A DNA stretch of 64,000 nucleotides, taken from positions 30,934 through 94,933 of the forward strand of contig JBDHUP010000001.1 of NCBI GenBank assembly GCA_039809245.1, written 5' to 3'. The notes beneath the pieces are model-generated. The model searched no databases and was not told the origin of the DNA. It worked only from the letters and a program-made list of their open reading frames with translations. The translations under genes were made by a program, and so were the position numbers. The DNA comes from Minisyncoccia bacterium (lineage in GTDB: Bacteria; Patescibacteriota; Minisyncoccia; Phycocordibacterales; UBA9973). Shown piece by piece: positions 1-64,000 of this stretch. Each line of letters starts with the position of its first letter. Positions within the stretch are counted from its first letter, which is position 1.

Positions 1-313
1 GTGGAATTGATCCTGGACCTGGATCCTTTGGAGCTTCAACGACTGGATATATAGAAACCATAGCATCCCCTTCCCCAAAGACTATAGGAGAATCTTTGCT
101 ATTATTTTCACTACTGTCTACTGTTTTTGGAGCTTCAACTGTTGTAACCTTCTCTATCGTTCGTTGTATAACATTATTGATAGTCTGAGGAACACTCTTT
201 GGAGCCTGTTGCATAAGCGATACAGTAATTATTCCTGTAGCTATTGAAACAACAAATGTAATCAGTAAAGTAAGTAGTATTAGTTGTGGTTTATTTAGTT
301 CCTTTAAATCCAT
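1..313 (-). CDS. Hypothetical membrane-anchored protein, partial; C-terminus lies beyond the left window edge
   Basis: My own reverse-complement translation of 1..313 gives an ATG at 311-313, then MDLKELNKPQLILLTLLITFVVSIATGIITVSLMQQ..., one N-terminal TM helix and a Gly/Pro-rich tail. It reads through to position 1. It is not in the supplied ORF track because no stop falls inside the window. Confidence 0.35.
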   Translation of the reverse strand, partial: MDLKELNKPQLILLTLLITFVVSIATGIITVSLMQQAPKSVPQTINNVIQRTIEKVTTVEAPKTVDSSENNSKDSPIVFGEGDAMVSIYPVVEAPKDPGPGSIP

Positions 314-341
314 ATCACTCAGTATACCACAGCTGTCAAAC

Positions 342-1565
342 CTATTTCCACTGTCTGTATTTAATTAAAATATCTTTAAGATTTTTAACAAAAATATCTA
401 TATCACCTTTTTTTGTTTGTCTACCAAGAGAAATTCTAAGTGATCCGTCTACCGAGCTACTAATTTTATTTCCTTCTTTACGAATGGCAGTTATCACATG
501 AGACTCATCTAATTCATCGCTTTTACAAGCACTCTTTGATGAGACTTCTATCCCTTTTGCATTCAATTCTATTACCAATAATTCACTTGATATATTTGAT
601 ACAGAAATATTAATATTGTTTGGAAGACGATTCACCTCATCACCATTCAAAATTATTTGATAACCTGAAGATTTATTTAATTCTAATATTTTTTTTATTC
701 CATAATCTCGAATTTTTACTAAACGAGCAGATTCTTTTTCTTTTATTTTGTTTGTTAAAGATAAAGCATAAGATATACCAGCAATCGCCATAGTATTTTC
801 AGTTCCAGAGCGTATTCCGAATTCTTGACCTCCACCTTTATATATTGGGTTAATCAAAATGCCTCTTTTCTTATAGAGAACGCCTATTCCTTGTGGACCA
901 TATATCTTAGAGCTATTAAAAGTCAGGAGATCAACCCCCAATTTCTCTATATTTTCTGTATATAAATAATTCATCGCCTGACAAGAATCACTATGGAATA
1001 GGGGTAATTTTGTATTATTTTCTTTTCTATAATGTCTAATAATTTTGGCTATCTGTGTTAGTGGTTGAATCGTTCCAATTTCATTATTGGCATACATTAT
1101 TGATACTAAAACTGTATTCTTCTTAATTGAATTTTTAATCTCTTTTATATCCACAAATCCTTTTTCGTCTACATCTATGTATGTCACTTCAGCTTGTTTG
1201 CTTTCTTCAAGCATTTTACAGTTCTCTAAAACAGCAGCGTGCTCAATCTTTGATGTTATGATATGTGGTTTAACGTTGTCTTTATAAGCACTTACAATAC
1301 CTAAAATAGCGATAGCGTCACTTTCAGTACCACTACCAGTAAAAATAATCTCATCTTCATGTGCAAACAATTCACTAGCTATCCTTTTACGAGCTTCTTT
1401 AATAAGATTAGATGCTTCAATCCCATTTTTATGTATAGCACTAGGATTCCCCAAAAAAGCTCTTTTTTTCAGGTCTAGTTGTTTTACAACTTTTGTATCG
1501 ACTGGGGCAAGAGAAGCATAGTCAAGATAGACAATTTTTTTAATTTTATTGGAAATTTTTATCAT
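342..1565 (-). CDS. Cysteine desulfurase (class V aminotransferase, NifS/IscS-like)
   Basis: 407 aa. VYLDYASLAPVD start; FHSDSCQA; PLP-lysine context SSKIYGPQGIGVLY; C-terminal active-cysteine loop region SKSACKSDE. Typical NifS/IscS fold-type I signature. Confidence 0.8.
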   Translation of the reverse strand: MIKISNKIKKIVYLDYASLAPVDTKVVKQLDLKKRAFLGNPSAIHKNGIEASNLIKEARKRIASELFAHEDEIIFTGSGTESDAIAILGIVSAYKDNVKPHIITSKIEHAAVLENCKMLEESKQAEVTYIDVDEKGFVDIKEIKNSIKKNTVLVSIMYANNEIGTIQPLTQIAKIIRHYRKENNTKLPLFHSDSCQAMNYLYTENIEKLGVDLLTFNSSKIYGPQGIGVLYKKRGILINPIYKGGGQEFGIRSGTENTMAIAGISYALSLTNKIKEKESARLVKIRDYGIKKILELNKSSGYQIILNGDEVNRLPNNINISVSNISSELLVIELNAKGIEVSSKSACKSDELDESHVITAIRKEGNKISSSVDGSLRISLGRQTKKGDIDIFVKNLKDILIKYRQWK

Positions 1566-1635
1566 AAATATTTATATTAAGACACTATATCATATATTGT
1601 AAAAAAGGCTTTATTAGTATATACTCTTTGGAGTT

Positions 1636-2079
1636 ATGACTATATCTATCCTTATATACATACTCTCTGGAGTTATAATTATACTTCTTGTATGGATCGG
1701 TTTACTTGAACACCGCTTGAAAAAGTTTTTTGCTGGCACAAAAGCAAAAAATCTTGAGGAAGTTATGCTCACATTAGGTAAACAAGTAGGAGAACTTCAT
1801 AACACTCAAAAAGTAATTAACGAGCATTTGGTTACTGTCGACAATAGGCTTAATAAATCAATCCGTAATATCGAAACAATCCGCTTCAACCCATTCTTAG
1901 ATGCAGGTAGTAATCAGAGCTTCGCAATTTCATTATTAAATGATGAAGGTGATGGTGTAATATTGTCTAGCTTATATGCTAGAGACAGAATGAGTATATT
2001 TGCAAAACCAATAAAAAAGGGTAAATCTGAATTTGAATTATCTATAGAAGAGAAAGAGGTATTAAAAAAATCAATCTAA
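1636..2079 (+). CDS. Membrane-anchored hypothetical protein (DUF4446-like)
   Basis: 147 aa with an N-terminal TM helix. The RFNPFLDAGSNQSFAISLLNDEGDGVILSSLYARDR block resembles the DUF4446 family. Sits immediately upstream of infB. Confidence 0.4.
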   Translation: MTISILIYILSGVIIILLVWIGLLEHRLKKFFAGTKAKNLEEVMLTLGKQVGELHNTQKVINEHLVTVDNRLNKSIRNIETIRFNPFLDAGSNQSFAISLLNDEGDGVILSSLYARDRMSIFAKPIKKGKSEFELSIEEKEVLKKSI

Positions 2080-2088
2080 ATAAATTAT

Positions 2089-3600
2089 ATGGATAAGAAA
2101 AACACACAATCAAATATTGTGACTCGCCCACCCGTAGTTGTTGTTATGGGGCATGTTGATCATGGAAAATCCACTCTTCTTGATTTTATAAGAAAATCAA
2201 ATACTGTTGCCGATGAGTCAGGTGGTATAACACAACACATAAGTGCTTATGAAGTTACACATAAAGACGAGAAAGGTGAAGATCGACTTATTACTTTCCT
2301 TGATACTCCTGGGCATGAAGCATTTGAGAAAATGCGCGAGCGTGGAGCTATGACTGCTGATATCGCAATATTAGTAGTTTCAGCTGAAGACAGTGTGAAA
2401 GCCCAAACTGTAGAAGCATACAATACTATAATAGAAAGTAAGACTCCTTATATAGTTGCAATAAATAAGATTGATAAATCTAACGCAAATATAGAGAAAG
2501 TAAAGATGGATTTAGTAGAGAAAGGAATATATCTTGAAGGTATGGGCGGTGATATACCTTTTGTGCCAATATCATCTAAAGAAGGTACTGGTATTAATGA
2601 ACTTCTTGATATGGTTCTTCTAGTAGCTGATATTCAAGACCTTACTGGAGATAAATCACTTACAGCAAGTGGAGTAGTCATCGAAGCTAATCGTGAACCA
2701 AAGCGTGGAATTTCTGCAACATGCATCATAAAAAATGGGACATTGCGATCTGGAATGTTTGTTGCATGCGGACAAGCCATAGTTCCAACTAGAATAATGG
2801 AAAACTTTCTGGGTAAACCTGTAAAAGAAGCTACTTTTTCCTCTCCTATACGTCTAGTAGGTTTTGAATCTTTACCTGAAGTTGGAAGTGTATTTGAATC
2901 ATTTAAATCTAAGAAGGAAGCAGAGGCTTACGTCCGTATTGTGAAAGAAGAAAATCTTAGTGATAAAAAGAGTGATATTAATAATGTGTTGTCTGGAAAA
3001 CTCATACCTTTGGTTATAAAAACAGATGTAGCTGGTACAATAGAAGCTCTTGAAAAAGAGATTACTAAGCTAAACTCTGAAGAAATATCATTTAAGATAG
3101 TTAGTAAGGGTGTGGGTGCTATTAACGAGTCAGACTTAATGATGGCACGTGATAATAAAGAGAGTATTATTGTTGGTTTTAATACTAAGATAGACAATGC
3201 TGCTCGAGACTTAAACGAGCAGTTAAAAGTAACCATTGAAACATTTGATATTATCTATAAGCTAACCGACTGGCTAAAAATAATTCTAGAAGAAAGACGT
3301 CCTCGTCAAGAAGTTATTGAAGTCACAGGAACTATAAAGATTTTGAAAACATTTGGGGCAACAAAAGATAAGCAAGTTATAGGTGGAAAGGTTATATCTG
3401 GTCGTATAACTGATGGTGGTATGGTTAGAATAATAAGACGTGATTTTGAAATAGGTAAAGGTAAGATTGTAGGATTACAACTAAACAAAATAAAAACAAA
3501 AGAAGTACTTGAAGGAACAGATTGCGGTATGCTTGTTGATTCTAAGATAGAAATTGCCCCAGGAGATGTATTAGAAGCTTTTATCGTATCTATAAAATAA
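2089..3600 (+). CDS. infB: Translation initiation factor IF-2, short form that starts at the G domain
   Basis: 503 aa. G1 [18 protein letters not shown]3 [13 protein letters not shown]-terminal beta-barrel domains are present. No long N-terminal region. Confidence 0.9.
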
Positions 3601-3601
3601 A

Positions 3602-3928
3602 ATGTCAAATTTTCGATCAGAAAAAATAACAAATCATATAAAAGAGCTTGCGGCAATGTTTATCGAAAAAGAAGCAGGCCCAACATCACTCATAACCGTG
3701 ACTCGAGTTCTTCTCTCTCCTGATAATAAAAAAGCGAGTATCATGATAAGTGTGCTACCAAGAGACAAAGAAGATGCTGCTTTTGGATTTGTAAGACGTA
3801 ATCTAGGAGAATTACGTAAATATATATCGAAGGGTTTGAAAGTTAATCCTGTCCCATTCCTAGATGTTAAGATAGATGAGGGTGAGAAGAATCGCCAAAA
3901 AATTGACGAATTGCTCACGAAAAGTTAG
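3602..3928 (+). CDS. rbfA: Ribosome-binding factor A
   Basis: 108 aa. ITNHIKELAAMFIEKEAGPTSLITVTRVLLSPDNKKASIMISVLP is a typical RbfA KH fold. Canonical infB-rbfA adjacency, 1-nt spacing. Confidence 0.8.
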   Translation: MSNFRSEKITNHIKELAAMFIEKEAGPTSLITVTRVLLSPDNKKASIMISVLPRDKEDAAFGFVRRNLGELRKYISKGLKVNPVPFLDVKIDEGEKNRQKIDELLTKS

Positions 3929-3939
3929 GATAGTCTTAC

Positions 3940-4014
3940 GGCGTGGTGGCGAAGTGGTAACGCTGCGGTCTGCAAAACCGCCATTCGCGGGTTCGATTCC
4001 CGCCCACGCCTCCA
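3940..4014 (+). tRNA. tRNA-Cys (anticodon GCA)
   Basis: GGCGTGG acceptor stem pairs with CCACGCC. Anticodon stem GCGGT/ACCGC with loop CTGCAAA gives anticodon GCA. T-arm GGTTCGATTCC. Encoded CCA at the 3' end. Confidence 0.8.
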
Positions 4015-4048
4015 CGCGAGAAATCGCGAAGTGTTCACAAGTAAATAT

Positions 4049-4133
4049 GCCCAGGTGGCGGAATTGGTATACGCGCTAGTCTTAGGAACTAGTGGAGCAA
4101 TCCTTGGAGGTTCAAGTCCTCTCCTGGGCACCA
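4049..4133 (+). tRNA. tRNA-Leu (anticodon TAG), class II with long variable arm
   Basis: GCCCAGG acceptor pairs with CCTGGGC. Anticodon stem CTAGT/ACTAG with loop CTTAGGA gives anticodon TAG. Long variable arm TGGAGCAATCCTTGGAGG. T-arm GGTTCAAGTCC. Encoded CCA. Confidence 0.8.
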
Positions 4134-4964
4134 GAATGGAACAAGTCGCTGTTCTAAAGCTTCAAATCCATTTTTACATTTATACTGCAAGCTATTTTCA
4201 GAAAAATAAAGTTCAGAAAAGATATATCGGGTAAACTTATCTTTTTCAGCAGGGTTAGCAATAAAATCATATAGCATAAGGTTTTTCAAGAGTTCAGAAA
4301 GTTCAATTACTTTTTGAGCAACTTCCAAAATACTTGCAGTAGTAGTCTGCTCCTGTTGCGTTAACTGAACATATTGATTATTCAATTGCATCTCAGATTC
4401 CAGGTAACTTTCCGGAGTATATACGCCTGTTCTGAGTAAATTCAATTTGTTTTGCTGCAAGTAGTTGATATCCTCTTGCGTCTTTCTTTTTTGCCTATCT
4501 ATACTTGCCAAATGCTCTATTCTCTTTTGTTCTACTTCCGGTAATTCTATTTTTGTACTCTTCTCAATTTGAAGAAGCTCATCTTCGGTCAGAATCAATT
4601 TTTCAATAGTTTTTGAGATAACGCTATCGATAATCCCGTTATTAAAATTCTTGGTTTTATTCTCACAAAGAGGTTTACAATTTACACAGTAATACTGTAT
4701 ACCCTTTTTTATATATGGGGTGTAAACCCTTTGACAATTACCACATCGTATTAAACCTCTGTATGGATAAAATAGTTCACTGGAATATTTCACACTTACA
4801 TTTTTCTTATTCAACATCTGTTGCACCTTCATAAAGACTTCTTCGGATATTAATGGTTCATGGCTATTACTTTTTATGAATGTATCATTATTACCCACTA
4901 CACTTGAAAAAGTTGCAAAAGCATCAGGCGTTAAACTGGTTGATTTTTTTGAAGCTGACGACAA
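4089..4964 (-). pseudogene. Truncated large serine recombinase: C-terminal recombinase tail, zinc-ribbon and coiled-coil only; N-terminal resolvase catalytic domain absent
   Basis: 291-aa ORF. EPLISEEVFMKVQQML is the typical end of the recombinase domain. RCGNCQRVYTP...YYCVNCK is the Zn-ribbon. A long coiled-coil follows. There is no resolvase/invertase N-terminal domain and no upstream ORF that could supply it. The ORF's last 15 codons are encoded by the 3' half of tRNA-Leu (4089..4133). Confidence 0.6.
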
Positions 4965-5088
4965 TAATTTGGAAGATATAAATTCCTACGATGCTTCTTT
5001 GATGAAAAAGATGGTCTTTGCTTTTGTGGATGCTCTCGTAGGTAAGAAAAATTAAAGGATGCAATTAGTGGCGTTCTATCTGATATAA

Positions 5089-5120
5089 AGTAAGAAAGCT
5101 CCGAAAGGAGCTTTCTTACT
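5089..5120 (-). terminator. Rho-independent terminator downstream of the LRR gene
   Basis: Perfect palindrome AAGAAAGCTCC-GAAA-GGAGCTTTCTT, flanked by T-runs on the minus strand. Confidence 0.5.
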
Positions 5121-5125
5121 TATTT

Positions 5126-5980
5126 TTAAGCATATAGTTTACCAAAATCTTCTCTTCTGTGTGTGTAGTGTTTCCTGTTTTGATACGAGATTTTATTTAG
5201 ACTTTTTAGTTTTGTTATTGGTAATAAGTCACCGTCAATAATATTGGTTGATTCATAAAATAAAAAATCTTTTAGCTTTGTCAAATATTCTATCCCTTTG
5301 ATGCTTGCAATATCTCCTAAATCAATAAGTAAAAGGCGTTTAAGCTTCTTCAAGTGCAACACTTCGGATATGTTAGATATTCCTTTACAACTTTGAATTT
5401 CTAACTCTTCTAATTCGTGCAAATTTTGAAGCCCTTGAAGCGATGTTAATTTCTTTAAATTCCCTAATCGTAAAGTTTTTAAGTCTTTTAATGCTGATAG
5501 TCCTTGAATATTTTCAATGGGTGAATTTAATATTGACAACTCTTTAAGATTAAATAATTTTGAAAACATATCGCTACCTTTTTTATCATAGGTATTAATG
5601 AAAAGCTTTTGAATACTTGATGTTTCAAATAAAGAATCAGAACCTTTTATCCACTCAAAACTACATTCTACAAGGTTAGGAAAAGCATTGAAATTTATTG
5701 GTGTCTTACAGTACGTTGATATTTCAAATTTAAGTAATCCACTTAAACTATATATAGGTTTAATAGATTTTATACTAAAATCAATGATAGTTAGTGATTT
5801 CAGATTGGGAAGAAATTCAAGAAAATCTACATTATCCCCACGCCAACCCTTACTATCATTTAACTCTATTTCTTGTATATTTTTATCTAAAAGCAACTTT
5901 AAATACGAATCTTGCCACAACCCTTTTACAATTGCCTTTGTCCCTAATAATCCATTTTCAAATTCGATATTATTACTCAT
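5126..5980 (-). CDS. Leucine-rich repeat (LRR) protein
   Basis: 284 aa. About 22-residue periodic L..L..L.L..N.I repeats (LKELSILNSPIENIQGLSALKDLKTLRLGNLKKLTSLQGLQNLHELEELEIQSC...). No signal peptide. Confidence 0.6.
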   Translation of the reverse strand: MSNNIEFENGLLGTKAIVKGLWQDSYLKLLLDKNIQEIELNDSKGWRGDNVDFLEFLPNLKSLTIIDFSIKSIKPIYSLSGLLKFEISTYCKTPINFNAFPNLVECSFEWIKGSDSLFETSSIQKLFINTYDKKGSDMFSKLFNLKELSILNSPIENIQGLSALKDLKTLRLGNLKKLTSLQGLQNLHELEELEIQSCKGISNISEVLHLKKLKRLLLIDLGDIASIKGIEYLTKLKDFLFYESTNIIDGDLLPITKLKSLNKISYQNRKHYTHRREDFGKLYA

Positions 5981-5983
5981 AGT

Positions 5984-6457
5984 CTATGGGATTTTAGGTA
6001 ATAAATATTGTCTTGCTGGTCTAATTGGGTTACGGATGTTCTCAAGATACTTGATACCCCCAAAAGAATTTATACGTAACTGTTCTGCGATTTCTCGGGC
6101 AGTTTTACCACCTAAAACTTCTGTGGTTTTAACTACAGTTCCGGGCAATAATTTACCTGATGCAATGTGCTCTTCAAGTCTAGCTGCTATATTCCCTGAT
6201 TGCCCTATGTACGTTTTGCCTGATACTGCTGTAAACTGATAAATACCTTCAGTTGCTTGCACTCCCATTTTAGCTGCATTTAAGATATTTACAGTTTTAG
6301 CAACTACATTATAAGGCAAAGTAGTTACAAGTGCAAGTGCAGAAATTGTTGTAGCAGCATTTTTTGTTGTAAAAAAAGAGGTAGCTGCAACCTGATGCAA
6401 ATAAAAATAATTGGGGTGTCCTTCTACTACAGACTGAATATACTTTTGCTCCCACAT
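5984..6457 (-). CDS. GIY-YIG nuclease-domain protein
   Basis: 157 aa. GIYQFTAVSGKTYIGQSGNIAARLEEH matches the GIY...YIG...R...E core motif. Preceded by a 65-aa N-terminal region of unknown function. 4 nt downstream of the LRR gene stop. Confidence 0.5.
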   Translation of the reverse strand: MWEQKYIQSVVEGHPNYFYLHQVAATSFFTTKNAATTISALALVTTLPYNVVAKTVNILNAAKMGVQATEGIYQFTAVSGKTYIGQSGNIAARLEEHIASGKLLPGTVVKTTEVLGGKTAREIAEQLRINSFGGIKYLENIRNPIRPARQYLLPKIP

Positions 6458-6724
6458 CTTATTAGCTTCATCAAAAGGATTATGATAAATGAGTAAGCAA
6501 AATTAAAGAAACTCTATCTAGATACCCTAGCTCTTTGGTGGTCTTAATTGATTGCCACATATAAATGTAAAGTACCTATATTCCATAGGCTAAATAAATA
6601 AACTAGAATGGAACTTGTAGCAGTCTGCTTCTATTGCGCTATAGTGTTTTTTCAAAGGTTCTTGATTTATTCTAAATAAAATGTTATTTTTAATAAAAAT
6701 TGTAAACTACTAAAACTCCTAACT

Positions 6725-7153
6725 ATGCAAAAGACAACAACTGCGTTGCTTATTTTTTGGAAAGACGTAACGTTATTAGCACCGTCAAAATCAAAACACA
6801 GATTAATTGGACAAATTGATCCATTAGCCTGTTCCAACTTATTCTCATCAGAAAGAGAAAGGGTGAATTACATAAAGGATACCCTTGTTGGTAAAAAATT
6901 TGGTGGAAAGAATTTTCACACCAATTTTCATCTGATAAACAATCCTATCAAATTTAATCATGTGGATGAGCTTGGTCAAAAACTTTTTACAGCCTACATT
7001 GCCACTATCAAAAATGAAAAAATATTGAGAAATGGCTTCATTATTGATGAATCAGAAATGTGGGTAAACTTAGAGGAAATTAAAAAAAACAAAGGGTTTA
7101 TAATAAGCCCCATGTTTAAAAAAGCTCTCTGCTGTGTGTCTAAAATTCCCTAA
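6725..7153 (+). CDS. Hypothetical protein; weak call
   Basis: 142-aa ORF in an otherwise minus-strand region. No recognisable motifs. Confidence 0.2.
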   Translation: MQKTTTALLIFWKDVTLLAPSKSKHRLIGQIDPLACSNLFSSERERVNYIKDTLVGKKFGGKNFHTNFHLINNPIKFNHVDELGQKLFTAYIATIKNEKILRNGFIIDESEMWVNLEEIKKNKGFIISPMFKKALCCVSKIP

Positions 7154-7236
7154 ACCAGAGCAAACGTGTAATCCTCAATAAACAATAGTTTATTGAGGAT
7201 TTTATTTATATTGATGCTAAATTATTATAAGGATCA

Positions 7237-10200
7237 TCAATACAATCCAGAGTTGAACCCCGAAGGAACAGAGCACATGAACGGTCTAGCTCCAAAATTC
7301 GCTGTACCGTCTGAATCTTGATACTGAGAACCCCAAGCTGGGTAAATAGTTCCAGACAGACCAGTGAATGCTGTGCCTAGCGAGCTACAATTCTTATAAA
7401 AACTTATTGTCTTTGAATCCATATCAAGAGCAACACCTATCACATCTCCATTATGCCCTTCGGTTCCATAATACCCTTGGTTACCAACATGGAATTTAAC
7501 ACCGTCATCCATAACCATAGACCACCCTGAAGAATCTTCTCCAAGAATCCTATTGAGATTTGCTGAACTAGTTGCAACTCCGACAAACTGGTCACCTGAT
7601 TTATCTAATTTAACTTCCCAATACCATTTACCACTTGATTTACCGATTTTTGATCTAACAACTCCGATTCCTCTATTCCAAGAAGCGGTAAGGTTTCCAT
7701 TAGAAAGTGAAACCTTTGATCCTTTATCTGAAGGGTTCCATGTAGTATAAGTCACTTTAGATGGTAAAACAACACCGTTATGAACAGTCGCAGAAACAGC
7801 AGAGGCATTCCCAATATTACCAGCCGCATCGTATGCTTTAGCGGTGAGAGAGTACGCACCGTTAGAAACGGTTGTAGTATTCCAAGTTATAGCCCAAGGT
7901 GCTGTAGTATCTGTATCTATCAAAGTATTATTTTTATAAAAATTAACTTTTGTGACTCCAATATTATCTGTAGCACTAGCTGCTAAAGTGACTACACTTG
8001 ATAAGGTTTGACCACTAGAAGGACTTGTGATTGCAACTACTGGAGGTATTGTATCTGGACCAGGAGAAACAGTATTACTCACAATAACAGACACAGGAGT
8101 CGATATAGTACTGTTACCTGCCGCATCGTATGCTTTAGCGGTTAATAAATGTATCCCATTAGAAACGGTTGTAGTATTCCAAGAATAACTATAATTTGAA
8201 GCAGGGTTCCCCGAACCTAATAACACAGGATTGCCAGTAGTAGGATTTCTATAAAAGTCGACATGATCTACCCCTATATTATCACTTACATTAACTATGA
8301 TTACTTTATTCTGTGATATCGTTTGTCCATTAGTAGGGTTTGTGATTAAAACTAATGGAGATGTTGTATCTGGACCATTATTAACAGTAATGGTAACTGT
8401 ATCAGTAGCAAATAAACCTCCATTATCAGTGACTTTTAATTGGAATGTATAAGACCCTTGTGAAAGACCTGTGACACCTGTTCCGACATTATTGGGGGTT
8501 GTCATAGAACCAGAACCTCCAGAGATTTTTGTCCACAGGTATGTTAAAGGACCATTCTCTGGATCACTACTTAGACTTCCAGAAAGAGAAGCTGAATTTG
8601 TAGGAAGAGTTATTGTTTGATCGGCTCCAGCATTTGCAACTGGAGGAAGATTCGAAGATATTAGTGTAGTAAAGTTGTATGTATAATTCGAAGCTAAATG
8701 ATTACCAGCAATATCAGTAATGGCAGTTGTTAAAGTCACTGAATAAGTTACACCCGCTGAAAGTGAAGATAAAGGAGTAATAGTAATCTTATTATTACTA
8801 TATGTTGAAGTAGAAGAAATTATATTAGATCCTTGCTTAATTTGTACACTTGAAGTTGTAACCGTACTTGAATTTAAAGGTTCACTAAATGTCACGACAG
8901 GTTTAATCGTAACAGGTACTCCTGTAGAGTTATTAGTTGGGGTTACACTTACAACTGTAGGAGGAGTAGTATCCGATGGAGGTGGAGTTGAACCTGTTTC
9001 TAGATAACCTATATCAGGAGCAGATCCACTAAATGGAAGACCGACGTTAATCCCAGAGTCGATGAGAGGAGAACTCGCAGATAAAGAATATGTTGAGGTG
9101 TTTGCAAAGGCAGGGTTGATATTAATTAGATTGTTAGCATAGGTATAGTTAACAGGTGCTGGTGCATTTGCAAGTAGCGGAGCATTATCATTCCCATTAC
9201 CATACATATCATTATTACTAATATTAAGATTTGTAATACCAACAGAACTATACTGAGTAATAGGAGCACCCATAGCACCATTAATAATATTATTCTTTAT
9301 ATTAACATTACTTATCGAACCGGAATCTATACTAGGTAATTGAATTCCCCACCAAGTCTGATTTGATGGAGACATAATCATAGTATTATTATAAACACTA
9401 AGACCATTATAAGTTACATTGGTATGACCATCACCTCCAAAATTTATAAAAAATCCTGTACCCTCTCCCATTCCTATATTTTTAATAAGATTTCGACGAA
9501 TAATATTGTTTTTAATAACTGAATTATCTCTTGGAGTATATAGAACGCCAGTTGTAATTTTATCAAAAACATTATCTTCTACTATAGCTGTATCTGTCTG
9601 AAATTCTAACGTAACAGCTGTTTGAATATAATTATTTATATAAGGCATTTGTATCAGATTGTGATGAATCCAAGTTGAAAAAGCATATGAGCCTTTATCT
9701 TGGTAATTTAGATCAATTCCACCACCATTCATTGTATTGTTATAAATCTCCAATCCTTGAACATTGAATAATTCAATGGCAAAATCCCAGTTATTATTAC
9801 CTTCTGGAGCACCGTTCATAATCTTATTGAGAGTATTATTATAGATTTTAACTCCTTTCAAATATCCATCATTCCAATATTTTATAGGCCAACCATTTTG
9901 TCCTTGAGGTCTACTGTCCTGAGTAATAGTATTATTATAAATCAACATGCCATCTTGTCCTCCAATATTTAAAGCTCCTGCTCCATATTGATTATTTACA
10001 TATCTAGCACTATTAGTCATTATATTATCATGAAAAGAATTACCAGTAGCATAAATATTAGGAGCACCATCTCCAGTATCTATTCTACCTCCAAACAAAA
10101 CTCCTCTATCTTTAAAATCTTGTATAGTTGTATTGTAAATACTAACATTACTTCTTCCAGCAACTTGAATTCCCCAGAATGTATGCAAATTCTGACCATC

Positions 10201-10659
10201 AATTTTAAGATTTGAAATATGCTGATTACCATTAGTTCCTTCAGCGTTTGAAGTAAGCTCTATCATGGCTGTCCAATCACTACTAAGATTACTTTTCAAT
10301 ATAGAATTATTCCCATTTCCTTCAATGCTGACACCTGTATGCAATAGACAAGCTTCAGATTCTATATATGTACCAGCATTAACATGTATAATATCTCCTG
10401 AACCAGAGACTGAATTACAAGCTTTTGCAAGAGTCTTCCATGGAGAAGATTGAGCCCCAGAGTTAGAATCATTACCAGCAGTATCTACATAATATGTATT
10501 TCCGGCAGCAAAAGTGTGACTTGAAGATATCACAATTCCAACACTAAATATGAATGCTACTATTAATACAATATAGTGTACTGTATTCTTATTGGCTGTC
10601 TGGTGCCATTTATAATACCATGCTAAGTTGCTCTCTAATCTTTTATGTAGCTTTTCCAT
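7237..10659 (-). CDS. Giant cell-surface protein: N-terminal TM/signal anchor, right-handed parallel beta-helix region, Ig-like and PKD domains, C-terminal SPRY/B30.2-like domain
   Basis: 1140 aa. N-terminal hydrophobic anchor VHYIVLIVAFIFSVGIVISS. Asn-rich NN[IL] beta-helix repeats. PKD motif LTYLWTKISGGSGS. Two about 98-aa Ig-like repeats (DNIGVDHVDFYRN... and DNIGVTKVNFYKN...). C-terminal WNPSD...GKWYWEVKLD...GDVIGVALDMDSKTISFYKN...PAWG matches the SPRY pattern. Confidence 0.75.
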   Translation of the reverse strand: MEKLHKRLESNLAWYYKWHQTANKNTVHYIVLIVAFIFSVGIVISSSHTFAAGNTYYVDTAGNDSNSGAQSSPWKTLAKACNSVSGSGDIIHVNAGTYIESEACLLHTGVSIEGNGNNSILKSNLSSDWTAMIELTSNAEGTNGNQHISNLKIDGQNLHTFWGIQVAGRSNVSIYNTTIQDFKDRGVLFGGRIDTGDGAPNIYATGNSFHDNIMTNSARYVNNQYGAGALNIGGQDGMLIYNNTITQDSRPQGQNGWPIKYWNDGYLKGVKIYNNTLNKIMNGAPEGNNNWDFAIELFNVQGLEIYNNTMNGGGIDLNYQDKGSYAFSTWIHHNLIQMPYINNYIQTAVTLEFQTDTAIVEDNVFDKITTGVLYTPRDNSVIKNNIIRRNLIKNIGMGEGTGFFINFGGDGHTNVTYNGLSVYNNTMIMSPSNQTWWGIQLPSIDSGSISNVNIKNNIINGAMGAPITQYSSVGITNLNISNNDMYGNGNDNAPLLANAPAPVNYTYANNLININPAFANTSTYSLSASSPLIDSGINVGLPFSGSAPDIGYLETGSTPPPSDTTPPTVVSVTPTNNSTGVPVTIKPVVTFSEPLNSSTVTTSSVQIKQGSNIISSTSTYSNNKITITPLSSLSAGVTYSVTLTTAITDIAGNHLASNYTYNFTTLISSNLPPVANAGADQTITLPTNSASLSGSLSSDPENGPLTYLWTKISGGSGSMTTPNNVGTGVTGLSQGSYTFQLKVTDNGGLFATDTVTITVNNGPDTTSPLVLITNPTNGQTISQNKVIIVNVSDNIGVDHVDFYRNPTTGNPVLLGSGNPASNYSYSWNTTTVSNGIHLLTAKAYDAAGNSTISTPVSVIVSNTVSPGPDTIPPVVAITSPSSGQTLSSVVTLAASATDNIGVTKVNFYKNNTLIDTDTTAPWAITWNTTTVSNGAYSLTAKAYDAAGNIGNASAVSATVHNGVVLPSKVTYTTWNPSDKGSKVSLSNGNLTASWNRGIGVVRSKIGKSSGKWYWEVKLDKSGDQFVGVATSSANLNRILGEDSSGWSMVMDDGVKFHVGNQGYYGTEGHNGDVIGVALDMDSKTISFYKNCSSLGTAFTGLSGTIYPAWGSQYQDSDGTANFGARPFMCSVPSGFNSGLY
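7790..8400. repeat. Two tandem, roughly 296-bp direct repeats inside the surface-protein gene that encode the Ig-like domains
   Basis: Near-identical 60-nt blocks gccgcatcgtatgctttagcggt...gaaacggttgtagtattccaag occur at about 7829 and about 8125. Confidence 0.5.
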
Positions 10660-10757
10660 ATGTTTATATAAATCTATATTTATTATTATAAGCTAATTAT
10701 ACCAATATAGAGTGGTATGTCTATAAGAATTGTGTATAACTAATAAGCTGATAAAAT

Positions 10758-10786
10758 TTGCATTATTTAAAATAATATAGTAATAT
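10758..10786 (+). promoter_or_regulatory. Candidate sigma-70-type promoter for secG: TTGCAT-N17-TAATAT
   Basis: TTGCAT at 10758-10763, a 17-nt spacer, then TAATAT at 10781-10786. The predicted TSS would fall at or next to the ATG at 10793, implying a leaderless mRNA. The background is AT-rich, so chance occurrence is possible. Confidence 0.25.
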
Positions 10787-10792
10787 TGCCTA

Positions 10793-11026
10793 ATGACGAT
10801 TATTGCTACTATATTACCGTATATACAGATTATACTGTCTATTATTTTGATTGTTGCTATCCTATTACAGCAATCAGATACAGGCGCAGGAGGTGTTTTT
10901 GGGGGTGGAGATGGAGGTGGCTTATACCACACACGTCGAGGCTTCGAAAAGTTCCTATTTATTACAACAATTGTTGTTGGAATACTTTTTGCTGTATCAG
11001 CCTTTATTGCAATACTCGTTAAGTAA
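10793..11026 (+). CDS. secG: Preprotein translocase subunit SecG
   Basis: 77 aa, two TM helices flanking a Gly-rich loop. ILLQQSDTGAGGVFGGGDGGGLYHTRRGFEKFL fits the SecG pattern LLQ..G.G..FGGG....RRG.E..L. Confidence 0.6.
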   Translation: MTIIATILPYIQIILSIILIVAILLQQSDTGAGGVFGGGDGGGLYHTRRGFEKFLFITTIVVGILFAVSAFIAILVK

Positions 11027-11077
11027 GAGGTTTACTCCACTAAAATAACAACTAATAAAAGAGAATTTCTCTAAAAA

Positions 11078-12886
11078 GTGCATTGTATGCATAATTTCCT
11101 TAAATTTATAAAAGAATTTCGTATCCCTAAAAAAGATGAGCTTCGTGTTGCAATAGCATCATATGATAAAAAGAAGTTTTTAATTTTAGTTACAATTATT
11201 ATTGTAGCTTTTATTGCTGTGCTATCTATTTTAGATAAAATAAACTCCCAATTTGTAGTTACAGTCCCAGAAGATGGTGGCTCTATAACAGAAGGAATCA
11301 TTGGTGTTCCAACATTAATAAACCCAGTACTTGCAATATCAGATGCCGATAAAGATATATCTGCTCTTATATACTCAGGCTTAATGCGAAAAGATTCAAA
11401 TGGAGAACTTATTCCAGATTTAGCTGAATCATACACAGTATCACCAGACGGAATGACTTATACTTTTACATTGAAAAACAATCTAAAATTTCACGATGGA
11501 GAACCTCTAAATGCAGATGATGTTGTTTTCACAATTGAGAAAATAAAAGATCCATTAATAAAGAGTCCTCGTAAAGTGGGATGGGACGGGGTAGAAATAG
11601 AAAAGAAAAGTAGTAACACTGTCGTATTTACTCTTAAACAACCTTACATATCATTCTTAGATAATACCACTATCGGTATACTTCCAATGCATGTTTGGAA
11701 AAATGTAACTGAAGCTGAGTTTAGTCTATCCCCTTTAAATATTAAAGCTGTCGGTGAAGGACCATATATGATTAATTCAGTTGTAAAAGACAAAGATAGT
11801 ATTCCAGAAAGGTATAATCTCAGAAGATTTAAAGATTACAAACTCGGAACGCCTCATATAAAAAATATAACGTTTATTTCTTTCGCTAATGAAAAAGATT
11901 TAATGAAAGATCTGGTTAGTCACTCAATAGATCAAGCAAGTGGTCTGTCCCCTGAAAATTCTGAAAATATAATAAAAGCTGGATACATTATAAAAACTGC
12001 AATATTACCAAGAATATTTGGGATTTTCTGGAATAGTGAACATAACAAAATATTTACAGATAAAGCAGTCGTAAATGCATTTGATAAAGCTATTGATAGA
12101 CAAGAAATAGTTGATGAGGTTTTAAATGGATATGGGGCTCCAATTCACAGTCCAATACCAGAAACAATACTTCCAAATGAATCTGATCCATCATTTAGTA
12201 AGTCTCGCATAGAAGAATCAAAAGATATATTAGAGAAAGCTGGTTGGACTATAGGCCCAGATGGTATAAGAGTAAAAGGTGGAACAAAAGTCGTAACTCA
12301 AACAAAAAAAGTAGGTAAGAAAACAATTACTCAAAATGTAACAGTTAGTACTGGTCAGACAACAAAACTAGTCCTATCTATAACAACAGGAAATACTCCT
12401 GAGCTAAAAAAAGCTGCTATGTTGATAAAAGAACAATTAGAGAGTATAGGAGCTTCAGTTGATATAAAATCATACGAAACAGGTCCACTCAATCAGTTAA
12501 TTAGAAGTCGCGATTATGAAGCATTGTTCTTCGGCCAGATAATTAATCATGAGTCAGATTTATTCTCCTTCTGGCATTCATCACAGAAAAATGATCCTGG
12601 GTTAAACATTGCCTTATACAGTAATAAAAATGTAGATTCAATACTAGAAAGTGTTCAAAAAATTAATGACGTTGAGACTCGCTACAAAAAATACAGCGAC
12701 TTATCATTAGAATTCAACAAAGATCTTCCAGCTATATTAATCTACTCACCTAAATACCTATACGCAATTTCATCAAAGATACATAATCTTTCATTTGAAG
12801 CAATAACCGTGCCTTCAGACCGTTTTGTGTCAGCCTATAAATGGTATACCAACGAAGATAAGGTATGGAAAATCTTTACTAAATAA
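11078..12886 (+). CDS. ABC transporter substrate-binding protein, family 5 (peptide/nickel/oligopeptide type), membrane-anchored
   Basis: 602 aa. N-terminal TM anchor. PDLAESYTVSPDGMTYTFTLKNNLKFHDGEPLNADDVVFT is the hallmark of the SBP_bac_5 N-lobe. Confidence 0.7.
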   Translation: MHCMHNFLKFIKEFRIPKKDELRVAIASYDKKKFLILVTIIIVAFIAVLSILDKINSQFVVTVPEDGGSITEGIIGVPTLINPVLAISDADKDISALIYSGLMRKDSNGELIPDLAESYTVSPDGMTYTFTLKNNLKFHDGEPLNADDVVFTIEKIKDPLIKSPRKVGWDGVEIEKKSSNTVVFTLKQPYISFLDNTTIGILPMHVWKNVTEAEFSLSPLNIKAVGEGPYMINSVVKDKDSIPERYNLRRFKDYKLGTPHIKNITFISFANEKDLMKDLVSHSIDQASGLSPENSENIIKAGYIIKTAILPRIFGIFWNSEHNKIFTDKAVVNAFDKAIDRQEIVDEVLNGYGAPIHSPIPETILPNESDPSFSKSRIEESKDILEKAGWTIGPDGIRVKGGTKVVTQTKKVGKKTITQNVTVSTGQTTKLVLSITTGNTPELKKAAMLIKEQLESIGASVDIKSYETGPLNQLIRSRDYEALFFGQIINHESDLFSFWHSSQKNDPGLNIALYSNKNVDSILESVQKINDVETRYKKYSDLSLEFNKDLPAILIYSPKYLYAISSKIHNLSFEAITVPSDRFVSAYKWYTNEDKVWKIFTK

Positions 12887-12903
12887 ATATAAATTAAATA
12901 ATT

Positions 12904-14871
12904 ATGAACGAAACACCTAACGCACCACATAACCCACAAAACAGAAACCCTAAGAGTACTCATCATTTCAAAACACATAAAACAAATGTGCGAACTTTGC
13001 ATAAGAATACAAACACTACACACAAGAGTCCACATCCAACCCATAAACAAACGGGTCATGGTAAACCAGTAAGTAGAAGTAGTTACCAATATGGTAATAC
13101 AAAAGGAGGTAGACGCCCTCGTGCTATGGCACAAGATGCGAATGAAAAACCAGCGCCATTAAAAAAGAAGACCACTTCTATCCCTCCTGTAGCTCCTGGA
13201 GTTATCCGTATAATACCTCTAGGTGGTGTTGAAGAAATTGGAAAGAACATGACAGCTATAGAGATTGGTAATGACATTATAGTTATAGATGCTGGTATGC
13301 AATTTAAGACAGAAGATACACCAGGAATTGATTACATAATTCCTAACACAACTTATCTAGAAGAGAGAAAAGAAAAGATTAGAGGTATGTTTGTAACTCA
13401 TGGACACTTAGATCACATAGGTGGTATTCCACTTGTTATGAGTCGTATAGGGAACCCTCCACTTTACTCTAGAAACCTTTCTATTCTTCTTATGAAAAAA
13501 CGCCAAGAAGAGTTCTCTCACCTGCCGGCACTAAACTGTCAGATAGTTGAGAAGGATTCAGTGATAACAGTTGGAGATATGCGCATAAGATTCTTCGGAG
13601 TAACTCATACAGTCCCAGATTCAATGGGTATAATAGTAGAAACTCCATACGGACTAATCGTTACTCCAGGTGACTATAAACTTGATCAAATTGATGGAGT
13701 CGTATCAGATGAAGAAGAGAAGGAATACGCCTTCTTTGACAAAGAAAAAGTATTACTACTTCTGACTGATTCAACAAACATAGAAAATGAAGGCTTCTCT
13801 CTTCCTGAATCAAAAGTAAATGAAGGACTGGGTAAGCTTATACGTACCTGCAGTGGCCGTATCATTATCGCTGCGTTTGCTTCACACATAACCCGCCTAG
13901 TTAAGATCGTTGAAACTGCTGAAGCATTAGGCAAAAAAGTAGTGCTTGATGGTAGATCACTAAAAACAAACATGGAAGTCTGTGAGCAAGCCGGCTTATT
14001 TAAACCCAAGAAAGGAACTATCATTCCAGTAGAAGAAGCTGATAGTTATCCTCCAAATAAAGTTATAGTCCTTATGACTGGTGCTCAAGGAGAAGAGTTT
14101 GCTTCACTTAACCGCGCCGCAAACAAAACTCATAAGAAGTTTACTATCCGGGCCGGAGACACAATTATACTTTCAGCCTCTATTGTCCCTGGCAATGAAA
14201 TATCAGTTCAACATTTAAAAGACAATCTAGCTCGCCATGGAGTAAAGATTATAAGTTATAGAACCTCTGAAGAAACCATTCATGCTACAGGTCACGGAAA
14301 CCAAGAAGATGTGAAGTGGCTTCATAGGAAGACTCACCCAAAATTCTTTATACCTATACACGGATGGCACTCAATGCTCGTAAAGCATAAAGAGGTAGCT
14401 ATGTCACTCGGGATGTCTGAAGAGAATATCGTTGTGCCAGATAATGGATCTATAATTGAAATCACAGATGAAGGGACAAAAATAGGAGTAAGGAAAGAAA
14501 AAGCTCCATCAAATCCTATGATGGTAGATGGATTCTCAATTGGCGATGAACAAGAAGTTGTCATTAGAGACCGTCAGATGCTTGCCCAAGATGGTATGTT
14601 CGTCCTTATTGCAACCATCGACTCTACAACGGGTAAACTACGTAAGTCCCCTGATATAATTTCACGTGGTTTTATCTATCTAAAAGAAAATCAGGAATTA
14701 CTACATCAAGTCAGATTGATTATAAAGAAGAGTATAGAAGACGGAACTAGAGGAATGAACCCTATTAATTTTGATTTAATTAAAACTTCGCTTGGAGATA
14801 ATATTTCTAAATTCCTTTTCCAGAAGACTGCTAAGCGTCCACTTGTAATACCTGTACTACTAAGTGTCTAA
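12904..14871 (+). CDS. rnj: Ribonuclease J (MBL + beta-CASP); annotated start is probably too far upstream, with the true start likely the ATG at 13126
   Basis: RIIPLGGVEEIGKNMTAIE is the RNase J N-terminus. MBL motif VTHGHLDHIGGIP. beta-CASP and C-terminal domain present. A strong SD AAAAGGAGGT at 13101-13110 lies 15 nt before the in-frame ATG at 13126. Confidence 0.85.
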   Translation: MNETPNAPHNPQNRNPKSTHHFKTHKTNVRTLHKNTNTTHKSPHPTHKQTGHGKPVSRSSYQYGNTKGGRRPRAMAQDANEKPAPLKKKTTSIPPVAPGVIRIIPLGGVEEIGKNMTAIEIGNDIIVIDAGMQFKTEDTPGIDYIIPNTTYLEERKEKIRGMFVTHGHLDHIGGIPLVMSRIGNPPLYSRNLSILLMKKRQEEFSHLPALNCQIVEKDSVITVGDMRIRFFGVTHTVPDSMGIIVETPYGLIVTPGDYKLDQIDGVVSDEEEKEYAFFDKEKVLLLLTDSTNIENEGFSLPESKVNEGLGKLIRTCSGRIIIAAFASHITRLVKIVETAEALGKKVVLDGRSLKTNMEVCEQAGLFKPKKGTIIPVEEADSYPPNKVIVLMTGAQGEEFASLNRAANKTHKKFTIRAGDTIILSASIVPGNEISVQHLKDNLARHGVKIISYRTSEETIHATGHGNQEDVKWLHRKTHPKFFIPIHGWHSMLVKHKEVAMSLGMSEENIVVPDNGSIIEITDEGTKIGVRKEKAPSNPMMVDGFSIGDEQEVVIRDRQMLAQDGMFVLIATIDSTTGKLRKSPDIISRGFIYLKENQELLHQVRLIIKKSIEDGTRGMNPINFDLIKTSLGDNISKFLFQKTAKRPLVIPVLLSV

Positions 14872-14877
14872 AACTAT

Positions 14878-16062
14878 ATGAAATTAAGTAAAATTAACAG
14901 AATGTACTTATTGTCATTTATATTTACTTTGCACATATCATTATCTGCATATGTTAATTCTACTTTTCTAATAAAATTCTTCTCAGAAAAATATGTAGGA
15001 GTTTTCTATACTGTAGCATCTGTAATAACTCTTATCCTACTATCAAATAGTTCAACTATACTTAAAAACCTAGGTAATCGTAGATTTGTTCTATGGTTAC
15101 TTATTATAAATGCATTTTCTCTGATGGGTATAATAACTATTACAAACCCTTACATAGTTGGACTCTCATTTATAGCTTTATTCTCAACAAACACTCTCGT
15201 ATTCTTCTGTATAGACATATTCATCGAACATTTCGGCAATCCTACAACTATAGGTAGAAATCGTAGCTTATATCTAACAGTTATAAATATAGCTTGGCTC
15301 ATTTCCCCTCTTATAACAGCTGTATTAGTTAGTAATAAAGAAGGTTACTTAACTATATATATCATAGCTTTGATTGCCTGCCTTATAACAATAGTTGGAC
15401 TTGCTTCTTCTGTAAGAGAGTTTGAGGATAAAAAATATGTAAAAACCCCTTTCCTAAAAGCTTATCGTTATCTAAAAACCAACAGACACATGCTATCAAT
15501 TACAATTATTGATTTCTTATTACAGTTCTTCTATGTATGGATGGTCATTTACGTACCTATATATTTACATTCGCATATTGGATTTGGGTGGGATAAACTC
15601 GGAGTCATATTTACTATAATGCTTCTACCTTTTGTGCTTTTCGAATTCCCTGTTGGTGTTCTTATAGATAAATATCATATAAGCAAAAGATCTCTCCTAT
15701 ATTTAGGATTTACAACAATTGCACTTGCAATACTAGCTATAGCATTCATAACTACAAAAAATATAGCTGTGTGGGCATTGATACTATTTATGACTCGTAC
15801 AGGAGCAAGTATCGTTGAATCAACAGCAGAAATTTACTTCTTTACACATGTCACAGAAGAAGATGCTTATCTACTCGGGATATTTAGAGATATGTCACCA
15901 GTAGCCTACATAGTAGCTCCACTTGTAGCTACAGCGGTATTTGCTTTCCTTCCTTTTAATTATTTATTTATTGTACTTGCAATAATCCTACTAACTGCCT
16001 TTTATTATATTCGTCTTTTAAAACACAATCATGGACCTACAGTACCCTATCAGAATCAATAG
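14878..16062 (+). CDS. MFS-type transporter, about 12 TM helices
   Basis: 394 aa, strongly hydrophobic with 12 predicted helices in two halves. Confidence 0.55.
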   Translation: MKLSKINRMYLLSFIFTLHISLSAYVNSTFLIKFFSEKYVGVFYTVASVITLILLSNSSTILKNLGNRRFVLWLLIINAFSLMGIITITNPYIVGLSFIALFSTNTLVFFCIDIFIEHFGNPTTIGRNRSLYLTVINIAWLISPLITAVLVSNKEGYLTIYIIALIACLITIVGLASSVREFEDKKYVKTPFLKAYRYLKTNRHMLSITIIDFLLQFFYVWMVIYVPIYLHSHIGFGWDKLGVIFTIMLLPFVLFEFPVGVLIDKYHISKRSLLYLGFTTIALAILAIAFITTKNIAVWALILFMTRTGASIVESTAEIYFFTHVTEEDAYLLGIFRDMSPVAYIVAPLVATAVFAFLPFNYLFIVLAIILLTAFYYIRLLKHNHGPTVPYQNQ

Positions 16063-16735
16063 ATATCTTGCTCTGCACAACTTCGCCACTCGAACTGGCG
16101 CGGATGAACTTATCAAAAAAGGATATGTTCTTATAAATGGACGCAAGGCAGTACTTGGCGACCAAGTTAATAAAGGTGACAAAGTAGAGGTTAGTAATAA
16201 AAAACCTAAAGATAACTATGTATACTATGCATACAATAAAGCCATGGGTATTTCAACAAACCCAGATGAAGGTAGTAAAGATATATTGAAAGTTACAAAG
16301 TTCCCAGTGAAAGTCTTCCCTGTTGGTAGACTAGATAAAGACTCACATGGATTAATAATAATGACTAATGATGGCCGTGTGACAGATAGACTCCTATCCC
16401 CTAAATATGTCCATGAAAAAGAGTATGTTGTGAAAGTTGAACCAGCTTTTTCTGACAAGTTTTTAGAGCTTATGGGTAATGGTGTAAAATTTGATGGGTT
16501 TGTCAGTAAGAAATGTAAAGTGTGGAGAAAGAGTAAAAATGTTTTCCATATAATCCTCACTGAGGGTAAGAAGCGTCAGATCCGCCGTATGTGCGAAGCT
16601 CTACACCATAAGGTTATAGACTTAAGACGTATCCGCATAATGAATATAGAACTAGATAAGATCCCTTTCGGTGGATTCGTAGAAATCAGAGGCAAGGAAT
16701 TAGATGAACTACTTAAATCTCTTAAATTAAGATAG
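16031..16735 (+). CDS. rRNA pseudouridine synthase, RsuA/RluB family, with S4 domain
   Basis: S4 domain RINRYLALHNFATRTGADELIKKGYVLINGRKA. Catalytic PVGRLDKDSHGLIIMTNDG. 32-nt overlap with the upstream MFS gene. Confidence 0.75.
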   Translation: MDLQYPIRINRYLALHNFATRTGADELIKKGYVLINGRKAVLGDQVNKGDKVEVSNKKPKDNYVYYAYNKAMGISTNPDEGSKDILKVTKFPVKVFPVGRLDKDSHGLIIMTNDGRVTDRLLSPKYVHEKEYVVKVEPAFSDKFLELMGNGVKFDGFVSKKCKVWRKSKNVFHIILTEGKKRQIRRMCEALHHKVIDLRRIRIMNIELDKIPFGGFVEIRGKELDELLKSLKLR

Positions 16736-16747
16736 AATAAACTTGTA

Positions 16748-17338
16748 ATGAAAATTAAAACAATTATTAGTACATTCTCGATTTTATTAATATTCATTGG
16801 TTATGCTCCTTATGTGTTTAATATTTTAAAAGGTAGAACAAGACCTCATGTATTCTCTTGGTTTATATGGGGTTTAACTACTGGAATTGTCTATGCTTTA
16901 CAAGTAAGCGCTGGTGCTGGAGTAGGTGCTTGGGTAACTTTATGTATAACACTCGTACTTATTTCTGTATTTTTCTTAAGTCTAAAAAATGGAAATAAAG
17001 ATATTAGGAAAATAGATATTGTGTTCTTTGTATCTGCGCTAATAGCTATACCAGTATGGCTTGTAGTTAAACAGCCAGTCATTTCAATAATATTACTTGC
17101 AACTATAGATATGATAGGATTTGCTCCTACAATTAGAAAATCTTGGAACGATCCATATTCTGAAACTTTATCACTCTATACTATTACGACTTTTAGGCAT
17201 GGTTTAACAATTTTTGCATTAGAAAAATTAAATTTTATAACTTTGTTATATCCGGTAATATGGGTTATCGCGAATGCAGCCTTTGCAATTATATTAATAA
17301 TTAGACGTAATAAGATATCAAAAAACCCTCTCAGTTGA
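16748..17338 (+). CDS. Hypothetical polytopic membrane protein
   Basis: 196 aa, about 6 TM helices, no recognisable motif. Confidence 0.4.
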   Translation: MKIKTIISTFSILLIFIGYAPYVFNILKGRTRPHVFSWFIWGLTTGIVYALQVSAGAGVGAWVTLCITLVLISVFFLSLKNGNKDIRKIDIVFFVSALIAIPVWLVVKQPVISIILLATIDMIGFAPTIRKSWNDPYSETLSLYTITTFRHGLTIFALEKLNFITLLYPVIWVIANAAFAIILIIRRNKISKNPLS

Positions 17339-17350
17339 GAGGGTTTTTTC
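17321..17350. terminator. Bidirectional rho-independent terminator between convergent genes
   Basis: AAAAACCCTCTC-AGTT-GAGAGGGTTTTTT, with A-run and T-run flanks that serve both strands. The stop codon of 16748..17338 lies within the stem. Confidence 0.6.
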
Positions 17351-17550
17351 TATTTTGCGATATAAGGTAGTAAGCCCATAAATCGAGCGCGTTTGATAGC
17401 AACAGCAAGCTTTCTTTGGTTCTTAGCAGTTACATCTGTACGCTTACGAGACTGCATACGAGCAGAAGGAGTAAGGAATCGCTTCAGCAACTCTGTATCC
17501 TTGTAGTCAATATGCTTTATATTGTTTGATGAGAAATAATCTTGTTTCAT
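17350..17550 (-). CDS. rpsR: 30S ribosomal protein S18
   Basis: 66 aa. RKRTDVTAKNQRKLAVAIKRARFMGLLPY. Confidence 0.85.
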   Translation of the reverse strand: MKQDYFSSNNIKHIDYKDTELLKRFLTPSARMQSRKRTDVTAKNQRKLAVAIKRARFMGLLPYIAK

Positions 17551-17573
17551 AATCTTTAGTTTAATTAATAATT

Positions 17574-18026
17574 TTAAAAAGGAATATCTTCAGCATTAAT
17601 CTGTTCATCTGGATACTCTATAGTATCTAGAGAATCATCTTCTTCAGAAGAAGCCGGACTTGAAGATTGAGCTTTTGGCGCACCTCCACCACTTCCTCCC
17701 CCAGTTCCAAACTGGACACGGTCTGCGATAACCTCTGTACGGTACTTCTTTGTGCCTGTACCTGCATCATCCCAGCTTCGTGTCTGCATTCGGCCTTCAA
17801 CCATAACCTGGCTACCCTTCTTCATATACTGAGCGACAGTTTCAGCTTGGCGACCAAAAACAACGATGTTATGATAATCAGCAGATTCTTGTTTTGCTCC
17901 ATTTTTGTCTTTCCAGACTCTATTAGTTGCAATTGAGAAACTACAAACTTTAATCCCTGATGGAAGAGCTTTTAGCTCTGGATCACGAGTTAAGTTACCT
18001 ATAAGTAATGCTTTGTTTAAATACAT
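17574..18026 (-). CDS. ssb: Single-stranded DNA-binding protein
   Basis: 150 aa. OB fold LNKALLIGNLTRDPEL. Gly-rich linker. Acidic tail ending DIPF. Confidence 0.85.
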   Translation of the reverse strand: MYLNKALLIGNLTRDPELKALPSGIKVCSFSIATNRVWKDKNGAKQESADYHNIVVFGRQAETVAQYMKKGSQVMVEGRMQTRSWDDAGTGTKKYRTEVIADRVQFGTGGGSGGGAPKAQSSSPASSEEDDSLDTIEYPDEQINAEDIPF

Positions 18027-18055
18027 AATGTTTAATAGTTAGATTAGTAATAACT

Positions 18056-18559
18056 CTATTCTACTATAAGTGCATCAATTTCCTTGTCTATAACTTCTTC
18101 ATCGATAGGACCACTTTCTTCTTCACTCTTAGATGAGTGACGCTTAGCTGCATCATTCTTATAAGGACGCTTAACTGACATTGTATTCTCGCGAACAGTT
18201 TTGATCATAAGGTATCTGACTAGCTTTTCATTCTTGTCGAGTAAATCTTTGATAGACTTTGCTTGATCTGTTGTACACTCAAACTTTATCCATCCAAAGT
18301 AACCATATGAGAACTTCTGCTTTTTGTTTGCAATAGAACGAGACATTTCATATGCCAGTTCCATCATCTTTGGGTATTCATCAGAAATGAAAGCTACCCC
18401 TTGACCTGCAAACATGTCTTTAAATTCAGAAACCTCACCACCAAGATTCTCCTCAGCGATAGTTGGAACCATAATGTACCCAACTTCGTAAACATTCACC
18501 TTACCTTCTTTTTCTTCTACCTCTACTTCTTTTTTAGCCATTTTAAATGCGTAAAACAC
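18056..18559 (-). CDS. rpsF: 30S ribosomal protein S6, with N- and C-terminal extensions
   Basis: 167 aa. Core YEVGYIMVPTIAEE...GYFGWIKFE...VRYLMIKT. Classic rpsF-ssb-rpsR order. The start may instead be the Met at 18541. Confidence 0.7.
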   Translation of the reverse strand: MFYAFKMAKKEVEVEEKEGKVNVYEVGYIMVPTIAEENLGGEVSEFKDMFAGQGVAFISDEYPKMMELAYEMSRSIANKKQKFSYGYFGWIKFECTTDQAKSIKDLLDKNEKLVRYLMIKTVRENTMSVKRPYKNDAAKRHSSKSEEESGPIDEEVIDKEIDALIVE

Positions 18560-18660
18560 GCTTTGATTACTATTTATAATACTGTCTCACTATGGACCTG
18601 TGTGTACCAGTTATAAGACTGGGACAAGCGAGACGTGGAAATATACTAACAAATATAAGC

Positions 18661-19500
18661 CTAAATGTCAAAAACGCGTTTAGCGTTCGCGATTATAGCT
18701 TCAGCCACTTCAGCCTCTGATAAACCCTTAATTTGAGCTATTTTTTTGACTACTTCGGATACATATATAGGTTCGTTACGCTTGCCTCTGTGAGGTGCTG
18801 GGGTCACGTACGGTGCATCTGTCTCGGACATTATCATGTCTAGTGGTGTCATCTTTATAACCTCATCATAGCTACTAGCAAATGTTATTACTCCGGTGAA
18901 AGAAAGAGTGAACCCGAAATCCAAGAAGCCTTGAGCATCATCTACGCTACCGGCAAAGAAGTGAACATCACCTTTTACTTTTGAATACTGCTTCAATATT
19001 TCAAGTGCGTCAGAATAAGCATTGCGACTTTTATCTTCTGGATTATTACGAATATGGAGCATCAAAGGCTTTCCTACTTCATTTGCTACTTCTATCTGCT
19101 CTATGAAAGCTTTCTTTTGTTTTTCTATTGATTCTTCTTCTAAGCGAAAGTAATCCAAGCCGCACTCACCAATACCGATAACTTTCTCATCTCTACAGAG
19201 TTCTATATATTTTTCTTTATCAAAAACTTCTCCTCGTGAAGTGAACTCTTTACCACCTTCCCCTAGCTCTTTCTCGTCGTGGTATGACGCTCCTGTGTGA
19301 ATCGGATGGAGACCTATGATTGCATATACTCCCTCTTCATACTGATGTGCTATCTCTACTGCTTTCCTAGAAGTATCTATCTGTGTACCCACATTTATAA
19401 CCCAAGTATCATTTTTAAGCGCACGCCCAATAACTTCATCTCGATCCTCGTCGAACGCCTTAAAATTCACATGCGAATGTATGTCTATGTATTTCGGCAT
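18661..19500 (-). CDS. TatD-family metal-dependent hydrolase
   Basis: 279 aa. IDIHSHVNF near the N-terminus, GECGLDY, EIGLD-type motifs. Confidence 0.8.
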   Translation of the reverse strand: MPKYIDIHSHVNFKAFDEDRDEVIGRALKNDTWVINVGTQIDTSRKAVEIAHQYEEGVYAIIGLHPIHTGASYHDEKELGEGGKEFTSRGEVFDKEKYIELCRDEKVIGIGECGLDYFRLEEESIEKQKKAFIEQIEVANEVGKPLMLHIRNNPEDKSRNAYSDALEILKQYSKVKGDVHFFAGSVDDAQGFLDFGFTLSFTGVITFASSYDEVIKMTPLDMIMSETDAPYVTPAPHRGKRNEPIYVSEVVKKIAQIKGLSEAEVAEAIIANAKRVFDI

Positions 19501-19501
19501 A

Positions 19502-20944
19502 CTAATCTTTTCTTGCGAATAATGGTTGCTCAGGTTTTTTGTTTGCTTTAATTAATGCTTTCAGTTTTATGTTCGTCTCTGGGAGTATTGGGTTGAGCAT
19601 TCGAGCGACTTGGTACAAACGAAGAACTAAGTCAGTCATTAGTTTCTTTCCTTTCTCTTCATCTACTTTTACAACTTTGAATGGTTCAGTTTCTTGAATA
19701 GTTTTATCTAACTCTTGTATTTCATTCCAGATATAATCTGTGACTTTTTTCAAATCAAAAGTCTCATACATTTTAAAGTATTCAGTAAAGTCTGATCTCT
19801 CTGGTATTTCTGGGCAAGCATCTAAATATTTCTCTGACAAAGTTAAAATGCGAGAAGAAAGGTTCCCTATACCATTTGCAAGACCAGAATTGTAGGATTC
19901 CTTAAATCGCTCCATAGTAAAAGGGCTGTCTTCAAATGCTGAGAGCTCGCGTAATACGAAGTAGCGCAGAGCTTCTGTCCCATACTCTTCTACTACATCA
20001 TATGGGTTAATAACATTACCTATGGACTTGGACATTTTTATACCACCTTCACCAGTAATAAAGCCATTTATGACTATTTGCTTCGAGTTTGGCAGACCTG
20101 CAGCCATAAGCATCGCTTGCCACATAGCTGACTGTTGACGAAGATTATCCTTACCACAGTATTGAGTCGGCGTGCCATCTATCCAGTATTTCTTGAACTG
20201 TTCTTCATTCTCAGGCCAACCAATAGTCGAGATATAATTCACAAGTGCATCGAACCATACATACATAACATGCTCACTATCCCCTGGAACAGGCACTCCC
20301 CAAGACATTTTCGAAGCAAGGCGAGAGATAGAGAAATCCTCAAGGCCTGAAGCAACGAATGCCTTTATTTCATTGAAACGAAAATCTGGAATAACAAAAG
20401 TTGGATTCTTCTCATAGAATTCTAAAAGTGGTTTTTGGAAGGCTGAGAATTTAAAAAAGTAATTCTCTTCGTCAATAAGTTCAACTGGTTTACCAGGGTG
20501 AATTGGGCACTCACCTTTATCATTTAACTCTGAATCTGTTTTCTCAAGTTCACAGCCTACGCAATACTTAGTCTGGTATGCTTTCTTATATATATAACCA
20601 TTATCATTACATCGCTTCCAGAATTCCTGAGCCGCTGTTATATGGTGAGCGTCTGTTGTACGAATAAAGTGCACATCGTCTGATATACCAAGTAAGCTTT
20701 TCAAACCTCGGAATCTCTCAGCAAACCCATCGACATATTCTTGTACATCTTTCCCTTCTGTACGAGCCGCAGTTAAAAGCTTCTGACCATGCTCATCTGT
20801 CCCGGTATTGAAAAATACATCAAAGCCATCAAGCTTCTTTGCTCGAGCTATAACATCGGCTCTTATTATTTCCATAGCAAAACCGACATGTGGATCAGCA
20901 TTCACATATGGAAGTGTTGTAGTAATATAGAAACTTTTTGACAT
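19502..20944 (-). CDS. metG: Methionyl-tRNA synthetase, minimal form without the C-terminal tRNA-binding domain
   Basis: 480 aa. PYVNADPHVGFA is a HIGH-type motif. KMSKSIGN. One CxxC...C...H knuckle. Confidence 0.9.
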   Translation of the reverse strand: MSKSFYITTTLPYVNADPHVGFAMEIIRADVIARAKKLDGFDVFFNTGTDEHGQKLLTAARTEGKDVQEYVDGFAERFRGLKSLLGISDDVHFIRTTDAHHITAAQEFWKRCNDNGYIYKKAYQTKYCVGCELEKTDSELNDKGECPIHPGKPVELIDEENYFFKFSAFQKPLLEFYEKNPTFVIPDFRFNEIKAFVASGLEDFSISRLASKMSWGVPVPGDSEHVMYVWFDALVNYISTIGWPENEEQFKKYWIDGTPTQYCGKDNLRQQSAMWQAMLMAAGLPNSKQIVINGFITGEGGIKMSKSIGNVINPYDVVEEYGTEALRYFVLRELSAFEDSPFTMERFKESYNSGLANGIGNLSSRILTLSEKYLDACPEIPERSDFTEYFKMYETFDLKKVTDYIWNEIQELDKTIQETEPFKVVKVDEEKGKKLMTDLVLRLYQVARMLNPILPETNIKLKALIKANKKPEQPLFARKD

Positions 20945-20945
20945 A

Positions 20946-22013
20946 TTAACTTAATTTCGCTTGAACTTTCTTTTTCTCTAGATCGTCGGTAAACTCAAGG
21001 ATAGCTACAGCACATGGGATAGCAAGTATCACCCCCCAGAACCCAGCAAGAGTTCCTCCTACTAGAAGAGAAATAATGACTACAAGAGGAGAGATCCCAG
21101 TTGCCCTTCTGACTATCAACGGATAAATGAGGTAAGTTTCAAACTGTCCAAGTACTAGATACATCAATGCTGTAATAGCTGCGATAGTTACTCCTCCATC
21201 AAGATAGGCAAATATAATTCCTGGAATTGTAGCGAGTATCAGTCCAAACGGCACAAGCTCAGCAACTATAACTAGTAGAGCAAGAACTAAAGAATATTTA
21301 ACGCCAATTATAGTTAATCCTAAATATGTAAGCATTCCGACTATTACCCCCATCAGCATCTGACCTTGAATCCATAAACCAATCTTGTGCTCAGTCCTTA
21401 ACCATAACCCTATAATGTACTCTTCGTGGGTTGCTGGAGTAATAATACGCAAGAAGCTTTCTACCCCACGCTCTGTAACAGATAAATAGAATGACACAAC
21501 CATAATCAATAGCAGGTTAACAACTCCACCGAAAGCAGCTCCAAAAATATTAAAGAATCCACCAGAAAGACTTGAGACTAAACCTTTAGTGCTATTTATC
21601 ACATCTCCAAGTGAAGCATTGTGAGATATAGTAGTAACAATTCCTTGAGCTCCTGAAATTGCTCCTGGTTGAAATGTATTTAATATACTACTCTCAGGAA
21701 TGTACTGACCAAGCTGGGTTACCAGAGTCGACATTTCTGAAACAAAAACTGGAACAAAGACAGAAAGCAGTCCAATAATAACAGCAAATGAACAGAAATA
21801 AATTAAAAATACTGCTAAAGTTCTGTTCTTTATATACTTCTTCATTTTTTTAACAGCGAACCCAATAAAGGATGCTATTACAATAGAAGTCAGAATTATA
21901 AGAATAATGTTTGTAAGCTTAAATAATGCTAGTACAAATATACCAAAGAGAATAACTCTAATAATAGAGCCATTTGATATAGAGATTATGGAGCTTTGAG
22001 CACTTTTATCCAT
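20946..22013 (-). CDS. AI-2E (PerM/UPF0118) family membrane transporter
   Basis: 355 aa, about 8 TM helices, family-typical hydropathy and conserved Gly-rich helices. Confidence 0.55.
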   Translation of the reverse strand: MDKSAQSSIISISNGSIIRVILFGIFVLALFKLTNIILIILTSIVIASFIGFAVKKMKKYIKNRTLAVFLIYFCSFAVIIGLLSVFVPVFVSEMSTLVTQLGQYIPESSILNTFQPGAISGAQGIVTTISHNASLGDVINSTKGLVSSLSGGFFNIFGAAFGGVVNLLLIMVVSFYLSVTERGVESFLRIITPATHEEYIIGLWLRTEHKIGLWIQGQMLMGVIVGMLTYLGLTIIGVKYSLVLALLVIVAELVPFGLILATIPGIIFAYLDGGVTIAAITALMYLVLGQFETYLIYPLIVRRATGISPLVVIISLLVGGTLAGFWGVILAIPCAVAILEFTDDLEKKKVQAKLS

Positions 22014-22046
22014 AAAGCCATTTTAGCATATTATGCCAATTTATAG

Positions 22047-23318
22047 CTAGAATTTAAGGTGCTTTGCAAAATATGACTTATCTTTAAATGGTCCTATAAG
22101 AGCCAGGTTTAAGTTCTTAGTTTGGAAGACCTCTTTTGCAACTTTCATTATAGCTTCTGGAGTCACATTGTTTATATCTTTTATCTTCTCATTTAAAGTT
22201 TTAATATTTTTACGCATTAACTCTTGTGAACCATAAAAGTTTGCTATATCATCAGTGGCTTCAAGGGAGAGCTTTGTGTTGCCAATCATGAATGACTTAA
22301 CTTTTGAAAGTTCTTTCCCGCTTACCTTCTCCTTAGTTAATCTTGAACATTCTTTCAATATCTCTTTTATGACTTCTAGCGTTCTATTATTACTAACTCC
22401 AGCTGATACTTGGAAAGAACCATGGTCGAGCGATGGCTCATTATAGGCACGGACATAGTATGCAACTCCAAGCTCTTCACGAAGCTTTATAAAAAGTCGT
22501 GAGCTCATACCTGCTCCGAGTAGAGCAGACATAACTGACAAAGTAACATTTCTTTTATCATTAATTGGAAAAGTCCTAACTCCAAGTACGAAGTGCGTCT
22601 GATCTGTAACTTTATTCTTAATTAAAATATTTGGCTTTGTTTGTATATCTTTTGTTTTTACTTTTCCAACCTTCTTACCTGTATGAACATCACCGAAATG
22701 TTTAGTTACTTCTTTACTGACTTCAGTACTACTTATATTACCCGCTACAACTATAACAGTTGCACCTGCAACATAATGCTCAGATTTATATTTAACGAAT
22801 TGCTCACGAGTCATAGCTTTTACATTCTCTCTAGTTCCTGCGATATTCCATCCTGCTGGTTGATCACCGTATAGAACTTCTTGGAATAAATCTTGGACAT
22901 GACTCTGTGGCATATCTTCGTACATATTTATCTCTTCGACTATTACCCCCTTCTCTTTCTGCATCTCTTTCTCTGGGAAAGTAGAGTTTAAATAAATATC
23001 CGAAATGACATCAAAGATTTTCTTGAAGTTCTTTGCATCACTCTTAGCATAATACCCTGTCATCTCATGAGAAGTGAAAGCATTATACTGACAACCTAAA
23101 GCATCTAGCTCGTGTGATATAGCTTGAGCTGATGGTCTCCTGGTAGTACCTTTAAAGCACATATGCTCAAGAAAGTGCGATATACCATTATTCTTTTTTG
23201 TCTCATAGTTGCTCCCTGTACCAACTAGGACAAGGACGGTCACTGTCGGATTATCTTTCATAGGCACAGTCACTATTCGTAGACCATTCTTTAATGTTTT
23301 CTTTTTCGGATTTTGCAT
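22047..23318 (-). CDS. M16-family (insulinase/pitrilysin-like) zinc peptidase
   Basis: 423 aa. Inverted zinc motif HFLEHMCFKGT (HxxEH). Confidence 0.75.
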   Translation of the reverse strand: MQNPKKKTLKNGLRIVTVPMKDNPTVTVLVLVGTGSNYETKKNNGISHFLEHMCFKGTTRRPSAQAISHELDALGCQYNAFTSHEMTGYYAKSDAKNFKKIFDVISDIYLNSTFPEKEMQKEKGVIVEEINMYEDMPQSHVQDLFQEVLYGDQPAGWNIAGTRENVKAMTREQFVKYKSEHYVAGATVIVVAGNISSTEVSKEVTKHFGDVHTGKKVGKVKTKDIQTKPNILIKNKVTDQTHFVLGVRTFPINDKRNVTLSVMSALLGAGMSSRLFIKLREELGVAYYVRAYNEPSLDHGSFQVSAGVSNNRTLEVIKEILKECSRLTKEKVSGKELSKVKSFMIGNTKLSLEATDDIANFYGSQELMRKNIKTLNEKIKDINNVTPEAIMKVAKEVFQTKNLNLALIGPFKDKSYFAKHLKF

Positions 23319-24616
23319 TAATTCAATCTATCTTTTATATAATCAATTATCTCACCTTTTTTTACTCTCTCTTGCATACCTGTATCGCGATCTCGGATAG
23401 TCACTGAATCATCTGTAAGAGTATCGAAGTCTATTACTATACACCAAGGTGTACCTATCTCATCTTGTCTTCTATATCGCTTACCAATATTACCATTATC
23501 ATCCCACATGACTCGGCCAAACTCAGTTTTAAGCATCCCATATACTACATGAGCTTCATTTACAAGCTCAGGTTTATTCTTCAGTAATGGCGATACAGCG
23601 CAGATAACCGGAGCCATACTAGGCTTGAAAGATAAGTAGCTTCGAGTTTCTTCATTCTGTGTATCTTCTTTATAAGCTGATATGAGTAGAGCAAGTAACA
23701 TTCTATCTACGCCCATAGAAGGTTCTATAACATGGGGAACAATCTTTTCTTTTGCTTCCTCGTCTATATAATCAAGCTTATGGTTATCTAAATCGAAACT
23801 TCCTCGATAAGCAAGTCCTAGAAGTTCTTTCTGACCAAATGGGAAGTCAAACTCGAAATCAATCGTACGTTTAGAGTAATGAGCGCGGTCATTGTCCCCT
23901 ACTTCAATCTCATGAAGCATGCTCATATCGAGTCCAAGTTCTTCGACAAACTCATTCACAACATCTCTCCAATACACGAAATACTTTTCCCAATCTTCTG
24001 GGCGAATAAAGTATTCGACTTCCATCTGCTCCATTTCACGAACTCGGAAGACAAAGTCTCGAGGAGTTATCTCGTTTCGAAATGCTTTACCAATCTGAGC
24101 GATTCCAAAAGGTAGCTTTGGATGGAAAGAATCGACGATATTTTTAAAATTAACGAACACTCCTTGAGCAGTCTCTGGACGTAGGTATACCGTCGCCGAT
24201 GAATCTTCTACAGCACCTATCTTAGTAGAGAACATCATATTGAATTGACGTGACTCACCTAGTGCTCCTTTGCAATCAGGGCATACTCTAGGATCATCAA
24301 GCTGGTCAGCACGAAAACGGTGGTGGCACTTACTACACTCCACAAGTGGATCGGAAAATCCAGCGACGTGGCCAGACGCCTCCCAGACTTTTGAGCTCAT
24401 AAGGATGCTCGCATCAACTTCATACATATCTGTACGTGATGATACGAACTTTTTGCGCCAAGCATCTTTAATATTATTCTTAAGAGCTACTCCGAGTGGT
24501 CCGTAATCCCAAGTCCCCGCAAGTCCTCCGTATATTTCAGAACCTTGATAGACGAAACCTCTGCGCTTAGCAAGCGAGATTATTTTTTCCATTAAATTAT
24601 TTTCTTCTTTTGACAT
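23318..24616 (-). CDS. glyQS: Glycyl-tRNA synthetase, alpha2 dimeric (class IIa) type
   Basis: 432 aa. FRNEITPRDFVFRVREMEQMEVEYF is motif 2. GRYRRQDEIGTPWCIVIDFDTL is the anticodon-binding region. Contains a CxxC...CxxC knuckle near the N-terminus. Confidence 0.85.
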   Translation of the reverse strand: MSKEENNLMEKIISLAKRRGFVYQGSEIYGGLAGTWDYGPLGVALKNNIKDAWRKKFVSSRTDMYEVDASILMSSKVWEASGHVAGFSDPLVECSKCHHRFRADQLDDPRVCPDCKGALGESRQFNMMFSTKIGAVEDSSATVYLRPETAQGVFVNFKNIVDSFHPKLPFGIAQIGKAFRNEITPRDFVFRVREMEQMEVEYFIRPEDWEKYFVYWRDVVNEFVEELGLDMSMLHEIEVGDNDRAHYSKRTIDFEFDFPFGQKELLGLAYRGSFDLDNHKLDYIDEEAKEKIVPHVIEPSMGVDRMLLALLISAYKEDTQNEETRSYLSFKPSMAPVICAVSPLLKNKPELVNEAHVVYGMLKTEFGRVMWDDNGNIGKRYRRQDEIGTPWCIVIDFDTLTDDSVTIRDRDTGMQERVKKGEIIDYIKDRLN

Positions 24617-24621
24617 AAATA

Positions 24622-26523
24622 TTATTCAACAACTCTCTCGTTCCCGTATTGGAAATTCTGATCACTTGTAATTAAAGTAGTAATAGGACCTCTTGAACTC
24701 TTTACAACTGTATTAGTAAATGAATCTGTTCCTGAAAGGAAAACATCTTTCATAAGTTGTGGCACACTTCCAACTTGAGCAAGTGATGGTTTAAGAGCAA
24801 CCATAAATGAAACTTCTCGACTAGTCTCGAGTCCTGTATATGAGCGAACCGTTCCTATGTCCCACACTACTTCCCGAGTAGTGGCATTATATGCTACTTT
24901 CTCTATAGATCCAGGCTTAGGTCCTACCCAAGTCACATATATAGGAAGTATTGAACGAGCCTGAGCTTGGTTAACTGTATTAGCAGAATTTGAAAGTGTC
25001 CATGTTATTGTATACGTTGTTTCCGATTCAGCTTTTGGAGGCAAAGGACCAGAAGTAAAGCTAGCAGAAGAAGCGATCTGGAAATCTGAAACTATCTTCA
25101 CTATCTTTTTAGCAAAGTTATTTACATCACTAAATGTTGAACCAACAGAAGGCTGATTGCCTTTTATACTTACATCTAGTTCCACTTGTGGATCCTTTAT
25201 AGTATTTGAAGCTCCTATGAGTGACTTCGGTTTGAAATTAAATGAGACAACTCCACTAGCCCCAGGCTCGATACTTCCAAGTTCAGGAATAGTATTCTTG
25301 TCCCAAATTATTCTATTGTTTGATGAATCATAAAATCCTTCACGTGGATTGACTGTACTCTTATCAAATGCATTTCCAGACATATTCACGATAATTTGCG
25401 CATCGGTAATACGAGTTGAAAGATTATTAACCCAAGAAATCTCAGAACTTACAGATTCTCCTCCTGAAGCTGTGTATGTAGGTAGGTTCTGTCCGTTTAC
25501 TAATATGCGTGCTTCTAAGAACGGCTTAGTTATAGTCACAGTTTGAAGGAGTGAAGTATAGACAACATTCACCACAGATAAATCTGTTGGACTGGTAGTC
25601 CCAGCGTAGACGTGGAATACCTGCTGGTCTCCATCCTGGCCTATAAGGCGACCTTTAACTGTAATCTGCACAGGGTTAGCTTGAGTCAGAGAAGCCAAAC
25701 TCCAAACACTCTGACCGATAGTTGGCTGGGGTGTAGCACTGTCGAAAACGAAGTTAGGAGGATAAGTAACTTGTAGCATTGTTGTCTCCTGAGGAAGGCT
25801 TGTGTTTAGAGTTGCATTAATAGTGAATGAGACAAGCTGGTTAGATGTAGCTTGATCTGGAGCATCAATACGAAGAGAAAGTGGAGCAGAACTTATCGTG
25901 ACTTGGTATTCTTTATCTTTAGTAAAGATGGCATTTGATCCCTCTGGGTGATATTGCAGACTAATCTTTACATTGCGGACCGACTTCTCATCCCCAAAGA
26001 GGCTAACTTTTACATTACGAGTGATGCTCTGACCTTTCTTTATAGTTCCTATAGTCTCACGAGGTAGCCTAATTACGTCACTAGCATTATCACTAGCGCC
26101 ACGTGGGTACTCGATTAATAAGTCAGCAAGTTCGAGGTCAGCATTATTACGATTTGTTATCTCAATTTGTAGTGGTAGTTCATCGCCTCCTTTTGTAAAC
26201 GCATTCCCGAGCACAGTAATGTCGATATTATCACTCGATACTGATATACCTCCAGTGGTATACATATAGAAAGCAAACCCAATGGCTCCGATGAAAAAGA
26301 TAACTGATATTACAAAGAATTTCTTGAAGAATGATGTTTTCGGCTTTTTGATTGTGGTATTCATTGACGAGTTTTCTGACTTAACATCTTCTTTCCATTC
26401 ATTGGCGACTTTGAAGTTTTGTGGATGGAGGACTCCCTCGTGTCGACGATCGACACCTGTATCTTTCGGATCATAGAGACGACGCTTAATGTCCTCAATT
26501 TTATTGTGATCTTCTTCTAACAT
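24622..26523 (-). CDS. Hypothetical membrane-anchored, beta-rich surface protein
   Basis: 633 aa. A TM helix (FFKKFFVISVIFFIGAIGFAFYMY) lies after a charged N-terminus. The long Ser/Thr/Asn-rich ectodomain is predicted all-beta. Confidence 0.45.
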   Translation of the reverse strand: MLEEDHNKIEDIKRRLYDPKDTGVDRRHEGVLHPQNFKVANEWKEDVKSENSSMNTTIKKPKTSFFKKFFVISVIFFIGAIGFAFYMYTTGGISVSSDNIDITVLGNAFTKGGDELPLQIEITNRNNADLELADLLIEYPRGASDNASDVIRLPRETIGTIKKGQSITRNVKVSLFGDEKSVRNVKISLQYHPEGSNAIFTKDKEYQVTISSAPLSLRIDAPDQATSNQLVSFTINATLNTSLPQETTMLQVTYPPNFVFDSATPQPTIGQSVWSLASLTQANPVQITVKGRLIGQDGDQQVFHVYAGTTSPTDLSVVNVVYTSLLQTVTITKPFLEARILVNGQNLPTYTASGGESVSSEISWVNNLSTRITDAQIIVNMSGNAFDKSTVNPREGFYDSSNNRIIWDKNTIPELGSIEPGASGVVSFNFKPKSLIGASNTIKDPQVELDVSIKGNQPSVGSTFSDVNNFAKKIVKIVSDFQIASSASFTSGPLPPKAESETTYTITWTLSNSANTVNQAQARSILPIYVTWVGPKPGSIEKVAYNATTREVVWDIGTVRSYTGLETSREVSFMVALKPSLAQVGSVPQLMKDVFLSGTDSFTNTVVKSSRGPITTLITSDQNFQYGNERVVE

Positions 26524-26549
26524 ATAGGTTTTATTATAGCATAAGAATG

Positions 26550-27134
26550 CTAAAGGTGGCTCTCGTTTAAGGCTTTATTTATATGGGCTATTATTGACTG
26601 TCGCTCTTTTAAAAGGTTATCTGTTTCGATTGTAGAAAATTCAGCTTCTAAGTATCGTGCAAGTGCTCCTGACTCACCTATGTAACCGAGGGTATTCATA
26701 ATGCGTAGGACTAGGTGAAGCTCTAGCGCTGTGCGAGTCTCGTTTGATGTATTCGGATCATCAAGTAAATATAGCGCTTGGATAAAGTCGTTGAAAATCT
26801 TCTCGTGGGCTTCTTCCCCATCGCATAACCTTTCAATAAGTTTACTTATGCGAGCAATTAACAAAAGAGATTGTCTATCAGAACGTGCGTAAGGAAATGA
26901 ATTGGCAGTTGTCGCCGATGTTACCCTCCATATATCCCTACCGCGGACTAGGTCAACTTGTGCATAAGCAAAATCTTGTAAAGCAAAACGAAGTTTAGAT
27001 TTATTCAGTCGTACTCCTTGAGCAACTGCTCGCACCAAACCCATCTCTTTCGTATAAATTAGAAAAAGTTTATTCGCCTCGCCCATATTACGCGAACTCG
27101 TTATAAATCCATTTGTGTGATAAATGTGGTGCAT
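26550..27134 (-). CDS. recO: DNA repair protein RecO (probable)
   Basis: 194 aa. The N-terminal OB-fold pattern GFITSSRNMGEANKLFLIYTKEMGLVRAVAQGVRLNKSKL matches the RecO N-terminus. Helical C-terminal half. No zinc finger. Confidence 0.45.
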   Translation of the reverse strand: MHHIYHTNGFITSSRNMGEANKLFLIYTKEMGLVRAVAQGVRLNKSKLRFALQDFAYAQVDLVRGRDIWRVTSATTANSFPYARSDRQSLLLIARISKLIERLCDGEEAHEKIFNDFIQALYLLDDPNTSNETRTALELHLVLRIMNTLGYIGESGALARYLEAEFSTIETDNLLKERQSIIAHINKALNESHL

Positions 27135-27775
27135 TAAATTTCTTCTTCTTTTCCTATTTCTAAAACTTTAAATTCAATTCCGTTTTTGGGCAACACAATT
27201 GAAGGTACTCGGTGTGCGGTGCCAAAGTTTGGTGCAAGCATCCCATCATGGACTGGGAAACATAAACGTGGTTTTAACTCTAATGCATATTTGATAGGTG
27301 TTTTAATATTTGTCCAAGGACCTGCTACTGGCAGAGCAAGAATATCCACCTTCTTACCAGGATTTGTAAAAGCATCACCTGGGTAAAATAAATCTTTCCC
27401 AATAAAGTATCCAGTATTTTGCACTTGCCCTATTTCTTCATAAATCTCTTCATGTTTATCTCCATGGGCTTCAAAGTACACAGATTCGAGCTCTGTAGAC
27501 TGCCCATCCTCTAGTAACTTGAAAGGTATGCCATGCTCTCCAAGTAACTTACCTACTGCAGAATTTGTAATAATGTCTAGATTAGAATTATTAGAAATAA
27601 TTTTTTTAAGTGAATCAATATGGAAATGATCAGGATGCTCGTGTGTAATCACTACTATATCTATGCCAGTGTATACACTTTGCTCATCGATAGTATAACT
27701 ACCTGGATCAGTCATTATCCTTTTTCCATCTATTTCTATTACTAAACAACAGTGCCCAAGTTTCTTTATTTTCAT
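27134..27775 (-). CDS. MBL-fold metallo-hydrolase
   Basis: 213 aa. VVITHEHPDHF (HxHxDH). Confidence 0.6.
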   Translation of the reverse strand: MKIKKLGHCCLVIEIDGKRIMTDPGSYTIDEQSVYTGIDIVVITHEHPDHFHIDSLKKIISNNSNLDIITNSAVGKLLGEHGIPFKLLEDGQSTELESVYFEAHGDKHEEIYEEIGQVQNTGYFIGKDLFYPGDAFTNPGKKVDILALPVAGPWTNIKTPIKYALELKPRLCFPVHDGMLAPNFGTAHRVPSIVLPKNGIEFKVLEIGKEEEI

Positions 27776-27782
27776 AAAATTC

Positions 27783-28505
27783 TTAATTTAAGTTATTTTT
27801 CTCAGAATTGAAATCAGAGAAAGCTTTCTCCATTATTTCTCTAGTATTAAAGTCAAAAGCGTCAACTATCTCGAATATCTTGGCATTATAATTCGCAACT
27901 ATATCATCTTGAATTTTCATGTTTGTGTTTATATTTACACTTTTATCGTTTGCCGTTACTGAAAATTGATTTTTCTGACTTAAGCTAAATAATTCTTGCA
28001 AATCATGAAGTTGCTTATCTTTTGAAATGAATAATTCTTCCAGTGAATCATCAAATAGTTTCTTTATTCCTTGTAATTTTTGCAATTCAACGATTGTTAA
28101 CGTGGTGTTTTTTTCTAATTCTTCAATTTGTTTATTGAATTCGTCATGCTTTTTCTGCCAAACATCATACGGCTTAGTATCAAGCATTATTTTTGCTGCT
28201 TCTAATTGTGTATCAAGGGTTTTTATTGGAGTATCAAATAATTCATCTATCGATACTTTTTGGCTTTTATCAGATTTAGATAACTCTCTTGTTGTTATAT
28301 CCATTAATTCCTTTATTTTTGTTGTACATAAAAAGGCCTCGGAATCAATCTGGTCTTGATATCCTTTGTACTTATCAACTATTGCAACTTCACTAAAAAA
28401 ACTGCTTATAATATTCTTATAAAGATAAGCTTTTTCATTAATTTTTTCCTTAAATTTATTAAAATTGTCTTCGTTATTTTCTTGAGATAAGTTTAATCCT
28501 TCCAT
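27783..28505 (-). CDS. Hypothetical coiled-coil protein
   Basis: 240 aa, Glu/Lys-rich, heptad-like periodicity, no enzymatic motif. Confidence 0.35.
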   Translation of the reverse strand: MEGLNLSQENNEDNFNKFKEKINEKAYLYKNIISSFFSEVAIVDKYKGYQDQIDSEAFLCTTKIKELMDITTRELSKSDKSQKVSIDELFDTPIKTLDTQLEAAKIMLDTKPYDVWQKKHDEFNKQIEELEKNTTLTIVELQKLQGIKKLFDDSLEELFISKDKQLHDLQELFSLSQKNQFSVTANDKSVNINTNMKIQDDIVANYNAKIFEIVDAFDFNTREIMEKAFSDFNSEKNNLN

Positions 28506-28509
28506 ATAT

Positions 28510-28971
28510 CTATTTTACCATATTTTTGGAATCAAATTCATCTAAGTGCTTCTGTGCCTGCTCTAGAGTTTTTATTCGACATTCTTTTTTAAATCCAAAT
28601 GTATTACGAGCTTCTTCAAAAGTGGCCCACTTATATTCAAGGATTTCACCCTCTTGAATTTTAACCGTCTTATCTTTTACAATTCCAATAAAGTATTTAC
28701 ATACCCTATCTATTATTTTTCCATCAAGATTAAACTCATAACGTTCATCAATAAGTGGAACGTCTAACAATTCTATATTAGTAATTCCAGTCTCTTCTTT
28801 TAATTCACGCATAGCGATTAAAAGAGGATCTGTTTCACCTTCTTCTCGTTTTCCTTTAGGGTAACTCCAATTATTGAATTCCTTATTTTGAAAAAGTATA
28901 AGGAATTTATATTCACTTTCTTCCTTGAAAACTGTTACTACTCCATAAGCTATTTGTTCAATACGAGACAT
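28510..28971 (-). CDS. NUDIX hydrolase
   Basis: 153 aa. Nudix box GKREEGETDPLLIAMRELKEETGI (GX5EX7REUXEEXGU). The start lies 2 nt after the ileS stop. Confidence 0.75.
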   Translation of the reverse strand: MSRIEQIAYGVVTVFKEESEYKFLILFQNKEFNNWSYPKGKREEGETDPLLIAMRELKEETGITNIELLDVPLIDERYEFNLDGKIIDRVCKYFIGIVKDKTVKIQEGEILEYKWATFEEARNTFGFKKECRIKTLEQAQKHLDEFDSKNMVK

Positions 28972-28973
28972 AT

Positions 28974-31900
28974 TTATAGAATATTTATTCTGAATACTAA
29001 TTCATCGATTTTTACTTCAGTGCCTTTATTCTCTGAGAAGTTTAAATCTTTAGCTCCGACGACTTTCAATAAGTCAGGTTTGTATTTATTTATCAGATCC
29101 TCTCCTTCTTTGCTTGTCTCTATCTTAAGTTCAATTACATCACTAGGTGTAAGCTTAGCCTCTTTGCGCATATCTTGAATAGCGCGAACCAGTTCACGAT
29201 AATTACCTTCTTCTTTTAATTCTGGAGTTATAACTGTATCAAATACTATGTTTTCATCTTTACCTTTCTCTATACTCTTTACATTAAGCTCATCTTTTAT
29301 AAGTGCTTGATATTCAGCACTTGGAACTTCTGGGACATATAGAGTTGAGAGTGGTTGTCGGACAGGAATAACATTCTTCTTGCGAAGCATATTCCCTGCG
29401 CTACAATAGTCACGAACAATTTGCATCTCTTTAAATACTTCTTCTTTTACTTTTCCCGCTTCTGGCCATTCTGCTAAATGCACACTCTCTTTATCAGAAT
29501 CATTTTTAAGTTTCTGCCAGATATCCTCTGAGGCAAATGGCGCAAAAGGAGCCATAACTTTCACTAAAGTTTTCAACACATAGTAGAGGGTACGCTTTGC
29601 ATCTTCATCACCATCTTTGAGTCTATCTCTTGAGCGACGAACATACCAAGTCGAAAGCTCGTCGATGAACTCGCGCATCTCGCGAACTGGTTCTAAAAGT
29701 TTATAGCTATCCAAGTTCTTAGTTGTGTTTGCTAAGAGCTTGCTTAGTCGAGCGACAATCCACTGATCGAGAATATTGTCTGAGGTTTTATATTTCTCAC
29801 TTTCTAGATTCTTGTCTCTATATAGTTCGTAGAACGCGAGGACATTGTAAAGCAAGTTAAAGACTTGCTGTTGAAGTAGAACTACAGTCTTCTCGTCGAA
29901 GTTCTTGGATTCACCTGGCTGATTCACTGAGTACATCCATAAGCGTAGAGTATCCACTCCATACTTCTCTATCATAAGCCATGGATCGACAATATTACCC
30001 AAAGATTTAGACATCTTCTTCCCTTTCTCATCTAAGATATGACCTAGGCAAATAACGTTCTTATAGGCTTTACCGCGCCCTGTGAGCACACCTACAGCAT
30101 GAAGTGTATAGAACCAACCTCGAGTCTGATCTATCGCTTCTGATATATAGTCTGCTGGGAATCCTTTGCCATCTACCCATTTCTTATTCTCAAATGGATA
30201 GTGATCTTGCGCGAATGGCATCGCACCTGAGTCGAACCATACATCCATAACTTCTTTGACTCTTGTCATCTCCCCACCATCTTTATCTATCAACTTCACT
30301 TGGTCGATGAATGGCTTATGGAAGTCGAGTTCATAATCATCATTATGAGGAACTGGCACGAAAGGTAACTCTCGAACTTCTGCATTATCGAAACGTTTGA
30401 AGTCTGGGACGAACACATGAGTATTCGCAACTTGATAATTCTTATTCTCTGGGGTAAACAATCCTGAGTTCACAAAGCATAGCCAAGCAGGACCACCATG
30501 AGTAATGATTAATATATTCTTGTCTTTATATTTTTCTTCTAGTTCATATAGTGCTTCGGCGGTACGTCTTTGCACTTCTTTCAGTGATTCACCGCCACCG
30601 ATCTTCTGGTTGAACCAATCAGAACCTACATTTGTATACACATACTCATGATAAGCAGTCCAATTCTTACCATCGAAATCTCCAGGGTCTACTTCTTGGA
30701 ATCTTTTATCATAGATAATACTTTCTTTAGACAAGCCTAAAGTTTCCGCCACGATCTCGGCTGTCTCTTTCGTGCGAGTAAATGGTGAAGATACGATCAT
30801 ATCTATCTTTTTCTTTTTTAGTTCTTTCTCTGTTTTTTTCTTGACTTCGCTCTCACCTTCTTTAGTAAGGTTATCTGTTGCTTGATTCTTATAGCTAACA
30901 AGCTCTTTCAAGTTGCCTTCTGTTCCACCATGACGCATTACAAAATATTTGTTGCCAGAATTCTTAGTCTTTTCTTTCAGTTCATCGAGACTTCCTATCA
31001 CTTCGAATTCCCCGTCGGCTTTCTGCCAGATAGGAAGTGGGGTCCCCCAGTAACGTTCACGAGATATCGCCCAGTCTTTAATATCTTTAAGCCATTCACC
31101 AAAGCGCCCTTCACGTATATGTGATGGTTCCCAGTTTATAGTTTTATTCTCATTTATGAGTTGCTTCTTTATCTTCTCATCTGACATTCTAATATACCAA
31201 GAATCGCGCGCGTAGTAGATAAGTGGAGTCTTACATCGCCAACAGTGTGGGTATGAGTGTTCGTATTTCTCTTTCTTGAAAAGCAATCCTCTGTGTGCAA
31301 GGTCTTTAATAATATCTATAGCGACTTCTTCATCTTTTACAAATCGTCCTTCTAGAAAACCTGTACCTTTCACAAAGTGACCTGAATCATCAACAGTGTG
31401 CATTTTTGGCAATCCTAGCTTTGTTCCAAGCTCGAAGTCATCCTGACCGTACATGACAGCAGTATGTACAACACCAGTACCATCAGTCGTAGTCACGAAA
31501 TCTGCTGGGTAAACTTTGAATGCTTTACTTACATCCTCACCTTTTTTCTCTAGTGAATCTTTCAGGTATGGGTAAAGTGGTTCGTATTCTAAGCCAACTA
31601 ATCCACTACCTTTAACATCTTCAATATATTCTTGAACCCCTCCAAATGAGCTTTCCATTCTTTCCCTAGCACAAATCAAGTATTCTTTACCAACTTTAAC
31701 TTTTACATAATCAATATCTTTCCCCACAGCAAGAGCAACGTTTCCAGGTAATGTCCATGGAGTTGTCGTCCAAGCTAGGATGTAAGTGTTATCTTGTCCT
31801 ACAACTTTAAACTTTCCAGTTACCGATAAATCTTTATCATCTTGATATCCTTGTGCAAGTTCGTGCGATGAAAGAGCCGTACCACAGCGAGGACACCAAG

Positions 31901-32441
31901 GCACAACTTTGTAATCTTTATACAAAAGCTTCTTCTCTTCGACTTTCTTTAAGACGTTCCAGACAGATTCTATATAGTCATTATGATAAGTGACATATGG
32001 ATTCTCTTGATCAACCCAGTAGCCAATTCGCTTTGTAAACTTATTCCAGATATCTAGATACTCCCAGACACTTTCTTTACACTCTTTATTAAACTTCGCG
32101 ACACCGTACTCCTCAATCGCTTTCTTGGAATCGAGTCCGAGCTTCTTCTCGACTTGGAGTTCAACTGGAAGTCCATGAGTATCCCAGCCACCCTTGCGAC
32201 GTACATGGTATCCACGCATAGTCTTGTACCTTGGTATCGCATCTTTAAAAGCGCGAGCCTCTAAGTGATGAATACCTGGCTTACCATTAGCAGTCGGAGG
32301 GCCTTCGTAGAATACGAATTCACCCTCTGTCGATTTCTTCTCTAGTGATTTATTAAAAATACCCTGCTCTCGCCAAAATTCAAGTACAGCCTCTTCGCGA
32401 AGAGCTGCTACAGATTTATTATTTTTTTCAGTGTTATCCAT
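28974..32441 (-). CDS. ileS: Isoleucyl-tRNA synthetase (type 2) with an internal histidine-phosphatase (PGM/PhoE/CobC-like) domain insertion
   Basis: 1155 aa. PPTANGKPGIHH is the HIGH motif. CP1 editing motif TTTPWTLPGN. WAISRERYWGTPLP. DVWFDSG. KMSKS. A module spanning aa about 497-700 sits between WGTPLP and WFDSG. It carries FVMRHGGTEGN (the RHG catalytic His motif), SSPFTRTKETAEIVAETLGL, and IITHGGPAW (second His). Confidence 0.9.
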   Translation of the reverse strand: MDNTEKNNKSVAALREEAVLEFWREQGIFNKSLEKKSTEGEFVFYEGPPTANGKPGIHHLEARAFKDAIPRYKTMRGYHVRRKGGWDTHGLPVELQVEKKLGLDSKKAIEEYGVAKFNKECKESVWEYLDIWNKFTKRIGYWVDQENPYVTYHNDYIESVWNVLKKVEEKKLLYKDYKVVPWCPRCGTALSSHELAQGYQDDKDLSVTGKFKVVGQDNTYILAWTTTPWTLPGNVALAVGKDIDYVKVKVGKEYLICARERMESSFGGVQEYIEDVKGSGLVGLEYEPLYPYLKDSLEKKGEDVSKAFKVYPADFVTTTDGTGVVHTAVMYGQDDFELGTKLGLPKMHTVDDSGHFVKGTGFLEGRFVKDEEVAIDIIKDLAHRGLLFKKEKYEHSYPHCWRCKTPLIYYARDSWYIRMSDEKIKKQLINENKTINWEPSHIREGRFGEWLKDIKDWAISRERYWGTPLPIWQKADGEFEVIGSLDELKEKTKNSGNKYFVMRHGGTEGNLKELVSYKNQATDNLTKEGESEVKKKTEKELKKKKIDMIVSSPFTRTKETAEIVAETLGLSKESIIYDKRFQEVDPGDFDGKNWTAYHEYVYTNVGSDWFNQKIGGGESLKEVQRRTAEALYELEEKYKDKNILIITHGGPAWLCFVNSGLFTPENKNYQVANTHVFVPDFKRFDNAEVRELPFVPVPHNDDYELDFHKPFIDQVKLIDKDGGEMTRVKEVMDVWFDSGAMPFAQDHYPFENKKWVDGKGFPADYISEAIDQTRGWFYTLHAVGVLTGRGKAYKNVICLGHILDEKGKKMSKSLGNIVDPWLMIEKYGVDTLRLWMYSVNQPGESKNFDEKTVVLLQQQVFNLLYNVLAFYELYRDKNLESEKYKTSDNILDQWIVARLSKLLANTTKNLDSYKLLEPVREMREFIDELSTWYVRRSRDRLKDGDEDAKRTLYYVLKTLVKVMAPFAPFASEDIWQKLKNDSDKESVHLAEWPEAGKVKEEVFKEMQIVRDYCSAGNMLRKKNVIPVRQPLSTLYVPEVPSAEYQALIKDELNVKSIEKGKDENIVFDTVITPELKEEGNYRELVRAIQDMRKEAKLTPSDVIELKIETSKEGEDLINKYKPDLLKVVGAKDLNFSENKGTEVKIDELVFRINIL

Positions 32442-32550
32442 TTTGTTTTAATGAAGCAAATTATTTTATGAAAAAATGTCTGGCCGAACAGAGTGAGGAG
32501 ATCCGAGGACTTTTTTCAGAATATAATTTGCGAAATGACTAATAAAAAAC

Positions 32551-32600
32551 TCGTCCACGTACAACAATAAAATTGTTATACAAGGACGAGTTTCTCGTGG
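32551..32600 (-). terminator. Rho-independent terminator (minus strand) between argS and ileS
   Basis: Minus-strand reading CTCGTCCTTGTATAACAATTTTATTGTTGTACGTGGACGAG followed by TTTTTTATT. 7-bp GC-rich stem base. Confidence 0.45.
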
Positions 32601-32729
32601 TACCACCTTGCTTACTTCTCATTTAATAGGGCTCTACTCTCCCGAAGGATTTCTTCCCCAAGCTCTGGGGTGATAGCCCCTTCAACGCTTATATATTAAG
32701 AATACAAGCAAAATGCTAATTTTGCAACC

Positions 32730-34424
32730 TTACATTTTCCCTGGAGTCTTAATTCCCAAAAGATAGAGACCATTTTTCATAGTCTGGTGGAATGCTTCCA
32801 CAAGTGCGATACGATAATTCGCATATGGATCACTCTTATTTATTATCTGTGTATTACCATAGAAAGTATTGAACGCACTCGCGAGCTCAGTAAGATATGT
32901 AGCGATATGATGTGGCTCAAGTTGTGTATATGATCGCTCTACCACTTCTCCGAATTGATATAACACTTTCTCTAGGTTTGTAACTTCATTCGGTATATCT
33001 TTATAAGCTGCGCAGATACCTTCTGCTTCGACCTTTTTCAAAATAGAATTGGCACGCACTGCAGTATACTGAAGATACGGACCAGAGTCCCCTTCAAATG
33101 AAATAGATTTCTCAAAATCATAAACAATATCTGATCCGAGTGAAGAGCGAAGTATAGAGTACTTCAATGCTGACACTCCGACAACTTTTGCTATCTCATC
33201 TTTCTCTTCTATTGATAACTCTCTATCAGACACCTTTTCATAGACTACATCCATAGAATCTTTCAAGAGTGACTCTCCTGTAACCACATTACCTTTTCTT
33301 GATGACATCTTACCAGAAGCTAGGCGCATCATGCCGTGAGTAATGTGCTTCATACGTGATTCGTAATCTGGATGGATAAGAGAGACAGCTTTCTGAACTA
33401 CTTTCATATATTCGCCTTGTTCTATAGCTGTAGTAATGATAGATATATCTGGATTCTCTTTCTCAAACTTTGTCACAGTGAGACCTACCTCTTTCGTCTC
33501 ATAAAGTGGAATACCTAGTGATGTGATAAAAACTCGAGTATGGAGCTTCGGGTCATAATTCTCAGCATGGAAGACTATCGCACCTTCTGACTCCTCAAAA
33601 ACTTTCCCAATATTCTCTCTGACAATTTTCTCTCCAATTGGCGCCATTTCACTCTCGAAGAAATAGTAGTCGAACTTTGTTCCGAGTGTTTTATATATTT
33701 CTTCAAATGCATCTAGAGTGACTTTCCTTCCCCAATCATATATCTTATTTATCTTTTCATCACTTCTGTCATAGACTTTCTTATTTATTTCATTTATTTC
33801 TTCTTTCCACTTTGGATCATTATCATACGCATCGGAACCTCGCGCATATTGCTCGCCAATCCAAAGCGCACTTTTGTTCTCATATGGTTCCACTGAATCC
33901 AGAATCCCCCAGATAGCTTTCGCCACATGTGGACCCACATCACCTTGATAGTTTGCTCTTACTGTCTTTGCACCTGAGAACTCTACAATGCGAGAAATAG
34001 ATTCACCAATAGCATTACTCATAAGGTGACCAATGTGAAAAGGCTTGAAAGGGTTCGGCTGAGTGTACTCCACCATTACCTTTTTATCTTTTAATATTTC
34101 ATTCTTCCCCCAATTATCTTTCTGTTTTAAAATATCTTTCACGCTATCTACAAAGAAATCATGATGTAGATAGAAGTTTATAAACCCAGCACCTGCAACT
34201 TCTACTTTCTGCATGCCTTTTATATTCTCTTTTTCAATTTCAGATTTTATCTTCTCTGCAAGTTCTTTAGGGTTTGTACTTAATTGCTTCGCATAAGCCA
34301 TGGCAACATTTGTAGAATAATCACCCATTTTCAAATCTGCTGGATGCTCAAGAATAACACTACCTGCTTCTATGCCGAGATTCTTCAGTGCACTTTTTAT
34401 GTGTTGTATAAGTTTTTCTTTCAT
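32730..34424 (-). CDS. argS: Arginyl-tRNA synthetase
   Basis: 564 aa. PNPFKPFHIGHLMSNAIG is the HIGH motif. MSSRKG is the KMSK-like motif. DALR anticodon-binding C-terminus. Confidence 0.9.
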   Translation of the reverse strand: MKEKLIQHIKSALKNLGIEAGSVILEHPADLKMGDYSTNVAMAYAKQLSTNPKELAEKIKSEIEKENIKGMQKVEVAGAGFINFYLHHDFFVDSVKDILKQKDNWGKNEILKDKKVMVEYTQPNPFKPFHIGHLMSNAIGESISRIVEFSGAKTVRANYQGDVGPHVAKAIWGILDSVEPYENKSALWIGEQYARGSDAYDNDPKWKEEINEINKKVYDRSDEKINKIYDWGRKVTLDAFEEIYKTLGTKFDYYFFESEMAPIGEKIVRENIGKVFEESEGAIVFHAENYDPKLHTRVFITSLGIPLYETKEVGLTVTKFEKENPDISIITTAIEQGEYMKVVQKAVSLIHPDYESRMKHITHGMMRLASGKMSSRKGNVVTGESLLKDSMDVVYEKVSDRELSIEEKDEIAKVVGVSALKYSILRSSLGSDIVYDFEKSISFEGDSGPYLQYTAVRANSILKKVEAEGICAAYKDIPNEVTNLEKVLYQFGEVVERSYTQLEPHHIATYLTELASAFNTFYGNTQIINKSDPYANYRIALVEAFHQTMKNGLYLLGIKTPGKM

Positions 34425-34846
34425 TACTTTTTCCCTGTGCTACCAAACATACCCTCACCACGAGCTGATTCACTTAATGTATCAGTTTCTTCTAGCTCAC
34501 ATATCTCAATAGGCATTATAACAAGTTGAGAGACTTTGTCTCCTTTCTCAAACACATAAGATTTATCTGACAAATTCACTAGGTGTGTATTGTATTCACC
34601 TCTGTACCCTGCATCAAATACTCCGCCCATCGTATGGAGGCCGGCTTTAGAAATACTAGATTTATCTTTCACTATAGCCGCATATCCATCCTCAAATTCA
34701 AAGGCAAACCCATGCCAGAACCTATAATGCTCACCTGGAGCAATCGTCACAGTCTCCATCGAATACAAATCCATCCCCACATCCCCTGGATGGGCGTATG
34801 TCGGCAATTTGGCATTATCTTTTAACCGTTTGACTTTGATTTTCAT
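34424..34846 (-). CDS. dut: dUTP diphosphatase (homotrimeric dUTPase)
   Basis: 140 aa. Motif I GDVGMDLYS. Motif III GVFDAGYRGE. Motif V RGEGMFGSTG. Confidence 0.85.
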   Translation of the reverse strand: MKIKVKRLKDNAKLPTYAHPGDVGMDLYSMETVTIAPGEHYRFWHGFAFEFEDGYAAIVKDKSSISKAGLHTMGGVFDAGYRGEYNTHLVNLSDKSYVFEKGDKVSQLVIMPIEICELEETDTLSESARGEGMFGSTGKK

Positions 34847-34881
34847 AATTTGTATTATAGCGTAAACTAAAACAATTTAAC

Positions 34882-35406
34882 ATGAAATCTATAATAGACA
34901 ATTACGATATAATCGTAATTAAAGCCGAAGAAATTTTTACAAAAGAATGTTTTGCACAAGGTACTGACGCTTGGAGAATTCTAAGACCAAAGTCTATATT
35001 AGACAGAATCTTTGAAATCGCCAGTGAGGTTAAATTTAATATCGAAAATAGTAATAAATTAAACAACAGAGAACTTGAAGCAAAACTTATCTCATTATTA
35101 AATACCTCCATAATAGCCCGTGTACAATTAACTCGCGGACTTACCACAACAGCTCCAATCGTACCAGAACGAGCTATCGTACTCTACAAACAGTCAGCTA
35201 ATCTTGCCCGCAAACAGGTGAAAATGCTGATAAGATCTTTGGATTCTATGAATCAGGTAAGCTTAACTTCATTTATGGAAGCCATCATTGAAAGAACAAA
35301 GGAAATGAAAGAACTGCTTGATAAAGGGATCACTGGAGTTCACTATTCCATAAGAAAATTAATGGATATTATAAACTTCTCCATCTTTGCTCTAATCTTA
35401 GAGTAG
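34882..35406 (+). CDS. Hypothetical protein
   Basis: 174 aa, helical, no motif recognised. Confidence 0.3.
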   Translation: MKSIIDNYDIIVIKAEEIFTKECFAQGTDAWRILRPKSILDRIFEIASEVKFNIENSNKLNNRELEAKLISLLNTSIIARVQLTRGLTTTAPIVPERAIVLYKQSANLARKQVKMLIRSLDSMNQVSLTSFMEAIIERTKEMKELLDKGITGVHYSIRKLMDIINFSIFALILE

Positions 35407-35458
35407 AGCAAGAAATAAAATATATGTTGCTGTATTACAAACAGCAACTTTTTTTATT

Positions 35459-36037
35459 TTAGATTTTTATTAATTCTCTTACTTTCTTTACTACTTGCTT
35501 AGGAGAAAGATTTGTATTGTCTATTTCAATATTATTCTTAACTGGTGCTGGTGTAGACCAGTCTTTCTTTTCTTTTAGAATTCTTTTCATTTCATTTGGA
35601 TCTGAAAGTTTTCTGAATTTTTTTCGTGACTTTCCTGATACACGTTTAATAAGCTCTGTATCACCAGCCTTCAAGTGAACAAAGTAAGCTCTACCTCCTT
35701 CTTTCTCCACATATGATTCTACTTTTTTCACAAACTTAGGATCAGTTAACCCTGTCATAGATACATATTCTGCAGAATAAGCATGGGTAGCAACTGTATT
35801 TAAATGACCTTTTGCAATTTCTTCAAATACATCCAATCTTAAACGCTCGACAAGGCGATTTAATTCAAGTGTTCCCCTTTTGAATAACTCTACCCCTAAA
35901 TCATAAGTATGGTGATTATGGAATAGTTTATATCCAGTCTGTTTCTGAAATTCTTTCGCTACAGTGTACTTACCCACAGCAAATGGTCCGTAAAATATAA
36001 CGACATTAAATTTTGGTTTTTTAATTACTTTTTTCAT
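35459..36037 (-). CDS. P-loop NTPase/kinase-like protein, possibly a nucleoside or nucleotide kinase
   Basis: 192 aa. Walker A GPFAVGKYT about 10 residues from the N-terminus, as in small kinases. The basic C-terminus and the substrate are unknown. Overlaps the upstream Nudix gene by 17 nt. Confidence 0.45.
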   Translation of the reverse strand: MKKVIKKPKFNVVIFYGPFAVGKYTVAKEFQKQTGYKLFHNHHTYDLGVELFKRGTLELNRLVERLRLDVFEEIAKGHLNTVATHAYSAEYVSMTGLTDPKFVKKVESYVEKEGGRAYFVHLKAGDTELIKRVSGKSRKKFRKLSDPNEMKRILKEKKDWSTPAPVKNNIEIDNTNLSPKQVVKKVRELIKI

Positions 36038-36575
36038 TTACTTTTAAAATAGCTTTTTTATATAAGTCTATAAACTCACTTGAAATAGTTTTTCTTATAA
36101 AATTTCTCTTTTCATCTTCAGATAAATTTTCTAACTGTTTTATTGAGTAACTTTCAAAACCAAGAGCATTTTCATCTTCAAGTTTTAAATCTTTTAAATC
36201 GCCAGAAAATAAGTAAGCAAATATTGTAGTGAATCTATTATTAATAAGTTTCGTAACTTCATCAAAAGATTTAGACCTTATCTTTTCGATAGGAATTAAT
36301 TTGCCAGATACATCAATACCAGTTTCTTCTAAAGATTCACGCTCTGCGGTTTTTTCATAAGTATCATTAGCAGAATCAACATGCCCTCCAACAGTTAGAT
36401 CTAGGAGGCCTGGATATGTTTCTTTATCTAAGCCACGTTTTTGAAAAATAATTTCATTATTTTTACTCACAAAAATCACATGTGCTTCCCTATGTAACAA
36501 GCCATCTTTGTGTATTATAGATCTTTCTTCTTCCCCTATTACCTCATCTTCCTCATTTACTATTGGAATCTTCAT
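36021..36575 (-). CDS. NUDIX hydrolase
   Basis: 184 aa. Nudix box GGHVDSANDTYEKTAERESLEETGI. Confidence 0.7.
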   Translation of the reverse strand: MKIPIVNEEDEVIGEEERSIIHKDGLLHREAHVIFVSKNNEIIFQKRGLDKETYPGLLDLTVGGHVDSANDTYEKTAERESLEETGIDVSGKLIPIEKIRSKSFDEVTKLINNRFTTIFAYLFSGDLKDLKLEDENALGFESYSIKQLENLSEDEKRNFIRKTISSEFIDLYKKAILKVNEKSN

Positions 36576-36713
36576 ATTATAAATATATCACGAATTCATT
36601 TTATTATTTATTTGACAAAAAGTTATATTTATGATAATGTATAGTAAATTATTTATTTGTGATTAGAGCAGACACATAAACAAGTCTTTTCTAATCACTA
36701 ATAAATAATACAT

Positions 36714-36929
36714 ATGGCACATTCAAGATCAAGGGACTATGAATTAGACCCAGGAATGAGAAGGCAATTCCCGCATGTTGAATTTAATTCAGCTCAAAAA
36801 ATAGTTACGACTCAATCTGTAGTTGTAAAAACTTCAAACGGTACAACCGCAGAAGAAAGAAAAGAAATACAGAAAAAAATCCTTGCTCTACCGGTAAACG
36901 AGCTTGAAAACCTTGTAGAGAAGATTTAA
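36714..36929 (+). CDS. Small hypothetical protein
   Basis: 71-aa ORF that stands alone on the plus strand. Weak call. Confidence 0.2.
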   Translation: MAHSRSRDYELDPGMRRQFPHVEFNSAQKIVTTQSVVVKTSNGTTAEERKEIQKKILALPVNELENLVEKI

Positions 36930-36980
36930 AAAATACAAAAAGTATTACGAGATGACCAATTATTCACTAGTTGGTCATTT

Positions 36981-37676
36981 TTATTTTTTAAGTATTCCTT
37001 TTACTTTTTTATAAACTATCTCGTGAATATCTTCGCGAGGGAGGACTTTGTTGTTTGTAGCACAATCAACTTTTAAGAAGTTCTTCTGAGTTTTCGAAAG
37101 CCAGAGAGCGCTCTTCCTAGAGTTCTCTAGGAATTCTACATCTTTCTCGTGGACGTCTTTCTTATTCCCTAGATACGTACGGACTGCATTTTTATTCCTT
37201 TCCTTCATAAGAGCTTTCGAAAGCTTGATCGGTAAGTCTAAGTAGAAAACTACATCTGGTTTCGGAATCTTGAAAACTTTATACTCCATTTCATCTAGCC
37301 ATTCTATGAATGCTTGGCGCTTCTTGGCGCTCTTGATCTTACCCCCTTGATGTATTTGGTTAGCACTGACGTAGCGGTTTGCAATAACTATATATCCTTT
37401 CTTAATCCAGCTTTCCATCTCCCTTTTTGATTCAGAGCGATCAGCTGCATAAAGCACAGAGGCAATCTTCGGGTGCACTTTCACGAAGTTGTAATACTGC
37501 TCGGAAAGACAGTGACCGATAAACTTCCCAAAGAAATTCTTATAGTATTCTGGGAAATCGACAGTCTTTATTGTGTATCCATCTTTCTTTAGACGTTTAA
37601 CTAAGAGAGCGACTTGCGTCGCCTTCCCACTTCCATCAGTGCCATCTATGACTATGAGTTTACCTTTTTTATTCAT
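36981..37676 (-). CDS. tmk: Thymidylate (dTMP) kinase
   Basis: 231 aa. P-loop IVIDGTDGSGKATQ. YAADRSES matches the Tmk LFAADR motif. ANRYVSANQIHQGG is a DRY-like motif. PDVVFYLDLP is the lid. Confidence 0.8.
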   Translation of the reverse strand: MNKKGKLIVIDGTDGSGKATQVALLVKRLKKDGYTIKTVDFPEYYKNFFGKFIGHCLSEQYYNFVKVHPKIASVLYAADRSESKREMESWIKKGYIVIANRYVSANQIHQGGKIKSAKKRQAFIEWLDEMEYKVFKIPKPDVVFYLDLPIKLSKALMKERNKNAVRTYLGNKKDVHEKDVEFLENSRKSALWLSKTQKNFLKVDCATNNKVLPREDIHEIVYKKVKGILKK

Positions 37677-38034
37677 ATCTTTGTTTTAAAAATTCATTTA
37701 CTTCTTCTAATATCTGTTTAAGCTCTAAAATTGTTTTAAACTTTTTAACTCTTTCAATTAAATCGTCATGAATAAAAACAAGTTGTTTGCAATCTTCTTT
37801 ATTTTTAATTAATGAAGATAACTCATATCCTTGTTGTTTTAAGTAATCTGCAAAAGGTAGATAAGTATAATGCTTATTTTTCTCTACAAGCTCTTCAATT
37901 GGTAAATCTTTATTTAAATCCCATCCAATTGTTAGAAATTGATTTTGTGTGTCATCAATTATCTCTAAAAATTGTTTCTGCGTTTCAACTATTTTGAGTG
38001 GATTCTGTTCGTTTTTATTTATTCCTTCATTCAT
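37669..38034 (-). CDS. Hypothetical protein
   Basis: 121 aa, acidic, no motif. Overlaps tmk by 8 nt. Confidence 0.3.
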   Translation of the reverse strand: MNEGINKNEQNPLKIVETQKQFLEIIDDTQNQFLTIGWDLNKDLPIEELVEKNKHYTYLPFADYLKQQGYELSSLIKNKEDCKQLVFIHDDLIERVKKFKTILELKQILEEVNEFLKQRYE

Positions 38035-38035
38035 A

Positions 38036-38461
38036 TTACTTTATACTATCATAATAATTGTTACCAGTTTTATAAGATTTAATTGCAAGCCCTGTCTGGA
38101 TAAACACAGGGTCAGGTAGGTCATCAAGATTGTACCACTGCCAGCTTTCTAATTTCTCAGGTTCAAGGACTTGTGGTTCACCACTCTCCCATTCTGCAAG
38201 TAGAACTATATTCACATAGTGCTTTGGAGCATAGTGAAAAATATTTCCCACATGCAAGAATTTAATATTCTTTATTTTTATTCCCGCCTCTTCCATCACT
38301 TCTCTTTTAGCACAATCTTCAAATGATTCCATATACTCCAAATGCCCTCCAGGGAATGCATATTCTCCTATTCCATGTGAGACTTTCCTTTGACCCATTA
38401 AGACTTTTCCATCTTTTAGAATCATTACCCCCATTCCAACTTTTGGTCTTTTGTCTTCCAT
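38036..38461 (-). CDS. NUDIX hydrolase
   Basis: 141 aa. Nudix box GGHLEYMESFEDCAKREVMEEAGI. Confidence 0.7.
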   Translation of the reverse strand: MEDKRPKVGMGVMILKDGKVLMGQRKVSHGIGEYAFPGGHLEYMESFEDCAKREVMEEAGIKIKNIKFLHVGNIFHYAPKHYVNIVLLAEWESGEPQVLEPEKLESWQWYNLDDLPDPVFIQTGLAIKSYKTGNNYYDSIK

Positions 38462-38462
38462 A

Positions 38463-38927
38463 TTATGAGCTTAATTCTTTTAAGGCTTCTTCGGCATAGA
38501 ATTTAATATTTGGAACTAAATCCATAGTTTCTAAATCTTCCTTAGTGCACCATTTCAGTTCGACGCCTTTTTCATGATCTAGGACTGAATCTGAGACTTC
38601 ATCTGTATCACAAGTAGCAAAGTAAACAAACACTACATGCTCATGAGTTGGTCCAGTTCTGTGACGACCTAAATACTGAGGAGGCATAAGTATTTGAAAA
38701 TCTTTTTCGCCAAAATTAGGAATTTCTTTCCCGACAAGCTTTACATCAAGGCCTACTTCTTCTTTCACTTCTCGATAAGCAGCTTCTATTGGATCTTCAT
38801 CGAGTTCTATATGTCCACCAACCGAACACCAAATATTGTATTTATCATGCATACGAAGAAGGACTTTATTCTTATGAACAATAAAGACTTCTACTGTAAA
38901 ATCGATTTTCTCGTGTATATGTGGCAT
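38463..38927 (-). CDS. NUDIX hydrolase
   Basis: 154 aa. Nudix box GGHIELDEDPIEAAYREVKEEVGL. Confidence 0.7.
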   Translation of the reverse strand: MPHIHEKIDFTVEVFIVHKNKVLLRMHDKYNIWCSVGGHIELDEDPIEAAYREVKEEVGLDVKLVGKEIPNFGEKDFQILMPPQYLGRHRTGPTHEHVVFVYFATCDTDEVSDSVLDHEKGVELKWCTKEDLETMDLVPNIKFYAEEALKELSS

Positions 38928-38928
38928 A

Positions 38929-39261
38929 TTATAATTCTAAAATTTTTATTCCTCTTTTCATAGCAACAAAGCAGTAGCCCCATAGGAATGGAAACCACAG
39001 TGGCATTATACCTAAAAGAGAATTCCTAATAAAAGTCTCCACCCCAGTACTTACAAATATAAATTCAGCGATAATCATCACAAAGAATCCAAAGAAGAAT
39101 ACCATTACCTCCTTCTTCTCTCTTTTAATTATGAAAGAAATTATAATCATCACAGCATATACAGCAGTCAGGATATAGTCATCATTAATCCTAGTAATAA
39201 GCCACATCATTACTAATATAGGAATTGCATTTATTAATATTTGTATGGCTTTACTTTTCAT
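38929..39261 (-). CDS. Small membrane protein, 3 TM helices
   Basis: 110 aa, hydrophobic. Start codon abuts the Nudix stop. Confidence 0.35.
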   Translation of the reverse strand: MKSKAIQILINAIPILVMMWLITRINDDYILTAVYAVMIIISFIIKREKKEVMVFFFGFFVMIIAEFIFVSTGVETFIRNSLLGIMPLWFPFLWGYCFVAMKRGIKILEL

Positions 39262-40521
39262 TTATACAAAACTCTTAGGGATAGGGTGCTTATGAGCGAG
39301 AGCTTTGACTTTCGCGCGGATTTCGACTTTCTTCTCGGCATTATCTTTATTCTTTAGTGTCTCTATTAATAGCTTTGCGACTTCGGCGCAATCTTCTTCT
39401 TTAAATCCTCTTGTTGTTATCGCTGGTGTACCAAAGCGAATTCCAGATGGATCAAGTGGCTTGCGAGTGTCTCCAGCTATTGAGTTCATATTGAGCGTTA
39501 TACCTACTTCATCAAGCACTGTCTGTGCCTCTTTACCGGTGACTCCAAGTGAACCGAAAACATCAGCAAGGATGAGGTGGTTATCTGTTCCCCCACCGAT
39601 CATTCGAACTCCTTCATCTTTGAGAACTTTCTCCATTGCTTTCGCATTCTTCAAGACTTGTTCAGCATAAACTTTGAACTCTGGACGGAGAGCTTCACCG
39701 AAGGCAATCGCTTTGGCAGCTATCGTATGCATATGTGGGCCTCCTTGAATTCCAGGAAAAATAGATTTATCAATCTTCTTCGCGATCTCTTCACTCTCAC
39801 GAGTTAGTATCATACCACCGCGTGGACCACGAAGAGTCTTGTGGGTTGTGGTTGTAATAATATCAAATCCGAAATCAAATGGGTTCGGAAGTGCTTTTGC
39901 AGCGATAAGTCCTGCGATGTGCGCCATGTCAGCCATTGTTATCGCTCCGACTTCTTTCGCAATATCTACAAACTTCTTATAATCGAGACTTCTCGGATAC
40001 GCAGAGAATCCTGCAAGAATAATCTTCGGCTTCTTCTCGATAGCTACTTGGCGAAGGGCATCGTAATCTATCTCGCCAGTTTCTGGGTCTTTCATTTTGT
40101 AAGTGACAAAGTTATAAATCTTCGCTGGGAGAGTCATCGGGTGCCCGTGAGTAAGATGCCCGCCATGAGAGAGGTCCATCCCGAGGACTGTATCACCTGG
40201 TTCAAGTAAAGCTGCATAGACAGCCAAGTTTGCAGGTGCACCAGAGTGAGGCTGAACATTAGCAAATTTACAATTGAAAAGTTCGCAAGCCCGTGCAATA
40301 GCTAAGCGCTCCACTTGGTCGGTAAAATCTTGCCCACCATAGTAACGGCGACCAGGGTAACCTTCAGAATACTTATTTGTAAAAACTGAGCCATTGGCTT
40401 CACGAACCGCCATAGACACGTAATTCTCAGATGGTATAAGTTCAAGGCCATCTTCCTCTCTTAATGTTTCCCCTTCTATTGCTTGCTGTATTTCTTTGTC
40501 TTGTTTTTCAATGTAATTCAT
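39262..40521 (-). CDS. glyA: Serine hydroxymethyltransferase
   Basis: 419 aa. SENYVSMAVREANGSVFTNKYSEGYPGRRYYGG. PLP-lysine region TTTTHKTLRGPRGG. Confidence 0.9.
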   Translation of the reverse strand: MNYIEKQDKEIQQAIEGETLREEDGLELIPSENYVSMAVREANGSVFTNKYSEGYPGRRYYGGQDFTDQVERLAIARACELFNCKFANVQPHSGAPANLAVYAALLEPGDTVLGMDLSHGGHLTHGHPMTLPAKIYNFVTYKMKDPETGEIDYDALRQVAIEKKPKIILAGFSAYPRSLDYKKFVDIAKEVGAITMADMAHIAGLIAAKALPNPFDFGFDIITTTTHKTLRGPRGGMILTRESEEIAKKIDKSIFPGIQGGPHMHTIAAKAIAFGEALRPEFKVYAEQVLKNAKAMEKVLKDEGVRMIGGGTDNHLILADVFGSLGVTGKEAQTVLDEVGITLNMNSIAGDTRKPLDPSGIRFGTPAITTRGFKEEDCAEVAKLLIETLKNKDNAEKKVEIRAKVKALAHKHPIPKSFV

Positions 40522-40572
40522 ATCCTGATTTTAGCATGTTGAAGAAGAAAAGAAAAAAGGTATAATGAGCCT

Positions 40573-41514
40573 ATGAAAGAAGAGCATGTAGACCTAATAT
40601 ATCTAGACCTTTTAGAGCGAATAAAGCGCGAAGGAGTAAAGAAGACAGATAGAACTGGTACTGGCACATTATCGCTTCTAGGTCATCAGATGCGTTTTGA
40701 TTTATCAAAAGGATTCCCTCTCTTAACTACTAAAAAAGTTCCTATAAAAGCTATTATCCATGAACTACTGTGGTTCATGCGCGGAGATACAAATCTTAAA
40801 TATTTAGCCGAGAATAATGTTCACATTTGGGACGAATGGCCATATAAAGCATATTTAATAAAAAATAAAATAGAAGTTCCTAAAACTGGAAGCGATGAAT
40901 GGAATACTGGTATAAAAGAATTTGTAGAAAAAATAAAGACTGATGAATCTTTTGCAAAAGAGTACGGAAATCTTGGACCTATCTATGGATACCAGTGGCG
41001 TAATTGGCCAACTCCAAACGGAGAGCACATTGATCAATTAAAAAATGTTATTGAACAAATAAAGAAATCTCCCGATTCAAGAAGGTTAATAGTATCTGCA
41101 TGGAATGTAGCTGATATAGACGAAATGGCAAAGGCTGGACTTCCCCCATGTCACTGCCTTTTTCAATTCTATGTTGCAAATGGAAAACTTTCATGCCAGC
41201 TTTATCAGCGCAGTTGTGACACATTCCTAGGAGTACCATTCAACATTGCATCGTACGCACTTCTTACTATGATTATCGCTCAAGTTACCGGACTTGAAGC
41301 CGGAGAGTTCGTCTGGACTGGTGGTGACACTCACTTATATTTAAACCATTTAGAGCAAGCTGATCTCCAGCTCTCAAGAAAGAATGATATCCGCCCGATG
41401 CCAACTATAAAAATAAACCCTGATAAAAAAAATGTGGAAGATTTCACTATCGATGATTTCGAATTAGTCGACTATAACCCTCACGATGCTATTAAAGCAC
41501 CTATAGCTGTATAA
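40573..41514 (+). CDS. thyA: Thymidylate synthase (ThyA type) with lineage-specific insertions
   Basis: 313 aa. RTGTGTLS. Active site [19 protein letters not shown]. Confidence 0.9.
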
Positions 41515-41516
41515 AT

Positions 41517-42026
41517 ATGATAATCTCTCTCATCGCTGCGGTTGCCAAAAATGGAGTCATAGGTGGAGGTAATACTCTGCTTTGGGACATACCAGAAGAT
41601 ATGAAGCACTTCCGTGATAAGACCCGAGGGCATACAGTTATAATGGGGCGTAAAACATATGAGAGTATTGGTAACCCATTACCAAATAGGAAGAACATAA
41701 TTATCACTCGTGACCTAAACTATATACAGCCTGGGATAGAGATTGTTAATTCATTCAATGAAGCTCTACGTCTAGCAAGCCTTGAACAAGGAAAAGGGTT
41801 CGAGGAGAATCAGGATGAAGTAGAGATATTTGTTATTGGTGGTGGAGAAATATACAAACAAGCAATAGAGAAAGCAAATAAATTATACATCACAGAAATA
41901 CATAAAGATTTCGAAGGCGACACACTATTCCCTACTATAGATAAAGAAATCTGGAAAGAAACTGATCGAGAAGATTACACCAATGAACCTATCCCATTTT
42001 CTTTTGTAGAATATAGAAAGAAATAA
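41517..42026 (+). CDS. folA: Dihydrofolate reductase
   Basis: 169 aa. MIISLIAAVAKNGVIGGGNTLLWDIPEDMKHFRDKTRGHTVIMGRKTYESIG. VIGGGEIY. Confidence 0.85.
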   Translation: MIISLIAAVAKNGVIGGGNTLLWDIPEDMKHFRDKTRGHTVIMGRKTYESIGNPLPNRKNIIITRDLNYIQPGIEIVNSFNEALRLASLEQGKGFEENQDEVEIFVIGGGEIYKQAIEKANKLYITEIHKDFEGDTLFPTIDKEIWKETDREDYTNEPIPFSFVEYRKK

Positions 42027-42092
42027 AAAAAACCCATAGCGATCAAATCGCTACAGATTTTAAAGGGTTGAGTATTTTGATTAGTTTCCCCA

Positions 42093-42377
42093 TTAGTTTT
42101 CCCAGAGGATATCACCGTTTATTCCTTTGATAATATCTATATGCTCGGGGTTAATCCTAAACACTTCTTCTTTGTTTATTAAAATAACTACCCCGCCAGA
42201 TACATGGGCATACTCCAGTTTTACATCCTTATCCTCTGTAAAAATACGGAGTATATTGCCTTCTGTTTTTTGAATATACAAATTGCTGGGTAAATTAGCA
42301 AAAGCTTTTAGCGCTTCTGAATTTTCAAAGAAGATAACAAAGAAGTTGCCTTCAAAGTGCATTGATGTCTTTTTCAT
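42093..42377 (-). CDS. Hypothetical protein
   Basis: 94 aa, no motif. Confidence 0.3.
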   Translation of the reverse strand: MKKTSMHFEGNFFVIFFENSEALKAFANLPSNLYIQKTEGNILRIFTEDKDVKLEYAHVSGGVVILINKEEVFRINPEHIDIIKGINGDILWEN

Positions 42378-42469
42378 GACTGACTTTTTAATTTTTAGAT
42401 AATATTGTTTCTATAACACTCTACATCTTTCTAAAAATAAGTCAATAAAATTGATTATCGTAGTTTTTA

Positions 42470-42796
42470 CTATGGATCAATATCTGTTTTAACTCTAATG
42501 AAAACATCGGTGCCATCTGGGGCTTTAGTCTTTGTGTATTTTCTATTTTTATTAATTTCAATTTTTCGAACTAATTCACTTTCTAAATCATAGCCAAGTT
42601 GCTCAGACATCCCAAGCAAAAAGATAGCGACATCAGCAAACTCTTCAGCAACACCATCTTGTTTTTTATTCCACTTGGAAAATGCCTCTGAAAGTTCTTC
42701 ATGGGCTCGACAAAACTCATTAGCCATTTCCATACTAAATCCTTTCTCTATCTTATTTCGCATCACCTCTTTTTGTAATTCTTTTAGGTCTACCAT
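42470..42796 (-). CDS. MazG-like nucleotide pyrophosphohydrolase (small all-alpha NTP-PPase)
   Basis: 108 aa. EELSEAFSKW...AEEFADVAIFLLGMSEQLGYDLESELVRKIEINKNR fits the MazG EExxE/D...EE.aDv consensus. Confidence 0.6.
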   Translation of the reverse strand: MVDLKELQKEVMRNKIEKGFSMEMANEFCRAHEELSEAFSKWNKKQDGVAEEFADVAIFLLGMSEQLGYDLESELVRKIEINKNRKYTKTKAPDGTDVFIRVKTDIDP

Positions 42797-42799
42797 ATA

Positions 42800-43300
42800 T
42801 TATTGGTCTTTATAAGATTCAACTTCATTATTAATAATAACTAGTTCAATACCAGCTTCTTTAAAAATTTCTTTTGATCTTTTTGTTGCATGATAATCTT
42901 TCAATGCAACAATCCTAATAATCCCTGCATTAATTACCATCTTAGCGCATATGTAACAAGGAACCATCTTACAGTAGAGAGTCGCTCCTTCTGTGGCAAC
43001 TCCGACTCTTGCAGCATTAGCTATCGCATTCTGCTCAGCATGAGCAGTACGAATACAATGCCTTGAAACTGTGCCATCTTCCTGTGTAACAGTATGCATT
43101 TCATGACCAACATCGTCACAATGTGGAAGCCCTACAGGTGAACCAGCGTGACCAGTAGAAATTATTCTTTTGTTTTTAGTGATAACTGCTCCTGCATAAC
43201 CCCTGTCGCAAGTACCACGAGTTCCAACCATATCAGCCATTTGGATAAAGTATTCATCCCATGATGGCCTCTTGTGTGAAGTTGTCTCTTTGTCTGACAT
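42800..43300 (-). CDS. dCMP deaminase (cytidine/deoxycytidylate deaminase zinc-binding family)
   Basis: 166 aa. HAEQNAIANAAR (H-A-E) and PCYICAKMV (PCxxC) are the zinc ligands. 1-nt to 3-nt spacing to the MazG gene. Confidence 0.8.
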   Translation of the reverse strand: MSDKETTSHKRPSWDEYFIQMADMVGTRGTCDRGYAGAVITKNKRIISTGHAGSPVGLPHCDDVGHEMHTVTQEDGTVSRHCIRTAHAEQNAIANAARVGVATEGATLYCKMVPCYICAKMVINAGIIRIVALKDYHATKRSKEIFKEAGIELVIINNEVESYKDQ

Positions 43301-43335
43301 AAAGCCATTATATGCCCTCTGATTAAATTAGCAAA

Positions 43336-44652
43336 CTATAACCCTTCTGGAGCTGCCTCTAGTCTTAGAGTCACAAACTTCTCTACTCCTTTAGATAAGA
43401 CTTTCATAGTTATATAGTCGCCTACTTTTTTATATCGAATTAATGAAGTAAAGTCTTGATCAGAATCAATCTTTGTACCATCTATGGTTAGAATAATATC
43501 ATTTTCAACAATTCCAGCTTTATCTGCTGGTGACCCTGGCATAACTGCAATCTCTGAAGAATTCTGTCCACGTTGAACTAATATTCCATAATCAACAGAA
43601 AGATTATTCTTCTCTTTTAAGTCTGCTGTTACAGGAATGTAACGTATACCTATATATGGGCGAACGATCTTACCAGTTTTCTTTACTGAATCAATAGCAC
43701 TCTTAACGCTGTTTATAGGTAGAGCAAATCCAACATTTGAAGAACCTTGAACTACTGCCACATTTATACCAACAACCTCACCTTTTAAGTTTAGTAGCGG
43801 TCCACCTGAGTTACCTGGATTAATAGCTGCATCGGTTTGAATAACTTTATCCAAACGCTCTGAGGAACCGAAGTTATCCCCCGCCACAATCGAACGAGAG
43901 AGTCCTGATACAACTCCAACTGAAACGGTATTCTTGAATTCTCCAAGCGCATTACCTATAGCAATAACACTCTGTCCGACATCAAGCGCATCAGAATCAG
44001 CAAGAGAAAGATAAGGTAAACCAGAACCACTAATCTTAACTAGAGCAACATCGAGCACTGCATCACGAGCAAGGACTGTGGCGTTATATTTTTTACCACT
44101 ATTAAGCTGGACCTCGTATATCGCATCTTTGTCAGAAACTACGTGTCTATTTGTAACTATCAATCCGTCTGAAGATATTAAGAAGCCAGAACCACTTCCA
44201 ATCTCTTTCTTTTCTGTACCATTTTGTTTATAGATTGGTGTCTGGAAAAATCCTGGGAACATTCCACCAAATGGATCACTATTCTGATCGTAAGATACAT
44301 CGTACTTAGGAACTTCTTTACTTACAATAATAGATACTACAGCAGGCTTAGCTGTCTTCACTGCATCGACAACTGTGTATTGTTTTTCAGCTATAGGTGT
44401 CTGTGTTGCATCCCCAGATTTACCTAGAGAATCTGAAGGTAGAGAGAAGATTGAAGAACCCGCGATATTTTCTTGTGATTTAGAATAATTACTTGCAAGA
44501 ACTTTAAAAATTGCTAAGCGATAGTGCCATAGAGCAAATGTTATAACCCCCAGAGTTATAACAACGGTAGCGAGACTAATTAGAATAGTTCGCACTACAG
44601 AATCTTTAAACATTGCTTTTATTTTTTTTATATTTAAGTTTGAATTTTCCAT
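43336..44652 (-). CDS. HtrA/DegP-family serine protease with C-terminal PDZ domain, membrane-anchored
   Basis: 438 aa. N-terminal TM. Catalytic triad context TNRHVV (His), D..LD, GNSGGPLLN (Ser). PDZ at the C-terminus. Confidence 0.8.
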   Translation of the reverse strand: MENSNLNIKKIKAMFKDSVVRTILISLATVVITLGVITFALWHYRLAIFKVLASNYSKSQENIAGSSIFSLPSDSLGKSGDATQTPIAEKQYTVVDAVKTAKPAVVSIIVSKEVPKYDVSYDQNSDPFGGMFPGFFQTPIYKQNGTEKKEIGSGSGFLISSDGLIVTNRHVVSDKDAIYEVQLNSGKKYNATVLARDAVLDVALVKISGSGLPYLSLADSDALDVGQSVIAIGNALGEFKNTVSVGVVSGLSRSIVAGDNFGSSERLDKVIQTDAAINPGNSGGPLLNLKGEVVGINVAVVQGSSNVGFALPINSVKSAIDSVKKTGKIVRPYIGIRYIPVTADLKEKNNLSVDYGILVQRGQNSSEIAVMPGSPADKAGIVENDIILTIDGTKIDSDQDFTSLIRYKKVGDYITMKVLSKGVEKFVTLRLEAAPEGL

Positions 44653-44721
44653 AAAATCTAAATAAAAACTACTTATAACATTAATAATTTTAGACCAATA
44701 AATAATGATGTCAATAACATA

Positions 44722-45348
44722 TTATCTAAGGACAAAGAAACCAAGAATCATAGCTGTAAAATTAAGGACTGTGTGCGCCAATGATATCATTATCAGATTT
44801 GGATATTTATAATATATCCATGCAAAGCCAACACCAGCCACAAAAGTCAGAGGCATAACCACGAAAGCATTTAGATATATGATATGTATAAGAGCGAAAA
44901 CCGAAGCATTTAAGATAATAATGAATGGTACACTTTTGAAAGCTCTCCGAAGCATATGCATAAGAACTCCACGGAAAATAATCTCTTGTAAAACACTTAT
45001 CGGGATAAATAACAACAGGAACCGTGCATTTTCCCACCACTCATAATATCTCTTCTCTTCAATAGCCGGAATTTTTTCTGACATAAATATGAGCACACCT
45101 ACCCCAACTACTGTGAATAAAAGGTAAGGAACTAAGTCTTTAAGGAAATTCTTCTTTATAGCTAAATCTTCATATGTCCAATGTGCTCGCTTTACTATAC
45201 CGTAAAGTAATAATGCTACACCAAAAAGTAAAACTATTCTAAACTGTCCTGGAACAACATTATAGTATATAAGTAATGTAGGCATTACATATAGATACAG
45301 TATTTGAGCTAAAACTAATTCCTTTTCTTTTATATTAGATTTCTCCAT
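44722..45348 (-). CDS. CPBP-family (CAAX/Abi) intramembrane metalloprotease
   Basis: 208 aa. EEIIFRG (EExxxR motif 1). FALIHIIY (motif 3). Polytopic. Confidence 0.65.
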   Translation of the reverse strand: MEKSNIKEKELVLAQILYLYVMPTLLIYYNVVPGQFRIVLLFGVALLLYGIVKRAHWTYEDLAIKKNFLKDLVPYLLFTVVGVGVLIFMSEKIPAIEEKRYYEWWENARFLLLFIPISVLQEIIFRGVLMHMLRRAFKSVPFIIILNASVFALIHIIYLNAFVVMPLTFVAGVGFAWIYYKYPNLIMISLAHTVLNFTAMILGFFVLR

Positions 45349-45363
45349 ACAAAACCCATTGTA

Positions 45364-45867
45364 CTACAAGGCATCATCTGAAAATAGGTCTGGGGGTGGC
45401 AGGGGTAGTATCCTTATGAGTTTTGCTTCTATTTGCCCTTGATCGTTTGGTGAACCAATGACAACTACAGATGAGTCAACTTTCAGATCGTCCTTCGTAC
45501 CTTCCTCTCGCATCTGACGAACTTGAGTATCATCTGTAACTAGAATAACTTTTTCTATATTATTTCTATCTTCAACAATTAAAGTTGGGAATTCAACTTT
45601 AATAATCTTACCGATTGAACCATGTGAGTTTGGTGAATTCTCAGGAAAGTTATCCATCATCCGCATACCCCCATTATAAACTGGGCCGAAATTGCGAGAA
45701 AAGTTATCATCCCAATCATTCCTAAATGAACCCTTGTGGAAACCTACAAACATTCCAGCTTGGAAAATTGAAAAGGCAATAAATAAAACTCCAAGCGTAT
45801 ATATAATACTCTTGAACATTTTAGGTTCTGATAATTTTTCTATTTGTTTTTTTATTTTATTAATCAT
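45364..45867 (-). CDS. Hypothetical membrane-anchored protein
   Basis: 167 aa. One N-terminal TM. Periplasm-side domain without a motif. Confidence 0.35.
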   Translation of the reverse strand: MINKIKKQIEKLSEPKMFKSIIYTLGVLFIAFSIFQAGMFVGFHKGSFRNDWDDNFSRNFGPVYNGGMRMMDNFPENSPNSHGSIGKIIKVEFPTLIVEDRNNIEKVILVTDDTQVRQMREEGTKDDLKVDSSVVVIGSPNDQGQIEAKLIRILPLPPPDLFSDDAL

Positions 45868-45879
45868 ATTAATTTTAGA

Positions 45880-46284
45880 TTACGCTATTAAAAATGAACC
45901 CTTATACTTACGCAATATTATCTTCCTTATTGAGAAAAGTAACACAAACACTAGTAATAGTGAAAGGGTTATATTTGTTACAGGTAGAGACTCAGTTACA
46001 GAAAGCATAAATTCCTTCCAATAGGTACCTATATATTTTCCATCAGATGCTAGTAGCGACATATATTCATAAAATCCTGTTTGAGGAAGTTTAACTATCA
46101 AATCTCTCACTATAAAAATAAAACCAGTCAGAGAAAGAATACTTGAACTTAAATAGACCCAAGACATGATCTTGATCAACCTCTCATTCTTCTTAGAAAT
46201 AGTACGCCAAATATCCTCAGAGAGCTTCATCTCAGAGTGATAACTCGCTTCTTTAAATAGATCCTTAATACTACTACCTTTCAT
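45880..46284 (-). CDS. Putative anti-sigma factor: small single-pass membrane protein downstream of the ECF sigma
   Basis: 134 aa. Cytoplasmic N-terminus, central TM helix. Location is directly after the ECF sigma gene. No sequence motif, so the call is positional. Confidence 0.3.
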   Translation of the reverse strand: MKGSSIKDLFKEASYHSEMKLSEDIWRTISKKNERLIKIMSWVYLSSSILSLTGFIFIVRDLIVKLPQTGFYEYMSLLASDGKYIGTYWKEFMLSVTESLPVTNITLSLLLVFVLLFSIRKIILRKYKGSFLIA

Positions 46285-46320
46285 ATGATATATATACGTT
46301 AAATCAATAATATTGGTGCA

Positions 46321-46872
46321 CTACGACTCTATGAGAGTACGTAGCTTCTCTAGCGCTCGACGGTGTTGGCTTTTGACTGTATTTAGTGGTTTGCCCAGAA
46401 CCTCTCCTATTTCCTTGAATGTCATATCTTCTTGGTAGTACAAAACTAATACTGACTGATAAGGCATCGGTAACTTAGACAATAAATCATTTAAGTAATT
46501 TTTATCTTCAAGTTTTTCTAACTGTTCATCTGGTAAGCTAACTTCATCTTCAACTGTATCCTCAAAAATATCTTCCTCATTATCTAGATCAGAGAAGACA
46601 ATTGATTTCTTTTTCCTCAGATAGTCAGTAGTTGTATTGCGGGCAATCGTGAAAATCCAAGTCTTGAAGTGAGCTTTTGAAATATCAAACTTTTTTAGAT
46701 TCCTCCAGACTTTTATAAATACATCCTGAGTCACATCTGGAGCACTATTTGGCCCAACGAAGCGAACCACGAAATTATAAATCTGTGGGGTGTATCTATC
46801 GATTAGAGTCTTTAAATCTTCATGATTTCCGTTTAAATACCCTAAAATTAAGTCTTCATCGCGCTCATCCAT
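46321..46872 (-). CDS. ECF-subfamily RNA polymerase sigma-70 factor
   Basis: 183 aa. Region 2 DVTQDVFIKVWRNLKKFD. Region 4 LPMPYQSVLVLYYQEDMTFKEIGEVLGKPLNTVKSQHRRALEKLR. Confidence 0.8.
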   Translation of the reverse strand: MDERDEDLILGYLNGNHEDLKTLIDRYTPQIYNFVVRFVGPNSAPDVTQDVFIKVWRNLKKFDISKAHFKTWIFTIARNTTTDYLRKKKSIVFSDLDNEEDIFEDTVEDEVSLPDEQLEKLEDKNYLNDLLSKLPMPYQSVLVLYYQEDMTFKEIGEVLGKPLNTVKSQHRRALEKLRTLIES

Positions 46873-46912
46873 CTACCTACTATACTAGAAAATCAAAATT
46901 TTATGGAATATA

Positions 46913-48397
46913 TTACTTCTCTAAATCTAAAATGTCATCTATTCTTATCTGCTCTACGAATTCTGGAACGTGGGAAACTAGGATCATAGCACCTTGGTAT
47001 TCATCTAGAGCTTTAGCGATAACTGGTAAGTGTCTGAAGTTTATATGGTTAGTCGGTTCATCGAGTATTAGTAATCCGGGTTTAAGTAGCACTAAGCTTG
47101 CAAAAGCAACTAAGCCTTTCTGCCCTTCTGAGAGTGAACCGATCTTGGTATAAACCATATCTCCAACTATCAGGAACGATGCCGCTACTGCGCGGATATG
47201 CTGTTCATCTACTCGACCAGTAACTTCACGAGATATCTCGGATAGTGACTCAATAACTGTATGATCGAAGTTTAGAGTTGAAAAGTCTTGACGATAGTAT
47301 CCAACTCGTACACCTTTGGCAATAGTCGCTCCTTCAGCCGTACCTTTTGCAAGTGATTCAAGTAATGTGCTTTTACCTATTCCATTTGGACCAGATAGAA
47401 GTAAGTGTTTATTTTTCCTCAATGAAAGACTAACTTTCTTTTTAGATGGTTTACCTTTTTTAAGAATTGAAACTAATGAGAGGGTTAAGATGTCCCCTAT
47501 CAAGTCACCTTGGAATGGAATTGTGAATGGTCGGATTGTTTTATCTTCTTTACGAACATCTACTTTCTCATCTTCAAGTTCTGCGGCAAGATCACGCATA
47601 CGCTTGGCTACTGCACGTAAGTTACCCCCTTTCATAGCGAAAGCATTTGCTTGATCTTTCTTGGCTTGTATTTCTTTCGAAAGAAGTGCATTCTTTCTAT
47701 TCTCACGCTCCATACGAGCTACTATCTGATCACGAACATCTGTATAGTTACCTACATATTGTTCAATCTTCCTAGTGTATACATCTAAGTAAAGAACAGC
47801 GTCAGTAAAAGCATTTAGGAAGTGAGCATCATGGGAAATAACTATTACGGTCTTTTTATATTTAATAAGGAAATCTGTAAGGTGGGCAATCCCTGCTTTA
47901 TCTAAGTTATTCGTCGGCTCATCGAGTAGAAGAATATCTGGTTCCTGAATTAGAGCACTTGCAAGCAGGAGTCGCGCTTGTTGACCACCAGAGAAAGAGC
48001 GTACTGTCCTGTCATGAACTTTCTCGTGGCCTTTCAAGTTTACAACTTCAAGGACATCATCAATACGAGGATCAATATCGTATATTTTTTTATCGAAACA
48101 TTTCTCGAAGAATGCTCGCACTGAGAGGTCTAATTCATCACGAGGAATAACCTGTCGAGAAAGAGCAATAGTAGTACGCTGAGCTAGATTTATATTCCCA
48201 TTCTCTGGAGTATGAGCTCCTGTTATAAGACCGAAAAGTGTACTCTTACCAGCACCATTCTGACCCATAATAGTCACCTTCATTCCGCGACGAATAGAAA
48301 AATCGACCTCTTCTAGGATAGGTTTATTATGCCCGTATTCAAATGAAACTTTCTCGAATCGTATTACGACTTCTCCATGTGAGGTATTTTGCGCCAT
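46913..48397 (-). CDS. ABC-F family ATPase: two tandem ABC domains, no TMD
   Basis: 494 aa. Walker A GQNGAGKST and GPNGIGKSTL. Two LSGGQ-type signatures (FSGGQQARL, LSEGQKGLV). Confidence 0.8.
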   Translation of the reverse strand: MAQNTSHGEVVIRFEKVSFEYGHNKPILEEVDFSIRRGMKVTIMGQNGAGKSTLFGLITGAHTPENGNINLAQRTTIALSRQVIPRDELDLSVRAFFEKCFDKKIYDIDPRIDDVLEVVNLKGHEKVHDRTVRSFSGGQQARLLLASALIQEPDILLLDEPTNNLDKAGIAHLTDFLIKYKKTVIVISHDAHFLNAFTDAVLYLDVYTRKIEQYVGNYTDVRDQIVARMERENRKNALLSKEIQAKKDQANAFAMKGGNLRAVAKRMRDLAAELEDEKVDVRKEDKTIRPFTIPFQGDLIGDILTLSLVSILKKGKPSKKKVSLSLRKNKHLLLSGPNGIGKSTLLESLAKGTAEGATIAKGVRVGYYRQDFSTLNFDHTVIESLSEISREVTGRVDEQHIRAVAASFLIVGDMVYTKIGSLSEGQKGLVAFASLVLLKPGLLILDEPTNHINFRHLPVIAKALDEYQGAMILVSHVPEFVEQIRIDDILDLEK

Positions 48398-48447
48398 AAG
48401 TTTCTATACTACCGTATTTAATAGTAATCTGCTAGTTATTTTTAATT

Positions 48448-48819
48448 TTAATTTAAAATACTGTTTATTTTCTTAATATCACGATCAATAGCAACAGCAA
48501 GCTCGTCTGAGTCTGCAAACTTCCTAACTTCTCTTATACGCTCCACTATATCAACTTCTATATCTATATTTTCAGTTTTTGGAACAGTATTATCATTAAT
48601 ACCGATAAGGTGGACTTCCATTGTTTTGTCACTCAAATCAAAAGTCGGGATTGATCCATAATGAAGAGCCCCTTTGTAAGTTTTCCCGTTTATTACTACC
48701 CAAGCAGCGTAAATACCCTCATCTAATACTAGATCTTTAGATACTACGAGGTTTATAGTCGGAAACCCCACAGAGTGACCTCTACCCTCTCCTCTAATTT
48801 GTTTGGTTACTATTAACAT
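48448..48819 (-). CDS. Riboflavin kinase (monofunctional RibF C-terminal-domain type)
   Basis: 123 aa. GRGHSVGFPTINL matches the flavokinase GRG..lGfPTaNl motif. Beta-barrel-sized protein. Confidence 0.55.
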   Translation of the reverse strand: MLIVTKQIRGEGRGHSVGFPTINLVVSKDLVLDEGIYAAWVVINGKTYKGALHYGSIPTFDLSDKTMEVHLIGINDNTVPKTENIDIEVDIVERIREVRKFADSDELAVAIDRDIKKINSILN

Positions 48820-49723
48820 CTGATTGTAATCGAGCTATTTTATAAATAGCAAAACAAAGAATAATTCCAGCGATCCATTGAGATAAAGCTAGTACATCAT
48901 TATAAAGGAATATACCGATAATAACTGCCACTAATGGATAGAAAAGTTCTAAAATCGTTGATACGTGGACCGGAGTGTCTTTCAAGCCTTTGTAATAAAT
49001 ATATAAACCAACCATACCTGAAGTAAGTGCAATAATTATAAAAGCTCCGTAGTTTATCGTGGTTGGCATAGATAGACTTGAACCATAACCAAGTATAATT
49101 ATTAATATTAAGGAAATGATAGCAGTAAAGAAAAATCTATACAGTGTTGTCGTTTGATGAGAAACACGAGAGAGAATCATTTTAGAGAAAGTCGTTGATG
49201 TCCCCCACGCGAATGCTGCTCCGACTGCATAGAGCGCTGCTTTTATAGTATCGCCCCCTGTAGCGAAATTAATATGGCCATTTTTAAACGTCACAAAGTA
49301 AGCAGCGACAAATGCAAGAATAGCCCACTTGATATACCTCTTATCAAATCTTTCTTTCAAGAAAATAGACGCTGTGGTAATGGCAAAGATTGGTTGGAGC
49401 TTCTGAAGTAAGAAAACAACAGAGAATGAGATAAACATTGTCTTTAGAAGTGCTGTTGTAAACCAAAGAGTCCCTAAAAGTCCACTTAGGATTGAGACAA
49501 GTATCAATAGCCAGAAATCTTTTCTACCTATCCTCTCAACTTTTACAACTTTCCATACAAATGGGAAAAGAATCACAAGACCTATTAGATGCTCGAAAAA
49601 TATGATAGTAATCGGTGGAATGCCACCCAATGTCCTTCTAAGAATACCATCTAGCCCCCACAGTAGTGCTGCAATAATAATAAGGATTGGGCCATTAAAA
49701 CCCATACTTTTCGATATTTTCAT
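48794..49723 (-). CDS. EamA/DMT-superfamily transporter, 10 TM helices
   Basis: 309 aa. Two 5-TM halves. W/G-rich EamA-like helices. Confidence 0.6.
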   Translation of the reverse strand: MKISKSMGFNGPILIIIAALLWGLDGILRRTLGGIPPITIIFFEHLIGLVILFPFVWKVVKVERIGRKDFWLLILVSILSGLLGTLWFTTALLKTMFISFSVVFLLQKLQPIFAITTASIFLKERFDKRYIKWAILAFVAAYFVTFKNGHINFATGGDTIKAALYAVGAAFAWGTSTTFSKMILSRVSHQTTTLYRFFFTAIISLILIIILGYGSSLSMPTTINYGAFIIIALTSGMVGLYIYYKGLKDTPVHVSTILELFYPLVAVIIGIFLYNDVLALSQWIAGIILCFAIYKIARLQSDVNSNQTN

Positions 49724-49811
49724 ATTGGCTTAGTATAACATAGAGCGTTACCTTAATAGCAAGAAATCTGATATAATATACTTACTATCAATTATATTTA
49801 TATTATTTATC

Positions 49812-51011
49812 ATGAAAGAAGCTAAAAAAATTAATATGGAACTCGGAGGCAAAGAAGGCGGAAAGAATATCGGCCCTAAAATAAACAGAGAAGCAGTTGA
49901 TGCTTGGCTTTCAAAGTTTCCTAAAAATGAAGGGGGCGATTTATCATTAAAAGTAAATAGATTAAAAAACGAAGCACCCGCTTCTGTAAAAGAAGCTAAA
50001 GTAGCAGAAGCTCTTAAGATGGCAGAAGATTCATACCCCCCACAACCTGAAAAAGTCGCACCTGAGCCAGTAATAACTATTGAAAATACAAAAACTGAAG
50101 ATAAAAAAGAGAATAAGTTTTTAGCTGGAATTAAAAAACTTTTTGGTGGAAGAAATACAAAAAAGGCAGTTATAAGTGGATTAGCCTTAGGATCTGCTCT
50201 ATCTGCTCAAGGACAAAATATAAACCAACAAGCTGATCAAGCATTTGTAAAAAATAGTAATGCAAAAGAATACAAAATTGGAGGAAATGAAACAAAACCT
50301 GAAGCAAGAAAAGTTTCTAAGGTTCCAGAAGGATATACACCAGATGGAAAAGAAGGCACGAGAGAATATTATAAAAAAGTAACTTCAAATCAAAATGGCG
50401 TGGAAATGGCGGTTTCAGGTGGCCCACAAGGTGATAATTCAAAGTTCTTAATTGAAAAACTTGGACAAGGAGTAACTCCAGACGAATTAGTTGCAAAAGG
50501 TCACGCCACAAAAGAAGGTATTAAAAAATTCGAAAAGTATTACAAACCATCTTCTTCAGTAGATAGAGTATATATAGAACCATCAAAAGAAATTAAAAAA
50601 GCTGATCCATATGCAGCTTTTGCAATATCAGGAGAAGGTGTATACCTACCTGGAGTAAGTGGACCTAATGCTGGTCAGATGTACTACTTATCTATGGGAT
50701 CAAAGAATGCTTGGGAATCTGGAATGACTAACACATCCCTTGAACCATGTGTGGTTCGTCTTGAGAATCCTAATGGGAAATATATAGATACTACTGTTAA
50801 ACTTTATTCAATTGAAGATAGAAATAAATACTTCGATATAAGTGGTAGACATTTACTTCCAGGAGCATTTGAAGCTTTGAAAAAAGTGGCAGAAGAGCAA
50901 ATGAAGGAAGTGAATAATAGTAGTGAAGAAAAAATACAGCAGTTAGGAGCAGACTACACAACTAAAGCAGATACAGTTAAATTACCAGGATCAAACATTG
51001 AAGGAAAATAA
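49812..51011 (+). CDS. Hypothetical Lys-rich protein with an internal hydrophobic segment
   Basis: 399 aa. Hydrophobic stretch AVISGLALGSALSA at about aa 120. No motif. Confidence 0.35.
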   Translation: MKEAKKINMELGGKEGGKNIGPKINREAVDAWLSKFPKNEGGDLSLKVNRLKNEAPASVKEAKVAEALKMAEDSYPPQPEKVAPEPVITIENTKTEDKKENKFLAGIKKLFGGRNTKKAVISGLALGSALSAQGQNINQQADQAFVKNSNAKEYKIGGNETKPEARKVSKVPEGYTPDGKEGTREYYKKVTSNQNGVEMAVSGGPQGDNSKFLIEKLGQGVTPDELVAKGHATKEGIKKFEKYYKPSSSVDRVYIEPSKEIKKADPYAAFAISGEGVYLPGVSGPNAGQMYYLSMGSKNAWESGMTNTSLEPCVVRLENPNGKYIDTTVKLYSIEDRNKYFDISGRHLLPGAFEALKKVAEEQMKEVNNSSEEKIQQLGADYTTKADTVKLPGSNIEGK

Positions 51012-51020
51012 TAATATTCA

Positions 51021-51052
51021 TAAAACACCTCGATCTATCGAGGTGTTTTATG
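51021..51052 (+). terminator. Rho-independent terminator
   Basis: AAACACCTCGA-TCTA-TCGAGGTGTTT followed by a T-rich tail. Confidence 0.6.
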
Positions 51053-51162
51053 TTGACTAGGTTGTAAAAAATGTTCTGCTTCTAAAAATGCACCTACTGT
51101 ATTTTGACGCGCGTATATATTAGTAGGTTCGAAATTATTAGTTAATTAAGAAATTTAAATTT

Positions 51163-51849
51163 ATGACAAAAAAAGGAACAGTTATCGCGCTTGCAGCAGT
51201 TATGTTCACTGCTTCAGCACTTGGATTCAGTGGAGTAGCGCTTGCTGATAATACTGATACATCATGGAAAGAAAGCCAAAATGCTATTAAGAATTATATC
51301 AAGCATGCCCCTGGAGTTATGGGTAAAGTAACAGCTATAAATGGATCAACAATCACAGTAGAAGGTAAGAATAATACTGTTTATACAGTAGATGCCTCTA
51401 CAGCCAAGATTCTAAAGAATAGGAATACTGTTATCACTATCGCTGATATAAAAGTCGGTGACACTATAATGGCTCAAGGAACTGTTACGGGCACCAATGT
51501 GGTGGCTACAACAGTCTTTGATGGTAAACCTCTAATGGGTAAGAAGCATAATGGCAACTTCCCTGGAGTTATGGGAATAGTTAGTAATGTAAACGGGTCA
51601 ACATTCCAAGTTACAGACAAGAATAACACAATCTACACTGTAACGACGACAACTGACACCAAGATAAAGAAAGGTAATCCCCCAGTAGCAGCTACAATCA
51701 CTGATATCCTAAATGGAGACGCTGTCATGGTTCGTGGAGCTGTAAATGGCAGTACTGTCAGTGCTGAGAGTATATTTGATGGTAAACTTGGAACGCACAG
51801 AGGAAAAGGCTTCCTACGTGGCAACCACAAAGGTAAAATAACTCAATAA
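51163..51849 (+). CDS. Secreted protein with two DUF5666-like repeats
   Basis: 228 aa. Signal peptide MTKKGTVIALAAVMFTASALGFSGVALA. Two about 85-aa repeats, each PGVMG.V...NGST..V..KNNT.YTV...T..TKI. Confidence 0.5.
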   Translation: MTKKGTVIALAAVMFTASALGFSGVALADNTDTSWKESQNAIKNYIKHAPGVMGKVTAINGSTITVEGKNNTVYTVDASTAKILKNRNTVITIADIKVGDTIMAQGTVTGTNVVATTVFDGKPLMGKKHNGNFPGVMGIVSNVNGSTFQVTDKNNTIYTVTTTTDTKIKKGNPPVAATITDILNGDAVMVRGAVNGSTVSAESIFDGKLGTHRGKGFLRGNHKGKITQ

Positions 51850-51871
51850 AATAATAAGAAGTCTCTATCTT

Positions 51872-51903
51872 TAAAACACCCCTTATATAGGGGTGTTTTA
51901 ATA
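51872..51903 (+). terminator. Rho-independent terminator
   Basis: AAAACACCCC-TTATATA-GGGGTGTTTT. Confidence 0.5.
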
Positions 51904-51980
51904 TATTAGGCCATAAAATCTCTACATTGACAATGCACTAATTTAGGTGTATAATACAAGCTCACCAAAAAGTTCTTTTT

Positions 51981-52241
51981 ATGAATAAAAAAATAGTTCT
52001 AAATCCTGTGAAAACAAAAGGAGTATGGTTCCTTAGTATACGATCAATTATGGCAGGAGTATGGATATCTGAATTAGAATCCATAGAGAAAAGTGGTTTT
52101 TTTATAACAAGCGAACTTATAGATTTAGGTTCACTTGAATATGGATTTTTTATTATAGTGATAAATTCCGAAAATGCTTTAGTTAGCATAAAGAATTTTT
52201 CAAAATTAAAAAGTTGTACTTTCGAAAACAAAATTACTTAA
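51981..52241 (+). CDS. Small hypothetical protein
   Basis: 86-aa ORF between two terminators. Weak call. Confidence 0.2.
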   Translation: MNKKIVLNPVKTKGVWFLSIRSIMAGVWISELESIEKSGFFITSELIDLGSLEYGFFIIVINSENALVSIKNFSKLKSCTFENKIT

Positions 52242-52264
52242 AACAAGTAAAAACAACATCCTAT

Positions 52265-52300
52265 GAAACCCTCGGTATTCCGCGGGTTTCTTTTTTATTT
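52265..52300. terminator. Rho-independent, likely bidirectional terminator
   Basis: GAAACCCTCGG-TATT-CCGCGGGTTTC followed by TTTTTTAT. The 52295..53056 minus-strand gene ends here. Confidence 0.45.
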
Positions 52301-53056
52301 AATTAAGAAATCTTTAATCTCTGATAACTTTACTTTAAACGGTATCGCCCCAAGCGCCCCCGGACCGATCTCATATTTATCAAAATAGATTACTAAATTA
52401 CCTTTATCGTCATATGCCCAATTTGAAAGATCTGAAAAATTCAATTTATTAACTTCATCTTTGAAAACTACAGTTCCCTCTACCCCTTCTGGTCTCCAGT
52501 TAATTAATTTCTTTTTTAAGAAATCCATAAAAGATTGCTGATGACTAGAATCTATAACATCCGACAAAGCAAGTATGTGACCATTAGTTAAAGATGCAGT
52601 GAAGACCTTATATATATTATTACCATTTGCTCCTCCTGTATAAACATACTCATCTATAATTATAGATTCAGTTTTTTCATTTTTTATATGATTTGCTTGG
52701 ATATCTAACTCATAATTTGCTGTTGGACTATCGCTGCCAAACTTAGCACGCATATCTGGAACATCAACATCAGCAGATTGCTTGAAAGTCAGTATTTCAT
52801 CTTCAATATACTTCTCTGCTGTCTGTGCAAGAACTGATGAACCTTCGATAACAGACTTGGTCCCTGTAAAATTATTTTCCAAAATATCCTCATCTTTAAT
52901 AGTAATCGGCGATGGAACATAAGGCTCCTCTTGTTTATCTACGATATTTTCTGATGTGGGATTAATATTGATTGTTTTTTTCTTAAATATAACTATACAG
53001 AGAGCTATTATAATAACTATCAATATGGTTATGATTATTTTTGCTTCTTTTTTCAT
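52295..53056 (-). CDS. Hypothetical membrane-anchored/secreted protein
   Basis: 253 aa. N-terminal TM KIIITILIVIIIALCIVIF. Confidence 0.4.
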   Translation of the reverse strand: MKKEAKIIITILIVIIIALCIVIFKKKTININPTSENIVDKQEEPYVPSPITIKDEDILENNFTGTKSVIEGSSVLAQTAEKYIEDEILTFKQSADVDVPDMRAKFGSDSPTANYELDIQANHIKNEKTESIIIDEYVYTGGANGNNIYKVFTASLTNGHILALSDVIDSSHQQSFMDFLKKKLINWRPEGVEGTVVFKDEVNKLNFSDLSNWAYDDKGNLVIYFDKYEIGPGALGAIPFKVKLSEIKDFLIK

Positions 53057-53080
53057 ATGTTTTAATTATAACATTTAATC

Positions 53081-53113
53081 AAAAAACCGCCCTTAATGGA
53101 CGGTTTTTTGATT
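53081..53113 (-). terminator. Rho-independent terminator
   Basis: Palindrome AAAAAACCGCCC-TTAA-TGGACGGTTTTTT, flanked by A-run and T-run on both strands. Confidence 0.55.
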
Positions 53114-53117
53114 TTTA

Positions 53118-54056
53118 TTATTGACCTACTTGTATTCCACCTTTTAAATCTATGTTTATAGCCTTATTATTATCCTCATTCTCTTTTTCATTTTCGTTTT
53201 CAATATCACCATCATCATCTTTTTCCATAGAATCATCAGATTGGAGCTTTATATCAGTCTTTATAGAACTATCATCTCTTTGAGATTTATCATCTATGTC
53301 AGTATCTTTTTCTTCATACATTTCACCACCTAAGTAGAATCTAGGTTTCCCTTCATCAGAAGATTCAATTTTAAGAGAACTGCCTGTCTTTAATTTAAAG
53401 TCTTCTCTTGAATTACCCGAAAGGTCTACTCCTACTGAGACACTTGAATCTATTTCTCCACCAGTTGCTTTTACAGAATTGTCTTTATCTAAAGCAACAT
53501 CTGCATTACTTCTAGACTCAGCTTTGATAACTGAAGCAAAAACATACTCTCCTGCTAAAGTTGTATGTAGAGACTGGTCTGCTAGGACATCAAGTTTGAT
53601 ATTTGTATTGGCACCTTTTTTAACTACAACTTTTCCACCAACAACAACCTTTGATGAAGGAAGAACTGCTTTTACATCACCTTTTGATTTCGTATTTACG
53701 ACTACATCACCTAGAGTGACTCTGACCTTATCGTAAGTTCCTGCTGAAACATCAGCTTTTGCATATAATTCAGTTTTACCACTTTCATTTAGAGAAAGAA
53801 GTTTATAAGACTTACTATTTGAAGCCACATTAACCCAACCTTTCGTTGCGCTGTATAATTCTACCTTGTTAACTGACATATTTACTTCATTTACATCAGA
53901 TATATCAGCTGTAGCATCTGTAATGCCAATGTATAAACTACCTGCATTATCTGGTTTTTGACTCCTTTGATACTGTAAAAAACCAGCAATAACACCTATA
54001 ACTATTATTACCCCTATAATAACCCCTGTTCCTGTATTGTTTTTCATATAATTCAC
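53118..54056 (-). CDS. Hypothetical membrane-anchored protein with acidic C-terminal tail
   Basis: 312 aa. N-terminal TM. C-terminal Asp/Glu-rich low-complexity tail (DDGDIENENEKENEDNN). Confidence 0.4.
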   Translation of the reverse strand: MNYMKNNTGTGVIIGVIIVIGVIAGFLQYQRSQKPDNAGSLYIGITDATADISDVNEVNMSVNKVELYSATKGWVNVASNSKSYKLLSLNESGKTELYAKADVSAGTYDKVRVTLGDVVVNTKSKGDVKAVLPSSKVVVGGKVVVKKGANTNIKLDVLADQSLHTTLAGEYVFASVIKAESRSNADVALDKDNSVKATGGEIDSSVSVGVDLSGNSREDFKLKTGSSLKIESSDEGKPRFYLGGEMYEEKDTDIDDKSQRDDSSIKTDIKLQSDDSMEKDDDGDIENENEKENEDNNKAINIDLKGGIQVGQ

Positions 54057-54145
54057 TAATTTTATGTCTAATAATGGATAGGTAAAAACCTAGCATTATT
54101 ATACCCTTATAACTAAGTAGAATCAATTTTATAGAAAATAGCCTT

Positions 54146-55153
54146 TTAATTGCTATTTATAAGGAATTTAAAGCTTTTTATCACCTTTTCTAAATCATTT
54201 TTTATAACAGATTTATCAAACTCCTTTATCCCCTGCTCAGGTGAGTAATTACCAATATTTGTAGAGTGTATGGTGTACTCAATAGCATAACAATCACCAT
54301 CAACTATTCCTCTATAACCAGTAGTGTCATAGTAGTTACCAGCTCCAGCATCACTAGTCGTAAATTTAACAAAATCATATCCACCCAATTTAACCTTTTC
54401 TGTAATGCTATCTTTATTCTCTTGATTTATTATTCCGGTTGTATCATCACAACTTCTAATAACCTTTTCATCGCTTGATCTTCCTACAGTCAGTTTCACT
54501 CCTGAGAAATTTGTTTTTGGTATATATACCTTCGGAACAAACATCTGGGCAAGCAGTGTCCCTTTATCAGTATTACTAATTCTCCAGTCTGTAGTAGGAG
54601 TTGAATCACCCTCTACAACATAGAAAAAAGAATTATGATCAAATGAAAAAACGTCGTTTGAATCTTTAAAATTATCTACGCAGTTTTCTGATTTTGTAAA
54701 TGTAGATTTAGGATCATAGGTAACATTATTTATATCCTTAAATAATTCTTTGCCATTTTCCATCTTTACATCACCAAAGCCCTGTATCAGCTTGTCTCCA
54801 TCTTTTTTAAAAATAACTTGCCTATCGGAATGCATCCCCTCAGAATCAAAAGAATAGTTACCTATTAGTAATCCATCAGAAAATGTCCCGCTAAATGTTC
54901 CAGAGGAACTATCTTTCTCAAAATTATTATAAGATAGTATACCTTTTAAAGTTCCATTATCTTCGGAGGATATCATCAATGTATAAATATCTTTACCTGT
55001 ATGGTTAACATAACATCCTATTAATGATTTAGAATCTGAGACAATGTTACTATTATCTTCTATTTTTTGAGTTTTTATAAAGTGGTACAATCCTATTCCC
55101 AACAAAATAACAATAATAATTAGGAGTAGTATATTTTTTGCAAATCTAGTCAT
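54146..55153 (-). CDS. Hypothetical membrane-anchored/secreted protein
   Basis: 335 aa. N-terminal TM ILLLIIIVILLGIGLYHFI. Confidence 0.4.
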   Translation of the reverse strand: MTRFAKNILLLIIIVILLGIGLYHFIKTQKIEDNSNIVSDSKSLIGCYVNHTGKDIYTLMISSEDNGTLKGILSYNNFEKDSSSGTFSGTFSDGLLIGNYSFDSEGMHSDRQVIFKKDGDKLIQGFGDVKMENGKELFKDINNVTYDPKSTFTKSENCVDNFKDSNDVFSFDHNSFFYVVEGDSTPTTDWRISNTDKGTLLAQMFVPKVYIPKTNFSGVKLTVGRSSDEKVIRSCDDTTGIINQENKDSITEKVKLGGYDFVKFTTSDAGAGNYYDTTGYRGIVDGDCYAIEYTIHSTNIGNYSPEQGIKEFDKSVIKNDLEKVIKSFKFLINSN

Positions 55154-55177
55154 GTATTTATTATAGCATTAATAAAT

Positions 55178-56182
55178 TTAGTTTATTTCTATGTCTACAT
55201 AAGCTATCTGTGGGAATTTTTCTATTATATTCTTTTCTACTAGATCTATATGATTACCCACGAGTCGAGGGATACGATCAGTGGTCTTAAACATTAACTT
55301 TGCAAACTCCTTAAAGTCATTTTTAACACCTTCAAATTCTTCTTTAAGATCTCCGGCTTCATAAATCTCTTCATAGAGCGGTGAGCCATTCCATTCTACA
55401 GTGGCAAAGATTCTATATCTACCTATATCAACAGCGACTGACTTGAATTCGACTATATGCTCTATGCACGGATCTTTTTGAAGTTCTTCTATTATTTCTT
55501 CTGTAATCTTTTCATTTAAAGGTTTTCCTATTATATATTGGTGGTTCTTTCTAATTAAGATAATCGCTAAGAAACCTAGTATTAAACCTACAATTATTCC
55601 ACCGATGGCGTCGTAAGTTATATCACCCGTTATATAAGTTATCCATTGAGCAATAAGAGCAATAATAACGCCAAGAACCGCTGCTCCATCTTCATATATT
55701 ATTGCAAGTAATACAGGATCAGCTTCTTTAAAAATATCTTTTGAAAATTTTTGTCCTTTTATAAGCTCTTTAAGGGCAAGGCAGAGTGTAATACTCTCAA
55801 CCACGAGAGCAATTAATAATATAACTATGCTAACAGAACTAAATACATAGATCTCACTTCCCTTATGAAGTAGAGAATCAATAGAGTGGTAAACTGTAAT
55901 ACCAGAACCAATAAAAAGTATCCCGCAAGCAGATATTAGAGACCAGAAAAATCTTTCAATACCATATCCATATCCATGAATATTATCAGCAGGTTTCTTG
56001 GAACGTTTAAGTCCTATTAATAGTAAAGACTGGTTAAGAGTGTCAGCAAGACTATGTATACTTTCGGCAAACATACTAGCCGAACCAGTAATAAAAAATA
56101 TTACTGCTTTAATAATAGTCACAAATACATTGCCGAAAAGTGCAGCTGTTACTGACCTTTTACCGTGAGTCTGATTTATCAT
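55178..56182 (-). CDS. Cation diffusion facilitator (CDF) family metal efflux transporter
   Basis: 334 aa. HSLADTLNQ in TM2. About 5-6 TM. C-terminal cytoplasmic domain. Confidence 0.7.
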   Translation of the reverse strand: MINQTHGKRSVTAALFGNVFVTIIKAVIFFITGSASMFAESIHSLADTLNQSLLLIGLKRSKKPADNIHGYGYGIERFFWSLISACGILFIGSGITVYHSIDSLLHKGSEIYVFSSVSIVILLIALVVESITLCLALKELIKGQKFSKDIFKEADPVLLAIIYEDGAAVLGVIIALIAQWITYITGDITYDAIGGIIVGLILGFLAIILIRKNHQYIIGKPLNEKITEEIIEELQKDPCIEHIVEFKSVAVDIGRYRIFATVEWNGSPLYEEIYEAGDLKEEFEGVKNDFKEFAKLMFKTTDRIPRLVGNHIDLVEKNIIEKFPQIAYVDIEIN

Positions 56183-56197
56183 ATTTTAATTAAAACT

Positions 56198-56638
56198 CTA
56201 ACTTCTAAAACCCAACTCACCTCTTCTGCTTTTGACTGCAAGTAATGCTAAAACTAATGCATAAACGACATGGTCATCTATTATTGGATTATTCTCTGGG
56301 AACAATAAGGCAAGCCACATTAAGACCATCATTATAATTCCAGCGACAGCAGCCAGTTCAACAAACTTATTAAATAAGAGAGCCAAACCAATAAAAAGTA
56401 ACCCGGCCATAAATATCCAATCTATAGCAGCAACCCCAGCAAGACTATTAAAAAAATTAGCAAGTGGCCCCTTTACCCCAAATTTAAGAAATCCAAATGT
56501 TGGAGACCCTCCATTTATCCAAGCTTTATCCGGTGTGGTCGCAAAACCTAATCCAAATAATTTATCAAAAAACGCCCAGAGAAAGATGAAAGACATAACA
56601 AAACGTAACTTTAGATAGATAATTTTTTGTATATTCAT
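56198..56638 (-). CDS. DoxX-family membrane protein
   Basis: 146 aa, about 4 TM, DoxX-like topology. Confidence 0.45.
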   Translation of the reverse strand: MNIQKIIYLKLRFVMSFIFLWAFFDKLFGLGFATTPDKAWINGGSPTFGFLKFGVKGPLANFFNSLAGVAAIDWIFMAGLLFIGLALLFNKFVELAAVAGIIMMVLMWLALLFPENNPIIDDHVVYALVLALLAVKSRRGELGFRS

Positions 56639-56682
56639 ATGATTATATTATATCAAGATATTAAAAAAATACATATATAGAT

Positions 56683-57309
56683 TTAAACAGTCGGATTTTG
56701 TTTTAAATCTTGGAATGCTTTATCAATTTCTTGAACAGTCCAACCCTTTAGAACAAGTGAGTTATATATAAGGTTGTTTTCAACTCCATTAGCTTTTTCT
56801 TTTTTAATATAATCGAGTATTGATTCTTTATTATTAGTACTTTGTGCAGATTTGTTTGCCTGTATAACAGGTTTTAGTATTGGACTAACAGGCATAGGAG
56901 AATGCTTCATTTTAAACAATCTTCGTACCTCTCCACCTCCTAAAGAAACTACATCATAACCATTAAACGCAACTATAAGCGTAGCTACTAATACTAAAAT
57001 TACCTGTGGGTTTAGGTTATTAAATCCAGAAATTACAATTGAAGCTCCTGTGAAAATAGTTAAGATAACAGCACTAGCTCTTGAATATACACCTAAGAGT
57101 AAAGCAAGCCCAAAAACAATCTCAATAGCTCCACTAAAATGCACGAGTGTTTCAGAATCTAGTGGTGAATTAGCAATAATAAAATTTGGCATAGATTCTA
57201 TCCATTGGTGAGTATACACAAAATGTTGAAACCCGAAGAAAAGATAGGATAATGAGACTCCGATACGGATTATGGCACAAGTTATAGATGAAAAAAATTT
57301 TATCTTCAT
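56683..57309 (-). CDS. DoxX-family membrane protein with soluble C-terminal extension
   Basis: 208 aa. N-terminal 4-TM DoxX-like segment plus an about 70-aa hydrophilic tail. Confidence 0.5.
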   Translation of the reverse strand: MKIKFFSSITCAIIRIGVSLSYLFFGFQHFVYTHQWIESMPNFIIANSPLDSETLVHFSGAIEIVFGLALLLGVYSRASAVILTIFTGASIVISGFNNLNPQVILVLVATLIVAFNGYDVVSLGGGEVRRLFKMKHSPMPVSPILKPVIQANKSAQSTNNKESILDYIKKEKANGVENNLIYNSLVLKGWTVQEIDKAFQDLKQNPTV

Positions 57310-57423
57310 AAAATATTATTTTAATTACCTACTAGTAACAACGACAATAATACATACAATTATTAATGCTATACATATGAAATTTAAATTTTTATTATTC
57401 ATATAAATACCTTAAAAAAAATA

Positions 57424-58818
57424 TTAATTCACAGTTATTGTTACATCATCAGAGTTTGTATCACCATAATCATCTGTGACAGTTAATCTAAAGACGTAAG
57501 TTCCTGGAGTAATATCATCTACATCCGTTATATCCGATGTTGGATCGACGATTGTCGCTGGTCCACCTGATACCTTAGTCCATAAAAAAGAATCAATATA
57601 CCCATCACTATCGGTTCCGTTACCATTTAAAGTCAAATATCCTTCTGGTAAAGTAATAGTTTGATCTGGGCCTGCATCCGCTACTGGAGGGTTATTTGTA
57701 GTTACATTTTCTACTGTGACCGTAATCGTATCAGTCCCAGTTGCTCCTTGATTATCGGTTACTGTAAATTTGAATACATAAGTCCCTGCGGACAAATTAT
57801 CCACATCTGTAGTATCAGAAGATGGGTTGGATATTGTAGCAGATCCACCTGAGATTTTTGTCCAATTATAAGAAACTATACTTCCGTCTGAATCATTTCC
57901 ATAACCACTCAGAGTAACAAAATTATCAGGCATAGTTATCGTTTCATCTGGACCTGCGTCTGCATAAGGAGGATTGTTAGATTGAGGTGATGATTCATCG
58001 TTTACAATTACACTAACATCATCATAAGATGTATCGTTTTTATTATCAACAACTGTCAGTCTAAATACATATGAACCTAATACTAAATTATTTATTTCTG
58101 TACTAGAAGAATTAGGTGAAACTATATTTGCAGATCCACCTGAAATTTTTGTCCAATTATAAGAAACTATACTTCCATCAGAGTCGCTTCCTGAACCAAG
58201 TAGAGTAACTGATGACGTCGGAAGGGTTACATATTTATCAGGCCCGGCACTTGCAAAAGGTGGGATATTATTTATTCCTTGTTGTGAAGTACTTGTTGTA
58301 GTTTTTAGGGTAGAAGCAGAAGTAGATTTATTTGAAGCTATTTTGGTTTTTGTAGTTTTAGTTGTAGCTGGGAAACCGCTTGCTGTTACATATAATTCAT
58401 CGGCCGATTTATATCCTTCTGAATCTGTTACGACCAGACGAAATATATATATTCCATTTTGAAGGTTTTTAACAACAGTAGTACTTGAATCTGGCGAAAC
58501 AATGGTGGCCTTACCACCAGAGAGTTTGAACCACATATAATTAACCCACCCTCCATCCTTTGTCGTAGCCGACCCTTTTAGAGTAAAAGAGTTGGTCGGA
58601 TATTTAACCACAATATCAGGACCAGCATCTACTTTAATATTACTTAATGAATCGTTGATAACTAGACTGTCTTCGATATCAGAAGTTTGTTTATCTAAAA
58701 AAGGTATCTTTCCTAGACCTGGATGTGTTTCTCTGAGGTAAAAGATACTACCAACAAATATAATTGCTGTAAAAAATACAAGGATGAAAGTTGATATAGA
58801 TCCTTTATTTAATTTCAT
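57424..58818 (-). CDS. Membrane-anchored protein with four tandem PKD-like domains
   Basis: 464 aa. N-terminal TM. Four about 95-aa repeats, each DAGPD.T..LP...V.L.G.G.DSDGSIVSYNWTKISGG.A.I..P.S..T.V.NL..G.Y.F...VTD. Confidence 0.7.
   Translation of the reverse strand: MKLNKGSISTFILVFFTAIIFVGSIFYLRETHPGLGKIPFLDKQTSDIEDSLVINDSLSNIKVDAGPDIVVKYPTNSFTLKGSATTKDGGWVNYMWFKLSGGKATIVSPDSSTTVVKNLQNGIYIFRLVVTDSEGYKSADELYVTASGFPATTKTTKTKIASNKSTSASTLKTTTSTSQQGINNIPPFASAGPDKYVTLPTSSVTLLGSGSDSDGSIVSYNWTKISGGSANIVSPNSSSTEINNLVLGSYVFRLTVVDNKNDTSYDDVSVIVNDESSPQSNNPPYADAGPDETITMPDNFVTLSGYGNDSDGSIVSYNWTKISGGSATISNPSSDTTDVDNLSAGTYVFKFTVTDNQGATGTDTITVTVENVTTNNPPVADAGPDQTITLPEGYLTLNGNGTDSDGYIDSFLWTKVSGGPATIVDPTSDITDVDDITPGTYVFRLTVTDDYGDTNSDDVTITVN
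57430..58330. repeat. Tandem, roughly 290-bp DNA repeats encoding the PKD domains
   Basis: Near-identical blocks gatccacctgagatttttgtccaattataagaaactatacttcc recur at about 57845 and about 58134. Confidence 0.5.
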
Positions 58819-58843
58819 AAATTTAATATATTTATTATACCAT

Positions 58844-59278
58844 TTATATTTTACCTTGTTCAGTTAAAACTCTCTTTATATGAAAACGCATACTAAGGAT
58901 ACGCCCGAGCATAGCCCCTTCAACAAAACTAATAGTAAAAGCAGATAATACTGCTCCTTTAAGCCAGTGCTCAAATATAAAATGACGAGATACTGAAAAT
59001 GCTATATATAGGACAAGCACTACTATTCCGATCCGATCAAGGCGACCTATGACCTTTCGATCTTCTACATGCCATTCTATCGAAAACATCCTGCCTGCAA
59101 TAAAGCCTATAGCTAGCCCAAACAGCACTCCAAATATAAGTGTTAATACTTTTATATGACTTATATAGACTTCATAAATTAAAATTCCAGACATAACTAC
59201 TAAAATAATGACAAGGATTTTTAACCTCCTTATCAGCTTACTATCTATATGATCTTTTATGTTTAATTCTTCGCCCAT
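58844..59278 (-). CDS. Hypothetical membrane protein
   Basis: 144 aa, 3-4 TM. Confidence 0.35.
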   Translation of the reverse strand: MGEELNIKDHIDSKLIRRLKILVIILVVMSGILIYEVYISHIKVLTLIFGVLFGLAIGFIAGRMFSIEWHVEDRKVIGRLDRIGIVVLVLYIAFSVSRHFIFEHWLKGAVLSAFTISFVEGAMLGRILSMRFHIKRVLTEQGKI

Positions 59279-59281
59279 TTA

Positions 59282-59716
59282 TTATAAACTTTTATGATTG
59301 CTCTCTGCTTTTTTTTCTAATATTTCTAACTTTTTTGAGATTACAAATAATTCTTCTTTAATATCAGATATAGAATTAACTTCATTCTTCAGGTCAGCTT
59401 CCGTACGTTCATTAAGCTTCTTTTCACCACGAAGGCCAGAGAGTATTAACTCATTACCAATAAAGCTAGAAGTGAACGCTCCCGTTAGATAAAGCATTAG
59501 ACATCCGACAATAAACGACAGTGGTCCATCCCACCAAGGAGTATCCATGATACTCATAGAAGACCCTGCTGAGAAAAACTCTATAGTTGAGTGGATCTGG
59601 TCAGCACTATGCCAAACTCCACGCCAAAACAAAACAATCCCTATCCCTACTATCAAAGCATACAATAGCGGGTGATGGCTTAAGTAAATCTGAATTTTTC
59701 TTTGCAATTTTTTCAT
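59282..59716 (-). CDS. Hypothetical membrane protein with C-terminal coiled coil
   Basis: 144 aa, 2-3 TM plus a helical tail. Confidence 0.35.
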   Translation of the reverse strand: MKKLQRKIQIYLSHHPLLYALIVGIGIVLFWRGVWHSADQIHSTIEFFSAGSSMSIMDTPWWDGPLSFIVGCLMLYLTGAFTSSFIGNELILSGLRGEKKLNERTEADLKNEVNSISDIKEELFVISKKLEILEKKAESNHKSL

Positions 59717-59727
59717 ATGAAATTGAA

Positions 59728-60489
59728 TTATTGATTAGGATACCAATCAAGAAGTGTAACTAAGATATTGGGATCGCTAACATTAATTAAAATTTTAAAT
59801 TTCTCTATATCACTGAGTCCATCCTGTCCTTTGTAGTGATATGGAATAACTTCCTTTGGCTTGAATGCTAGAACTGCGTCGGCCGCTTCATCTACACCCA
59901 TAGTATAAGGAAGATTCATAGGTATAAGAGCTATATCTATGTTCTTCAGCGCTCTCATTTCTATTGTTCCTGATGTATCTCCTGCTACGTATACTCGGTG
60001 GCCATACTTCTCCACCACATAGCCATTCCCTCGCCCTTTTGGATGGAAAGCATCTTTCGACTCAGGAAGATTATACATTGGGATAGCTGTTATTGTGAAT
60101 CCTTTTTCTTCTACTACTTCATCATTCTTTAAAACTTTCGCCTTTGAGGCAAGCTCCTCCGGCAACTTATCCATAACAGCTTGTGGAACTATCAGAGTTG
60201 TATTTCTACTAGTAACTGTCGATAGAGTAGGTACATCGAAATGGTCCCCATGTATATCAGTAATGAGTATAATGTCTGCTTTTGGTTGACCTTCAAATGC
60301 TTTGACCTCGCCTACTGGATCAGTATATATAGCCATATCACCGAACTTTATAACTGCGGTGGCATGTGAAATAGGCACTACTTGTGGTGTATTTTTTAAT
60401 TCCATGGAAGTTTTATTATTTTTATTAAAAGCTAGATAAGTACCTAGCACTATTATAATAAGTAAGACGAACACAAATATGTTTCTCAT
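59728..60489 (-). CDS. MBL-fold metallo-hydrolase, membrane-anchored/secreted
   Basis: 253 aa. N-terminal TM. ILITDIHGDHFD (HxHxDH variant). Confidence 0.6.
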   Translation of the reverse strand: MRNIFVFVLLIIIVLGTYLAFNKNNKTSMELKNTPQVVPISHATAVIKFGDMAIYTDPVGEVKAFEGQPKADIILITDIHGDHFDVPTLSTVTSRNTTLIVPQAVMDKLPEELASKAKVLKNDEVVEEKGFTITAIPMYNLPESKDAFHPKGRGNGYVVEKYGHRVYVAGDTSGTIEMRALKNIDIALIPMNLPYTMGVDEAADAVLAFKPKEVIPYHYKGQDGLSDIEKFKILINVSDPNILVTLLDWYPNQ

Positions 60490-60524
60490 ACATTTATTAT
60501 AGCATTTTTATTATTTTATAAACT

Positions 60525-60905
60525 CTATTGAATTACTTGTTCAGTGGAATTTATTTTGTGGAATGAATAGTAAGAAATACCTAGTATAACAATAGCTATA
60601 ACTGGGAATAATAAGAATGATGAAAATCCAAACACTACCCACATACTTATAAGAGCGGCGATGAAATCAAATGTGAATCCTGCGTAGGCCCACTCTTTAA
60701 CTTTTGCAGGAATCTGCGGAAGAATTAGAGCGAGGGATCCGAGAACTTTAGCAACCACAATCATTGTCACGAAGTAATGCGGATAACCTAGAGGTATTAT
60801 TCCAGTCTCGGCTGTCCCATTAAAATAGGCAACCATCTCCATGATTCCCTGAGTTATAAATATTAAAGAAGTCGCAACCCAGAACATTATTTTGTATTTT
60901 TTCAT
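60525..60905 (-). CDS. DoxX-like family membrane protein
   Basis: 126 aa, 4 TM. KEWAYAGFTFDF is typical of DoxX-like proteins. Confidence 0.5.
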   Translation of the reverse strand: MKKYKIMFWVATSLIFITQGIMEMVAYFNGTAETGIIPLGYPHYFVTMIVVAKVLGSLALILPQIPAKVKEWAYAGFTFDFIAALISMWVVFGFSSFLLFPVIAIVILGISYYSFHKINSTEQVIQ

Positions 60906-60947
60906 ATTCGATATTATATCATTCAGTTTAATATCTTAAAAATGTAT

Positions 60948-61334
60948 CTATATAGCCACTTTTACTGTTTTATAATATTCTCGAAGTGAGCTGAATTTAT
61001 CACCCTCTACTGTAAAGATAATCGTACCGATTACGTTGTAATTCATATTATTCTTAACATTCACAAACTTCGCATCCCATTCAACTATAACTACACCTTC
61101 ATCAGTCCAGACATTTAGGACTTTAAAATGGATATCTTTCTGTTCCTCTACAACCTTACTCACCCAGTAAGAACGTATCGCTTCGCGACCGATATTCTTC
61201 TCCTCATGAGGATCATCGTAAGTAGCATCTTCAGTGAAGATAGTACAGATAAGATCAGGATCTTGCTTCTCCCATGCTTCACCATATATATCTATAAGTT
61301 TTAGTGCTTGTTCTTTGGTCATAAGGTTATTCAA
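60948..61334 (-). CDS. NTF2-like / SnoaL-like (ketosteroid-isomerase fold) protein
   Basis: 128 aa. TKEQALKLIDIYGEAWEKQDPDLICTIFTEDATYDDP is the typical SnoaL_2 N-terminus. Confidence 0.5.
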   Translation of the reverse strand: MNNLMTKEQALKLIDIYGEAWEKQDPDLICTIFTEDATYDDPHEEKNIGREAIRSYWVSKVVEEQKDIHFKVLNVWTDEGVVIVEWDAKFVNVKNNMNYNVIGTIIFTVEGDKFSSLREYYKTVKVAI

Positions 61335-61341
61335 TAAAACA

Positions 61342-61644
61342 TTAATTATCAGTGTCTTTATTTAATTTATCTTCAGTATTTGAAATGTTATGACTTTGGA
61401 TATGACTACCAAGATCGCCATTTATATTTAACTCTGAAGGAGCTTTTACTTCTCTAGGCCAGCTTTCTTTAACAGAAGTCCTATCTTGCTGACCCATCTC
61501 TTCAGCAAATTCTGCATCGCTCAATAACACATAATTCCCACTTCCAGGCATTTTCCTTAAAGTACGACGTGCCCCATTCTTATCGAAATGCTCAGGCTGC
61601 AATTCCCTTCTACTATTAAACCTTGCGTCAAATGATTCTTTCAT
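61342..61644 (-). CDS. Hypothetical protein
   Basis: 100 aa, hydrophilic, no motif. Confidence 0.3.
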   Translation of the reverse strand: MKESFDARFNSRRELQPEHFDKNGARRTLRKMPGSGNYVLLSDAEFAEEMGQQDRTSVKESWPREVKAPSELNINGDLGSHIQSHNISNTEDKLNKDTDN

Positions 61645-61737
61645 TAGTTTATTATAACATTTTTATTAATATTGACATTAGTTTGTTTTGTTATAGTATG
61701 AGCATGAAACATATACATAAACTTAAAACATAGACTC

Positions 61738-62169
61738 ATGAACAATCCACTCAGTTACACCTTACTGTGCGTTATAGTTTGGTGCCTTTGGCCATCTTTA
61801 GCAAAGATGTCTAAGTTACAACCAGCAACGATAACTTTCTTTATTTGTGTATTCACAGCTTTGACAGCCGTAATGTTCCTGCTTTTTAAAAACCAGATTA
61901 ATTTAACCGGAGAAGGAGTTACAACAAAGGGAGTAGTTATTATCATAATCGCCGCAGTTTTAAACGGCATTGGAATGATAACTTATAGTTCCCTGCTTTC
62001 ATCAGGTTCTGGTTTTGATATTTCAAAATACGTTGTAATGATTTCATGCCTCATGCCTGTTGGTACTATTATATTTGCCAGCATACTGCTCGGTGAACAT
62101 ATAAGTATCAAAAAGATTGTGAGTATTATGATAATCGTAGGAGGAGTATATATGCTCCAGAAAAGTTAG
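61738..62169 (+). CDS. Small 4-TM membrane protein (EamA-half/SMR-like)
   Basis: 143 aa, four helices. Confidence 0.4.
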   Translation: MNNPLSYTLLCVIVWCLWPSLAKMSKLQPATITFFICVFTALTAVMFLLFKNQINLTGEGVTTKGVVIIIIAAVLNGIGMITYSSLLSSGSGFDISKYVVMISCLMPVGTIIFASILLGEHISIKKIVSIMIIVGGVYMLQKS

Positions 62170-62191
62170 GTGAGCTGTAAATAGATATTTA

Positions 62192-62228
62192 AAAGGGTTG
62201 CTAATAAATTAGCAACCCTTTTTTTATT
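62192..62228. terminator. Bidirectional rho-independent terminator
   Basis: AAAAGGGTTGCTAA-TAAA-TTAGCAACCCTTTTTTT. Perfect 11-bp stem, A-run and T-run on both sides. Sits between convergent genes. Confidence 0.65.
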
Positions 62229-62232
62229 TGTC

Positions 62233-62934
62233 TTAAAGCTCCACGGCAATTTTTACCATATCTTTAAAACTTCTTTCTCTTTTAGATGCACTCAAGTGAT
62301 CACCTGTAACCAGGTTATCACTGATTGTTAGAATAGTTAGTGCATTGATTTCGTTTTTTGCTGCCAGTGTGTACAATTCGGCAGTTTCCATTTCAATAGC
62401 CAGTACACCGTATTCTTTAAAAACTTTCCAGGTATGAGGTTCAACATCTTCATAGAACTTATCTACGGAAATGATGTTGCCTACAGTTACATCTACTTTC
62501 ATTTTTGATGCAACCTTATCAGCTTTTTTCAAAAGACCCCAATTTGCTATCGGTGCAAAATTCATCCCATGGAACCGGCGATCATTCATCCCGGAATCTG
62601 TACAGGCCCCAGCTGCAATAATTATGCTATTACAAGGAAGCCTTTCAGAAAGTGACCCTGCACTTCCAACCCGGATAATATTTTTTACACCATAATCTTT
62701 AATAAGTTCATTGGTATATATACCTAGTGATGGCATACCCATACCTGAACCCTGTACGGAAATCCTTTTTCCATTTGGGGCTATACCAGTGAACCCCAGC
62801 ATATTCCTTACAGAGTTATACTGAACAACCTTTTTTAAAAATTTTTTAGCTATCCATTGTGCCCTTAGAGGGTCTCCTGGAAGTAATACTGTTTCGGCAA
62901 TTTGGCCAGGTGTGGCCTCAATGTGAATACTCAT
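62233..62934 (-). CDS. deoD: Purine nucleoside phosphorylase, DeoD type
   Basis: 233 aa. Near-collinear with E. coli DeoD: TVLLPGDPLRAQWIAKKFL, VRNMLGFTG, GSGMGMPS, IRVGSAGS, EMETAELY, TISDNL. Confidence 0.85.
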   Translation of the reverse strand: MSIHIEATPGQIAETVLLPGDPLRAQWIAKKFLKKVVQYNSVRNMLGFTGIAPNGKRISVQGSGMGMPSLGIYTNELIKDYGVKNIIRVGSAGSLSERLPCNSIIIAAGACTDSGMNDRRFHGMNFAPIANWGLLKKADKVASKMKVDVTVGNIISVDKFYEDVEPHTWKVFKEYGVLAIEMETAELYTLAAKNEINALTILTISDNLVTGDHLSASKRERSFKDMVKIAVEL

Positions 62935-63083
62935 AATGTTTGATTTTAATGGTTATGAAATTTAATCCACAATACTTTTTATTACACGCTCTGTCAATAG
63001 GTTATTTTTGGTAATTGACAAAATCTCAAAAAAGCGTAGATTAAACTTAAATTTCTATTACAATCACCTAAAAATAACTCAGT

Positions 63084-63536
63084 ATGGAAAGTATTAATTA
63101 TCATGACCTGAACCCAATTCAAAGGGGCTTACTTTTTGCCGCAGCCGAAGTTATGGAAAAAGCTTACAACCCTTATTCTAAATTTTCTGTCGGCGCAGCA
63201 ATAAGAACAAAAAGCGGTGACATCATTTTAGGGGCAAACGTTGAGAACGCTTCCTATGGATGCACTATCTGCGCAGAAAGAAGTGCTTTAGTTAGCGCCA
63301 ATGCTTTAGGGCATAAAGAATATGAAAGTATTGCTGTTATCGCCAAGCCAGAAAAAGGAGTAACAGAAGAAATCACCGGTCCTTGCGGAATTTGTCGCCA
63401 GATGATATTAGAAGCGGCTCATGTTTCTAATATTGATATTGAAATTATTATGTCGACAACCGACATGAAGAGAATTATCATCGCAAAAATAAGCGAGTTG
63501 CTTCCCTTTAGTTTTGGGCCAAATAATTTAAAGTAA
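63084..63536 (+). CDS. cdd: Cytidine deaminase (homotetrameric type)
   Basis: 150 aa. CAERSAL (C-A-E) and PCGICRQ (PCxxC) are the zinc ligands. Confidence 0.85.
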   Translation: MESINYHDLNPIQRGLLFAAAEVMEKAYNPYSKFSVGAAIRTKSGDIILGANVENASYGCTICAERSALVSANALGHKEYESIAVIAKPEKGVTEEITGPCGICRQMILEAAHVSNIDIEIIMSTTDMKRIIIAKISELLPFSFGPNNLK

Positions 63537-63565
63537 GGCGAATATCGCTTTTAAAATCCATTGAA

Positions 63566-64000
63566 CTATTTTTGCTCAATGGATTTTTTATTATGTTCAC
63601 TAAGTTTCTCTTCTACGAACCTTATTATTCTACCCGTACTTTCATCTACTATTTCTTCTTTATAATAATTATTTTCTCTATCAACTATACGTATTTTCAC
63701 AACTCCTCTAGGAGATAAGTCTTTCCTTTTGCTAGGGAACCATCCATTAATAGATTCAAAAATAAACCTTCTAACTCCTATTCTATTCTTTCTTATTTTA
63801 ATACTATCTTTAATCGACAATGTTTCGTGAATAGTAATCCCATTTGAACCATGACCACAAGAAAACTTATATTTATAACCATTTTCGCTTTCTTCAGCAA
63901 AAACTATTTCAAGATTACTTTTACAAGTTTTGCATTTACCAGATGCTGTGCTTTCCAAAAAATCTTTATAAGCATAATCTCTTATTTCTATATCTTGAAT
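63566..64000 (-). CDS. Hypothetical Cys-rich (zinc-ribbon-like) protein; reading frame stays open to the right window edge, so possibly N-terminally partial
   Basis: KCKTCKS...FSCGHG gives a CxxC...C.H arrangement. The track start is a TTG. My translation shows the same frame continues without a stop to position 64000. Confidence 0.35.
   Translation of the reverse strand: MQDIEIRDYAYKDFLESTASGKCKTCKSNLEIVFAEESENGYKYKFSCGHGSNGITIHETLSIKDSIKIRKNRIGVRRFIFESINGWFPSKRKDLSPRGVVKIRIVDRENNYYKEEIVDESTGRIIRFVEEKLSEHNKKSIEQK

Follow-up and report, generated by a model that had tools for sequence, protein, structure and literature searches.

The overlap between a 291-aa ORF and a tRNA-Leu gene in the 64-kb stretch of DNA analyzed here (the window) is, as judged from comparison with related loci, the attL junction of a family of large serine recombinases (LSRs) that carry attP within the 3' end of the integrase gene itself, and is not a product of decay. 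The original prediction for this locus was that an element had integrated at the 3' end of tRNA-Leu and subsequently decayed. Integration at this position is supported by the attL junction and by empty sites in two related loci (L112 and L128), and the N-terminal half of the recombinase has indeed been lost. However, the tRNA-encoded C-terminus reflects the normal attL state rather than decay.

The left side of the locus is conserved backbone. The 108-aa ORF at 3602..3928 encodes RbfA (PF02033, E = 4e-13) and is preceded by IF-2; the order rbfA, tRNA-Cys, tRNA-Leu is common to ≈30 close relatives. ARAGORN identified only two tRNA genes in the window, which follow rbfA in the predicted order, and the tRNA-Leu gene is intact, with CCA encoded. 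The features in this part of the window are as follows:

3940..4014, plus strand: tRNA-Cys(GCA) (ARAGORN); conserved backbone
4049..4133, plus strand: tRNA-Leu(TAG) (ARAGORN); integration target, B arm of attL
4089..4964, minus strand: 291-aa chimeric ORF with a TTG start; XRE antisense, recombinase, and junction/tRNA antisense
4126..4131: core GGGCAC, common to attP, attB and attL, present as CGCAC in attR of L137; putative crossover block
4126..4896, minus strand: LSR gene remnant; end of the recombinase domain, zinc ribbon and helical coiled-coil region
4890..4900: deletion joint, mid-recombinase to mid-XRE, from homology end points
4897..5055, plus strand: C-terminal fragment (≈53 aa) of an XRE-family HTH_3 repressor, N-terminal helices deleted
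5088..5121: strong hairpin terminator with a 15-bp stem (scan), separating the XRE fragment from the LRR gene

The 291-aa ORF is a composite of three parts. Codons 24–275 correspond to residues 298–549 of P0090, an intact 586-aa recombinase, with 91% identity over 252 aa (BLASTP), and codons 276–291 read through the junction and the antisense strand of tRNA-Leu. The overlap with the 3' half of the tRNA amounts to 45 nt, or 14 codons plus the stop, close to the ≈15 codons that had been predicted. Compared to P0090, the ORF lacks both the first 297 residues, which include the catalytic domain, and the 37-aa native tail. At the nucleotide level, the remnant is 88.8% identical to L172 over 771 nt, spanning exactly 4126–4896 of the window (blastn). 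Codons 1–23 are antisense to the truncated XRE repressor gene; the observation that the first ≈23 codons are not recombinase extends the earlier account of this ORF. The homology to the recombinase ends at 4896, and that to the XRE repressor begins at ≈4891–4897. The XRE fragment gave no match in Pfam and was identified by database search, being 65% identical to P0013 and P0014 (91 and 97 aa, both with PF01381).

Two Pfam matches were found in the ORF, both below threshold and in the correct order. The match to Recombinase (PF07508) covers only profile positions 72–101 of 102 (E = 0.0024, 18.5 bits against a cut-off of 21.1), and is interpreted as the end of a complete domain because of the homology to P0090. 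Zn_ribbon_recom (PF13408) scored 19.9 bits (E = 0.00095), below its cut-off of 25.3, and the cysteine motif CGNC...CVNCKPLC, followed by the coiled-coil, conforms to the four-Cys zinc ribbon arrangement of LSRs. No Resolvase domain was found in the ORF with Pfam, and a tblastn search of the entire 64-kb window for N-terminal recombinase sequence was negative, so that no intact catalytic domain lies upstream. Since the catalytic domain is present in P0090 and absent here, the window copy is a fragment of an LSR family member rather than a functional one. The original identification of the ORF as the C-terminal part of an LSR without a resolvase domain is thus in agreement with the Pfam results and the P0090 match, and the alignment of residues 24–275 alone to the intact protein confirms the suspected N-terminal deletion.

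We considered the possibility that the truncated 291-aa product has been retained as a functional protein, whose zinc ribbon and coiled-coil might occupy att sites and prevent incoming related elements from integrating or excising. All 252 recombinase codons are still open, although ≈6% of random codons in this genome are stops, and the dN/dS ratio relative to L003 is 0.146, values that allow either a recent truncation or a retained function. A similarly truncated 292-aa homologue (P0007) is found on seven contigs beside an HTH_3 gene. However, the truncation points of P0007 and the window ORF differ, and a low dN/dS would be expected if most of the divergence were older than a recent truncation. 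Furthermore, the 5' 23 codons are antisense to a fragment of another gene, the start codon is TTG, a scan revealed no promoter-like signal above chance for the ORF, and the strong terminator is located just upstream. A functional product is therefore improbable, and we take the recombinase copy in the window to be dead; the remnant is ordinary, and the architecture of the family is the interesting part.

To the right of the remnant, the window contains the following features:

5126..5980, minus strand: leucine-rich-repeat (LRR) protein, 284 aa (Pfam LRR_4 and LRR_EndoS)
5984..6457, minus strand: 157-aa protein, weakly matching GIY-YIG (PF01541, E = 0.0018, under the curated cut-off); inside the remnant
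6602..6624: either a degenerate attR candidate or the point at which the host flank begins; 18/23 match to the attL junction at 4130–4152 (repeat D16)
6725..7153, plus strand: orf142; probable host flank outside the recombinase element, sporadic among relatives
7237..10659, minus strand: 1140-aa surface protein (Pfam Big_5, PKD, two Big_7, SPRY)
10793..11026, plus strand: secG (PF03840); right-hand conserved backbone, bounding the variable interval

The secG gene is 73–88% identical in relatives, and the interval between tRNA-Leu and secG ranges from ≈65 nt (L112 and L128) up to the 6.66 kb of the window, which exceeds that in every relative examined. In L112 and L128, which are from related Paceibacteria, the site is empty and tRNA-Leu lies ≈63–75 nt from secG. 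The element is thus sporadically present, with precise empty sites in relatives. L097 has an attB-like tRNA flank with no trace of a recombinase; in L137, ≈25 nt from the 3' end of the recombinase gene adjoin the tRNA, and an orphan tail, 61% identical to that of P0002, is retained at a distance of 1.3 kb. An orphan tail at this tRNA-Leu is retained in the closest relative, and in L110 a full-length recombinase of a different clade ends 20 nt inside this tRNA. The gene order to the right of the tRNA is accordingly not shared by relatives, and the data support a hypervariable island site between tRNA-Leu and secG, consistent with the genomic-island boundary in a streamlined genome that had been proposed.

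It had also been proposed that all genes up to 10.7 kb are cargo, which would make the whole interval from tRNA-Leu to secG (4.1–10.7 kb), with the LRR, GIY-YIG-like, orf142 and 1140-aa genes, a single element. The entire interval is absent from L112 and L128, and its 6.7 kb plus the deleted part would approximate the 6–10 kb of complete elements. However, orf142 has homologues in L137 (54% identity) and L097 (44%), both of which adjoin secG; L097 is free of recombinase traces, and in L137 the attR tail lies to the left of the gene. For this reason we regard orf142 as flank rather than cargo. The 1140-aa gene splits the orf142–secG pair, and since the two genes are adjacent in both relatives, it is most simply viewed as a separate, lineage-specific insertion. 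Homology between L097 and the upstream flank of orf142 begins at ≈6661 of the window, 42 nt past the end of the L097 tRNA, and this spacing points to a right junction near 6600–6620. Neither tail nor core was found near 10.7 kb. A single large element is thus an unlikely explanation, and the recombinase remnant probably extends only from about 4126 to 6600, leaving orf142 and the 1140-aa gene outside.

The right boundary is tentatively placed from this flank spacing and the 18/23 repeat at 6602–6624, which overlaps just ACCA of the tRNA. The tail and attP DNA of L172, L003 and L137 aligned to 6440–6640 no better than to shuffled sequences, revealing no tail-coding remnant there. Contrary to the expectation of a direct repeat of the tRNA-Leu 3' end as attR, no second copy of the 25-nt 3' segment was present in the window at ≤3 mismatches on either strand, direct or inverted; there was only the degenerate 18/23 match. 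A long repeat is not expected to be left by serine recombinases. The anticipated shift in composition was not seen either, as the GC and skew profile from 4 to 11 kb displayed no island-marking change. From its position inside the remnant, the LRR gene is probably cargo or a later insertion. The LRR gene is absent from the loci of all 80 relatives and the GIY-YIG-like gene is likewise absent from relatives; the products of both had no homologues in any of 175 fetched loci (tblastn). When five native tails were searched against the window with tblastn, the best tail-like match, at 45656..45588 (E = 0.03), was rejected as chance, because it is out of frame in a real 167-aa membrane-protein ORF.

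The organization of the att sites was apparent from comparison with relatives. Homology of the remnant to the attP of L172 and L003 ends exactly at the core. The attP sequence reads TTTA-GGGCAC-AA and attB (L097, L117) TCCT-GGGCAC-AA, compared to TCCT-GGGCAC-CAG for attL in the window and TTTAG-CGCAC-ACA for attR in L137. The 9 nt beside the core are CAGAATGGA in the window attL, but AACAAGAGA and AAGAAGAGA in the attP of L172 and L003, with an additional 1-nt indel. Due to this mismatch, the crossover is placed only to the block, and the attP of L172 and L003 can stand only approximately for that of the element that integrated. The core over which attP and attB are identical measures 6 bp in the Leu clade and ≈10 bp in the Glu clade, in which the sequence corresponding to GGGCAC is GTGACCCCAC, and reaches 15 nt in L048, where the two element ends share this length.

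The same arrangement recurs throughout the family. In 39 of 80 metagenomic loci, the recombinase ORF ends 20–70 nt inside an antisense tRNA (33 Glu, three Ala, and one each of Arg, Trp and Leu), and these integrated copies keep a full-length ORF of 560–590 aa. Another 30 of the 80 have no tRNA and keep the native tail, C(D/E)PTxW(L/I)SE.... Orphan native tails, corresponding to attR, are found upstream of the tRNA-fused recombinase and on the same strand in six loci (L015, L020, L027, L041, L048 and L085), at a distance of 5.8–9.7 kb in four simple pairs; L015 and L085 have two tails each, and the L020 and L041 enzymes belong to the tRNA-Glu clade. The window attL compared with the attP of L003 and L172, the fused and native-tail loci, and the six attR tails together establish, at the level of sequence, that attP lies within the integrase gene in this family. 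Since attP is inside the coding sequence, integration changes the C-terminus of the integrase. An accidental read-through of a stop-less pseudogene could account for tRNA-derived residues that have no evident function and for an ORF that ends at the first antisense-tRNA stop, but it is very hard to reconcile with homology to the intact gene that ends precisely at the tRNA core, displaced tails at the other end of the elements, and the presence of the same fusion in 39 of 80 loci and in two other recombinase clades (P0011/L001, L110, P0012/L175).

Full-length members have the expected features of LSRs. P0090 contains Resolvase (PF00239, E = 3.5e-13, motif YNRKSTDE) and Recombinase domains, and a Resolvase domain was present in all six full-length loci tested. 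The 420-aa homologues (P0003–P0006) were considered as a family naturally devoid of the catalytic domain, but this was rejected, as most loci have ORFs of 565–620 aa that include it. In the AlphaFold model of P0090, strands at residues 346–382 are followed by long helices at 383–509, and the model matches 9dxh (a serine-integrase complex), Bxb1, PhiC31 and LI integrase with E = 1e-16 to 1e-10, at an identity to solved LSRs of only 12–17%. A profile search of PDB sequences with the family returned no match, and only the fold search links it to solved LSRs. The native tail is predicted to form a helix at residues 561–585; among 48 tail sequences, residues W557 and E560 never vary, and S559 and L575 hardly do.

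As in other LSR integrases (PhiC31, Bxb1, A118/LI, SPbeta), full-length members combine Resolvase and Recombinase domains with a four-Cys zinc ribbon and a long coiled-coil, and the core common to attP and attB, at 6–10 bp, appears similarly short. Unlike these, the family targets the 3' ends of tRNA genes and its attP is part of the integrase coding sequence; in the window copy, the catalytic domain is also missing. A 2014 source stated that serine integrases were not known to use tRNA gene 3' ends (PMC4383910), an older view that serine integrases spare tRNA genes, which this family revises; a 2022 LSR survey makes no mention of tRNA (PMC10083194). We found no specific description of serine integrases that target tRNA genes or carry attP inside int, although our coverage of the literature was incomplete and an earlier description is possible.

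Passages on the myxophage Mx8 in PMC6070905 (citing Tojo 1996 and Magrini 1999) and PMC4383910 describe an attP within the int coding sequence, so that integration gives rise to a recombinant int whose 3' end is new (IntP to IntX). Functionally, Mx8 is the nearest parallel to the tail swap, but its Int belongs to a tailed phage and is a tyrosine recombinase, whereas here a serine recombinase is carried on 6–10 kb cargo elements. The family does not have the tyrosine recombinase fold, and the likeness is one of mechanism rather than family membership. In the original Mx8 papers, the target is reportedly the 3' end of a tRNA-Asp gene, and a change in activity after the swap of the int tail is said to be documented. 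The SSV-type integrases also have tRNA genes as targets. In these archaeal (fusellovirus) "suicidal" integrases, recombination takes place at a site within the integrase ORF, and integration partitions the gene, according to the relevant passages of PMC7253208 and PMC4383910. The site within the ORF is a common feature, but SSV-type integrases are tyrosine recombinases whose gene is split into two non-functional parts, while here only the last ≈37 residues are displaced and the integrated ORF stays full-length. Tycheposons and other tRNA-associated islands are likewise small elements at tRNA genes with variable cargo that form hypervariable islands in streamlined genomes, and 27 of 937 elements in the tycheposon preprint carry a large serine recombinase (10.1101/2020.12.28.424599). 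In contrast, the host here is a member of the Patescibacteria, and a long displaced piece of the tRNA or a direct repeat is lacking, as is the displaced tDNA 3' fragment that forms the far-end direct repeat of a classical tDNA island (Islander); the text of the preprint does not describe an attP-in-gene architecture (10.1101/2020.12.28.424599).

It is very likely that an element inserted at the tRNA-Leu 3' end, underwent a tail swap, and was later truncated to an immobile remnant. We envisage that a small integrative element, comparable to the complete elements of 6–10 kb in relatives and carrying a recombinase of ≈586 aa, entered tRNA-Leu(TAG) at its extreme 3' end in the chromosome of a member of the Paceibacteria (Patescibacteria/CPR). 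Strand exchange within GGGCAC (4126–4131) would have joined the body of the recombinase gene to the antisense strand of the tRNA, as a result of the location of attP in the last part of the gene. This would have carried the conserved native 37-aa C-terminal tail to the opposite end of the element (attR) and left the integrated gene with 16 terminal residues encoded by the junction and the tRNA, and the element-borne half of the core would restore the tRNA 3' end. Subsequently, a single deletion may have removed ≈890 nt from the 5' end of the recombinase gene, and with them the catalytic Resolvase domain and the larger part of the Recombinase domain, and reached into the middle of the divergent XRE repressor gene, with the joint at 4896/4897. 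The tail and the attR end presumably also decayed or were lost, leaving an immobile remnant at ≈4126–6600 with the recombinase and XRE fragments and the LRR and GIY-YIG-like genes.

For the genome of the window, the result is modest, and accounts for the hypervariability of the tRNA-Leu–secG interval within a streamlined CPR chromosome. Unidirectional insertion into genomes relies mainly on serine integrases, in which a separate RDF protein normally determines the direction. The comparison of loci shows a widespread LSR family in which attP sits at the 3' end of the integrase gene, tRNA acceptor ends are the targets, and integration exchanges a conserved C-terminal helix for antisense-tRNA residues. 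We only tentatively propose that this reversible swap may switch integrase activity or directionality, the free and integrated forms behaving differently, which would make it a serine counterpart of the Mx8 IntP/IntX pair. If so, integration that rewrites the integrase's own C-terminus would be a new regulatory principle to test, and conserved tRNA 3' ends would serve as attB sites already present in nearly every bacterium, among them the uncultured Patescibacteria, for which, to our knowledge, few genetic tools have been reported. A phage origin of the family is unsupported, since a profile scan of IMG/VR revealed no relatives; no phage genes were seen on the 6–10 kb elements. The family comprises at least 909 protein clusters, and is abundant in Patescibacteria but also present in MAGs labelled Bacteroidota and Betaproteobacteria.

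A minus-strand recombinase fragment beside a tRNA-Cys/tRNA-Leu pair had been noticed, and it was recovered here by ARAGORN, ORF calling and Pfam.

Features of the tRNA locus and the interval downstream
2089–3600: IF-2, preceding the tRNA pair
3602–3928: RbfA (PF02033, E = 4e-13), preceding the tRNA pair
3940–4014, plus strand: tRNA-Cys(GCA) (ARAGORN)
4049–4133, plus strand: tRNA-Leu(TAG) (ARAGORN)
4964–4089, minus strand: 291-aa ORF
7237–10659, minus strand: 1140-aa predicted surface protein with Big_5, PKD, two Big_7 and C-terminal SPRY domains

The two tRNA genes are the only ones that ARAGORN detected in the 64-kb window. The 3' half of tRNA-Leu contains the final 14 codons and the stop of the 291-aa ORF. 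Two weak Pfam matches in this ORF, to the final 30 positions of the Recombinase domain profile and to the recombinase zinc ribbon, stand in the correct order; a Resolvase domain was not found in it. Its nearest full-length relative, the 586-aa database protein P0090 (MBP6025451.1, annotated as "recombinase family protein [Ferruginibacter sp.]"), has both Resolvase and Recombinase domains. Window residues 24–275 align with P0090 residues 298–549 at 91% identity, and the DNA match to L172, the locus carrying the P0090 gene, covers exactly 4126–4896 (88.8% identity). Missing from the window copy, therefore, are 297 residues at the N-terminus and 37 at the C-terminus of the protein. The proposed N-terminal deletion was thus confirmed, the missing N-terminal sequence being found nowhere in the 64-kb window.

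On the plus strand, at about 4897–5055, lies the C-terminal fragment of an XRE gene (HTH_3 repressor family), 65% identical to the C-terminal portion of the 91–97-aa HTH_3 proteins P0013 and P0014. The first ≈23 codons of the 291-aa ORF are antisense to this fragment and are not recombinase, so that a deletion appears to have joined the middle of the recombinase gene to the middle of the XRE gene at 4896/4897. Three parts make up this chimeric ORF: XRE antisense, recombinase, and junction plus tRNA antisense. The reading frame is still open, and dN/dS between the window fragment and the homologous locus L003 is 0.146 over 252 codons, as might be seen if the DNA-binding half of the recombinase kept a function. 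We consider this very unlikely, since the 5' end is foreign, the start codon is TTG, and no promoter-like signal for the ORF exceeded chance. A strong terminator hairpin (5088–5121) is located directly upstream. The low dN/dS and open frame fit a gene that worked over most of the divergence and was truncated recently; the window copy is most probably an ordinary dead remnant.

The original prediction took the overlap with tRNA-Leu for a product of decay, an explanation that gave way once the att sites were aligned. A database search showed that homologues have two kinds of C-terminus: a native tail, the conserved 37-aa end of the full-length recombinase, which comes after ...C(D/E)PT and has the form W(L/I)SEL......I..S..EL, versus a translated antisense tRNA 3' half, reading NRT... 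or EDLNLQ.... In a metagenome scan that yielded 80 loci (stop-to-stop ORFs, median 583 aa), the ORF ended 20–70 nt inside an antisense tRNA in 39 (33 Glu, three Ala, and one each of Arg, Trp and Leu) and in a native tail with no tRNA in 30; seven were cut off by the contig end, and four ended otherwise. Six tRNA-fused loci (L015, L020, L027, L041, L048 and L085) carry the displaced native tail, as an orphan coding fragment, upstream of the recombinase on the same strand, at a distance of 5.8–9.7 kb in four simple pairs. With attP inside the gene, attR is expected where these orphan tails occur. The shared core in the tRNA-Glu clade, GTGACCC(C)AC, encodes C-D-P-T and at the same time is antisense to the 3' strand of the tRNA acceptor; attL and attR of L048 have 15 nt in common.

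Alignment of the four att sites in the window's own clade
attP (element site; L003, L172): TTTA-GGGCAC-AA
attB (tRNA target site; L097, L117): TCCT-GGGCAC-AA
attL (window): TCCT-GGGCAC-CAG
attR (L137): TTTAG-CGCAC-ACA

By this alignment, the part of the window ORF that the tRNA encodes marks the usual attL junction of its recombinase family and did not arise by decay. Two loci have two orphan tails upstream of a single tRNA-fused recombinase (L015, 98–217 and 649–741; L085, 7782–7901 and 8761–8859), which indicates serial or tandem integrations at one tRNA.

Using IF-2 as a probe, we recovered 80 Paceibacteria/Nomurabacteria-like genomes. The backbone in close relatives consists of an aminotransferase, DUF4446, IF-2, RbfA, tRNA-Cys and tRNA-Leu(TAG), then SecG, an SBP_bac_5 protein and RNase J, with a gap between tRNA-Leu(TAG) and SecG. 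Its length is hypervariable. With ≈63–75 nt, L112 and L128 are clean empty sites; other relatives have from a few hundred nt up to 3.8 kb, and the window, at 6.66 kb, exceeds all relatives compared. The closest relative, L137 (IF-2 identity 80%), retains, beside the tRNA, the final ≈25 nt of the recombinase gene. On its minus strand, ≈1.3 kb beyond, come an XRE gene and an orphan tail, CALKEWIYELPSHQEKIIYSIEELKNYSNKPPT (61% identical to the tail of the homologue P0002); orf142 (6725–7153 in the window) and secG come next. This tRNA has thus harboured the same kind of element in each of the two genomes, with complementary parts since lost to decay. The core of the original prediction, integration at a tRNA 3' end and later decay, was upheld.

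In L097, orf142 likewise adjoins secG; there the sequence flanking the tRNA resembles attB and carries no trace of a recombinase. Homology between the L097 and window flanks starts near 6661, placing the old tRNA-proximal junction at about 6600–6620. The long attR repeat of the tRNA 3' segment that had been anticipated is absent; there is only a direct repeat of the attL junction sequence at 6602–6624 (18 of 23 positions). As nothing left of it could be recognized as coding for the tail, this repeat counts only as a weak candidate for a degenerate attR. The remnant would accordingly span about 4126–6600 and comprise the recombinase and XRE fragments, the LRR gene and the GIY-YIG-like gene, the last two without homologues in any fetched locus. 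The proposed island cargo would thus retain these two genes and lose orf142, which adjoins secG in L137 and L097, and the 1140-aa gene, which is a separate insertion splitting orf142 from secG. Base composition across the interval marks neither remnant nor insertion. The sole match found for the 1140-aa protein is to its PKD domain, at the corresponding position in L101. Beside the attL core, window 4132–4140, CAGAATGGA, is unlike attP of L172 and L003; the candidate attR copy at 6604–6612, TAGAATGGA, matches it at eight of nine positions. The integrating element may have had an attP–attB identity block of ≈17 nt, or there may have been conversion between the two ends.

A profile search with the family yielded at least 909 protein clusters (E ≤ 1e-20). 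Among 129 family proteins, ≈69 have tRNA-type ends and ≈53 native tails; full-length members have Resolvase and Recombinase domains. The AlphaFold model of P0090 (mean pLDDT 78.7) contains a catalytic domain, a recombinase domain, zinc-ribbon strands and long helices. Foldseek matched it to solved large serine integrases (E = 1e-16 to 1e-10), including the serine-integrase complex 9dxh, Bxb1, PhiC31 and LI integrase; the sequence profile found nothing in the PDB. The native tail forms a predicted C-terminal helix (561–585), and W557 and E560 are invariant in 48 sequences, so the displaced tail is under constraint. The complete elements L020 and L041 carry mixed cargo (glycosyltransferases, membrane proteins, a HARE-HTH/PD-(D/E)XK protein), with no phage or conjugation genes seen, and no family relatives were found in IMG/VR.

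Fusion to tRNAs extends to two more distant recombinase clades, with tRNA-Leu(GAG) in P0011 (locus L001) and tRNA-Asn in P0012 (L175). In L110 (IF-2 identity 73%), an intact 538-aa recombinase ORF (12115–13731, minus strand) stops 20 nt into the tRNA-Leu(TAG) that is also the target in the window. This recombinase is 44% identical to P0011 and of a different clade, and therefore at least two recombinase lineages use this site.

The closest known mechanistic case is myxophage Mx8, in which attP lies inside int, so that integration alters both the 3' end and the properties of the gene (PMC6070905); in SSV-type archaeal integrases, too, the site is inside the ORF (PMC7253208). Both, however, are tyrosine recombinases, whereas the present family are serine recombinases. 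A 2014 source states that serine integrases are not known to target tRNA gene 3' ends (PMC4383910). A large 2022 survey of large serine recombinases nowhere mentions tRNA (PMC10083194), and according to the tycheposon preprint (10.1101/2020.12.28.424599), which gives no att architecture, a large serine recombinase is present in a minority of tRNA-associated elements. Our literature search, incomplete in coverage, turned up no serine integrase described as having attP within the 3' end of its gene. Judged from sequence and model, the family consists of serine integrases that target tRNA genes and, on integration, exchange a conserved, predicted C-terminal helix. This architecture, unlike the ordinary remnant in the window, merits experimental follow-up.

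Downstream of tRNA-Leu in L117, L109 and L137, and in the attR flanks of L041 and L027, part of the tRNA 3' end or of the core recurs in inverted orientation 50–70 nt off, across a terminator hairpin. In L091, L093 and L116, tRNA-Leu(TAG) itself has the opposite orientation to tRNA-Cys. Inversions mediated by a recombinase could have left these traces. In the closest full XRE homologue (L170, ≈880–930), an in-frame stop stands in place of the usual Gln of XRE proteins (..KKGMS*KELITAVG..); the gene may be a pseudogene, or the stop may be recoded as Gln as in some phages. P0007 (292 aa; L006–L009), an N-terminally truncated family recombinase with its native tail, recurs immediately behind an HTH_3 gene on seven contigs; its length is near that of the window ORF and its breakpoint is different. 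The P0090 gene itself (L172, 10001–11761), the full-length relative of the CPR remnant, is in a MAG labelled Ferruginibacter sp. (Bacteroidota), in an island that adjoins tRNA-Arg and also encodes a Bacteroidota-type tyrosine integrase, an ArdC-like protein, a KAP NTPase and an OLD-family nuclease. This reflects either recent cross-phylum sharing, possibly between epibiont and host, or misbinning.

Follow-up and report, generated by a model that had tools for sequence, protein, structure and literature searches.

A chromosomally encoded beta-helix protein with a C-terminal SPRY domain as a candidate partner-cell-binding protein of a Saccharibacteria-like bacterium

We found that a 1,140-amino-acid protein of a Saccharibacteria-like bacterium ends in a SPRY domain that is allied to phage tail-fiber modules and mounted on a predicted membrane-anchored beta-helix protein. 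Our preferred interpretation, to which we assign a probability of roughly 0.55, is that of a membrane-anchored surface protein which attaches to the glycans of partner cells, and perhaps also breaks them down, with the SPRY domain serving as its distal, lectin-like head. To our knowledge, how ultrasmall episymbiotic Patescibacteria recognize and attach to host cells is largely unknown. A surface protein that combines a conserved locus, modules of the phage-receptor-binding type, swapped heads, and a beta-helix shared across phyla would be a concrete, testable candidate for a determinant of host specificity.

The gene lies within a 64,000-nucleotide stretch of DNA, referred to here as the window. 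Because the housekeeping neighbors of the gene share 75 to 92% identity, as well as their order, with their counterparts in a named Saccharibacteria metagenome-assembled genome (MAG), the genome appears to be Saccharibacteria-like (Patescibacteria/CPR), an assignment made only through synteny with and identity to named MAGs.

Architecture of the protein

The gene occupies positions 7237 to 10659 of the minus strand in the list of open reading frames (stop codon, 7237 to 7239), and its product begins with a hydrophobic anchor. An identical protein, P0121, is encoded on a 167,574-bp NCBI contig, and six relatives share the same domain order over 97 to 100% of the protein. The C-terminal sequence was exactly as quoted in the original prediction, with positions 7240 to 7765 corresponding to residues 966 to 1140, and the SPRY domain indeed forms the far end of a large protein that begins with a hydrophobic segment and continues through a beta-helix and Ig/PKD domains. 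The proposed combination of a beta-helix, two Ig-like domains, and a PKD domain held for the helix and the PKD domain, but the Ig-like domains number three rather than two.

The N-terminal region (residues 1 to 52; positions 10504 to 10659, minus strand) comprises a basic segment with a WYxKWH motif, a hydrophobic helix at approximately residues 26 to 47, and an HTFAAG junction, and is predicted to be a signal-anchor or signal peptide. The only strong hydropathy peak in the protein is located here (Kyte-Doolittle mean of 2.5 over 19 residues from residue 26), and from hydropathy alone the protein would be exported. Both the hydrophobic helix and the WYxKWH motif are kept in orthologs, and the motif occurs once within the window.

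The following region (residues 53 to 560; positions 8980 to 10503, minus strand) is predicted by AlphaFold2 to form a right-handed parallel beta-helix (pLDDT, 90.8), and sequence identities and a tree mark it as an allele-specific module of "Bacteroidota type." Pfam returned no beta-helix, lyase, or hydrolase family for the 1,140-residue protein at an E value of ≤1, and an NCBIfam search of the protein gave no meaningful match; its orthologs match PF22842 or PF13229. When the helix was used to search PDB sequences, only its N-terminal cap aligned, with the PL9 rhamnogalacturonan lyase 5olq (E = 3e-6). Foldseek matches to the model included the lyase RbmB, GH136 and GH87 enzymes, PL6 and PL9 lyases, AlgE epimerases, the tailspikes of Sf6, HK620, and Det7, and PfbA, a non-enzymatic adhesin. 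These matches were 10 to 16% identical with TM-scores of 0.16 to 0.48, and the fold search assigned no enzyme family, but the model points to a fold of the carbohydrate-active-enzyme/tailspike kind.

The closest relatives of the helix come from another phylum. Residues 17 to 560 are 64% identical to P0176, a protein with a T9SS tail, and the helix is 64 to 68% identical to those of the Bacteroidota T9SS proteins with which it groups versus 39 to 46% identical to those of its own orthologs. For the wider set of T9SS cargo proteins in the P0176 group, the identity is 57 to 68%. In a neighbor-joining tree, it grouped with the Bacteroidota T9SS proteins and apart from the helices of its orthologs in 200 of 200 bootstrap replicates. 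Beyond the helix, the two kinds of protein differ: the Ferruginibacter-like T9SS cargo proteins of the P0176 group have a cleavable signal peptide, end in a T9SS sorting domain, and lack a SPRY head, whereas the window protein begins with an anchor of the Saccharibacteria type and carries an Ig/PKD/SPRY tail.

Downstream of the helix, the minus strand encodes a Big_5 bacterial Ig-like domain (residues 563 to 665; positions 8665 to 8973; PF13205, E = 1.2e-22), a K319L-like PKD domain (residues 677 to 759; positions 8383 to 8631; PF22352, E = 2.6e-23), and two tandem Big_7 Ig-like domains (approximately residues 765 to 865 and 869 to 965; positions 7765 to 8367; PF17957, E = 6.7e-30 in two stretches). 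The tandem Big_7 domains, whose copies are 47% identical to each other, are also marked by DNA repeats spaced 297 to 315 nucleotides apart.

The C-terminal SPRY domain

Residues 966 to 1140 (positions 7240 to 7764, minus strand) are a SPRY domain of the SPRY-only class with its N-terminal extension. In the whole protein, Pfam matched PF00622 at residues 1011 to 1123 (nucleotides 7291 to 7629; E = 8.9e-22), and the last 187 residues alone scored 81.6 bits (E = 6e-23) over profile positions 1 to 119 of 121, far above the gathering cutoff of 26.3 bits. The AlphaFold2 model of the region was all beta, with a mean pLDDT of 96.8. When Foldseek compared the model with the PDB, the 50 best matches were all SPRY domains (query-normalized TM-scores of 0.70 to 0.84), and the model superposed on solved SPRY domains at a TM-score of ~0.8 and a root mean square deviation of 1.4 to 2.0 Å. 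Given this score and these folds, the C-terminal ~175 residues form a true SPRY domain, as had been predicted, rather than a region that resembles only generic concanavalin or LamG lectins. The accompanying label "B30.2-like" is not supported, since neither the whole protein nor its last 187 residues gave a PRY match at an E value of ≤1.

In a search of PDB sequences, almost the whole domain aligned with RanBP10 (E = 1e-19) and RanBP9 (E = 9e-19), followed by lower-ranked matches to TRIM9/67, ASH2L, SPSB, and DDX1. The N-terminal extension aligned with the RanBP9/10 type as well, placing TWNPSDK opposite SWSPKDK. The domain thus resembles the eukaryotic SPRY-only class (PF00622; RanBP9/RanBP10, ASH2L, and DDX1) in its profile match and RanBP9/10 in its full-length alignment and predicted fold. 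It differs from them in being only 25 to 33% identical to eukaryotic members and in its probable extracellular, surface-displayed position at the C terminus of a bacterial beta-helix/Ig/PKD protein. Domain-wise identities assigned it to what we call subtype A, whose differences from subtype B are spread over several inter-strand segments.

Conservation and variation at the locus

The SPRY gene is flanked by orf142, tRNAs, and IF-2 on one side and by SecG, SBP5, and RNase J on the other, where a divergent operon opens with SecG followed by the SBP_bac_5 solute-binding protein. This synteny is conserved across three genomes (the window, L005, and the Saccharibacteria MAG L012), and in L005 and L012 the SPRY gene and orf142 belong to the syntenic backbone, with the place beside secG kept. 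The gene had been suggested to sit in a putative island, next to an integrase remnant (a recombinase remnant 2.3 kb away), but comparison with L012 contradicts this. The strain-specific insertion at tRNA-Leu that carries the remnant spans only positions ~4132 to 6661, homology with L012 covering positions 3619 to 4131 and resuming at 6662 to 7126; L012 lacks the insertion but retains the gene. No att-like direct repeats were found to enclose the SPRY gene, and the only repeat of the tRNA-Leu end (positions 4130 to 4152 and 6602 to 6624, 78% identical) brackets the small insertion and leaves the gene outside. Rfam and ARAGORN detected nothing beyond two tRNAs. These comparisons indicate that the SPRY gene is a stable chromosomal resident of the secG-SBP5-RNase J neighborhood and not island cargo.

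Within this stable setting, the protein itself evolves fast. Relative to L005, RNase J is 91% and SecG 92% identical, whereas the SPRY protein is 49.6% identical. The proteins P0142 and P0155 share 93 to 96% identity in the N terminus, the helix, and the first of the Big_7 domains, but their SPRY domains are 54% identical, and the SPRY domain of P0155 is 81 to 82% identical to those of P0157 and P0163. The L012 protein combines the other helix type with a SPRY domain of subtype B. These patterns show that the protein is a mosaic whose SPRY heads have been swapped between alleles at a fixed locus. Such module exchange, apparently by recombination, is what one would expect of a specificity determinant that is under pressure to diversify.

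A more far-reaching scenario, which we regard as doubtful, is that the secG-adjacent locus serves Saccharibacteria as a specificity determinant of the cassette kind, comparable in its action to a phage receptor-binding protein. Lineages would trade the distal SPRY head and the depolymerase-like helix independently of each other, and would even take up modules from Bacteroidota or phage pools, retargeting the episymbiont to new glycans on host-cell surfaces. If this were true, the Bacteroidota-type helix could hint at which polymer, or even which type of host, is attacked.

Proposed role of the protein

In our model, the single N-terminal hydrophobic helix would hold the protein in the membrane or direct its export, and the 500-residue beta-helix, with a fold known from polysaccharide lyases, glycoside hydrolases, and phage tailspikes, would be placed next to the membrane. 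The four Ig/PKD domains would act as a stalk, with the SPRY beta-sandwich at the distal tip. This lectin-like or ligand-binding head would recognize a surface structure of the partner or host bacterium, probably a glycan, and the beta-helix may act on this polymer as well, by binding or cleavage. Such an arrangement would give a cellular protein the working principle of a phage receptor-binding protein. Exposure at the surface, binding to glycans or partner cells, and any enzymatic activity are inferences, and we consider a host-cell or partner-cell binding role plausible. Since solved eukaryotic SPRY domains have peptides and proteins as their ligands, the bacterial domain could bind a protein just as well as a glycan.

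Support by analogy comes from transposon sequencing (Tn-seq) in Saccharibacteria, which identified essential proteins of the envelope that carry domains for binding or degrading glycans and were proposed to target host glycans (PMC10633639). The Southlakia epibionticum proteins described there (Wang et al. 2023) resemble the SPRY protein in belonging to the same phylum, in their cell-envelope location, and in having lectin-like or glycan-related domains. Their domains are of other types (VCBS, dockerin, and FnIII), and SPRY is unmentioned.

An alternative that we consider unlikely but credible is that the protein is a nutritional exo-enzyme, in which an active beta-helix lyase or hydrolase degrades an environmental or host-derived polymer for uptake without any cell-cell recognition, the SPRY and Ig/PKD domains serving as carbohydrate-binding and spacer modules. 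The best fold matches of the helix are indeed polysaccharide lyases and glycosidases, its closest relatives are proteins that Bacteroidota such as Ferruginibacter secrete through the T9SS and that are typical of secreted glycan-degrading proteins, and the adjoining operon encodes a solute-binding protein. However, the allelic swapping of modules and the ~50% divergence beside neighbors that are 91% identical suggest recognition more than bulk catabolism. The N-terminal anchor is also kept, such that the protein is not obviously released, and Pfam places it in no lyase or hydrolase family.

Relationship to phage fiber modules

The closest sequence relatives of the SPRY domain outside the orthologs are phage SPRY/concanavalin-fold lectins (jumbo phages, Pelagibacter podophages, and Bacillus phage G, among others; PMC7824862), which are likewise associated with beta-helix/PKD tailspike-like proteins. 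Stand-alone relatives that are 45 to 56% identical sit in phage tail-fiber modules on metagenomic contigs, and relatives from cultured phages are 30 to 40% identical. On the phage-like contig L001, the surroundings of the SPRY relative include beta-helix/PKD proteins, endonuclease VII, and phage lysozyme, and the window modules correspond to adjacent but separate genes: the beta-helix is 44.6% identical over 561 residues (E = 1e-116), the PKD domain 57%, and the SPRY domain 48%. On contigs L003 and L004, the SPRY relatives are surrounded by T4-gp15, K1-lyase_C, and Peptidase_S74 genes. SPRY matches in an annotated phage collection and in BFVD were labeled tail fiber, virion structural protein, lectin, or SPRY. 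The beta-helix and distal modules thus appear homologous to virion-fiber modules, as judged from the L001 genes and the Sf6, HK620, and Det7 tailspike folds.

These relationships raise the question of whether the gene is a prophage- or phage-derived tailspike or tail-fiber gene encoding a receptor-binding protein of a virion. Phage tail modules contain homologs of each of the three module types, PHROG matches include virion structural and tail fiber proteins, and the recombinase remnant is close by. Nevertheless, we consider this very improbable. A hydrophobic anchor occupies the position where a virion-attachment domain would be, and the flanks contain no phage structural, packaging, or lysis genes. 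They consist instead of housekeeping genes in an order shared by three genomes, which largely refutes a prophage tailspike, and the recombinase-bearing insertion ends short of the gene. Phage SPRY domains, moreover, usually stand alone as proteins of ~190 residues or form part of virion proteins, whereas the window domain is part of an anchored protein of the cell, whose gene occupies a conserved chromosomal locus.

Origin of the SPRY domain

An exhaustive search with the SPRY domain recovered 10,704 cluster representatives (50% identity) at an E value of ≤1e-3, of which 3,961 remained at ≤1e-10. One scan of species-representative genomes yielded 73 SPRY loci, of which many belong to CPR phyla and others to Proteobacteria and Bacillota; the best match in GTDB species representatives was 61% identical. 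The nearest relatives (45 to 78% identical) are hundreds of metagenomic prokaryotic and phage proteins, and every close relative inspected was prokaryotic or phage. With these numbers, the earlier description of SPRY domains as overwhelmingly eukaryotic and uncommon in bacteria is overstated. Our comparisons place the domain in what appears to be a large bacterial/phage tail-fiber branch of the family, correcting the common assumption that it would be a eukaryote-like oddity in a bacterium. [quoted passage not shown] 2021, PMC7824862), a view with which this placement agrees. A search of the literature on SPRY in Saccharibacteria yielded no relevant report.

A eukaryote-derived SPRY domain that binds a eukaryotic host protein, as an effector-like mimic of TRIM/RanBP-type modules, is scarcely credible, and we reject it on nearest-relative evidence: among solved structures, the best matches come from eukaryotes (RanBP9/10, TRIM9/67, and ASH2L) and the RanBP9/10 alignment reaches into the N-terminal extension, but SPRY structures in the PDB are almost only eukaryotic, a sampling bias, and RanBP9/10 identity is ~33% versus the higher values for prokaryotic and phage proteins, the inspected contexts are all bacterial or phage, and the literature has eukaryotes as the acquirers.

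Base composition and putative transcription signals

Third-position GC content (GC3) was 0.17 in the beta-helix and 0.28 in the SPRY domain, compared with 0.20 to 0.28 in the housekeeping neighbors, and the base composition of the modules gave no clear sign of foreign origin. A consensus scan identified a promoter-like site on the minus strand at positions 10696 to 10723 (TAGACA-16-TATAAT with an extended TG, 11 of 12 positions), ~37 nucleotides upstream of the SPRY gene's ATG, in the intergenic region shared with the divergent secG. At the other end of the gene, which converges with orf142, a hairpin with a 14-bp stem (positions 7170 to 7201, no strand assigned) lies between the two and is a candidate bidirectional terminator.

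The 1,140-aa surface protein carries a C-terminal SPRY domain

The gene at positions 7237 to 10659 (reverse strand) is an uninterrupted ORF of 1,140 aa in the window's ORF list, and its translation exactly matches the C-terminal sequence quoted in the original prediction of a SPRY/B30.2-like domain. In Pfam searches of the whole protein, SPRY (PF00622) was matched at residues 1011 to 1123 (E = 8.9e-22); a separate scan of the last 187 aa gave a match of 81.6 bits (gathering score, 26.3) that covered profile positions 1 to 119 of 121. Since the PRY profile matched nowhere in the protein in Pfam, the "B30.2-like" (PRY-SPRY) label is not supported. An NCBIfam scan of the protein added nothing. 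The top PDB sequence matches were the SPRY domains of RanBP10 and RanBP9 (E = 1e-19 and 9e-19, respectively), with alignments that span nearly all 187 aa and reach into the N-terminal extension, pairing TWNPSDK with SWSPKDK; the SPRY domains of TRIM9/67, ASH2L, SPSB, DDX1, and the ryanodine receptor followed. An AlphaFold2 model built on an alignment of 92 sequences was all beta, with a mean pLDDT of 96.8, and its top 50 Foldseek matches in the PDB were all SPRY domains (TM ~0.8 to ASH2L, RanBP9/10, and DDX1) rather than generic ConA or LamG lectins only. Taken together, these results confirm that the C terminus belongs to the SPRY family in both sequence and fold.

The SPRY domain belongs to a prokaryote and phage branch

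A search of 5.8 billion proteins with the C-terminal 187 aa recovered 495 relatives (E ≤ 1e-3); identity was 43 to 56% for the top 120, nearly all of which were SPRY-only proteins of ~190 aa. The genomic contexts of two relatives, P0044 and P0060, are phage-like. P0044 (contig L001) comes after two beta-helix/PKD proteins, a Peptidase_S8 protein, and a 1,391-aa protein and before Endonuclease VII and a phage lysozyme; P0060, on a 318-kb contig (L003/L004), has T4-gp15, K1-lyase_C, Peptidase_S74, and Laminin_G_3 genes as neighbors. On L001 (1 to 8576), the beta-helix, PKD, and SPRY module types are encoded by adjacent separate genes: the window beta-helix shares 44.6% identity over 561 aa (E = 1e-116) with a 751-aa protein, the window PKD shares 57% with a PKD domain encoded by the adjacent upstream gene, and the window SPRY shares 48% with the stand-alone SPRY. 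L001 looks like a "split" version of the window protein architecture within a tail fiber module.

Matches in an annotated phage collection comprised 37 records at 30 to 40% identity, among them Pelagibacter podophages, Ralstonia and Burkholderia jumbo phages, Bacillus phage G, and Xanthomonas phages, with annotations that include "SPRY domain containing protein," "virion structural protein," and "fiber protein." BFVD returned phage B30.2/SPRY, tail fiber, and lectin proteins, and PHROGs returned phrog_10080 (unknown function) and a "virion structural protein" family. Iyer et al. (2021, PMC7824862) have described SPRY as a lectin domain of the concanavalin fold that, in jumbo phages, is associated with virion components, tail fibers among them; in their view, eukaryotes acquired it. 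The window SPRY protein itself was considered as a virion protein and rejected.

Run exhaustively against 1.84 billion cluster representatives, HMMER identified 10,704 at E ≤ 1e-3, 3,961 at E ≤ 1e-10, and 188 at E ≤ 1e-30; many of the matched proteins carry two to seven SPRY stretches or are very long. A scan of species-representative genomes found 73 SPRY loci, including ones in Saccharibacteria, Paceibacteria, Gracilibacteria, Moraniibacteriota, Yonathbacteria, Microgenomates, Proteobacteria, Bacillota, Bacteroidota, and one archaeon, with the domain variously stand-alone, C-terminal, internal, or N-terminal. Given the phage contexts, the phage-collection matches, and this spread, the window SPRY lies in a large prokaryote/phage branch, and the first claim, that the domain is overwhelmingly eukaryotic and uncommon in bacteria, is overstated. 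The ~33% identity to RanBP9/10 reflects the eukaryotic bias of the PDB, not recent eukaryotic ancestry.

The closest SPRY domains overall are those of P0241 (78% identical), P0249, and P0288, which are fragments of further orthologs with the order PKD-Big_7-SPRY. P0241, a 640-aa metagenomic fragment, has a PKD domain, two Big_7 domains, and then two tandem SPRY domains; the head is therefore duplicated in some alleles.

A putative anchor, a beta-helix, and an Ig/PKD stalk precede the SPRY domain

The sole strong hydropathy peak of the protein begins at residue 26, between a basic N-terminal segment and an HTFAAG junction, and is a predicted signal anchor or signal peptide; the N-terminal pattern is conserved in orthologs. 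Its WYxKWH motif (aa 14 to 19; window 10603 to 10620, reverse strand), in the short basic segment ahead of the hydrophobic anchor, occurs once in the window, is conserved in Saccharibacteria orthologs, and may be a lineage-specific signal for export or sorting.

Residues 53 to 560, for which Pfam gave no beta-helix match, were modeled as a right-handed parallel beta-helix (pLDDT, 90.8). Fold matches included polysaccharide lyases (RbmB, PL6, and PL9), glycosidases (GH136, GH87, and GH28), AlgE epimerases, the phage tailspikes Sf6, HK620, and Det7, and the adhesin PfbA. Because identity to these matches was only 10 to 16% and TM was 0.16 to 0.48, the fold is established but any enzyme family, including a PL9-type one, and any activity are putative. 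Pfam placed Big_5 at residues 563 to 665 and a K319L-like PKD domain at residues 677 to 759, together with two tandem Big_7 domains, which are visible as internal DNA repeats and are 47% identical to each other. GC3 was 0.17 in the beta-helix and 0.28 in the SPRY region, with overall GC of 0.33 and 0.41, respectively (window 7240 to 10503); these differences are compatible with separate histories, yet they fall within the range of neighboring genes.

The SPRY gene is part of a conserved backbone locus

The left part of the window carries, in order, a class V aminotransferase, DUF4446, IF-2, tRNA-Cys, and tRNA-Leu. Then come a truncated serine-recombinase remnant without the resolvase domain (4089 to 4964), an LRR protein (5126 to 5980), a weak GIY-YIG-like ORF (5984 to 6457), and orf142 (6725 to 7153, forward strand), which is convergent with the SPRY gene and had no Pfam or PHROG match. 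A hairpin with a 14-bp stem (7170 to 7201) separates the convergent pair. Upstream of the SPRY gene start codon is a promoter-like site (11/12 matches, extended TG), and beyond the gene lie the divergent SecG, SBP_bac_5, and RNase J genes.

The same-architecture relative P0142 adjoins SecG-SBP5-RNase J in the same arrangement (L005/L006) and matches over the full length at 50% identity. L012, a MAG named as an uncultured Candidatus Saccharibacteria, has the order RNase J (77%), SBP5 (64%), SecG (92%), big protein (47.6%), orf142 homolog (68%), tRNA-Leu, tRNA-Cys, and IF-2 (75%). Judging from synteny and identity levels, the window falls in or near Saccharibacteria.

DNA homology to L012 covers window positions 3619 to 4131 and restarts at 6662 to 7126, so the strain-specific insertion spans only ~4132 to 6661. 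This ~2.5-kb segment, absent from L012, lies directly 3' of tRNA-Leu(tag), carries the recombinase remnant, the LRR protein, and the GIY-YIG-like ORF, and is flanked by copies of an imperfect 23-bp direct repeat (4130 to 4152 and 6602 to 6624; 78% identical) that starts at the tRNA-Leu 3' end. By these alignments, the SPRY gene and orf142 are backbone, and the original placement of the SPRY gene in the putative island is wrong.

Modules have been exchanged at this locus

SPRY domains in bacterial or phage surface and fiber proteins are already known, and our literature search found no paper tying them to Saccharibacteria; the added interest here comes from the exchange of modules between alleles at a conserved locus and from the cross-phylum beta-helix. 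Relative to L005, a syntenic genome, RNase J is 91%, SecG 92%, and the next gene 87% identical, versus only 49.6% for the big protein. Domain-wise identities among same-architecture relatives show module exchange. Identity between P0142 and P0155 is 93 to 96% in the N terminus, beta-helix, and first Big_7 but 54% in SPRY; the P0155 SPRY is 81 to 82% identical to those of P0157 and P0163, and the P0163 and P0155 helices are only 58% identical. By sequence, the SPRY domains form two subtypes, A (window, P0142, and P0156) and B (P0155, P0157, P0163, and L012). In the syntenic L012 allele, SPRY subtype B is joined to a Saccharibacteria-type helix (67 to 69% identical to P0142, P0155, and P0157; 39% to the window).

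The window beta-helix is only 39 to 46% identical to those of six same-architecture relatives, versus 57 to 68% to a group of ~720-aa proteins, several of which have T9SS sorting domains and some of which lie on contigs of several megabases or have ordinary metabolic genes as neighbors; farther members of this family carry the names Ferruginibacter or Bacteroidetes. P0176, a T9SS-tailed protein, is 64% identical to the window protein over residues 17 to 560, and the similarity ends at the linker before Big_5. In a neighbor-joining tree, the window and the P0176 group split from all Saccharibacteria orthologs in 200/200 bootstrap replicates. The window allele is thus a chimera, in which a Bacteroidota-type helix sits between an anchor and an Ig/PKD/SPRY tail that are both of the Saccharibacteria type. 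P0176 and P0189, the closest relatives of the window helix, are tandem T9SS-tailed paralogs of ~720 aa in a non-CPR genome (L081, 6001 to 11088), where their neighbors are ordinary metabolic genes; they likely represent the donor-type pool for this helix.

Proposed function of the SPRY protein

All functional statements on this protein are ones that we infer. From the membrane outward, the order would be the anchor, a glycan-enzyme/tailspike fold, the Ig/PKD stalk, and a distal lectin-fold head. Such a protein could act as a surface-displayed recognition device whose target would be a polymer on the surface of another cell, much as a phage receptor-binding protein works; we consider this function plausible. 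This reading fits best with three observations: the protein has phage relatives, it diverges rapidly at a fixed locus, and its head and helix have been swapped independently. In an episymbiont, the protein might mediate attachment to the host envelope and perhaps local envelope degradation. This idea is consistent with Tn-seq results: envelope proteins that are essential in Southlakia epibionticum have glycan-binding or glycan-degrading domains (PMC10633639). That the locus serves as a cassette-style host-specificity determinant seems to us tenable but rather unlikely.

The main rival to the recognition device is a nutritional exoenzyme in which SPRY would be a carbohydrate-binding module. Two further readings, a prophage tailspike and a eukaryote-derived effector, are disfavored given the anchor, the conserved synteny, and the nature of the nearest relatives.

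Elsewhere in the window, a 464-aa ORF (57424 to 58818, reverse strand) contains four tandem K319L-like PKD repeats. Identity to the PKD domain of the SPRY protein is 46 to 49% for three of the repeats and 37% for the fourth; this ORF may encode a further surface protein built from the same module pool.

Follow-up and report, generated by a model that had tools for sequence, protein, structure and literature searches.

The known repertoire of the aminoacyl-tRNA synthetases comprises activation, transfer and editing. Among their type-2 isoleucyl-tRNA synthetases (IleRS2), the enzymes from Priestia megaterium (8c8u/8c8v/8c8w) and Thermus thermophilus (1ILE) display the order Rossmann/HUP domain, CP1 editing domain, KMSKS motif, anticodon-binding domain and type-2 C-terminal domains. 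A precedent for an extra enzymatic domain in a bacterial IleRS is provided by the versions with a GNAT domain (NF040702, ileS_w_GNAT). Likewise, the Rv2228c-type RNase H/acid phosphatase proteins (NF005567) couple a CobC-like phosphatase to a nucleic-acid enzyme via an end-to-end fusion. The small branch-1 histidine phosphatases, including PhoE/YhfR (1ebb, 1h2e), the phosphoserine phosphatase PspA (4ij5), the alpha-ribazole phosphatase CobC (3hjg, 6nru), GpgP (Rv2419c, 4pz9) and the riboflavin-pathway HFP (9mmh), share a fold of about 200 aa with a catalytic set of RHG, Asn, Arg, Glu and His, and stand free in metabolic pathways. The enzymes of tRNA 3'-end healing and of toxin counteraction offer a functional analogy only, their HD folds being unrelated to the domain described below: for instance, the E. 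coli CCA-adding enzyme carries an HD-domain phosphatase. Small alarmone hydrolases, in turn, reverse the pyrophosphorylation of the CCA end by toxSAS toxins (10.1101/2021.04.30.441581).

Here we describe an IleRS from Patescibacteria with a histidine phosphatase domain nested in its catalytic body. The initial annotation of the locus knew of no described synthetase with such a domain, and the literature agrees: our searches of the searchable literature recovered no such description, and the text of a 2026 survey annotating 96,219 IleRS sequences makes no mention of a phosphatase insert.

The synthetase body

The ileS gene occupies positions 28974..32441 on the minus strand of the window, by which we mean the whole stretch of 64,000 nucleotides that was analysed; as initially annotated, its product has 1155 aa. 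The whole protein scores 891.5 bits with the NCBIfam model TIGR00392 (ileS; cut-off 621.4), which places it at the equivalog level, and falls below the cut-off of each of the NCBIfam models for ValRS, LeuRS and MetRS. Pfam searches recover the tRNA-synt_1 (E 1.4e-117), Anticodon_1 and DUF5915 domains along with His_Phos_1, and the IleRS2 structure 8c8w is matched by sequence with an E-value of 6e-242. The AlphaFold model of the whole protein (pLDDT 90.3, pTM 0.83) retrieves 8c8v (TM 0.82) and 1ile (TM 0.92, both target-normalised) in Foldseek searches; the structural alignment proposed as a check of the insertion thus yields a core that superposes on the IleRS2 structures and an insert that is folded.

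The N-terminal part (aa 1-482; 30996..32441, minus strand) comprises the first Rossmann half, the CP1 editing domain and CP2 and extends to the WAISRERYWGTPLP block (aa 457-470) and a beta-hairpin, with aa 9-482 aligning with chain residues 7-467 of 8c8w. The WTTTPWTLP motif lies at aa 224-232, and 1wk8 and 1ue0, structures of editing domains in isolation, match the CP1 region. The C-terminal part (aa 698-1155; 28977..30350, minus strand), delineated by the 8c8w alignment, motifs and Pfam, contains the LDFHKPFID, DVWFDSG (aa 733-739), DQTRGWFY and KMSKS (aa 809-813) motifs followed by the stem-contact fold, the anticodon-binding domain and the type-2 C-terminal domains; here, aa 698-1080 align with chain residues 479-870 of 8c8w. 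Of the motifs initially reported as intact, KMSKS and the CP1 TTTPWTLP are indeed so, but the canonical HIGH is not: the class I signature reads G-I-H-H (aa 56-59; 32265..32276, minus strand). The protein thereby resembles the hyper-resistant IleRS2 enzymes, in which GXHH is the mupirocin hyper-resistance variant and G/AXHH is functional (PMC10485003). The type-2 organisation is evident in the presence of both the CP1 editing domain and the type-2 C-terminal domains, and we are nearly certain that the host protein is a complete, predicted editing-competent type-2 IleRS. Unlike the GNAT-bearing IleRS, its additional domain is of another family, and at 324.2 bits against the NF040702 cut-off of 1999 it is not a member of that group.

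The nested histidine phosphatase domain

The window protein differs from the solved IleRS2 in the CP3 region, where a whole phosphatase domain stands in lieu of a loop of about 11 residues. The inserted segment, which we call site A (aa 483-697; 30351..30995, minus strand), appears as a gap in the PDB alignment between the WxISR and LHKP/DxWFDS blocks; its approximately 215 residues take the place of chain residues 468-478 of 8c8w. As initially proposed, ordinary type-2 IleRS have no comparable segment and the blocks are abnormally far apart; however, the ordinary spacing is about 73 aa by the 8c8w alignment rather than the 100-120 aa first given, corresponding to a net insertion of about 205 aa. 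Across 67 insert-bearing homologues the median spacing of these blocks is 268 aa. The interval first assigned to the domain, 30344-30955, was one base out of frame, the in-frame equivalent being 30345..30956 (aa 496-699).

The core of the insert (aa 500-679; 30405..30944, minus strand) is a His_Phos_1 domain according to Pfam, an AF2 domain model and Foldseek. PF00300, whose gathering threshold is 21.7 bits, is recovered with 103.8 bits (E 1.2e-29) from the whole protein and with 108.9 bits (E 3.4e-31) from the insert alone, where an E-value far below 1e-5 had been anticipated. The AF2 model of the insert domain (pLDDT 88.3) adopts a phosphoglycerate-mutase-like alpha/beta fold, and Foldseek searches with it (probability 1.00) identify PspA, GpgP, HFP, PhoE and CobC as the nearest PDB folds, with TM scores of 0.62-0.75. 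The phosphatase peptides FVMRHGGTEGN (aa 500-510), SSPFTRTKETAEIVAETLGL (aa 551-570) and ILIITHGGPAWLCF (aa 643-656), all singled out earlier, are present in the 1155-aa protein. They are followed by a variable loop that is predicted to be disordered (aa 666-681; 30399..30446, minus strand; pLDDT <50) and returns into the synthetase; the mean pairwise identity of the insert tail is only 24.5%.

The predicted active site comprises the RHG motif (R503, H504 and G505; 30927..30935), with H504 as the predicted nucleophile, the second phosphate-binding arginine R556 (30774..30776), the predicted general acid E583 (30693..30695) and the second catalytic histidine H648 (30498..30500), all on the minus strand. 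Each of these residues is 100% conserved in embedded forms from 67 species, and conservation of the set that also includes N510 is 96-100%; the stand-alone clade adjacent to ileS (see below) has an Asp at the position of E583. With both families scoring above their curated cut-offs, conserved catalytic residues and a confident model, the original view of an in-frame branch-1 phosphatase insertion in a full type-2 IleRS is upheld. Hence, on the strength of sequence and model, it is nearly certain that the insert folds on its own as a branch-1 histidine phosphatase, has all its active-site residues in place and is lodged within a CP3 surface loop. The domain is likely to be catalytically competent and, judging by its residues, would act as a phosphomonoesterase via a phospho-histidine intermediate.

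We then compared the insert alone with the substrate-specific NCBIfam models, including the dPGM models NF038349 and TIGR01258. It scored below the cut-off with all of them: CobC (TIGR03162; 92.1 vs 162.9), PspA (NF045917; 62.3 vs 350), dPGM_arch (65.7 vs 225), GpmB (NF002901; 53.3 vs 261) and SixA (TIGR00249; 33.8 vs 74.5). Hence, no substrate can be assigned by homology, and the structural neighbours span many substrates. The second-best NCBIfam match is the Rv2228c-type family (E 2e-22), of which the insert is not a member (79.9 bits vs a cut-off of 326) and from which it differs in being nested rather than fused end-to-end. It is only 17-25% identical to PhoE, PspA, CobC, GpgP and HFP, from which it is also set apart by residues specific to its own clade and by being nested in, or operon-coupled to, a synthetase. 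Ap4A and aminoacyl-adenylates are poor candidate substrates for this enzyme class because they are not phosphomonoesters.

Authenticity and phyletic distribution

An artefactual origin of this architecture, be it an assembly chimera, a pseudogene masked by a frameshift or a mis-called ORF, might be suspected because certain copies in public assemblies are split over 2-4 ORFs. However, these are confined to error-prone source assemblies in which the EF-Tu gene is split too; short public matches on long contigs were likewise frameshifted copies in error-prone assemblies. In the window the ORF 28974..32441 is uninterrupted, with no GC discontinuity seen over the insert. A second, independent assembly encodes a 1155-aa protein identical at 1152/1154 positions (99.8%), which also disposes of the chimera at 30300-31000 that had been raised as a caveat. 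Full-length homologues drawn from genome loci and a search of representative genomes, a survey recommended at the outset, revealed the same architecture in at least 80 species-representative genomes of Patescibacteria at 36-60% identity. Together with the confident structure prediction, these observations refute an artefact, to which we give practically no credence.

Further insertion sites, multiple copies and ValRS

In IleRS the domain is inserted at site A and at three further points (A', B and C), and individual proteins bear 1-3 copies of it. All four points lie in the second Rossmann half, on either side of KMSKS, with sites B and C flanking the KMSKS region of the active site. At least 14 ValRS clusters have the domain too, in 1-4 copies and for the most part in the homologue of the site A loop. 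The full R-H-G-N-R-E-H set is found in every copy from sites A, A', B and C and from ValRS, and the catalytic residues are invariant over about 190 embedded copies. Copies that share a protein have only 30-36% identity to one another and must therefore be old, each of them having been maintained. A rough midpoint-rooted neighbor-joining tree of the IleRS core, calculated with no bootstrap, shows an interleaving of forms with an embedded phosphatase and those with a separate phosphatase gene (split forms), which hints at more than one transition between the two states. Going by these sequence comparisons, internalisation is a repeated and parallel process in IleRS and ValRS.

This conservation bears on the idea that the domain is a structural, oligomerisation or phosphate-binding appendage, the latter contacting the tRNA backbone, in which phosphatase chemistry is irrelevant. 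Synthetases often gain non-catalytic tRNA-binding appendages, and the insert evolves faster than the Rossmann core (mean pairwise identity of 0.40 vs 0.55-0.61). Yet the embedded copies, including those of all the multi-copy proteins, show no variation in the nucleophilic His, the two Arg, the general acid or the second His, a pattern typical of an active enzyme, and the embedded domains are mildly acidic. We accordingly regard a purely non-catalytic role as highly improbable.

The location of sites B and C beside the KMSKS region of the active site would be compatible with clearance of reaction products at source: the domain might hydrolyse AMP, or PPi so as to drive activation forward, while IleRS and ValRS go through their ATP-costly editing cycles. 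All the fusion partners of the phosphatase, namely IleRS, ValRS, ArgRS and TsaC (for the latter two see below), form adenylates and release PPi or AMP; the broad-specificity relative PhoE hydrolyses AMP, and branch 2 histidine phosphatases such as AppA cleave phosphoanhydrides. However, PPi hydrolysis is, to our knowledge, not an activity of the PhoE/CobC/PspA group, and a diffusible pyrophosphatase would serve all synthetases, leaving the restriction to IleRS and ValRS unexplained. Dephosphorylation of AMP, for its part, would squander purines, which these organisms have to obtain by salvage. The 64-kb window, only a fraction of the genome, contains no PROSITE PPase motif, and the literature on the absence of pyrophosphatase in CPR yielded nothing usable. 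On balance, we consider product clearance unlikely.

The placement of the insertions in the second Rossmann half, on either side of KMSKS, might also be seen in terms of self-repair, with the domain stripping inhibitory phosphoryl groups set near the ATP site by HipA/HipT-type Ser/Thr kinase toxins and thereby rendering IleRS and ValRS immune. Some branch-1 members, such as PGAM5, Sts-1 and SixA, are protein phosphatases; on the other hand, we know of no HipA-type toxin that targets IleRS or ValRS. There is a precedent in the HipA-family kinases that inactivate the class I synthetases GltX and TrpS by phosphorylation in the active-site region (PMC6581861, PMC8262856), and the GXHH motif represents another resistance-type trait already in this IleRS. 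Nevertheless, the window has no kinase gene near ileS, the best family matches are not to protein-phosphatase subfamilies (see the SixA score above), and the strongly basic stand-alone forms described below would be left unexplained. These points make self-repair very unlikely in our estimation.

Stand-alone relatives and the ileS neighbourhood

The closest stand-alone relatives of the insert are encoded by a gene directly upstream of an insert-less ileS, as exemplified by P0052, P0055, P0163 and P0076; in the case of P0271 two genes intervene. Among metagenome loci, the phosphatase gene abuts the start of ileS in 58 of 80 and ileS lies within about 2 kb in 7 more. All 58 abutting pairs are separate, translationally coupled ORFs with a stop-to-start gap of mostly -4 to +8 nt, and in the split-gene genomes the phosphatase gene sits between argS and ileS. 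The split and embedded forms have N497, Y499, T526, A561, G591 and G617 in common, residues that are absent from relatives in other contexts. They constitute one distinct clade, and it is nearly certain that this clade has partnered repeatedly with class Ia synthetases in Patescibacteria. They differ in net charge: the embedded domains have a median of -4, whereas most of the stand-alone proteins adjacent to ileS range from +16 to +34, a pattern with exceptions. As weak evidence, the strongly basic character is suggestive of a free protein needing its own affinity for RNA.

The wider neighbourhood shows a conserved order argS-ileS-recO. In the window, argS lies upstream (32730..34424, minus strand) and recO, identified by the Pfam RecO_N and RecO_C domains, downstream (26550..27134, minus strand); among the 73 related loci that we analysed, 45 have ArgRS upstream and 57 have RecO downstream. 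Since this order too is conserved without an obvious functional link, gene adjacency counts for little as evidence in this lineage. A Nudix hydrolase gene (28510..28971, minus strand; PF00293, E 3.4e-15) begins 2 nt past the ileS stop, and its initial description as the immediate downstream neighbour is accurate. However, the link hinted at then is not conserved: all other loci of the 73-locus set lack a Nudix gene in this slot, which is occupied by HAD, HD or MBL genes or by nothing, and four Nudix genes lie within about 10 kb in the window. We therefore discarded it as a conserved partner of ileS.

A sub-threshold T-box-like leader (32579..32694, minus strand) lies upstream of ileS: RF00230, whose gathering score is 93, matches it with 45.7 bits (E 4.7e-9 when 421 nt are searched). 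It has the core GGUGGUACCACG and a terminator-like hairpin, and its Stem I is a very short hairpin with a loop showing AUC. This loop lends indirect support to the predicted charging of tRNA(Ile) and editing of Val by the enzyme. The T-box core motif was detected in 13 of the 73 related loci. We also looked for T-box co-regulation of the phosphatase and ileS in the split-gene genomes and obtained no support for it: a permissive Rfam scan of 8 such loci found no T-box, and of 72 loci only one has the core motif.

Such genomic contexts may be read as pointing to a housekeeping phosphatase that acts on an ordinary metabolite or nucleotide phosphomonoester, with no involvement in aminoacylation. 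Several observations lean this way: in both sequence and fold, the domain comes closest to small-molecule phosphatases; a related stand-alone clade is found in His_Phos-HD-NT5C-nucleoside hydrolase islands; the post-ileS slot hosts assorted small hydrolases (Nudix, HAD, HD, MBL); and the argS-ileS-recO synteny is kept without a functional link. Fusion to translation genes is common in Patescibacteria, since their TsaC is fused to many unrelated small enzymes and domains (Ogt-like, TruB, 2H, Nudix, GNAT, glycosylase and His_Phos), and an ArgRS-phosphatase read-through fusion exists, as adjacency predicts. As to origin, the gene next to ileS could have supplied DNA for local insertions, and in such tiny genomes the welding of small enzymes to essential, highly expressed translation genes could be tolerated or mildly useful, a scenario that we likewise hold to be rather unlikely. 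Against this, the operon already provides co-expression, so that fusion adds proximity only, and the simple N-terminal phosphatase-IleRS fusion, the easiest event, is seen in none of the 58 adjacent pairs. Further, there are at least four independent internal insertion points and a parallel gain in ValRS, several old copies per protein each keep their active-site set, and the split and embedded forms form one distinct clade. An uncoupled housekeeping role is thus a less than even prospect, and a rather doubtful one.

A putative phosphatase step in tRNA charging

Taken together, the architecture and the partnership with ileS suggest a hitherto undescribed phosphatase step tied to tRNA charging. 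Since tethering was selected repeatedly although the operon already gave co-expression, we infer a cis-acting phosphatase, whose substrate would be bound at the aminoacylation site or presented to it. Our candidate for this substrate, admittedly a guess, is a phosphorylated tRNA acceptor end that is cleaned before charging, bearing either a 2'/3'-phosphate or a pyrophosphate such as that attached to A76 by toxSAS toxins. Phosphorylation of the acceptor end does exist and can be tRNA-specific (10.1101/2021.04.30.441581, PMC11559606). Under this proposal, H504 would take the phosphoryl group from the tRNA end, with the leaving ribose oxygen receiving a proton from E583, and hydrolysis by water would free the phosphate from H504. 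The A76 ribose, freed in this manner, might then be charged by IleRS, amounting to a "pre-charging repair" beside synthesis and editing.

The retention of the active site in all copies, the coupling to ileS, the repeated internalisation and the charge contrast between embedded and stand-alone forms are points for action on the tRNA end. Counting against it, the nearest relatives (PspA, GpgP, HFP, PhoE, CobC) are all small-molecule phosphatases, and we know of no superfamily member that acts on RNA ends. Moreover, a general tRNA repair function would leave the restriction to mainly IleRS and ValRS unexplained, and it is difficult to see why a single substrate would call for 2-4 divergent active copies per synthetase. 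Thus, we put forward only tentatively that class Ia synthetases of Patescibacteria possess a third activity, in the form of a built-in phosphatase that inspects and dephosphorylates the tRNA acceptor end, or another phosphorylated active-site ligand, before charging. It is conceivable, with similar reserve, that this activity represents a dedicated repair or counter-toxin site under selection strong enough to have driven its independent internalisation at several loops and in several copies in IleRS and ValRS.

Implications

In this system, the catalytic body of a synthetase harbours an unrelated and apparently active hydrolase that has been kept across a large bacterial radiation. Sister lineages have the same phosphatase as a split gene, the nested form occurs in varying copy number at more than one site, and ValRS mirrors the situation. 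The system also yields a sequence signature by which hundreds of proteins could be annotated that at present bear only the label "class I tRNA ligase family protein" or "histidine phosphatase family protein, partial". Under either functional reading it is a clean, testable system: action on the tRNA end would add to translation a new layer of quality control or of defence against toxins; action on PPi, AMP or a metabolite would show how housekeeping chemistry becomes welded to essential machines in ultra-small genomes.

Domain architecture of the window isoleucyl-tRNA synthetase

The ileS gene of the window (28974..32441, minus strand), delineated from the ORF listing, Pfam and NCBIfam, codes for a 1155-aa type-2 IleRS. 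Pfam searches with the whole protein detect the tRNA-synt_1 (E 1.4e-117), Anticodon_1 and DUF5915 domains along with a His_Phos_1 domain at aa 500-679 (E 1.2e-29), and the protein scores 891.5 bits against the NCBIfam ileS equivalog model, whose cut-off is 621.4. Searched on its own, the insert reaches 108.9 bits for His_Phos_1 (gathering score 21.7). By PDB alignment, the nearest solved structure is that of Priestia megaterium IleRS2 (8c8w, E 6e-242), with query residues 9-482 aligned to chain residues 7-467 and 698-1080 to 479-870. Since this alignment breaks between query residues 482 and 698, the intervening segment (aa 483-697; 30351..30995, minus strand) substitutes ~215 residues for ~11 in 8c8w. 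The initial annotation had placed the insert one base out of frame (aa 496-699 correspond to 30345..30956) and had put the spacing of the flanking blocks in ordinary IleRS2 at 100-120 aa, which is ~73 aa by the 8c8w alignment. Its central claim of an in-frame domain insertion is borne out: the His_Phos_1 and complete IleRS profiles are above their cut-offs, and an assembly chimera is ruled out by the GC composition, which is even across the insert with no step, and by an independent 8.2-kb assembly whose encoded protein matches the window IleRS at 1152/1154 positions. The class I signature, earlier described as an intact HIGH, instead reads G-I-H-H in the sequence (aa 56-59; 32265..32276, minus strand), which is the non-canonical G/AXHH variant that gives IleRS2 mupirocin hyper-resistance (PMC10485003). 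The majority of the insert-bearing homologues have GxHH, with HxGH also occurring among them.

An AlphaFold2 model of the window IleRS, with 46 homologues as input, has a mean pLDDT of 90.3 and a pTM of 0.83, and matches 1ile with a TM-score of 0.92 (3.0 Å rmsd) and 8c8v with one of 0.82, both target-normalised. The insert is confidently predicted as an α/β domain (pLDDT block means of about 85-96), in which aa 666-681 constitute the sole disordered loop. Modelled by itself it attains a pLDDT of 88.3 and resembles PspA, mycobacterial GpgP, the riboflavin-pathway HFP, PhoE and CobC (TM 0.62-0.75). Across 67 homologues of full length, taken from species-representative genomes, conservation is 100% for R503, H504, G505, R556, E583 and H648 of the predicted catalytic set and 96% for N510. 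The insert diverges more quickly than the Rossmann core: mean pairwise identity is 0.40 in the former versus 0.55-0.61 in the latter, the insert value being comparable to that of the C-terminal domains of IleRS (0.36-0.47). Judged by sequence and model, both the synthetase and phosphatase parts look functional, and the window protein is one bifunctional chain whose predicted phosphatase active site is intact; we consider it very improbable that a module bearing this catalytic set is non-catalytic. Homology names no substrate for it, because every substrate-specific NCBIfam model falls below its cut-off for the insert.

Distribution in Patescibacteria

The Pfam domains PF00133 and PF00300 occur together in dozens of Patescibacteria fragments. 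When a single genome was scanned for each GTDB species, at least 80 loci matched a junction-spanning query end to end with 36-60% identity. Labels among the matches listed include Zambryskibacteria, Nomurabacteria, Liptonbacteria, Wolfebacteria, Paceibacterota and Parcubacteria, as well as some third-party assemblies labelled by their submitters 'uncultured Candidatus Saccharibacteria'. Short matches on long contigs represent a single ileS split by frameshifts, with EF-Tu broken there too. For instance, in three public contigs (L001, L002, L003) ileS is spread over several ORFs, as is EF-Tu in L002. Such breaks are usual in long-read assemblies that have not been corrected, and the pieces carry the separate labels 'PhoE' and 'isoleucyl-tRNA synthetase'. 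An exhaustive HMMER search with the insert against 1.84 billion cluster representatives recovered 729 proteins at E<=1e-10. The best 150 of these comprise IleRS ~1130-1200 aa long, in which the domain occupies ~490-710, as well as fragments and stand-alone proteins 185-210 aa in length.

The phosphatase as a separate gene

The four closest stand-alone relatives (P0055, P0052, P0163 and P0076), which are 33-42% identical to the insert, are encoded directly upstream of an insert-less ileS (944-1015 aa) in an argS...ileS-recO neighbourhood, as in the embedded form; a further relative, P0271, lies upstream of ileS with two genes between. A metagenome scan with the stand-alone clade as query returned 80 loci. 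The phosphatase gene abuts the start of ileS in 58 of them and has ileS within ~2 kb downstream in 7, while 6 have the embedded form and 9 are not classifiable, most of these ending too early. Each of the 58 adjacent pairs consists of two separate ORFs, in most cases spaced -4 to +8 nt from stop to start, and none is an N-terminal phosphatase-IleRS fusion. N497, Y499, T526, A561, G591 and G617 are common to the split and embedded forms and absent from relatives elsewhere, and in a rough neighbour-joining tree of the IleRS core the two forms are intermixed. Where it has a gene of its own, the phosphatase is still a partner of ileS.

Other stand-alone relatives are found in different contexts. 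One (P0064) is encoded in islands where His_Phos-HD pairs accompany NT5C and a nucleoside hydrolase. On contig L090 (1298..6747), an integrase and a ThsB_TIR gene adjoin two translationally coupled His_Phos-HD pairs together with NT5C nucleotidases, a GNAT protein and a nucleoside hydrolase; the whole may be an island for nucleotide degradation carried by a mobile or defence element. Another (P0063, at L094 1..944 and on the TARA marine contig L095) shares 4 nt with the 3' end of a gene for a tRNA_SAD-domain protein of the AlaRS/ThrRS/AlaX type; nearby Nre_N/Nre_C genes suggest that its contig is archaeal. The gene context of a clostridial relative (P0096) gives no information.

Repeated insertion into synthetases

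Mapping by Pfam and coordinates, in window numbering, distinguishes several insertion sites in IleRS: site A (485/698; window IleRS and the first copy of P0239), site A' past the LHKP motif (713/724; P0234, P0251), site B (about 754/762; P0184, P0191, P0234) and site C at the boundary of the stem-contact fold and the anticodon-binding domain (about 875/888; P0184, P0191, P0239). Some single IleRS proteins have two or three copies. NCBIfam identifies P0123 and P0257 as valyl-tRNA synthetases, and the former, assembled from two different samples, has four copies. In a search devoted to ValRS, at least 14 clusters bore the domain, mostly in the site-A-homologous loop and in some past DxWFxS; ValRS carriers include P0123 (L096/L097 366..3851), P0257, P0261-P0268, P0272, P0273, P0276 and P0329. 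The cluster labels include Doudnabacteria and Gracilibacteria. P0123 is devoid of KMSKS and the anticodon-binding region at its end, and the next ORF follows 10 nt on, so that it may be a split or interrupted valS. The R-H-G-N-R-E-H set is kept by all copies, three of which show conservative G-to-A or N-to-A replacements; copies inside one protein share only 30-36% identity.

A complete ArgRS (P0195) has the phosphatase at its C-terminus, which, given the gene order argS-phosphatase-ileS, is consistent with stop-codon loss. Four clusters of TsaC/YrdC, of the t6A pathway, likewise carry a histidine phosphatase (P0148, P0376-P0378). In Patescibacteria TsaC/YrdC is fused to many small enzymes, the commonest being Ogt-like PF01035, with others including TruB, 2H cyclic phosphodiesterase (PF07823/PF13563), Nudix, GNAT, 3-methyladenine glycosylase (PF02245) and a histidine phosphatase of the IleRS-insert type.

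The IleRS-phosphatase architecture sits in public databases under generic names, unremarked. In line with the initial annotation, we found no description of a phosphatase-bearing synthetase in 7.7 million PMC papers or in bioRxiv, a search mostly excluding subscription journals, so that absence is not proof; the two most relevant IleRS papers, one of which annotated 96,219 IleRS sequences, are silent on such a domain. Synthetases with additional domains are already known, an IleRS with a GNAT domain (NCBIfam) being a precedent. What appears new here is that a predicted catalytic phosphatase sits inside the catalytic core, has a counterpart encoded as a split gene and recurs at multiple sites.

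Gene neighbourhood and leader

The order argS-ileS-recO is conserved: among the 73 loci analysed, 57 have RecO downstream and 45 have ArgRS upstream. A link to the downstream Nudix gene had been hinted at earlier; the adjacency in the window is real, with the gene beginning 2 nt past the ileS stop, but it lacks conservation at other loci, where HAD, HD, MBL or nothing fills the slot, and we reject it as a conserved ileS partner. The ileS-recO space is a variable slot for small hydrolases, holding in the window (27134..28971, minus strand) the Nudix gene, a gene for an MBL-fold protein and a 240-aa ORF that matches no Pfam family, and HAD, HD or MBL in L001-L003, L039, L047, L055 and L078. Four Nudix genes (28510..28971, 36021..36575, 38036..38461 and 38463..38927, all minus strand) lie within ~10 kb, intermixed with genes for a dUTPase, thymidylate kinase, an AAA_18 kinase-like protein and a DUF1599 protein; SHMT, MetRS and another class II synthetase are also among their neighbours. 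This Nudix-rich stretch is a nucleotide house-cleaning cluster. Between recO and a class II synthetase is a 633-aa ORF with no Pfam match (24622..26523, minus strand), whose syntenic genes in L001, L084 and L087 show at most faint CLIPPER/DUF7619 matches. No second histidine phosphatase of the IleRS-insert clade is present within the 64-kb window.

The 288-nt argS-ileS spacer (32442..32729) contains a candidate T-box-like leader (32579..32694, minus strand), which scores 45.7 bits against RF00230 (gathering score 93; E 4.7e-9 in a small search) and is missed by a default gathering-threshold Rfam scan. Its Stem I is a short hairpin, GGGGCUAUCACCCC, with the Ile codon AUC in the loop; 3' of it lie the core AAGGUGGUACCACG and a hairpin that resembles a terminator and has a U-run. 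In Actinobacteria, ileS T-boxes with a short Stem I are known. The T-box core motif occurs upstream of ileS in 13/73 insert-bearing loci versus 1/72 split-gene loci.

Functional implications

Internal tethering was apparently selected repeatedly though the operon already gave co-expression, and simple N-terminal fusion is absent from the 58 adjacent pairs; hence, proximity to the synthetase catalytic body appears to matter. We prefer, at low confidence, the reading that the phosphatase would act on a phosphorylated tRNA acceptor end, because the robust partners, IleRS and ValRS, each bind A76 in the Rossmann fold, because the free phosphatases are mostly very basic while tethered copies are mildly acidic, and because the toxSAS toxins pyrophosphorylate the CCA end in a tRNA-specific manner (10.1101/2021.04.30.441581, PMC11559606). 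The objections to it carry considerable weight, however: the characterised relatives are all small-molecule enzymes, and several active copies per protein lack an explanation. Synteny conservation is also weak evidence in Patescibacteria, and TsaC there joins many unrelated small enzymes. A housekeeping phosphatase uncoupled from the synthetase is a doubtful contender, little less likely than the tRNA-end reading. Clearance of PPi or AMP is an alternative that we regard as unlikely. Self-dephosphorylation countering HipA-type kinases is quite unlikely; no kinase, toxin or RNA-repair gene is found near ileS in the window. The partnership of phosphatase and synthetase is lineage-wide, taking split, nested, multi-site and multi-copy forms, and some form of coupling between the two is probable.
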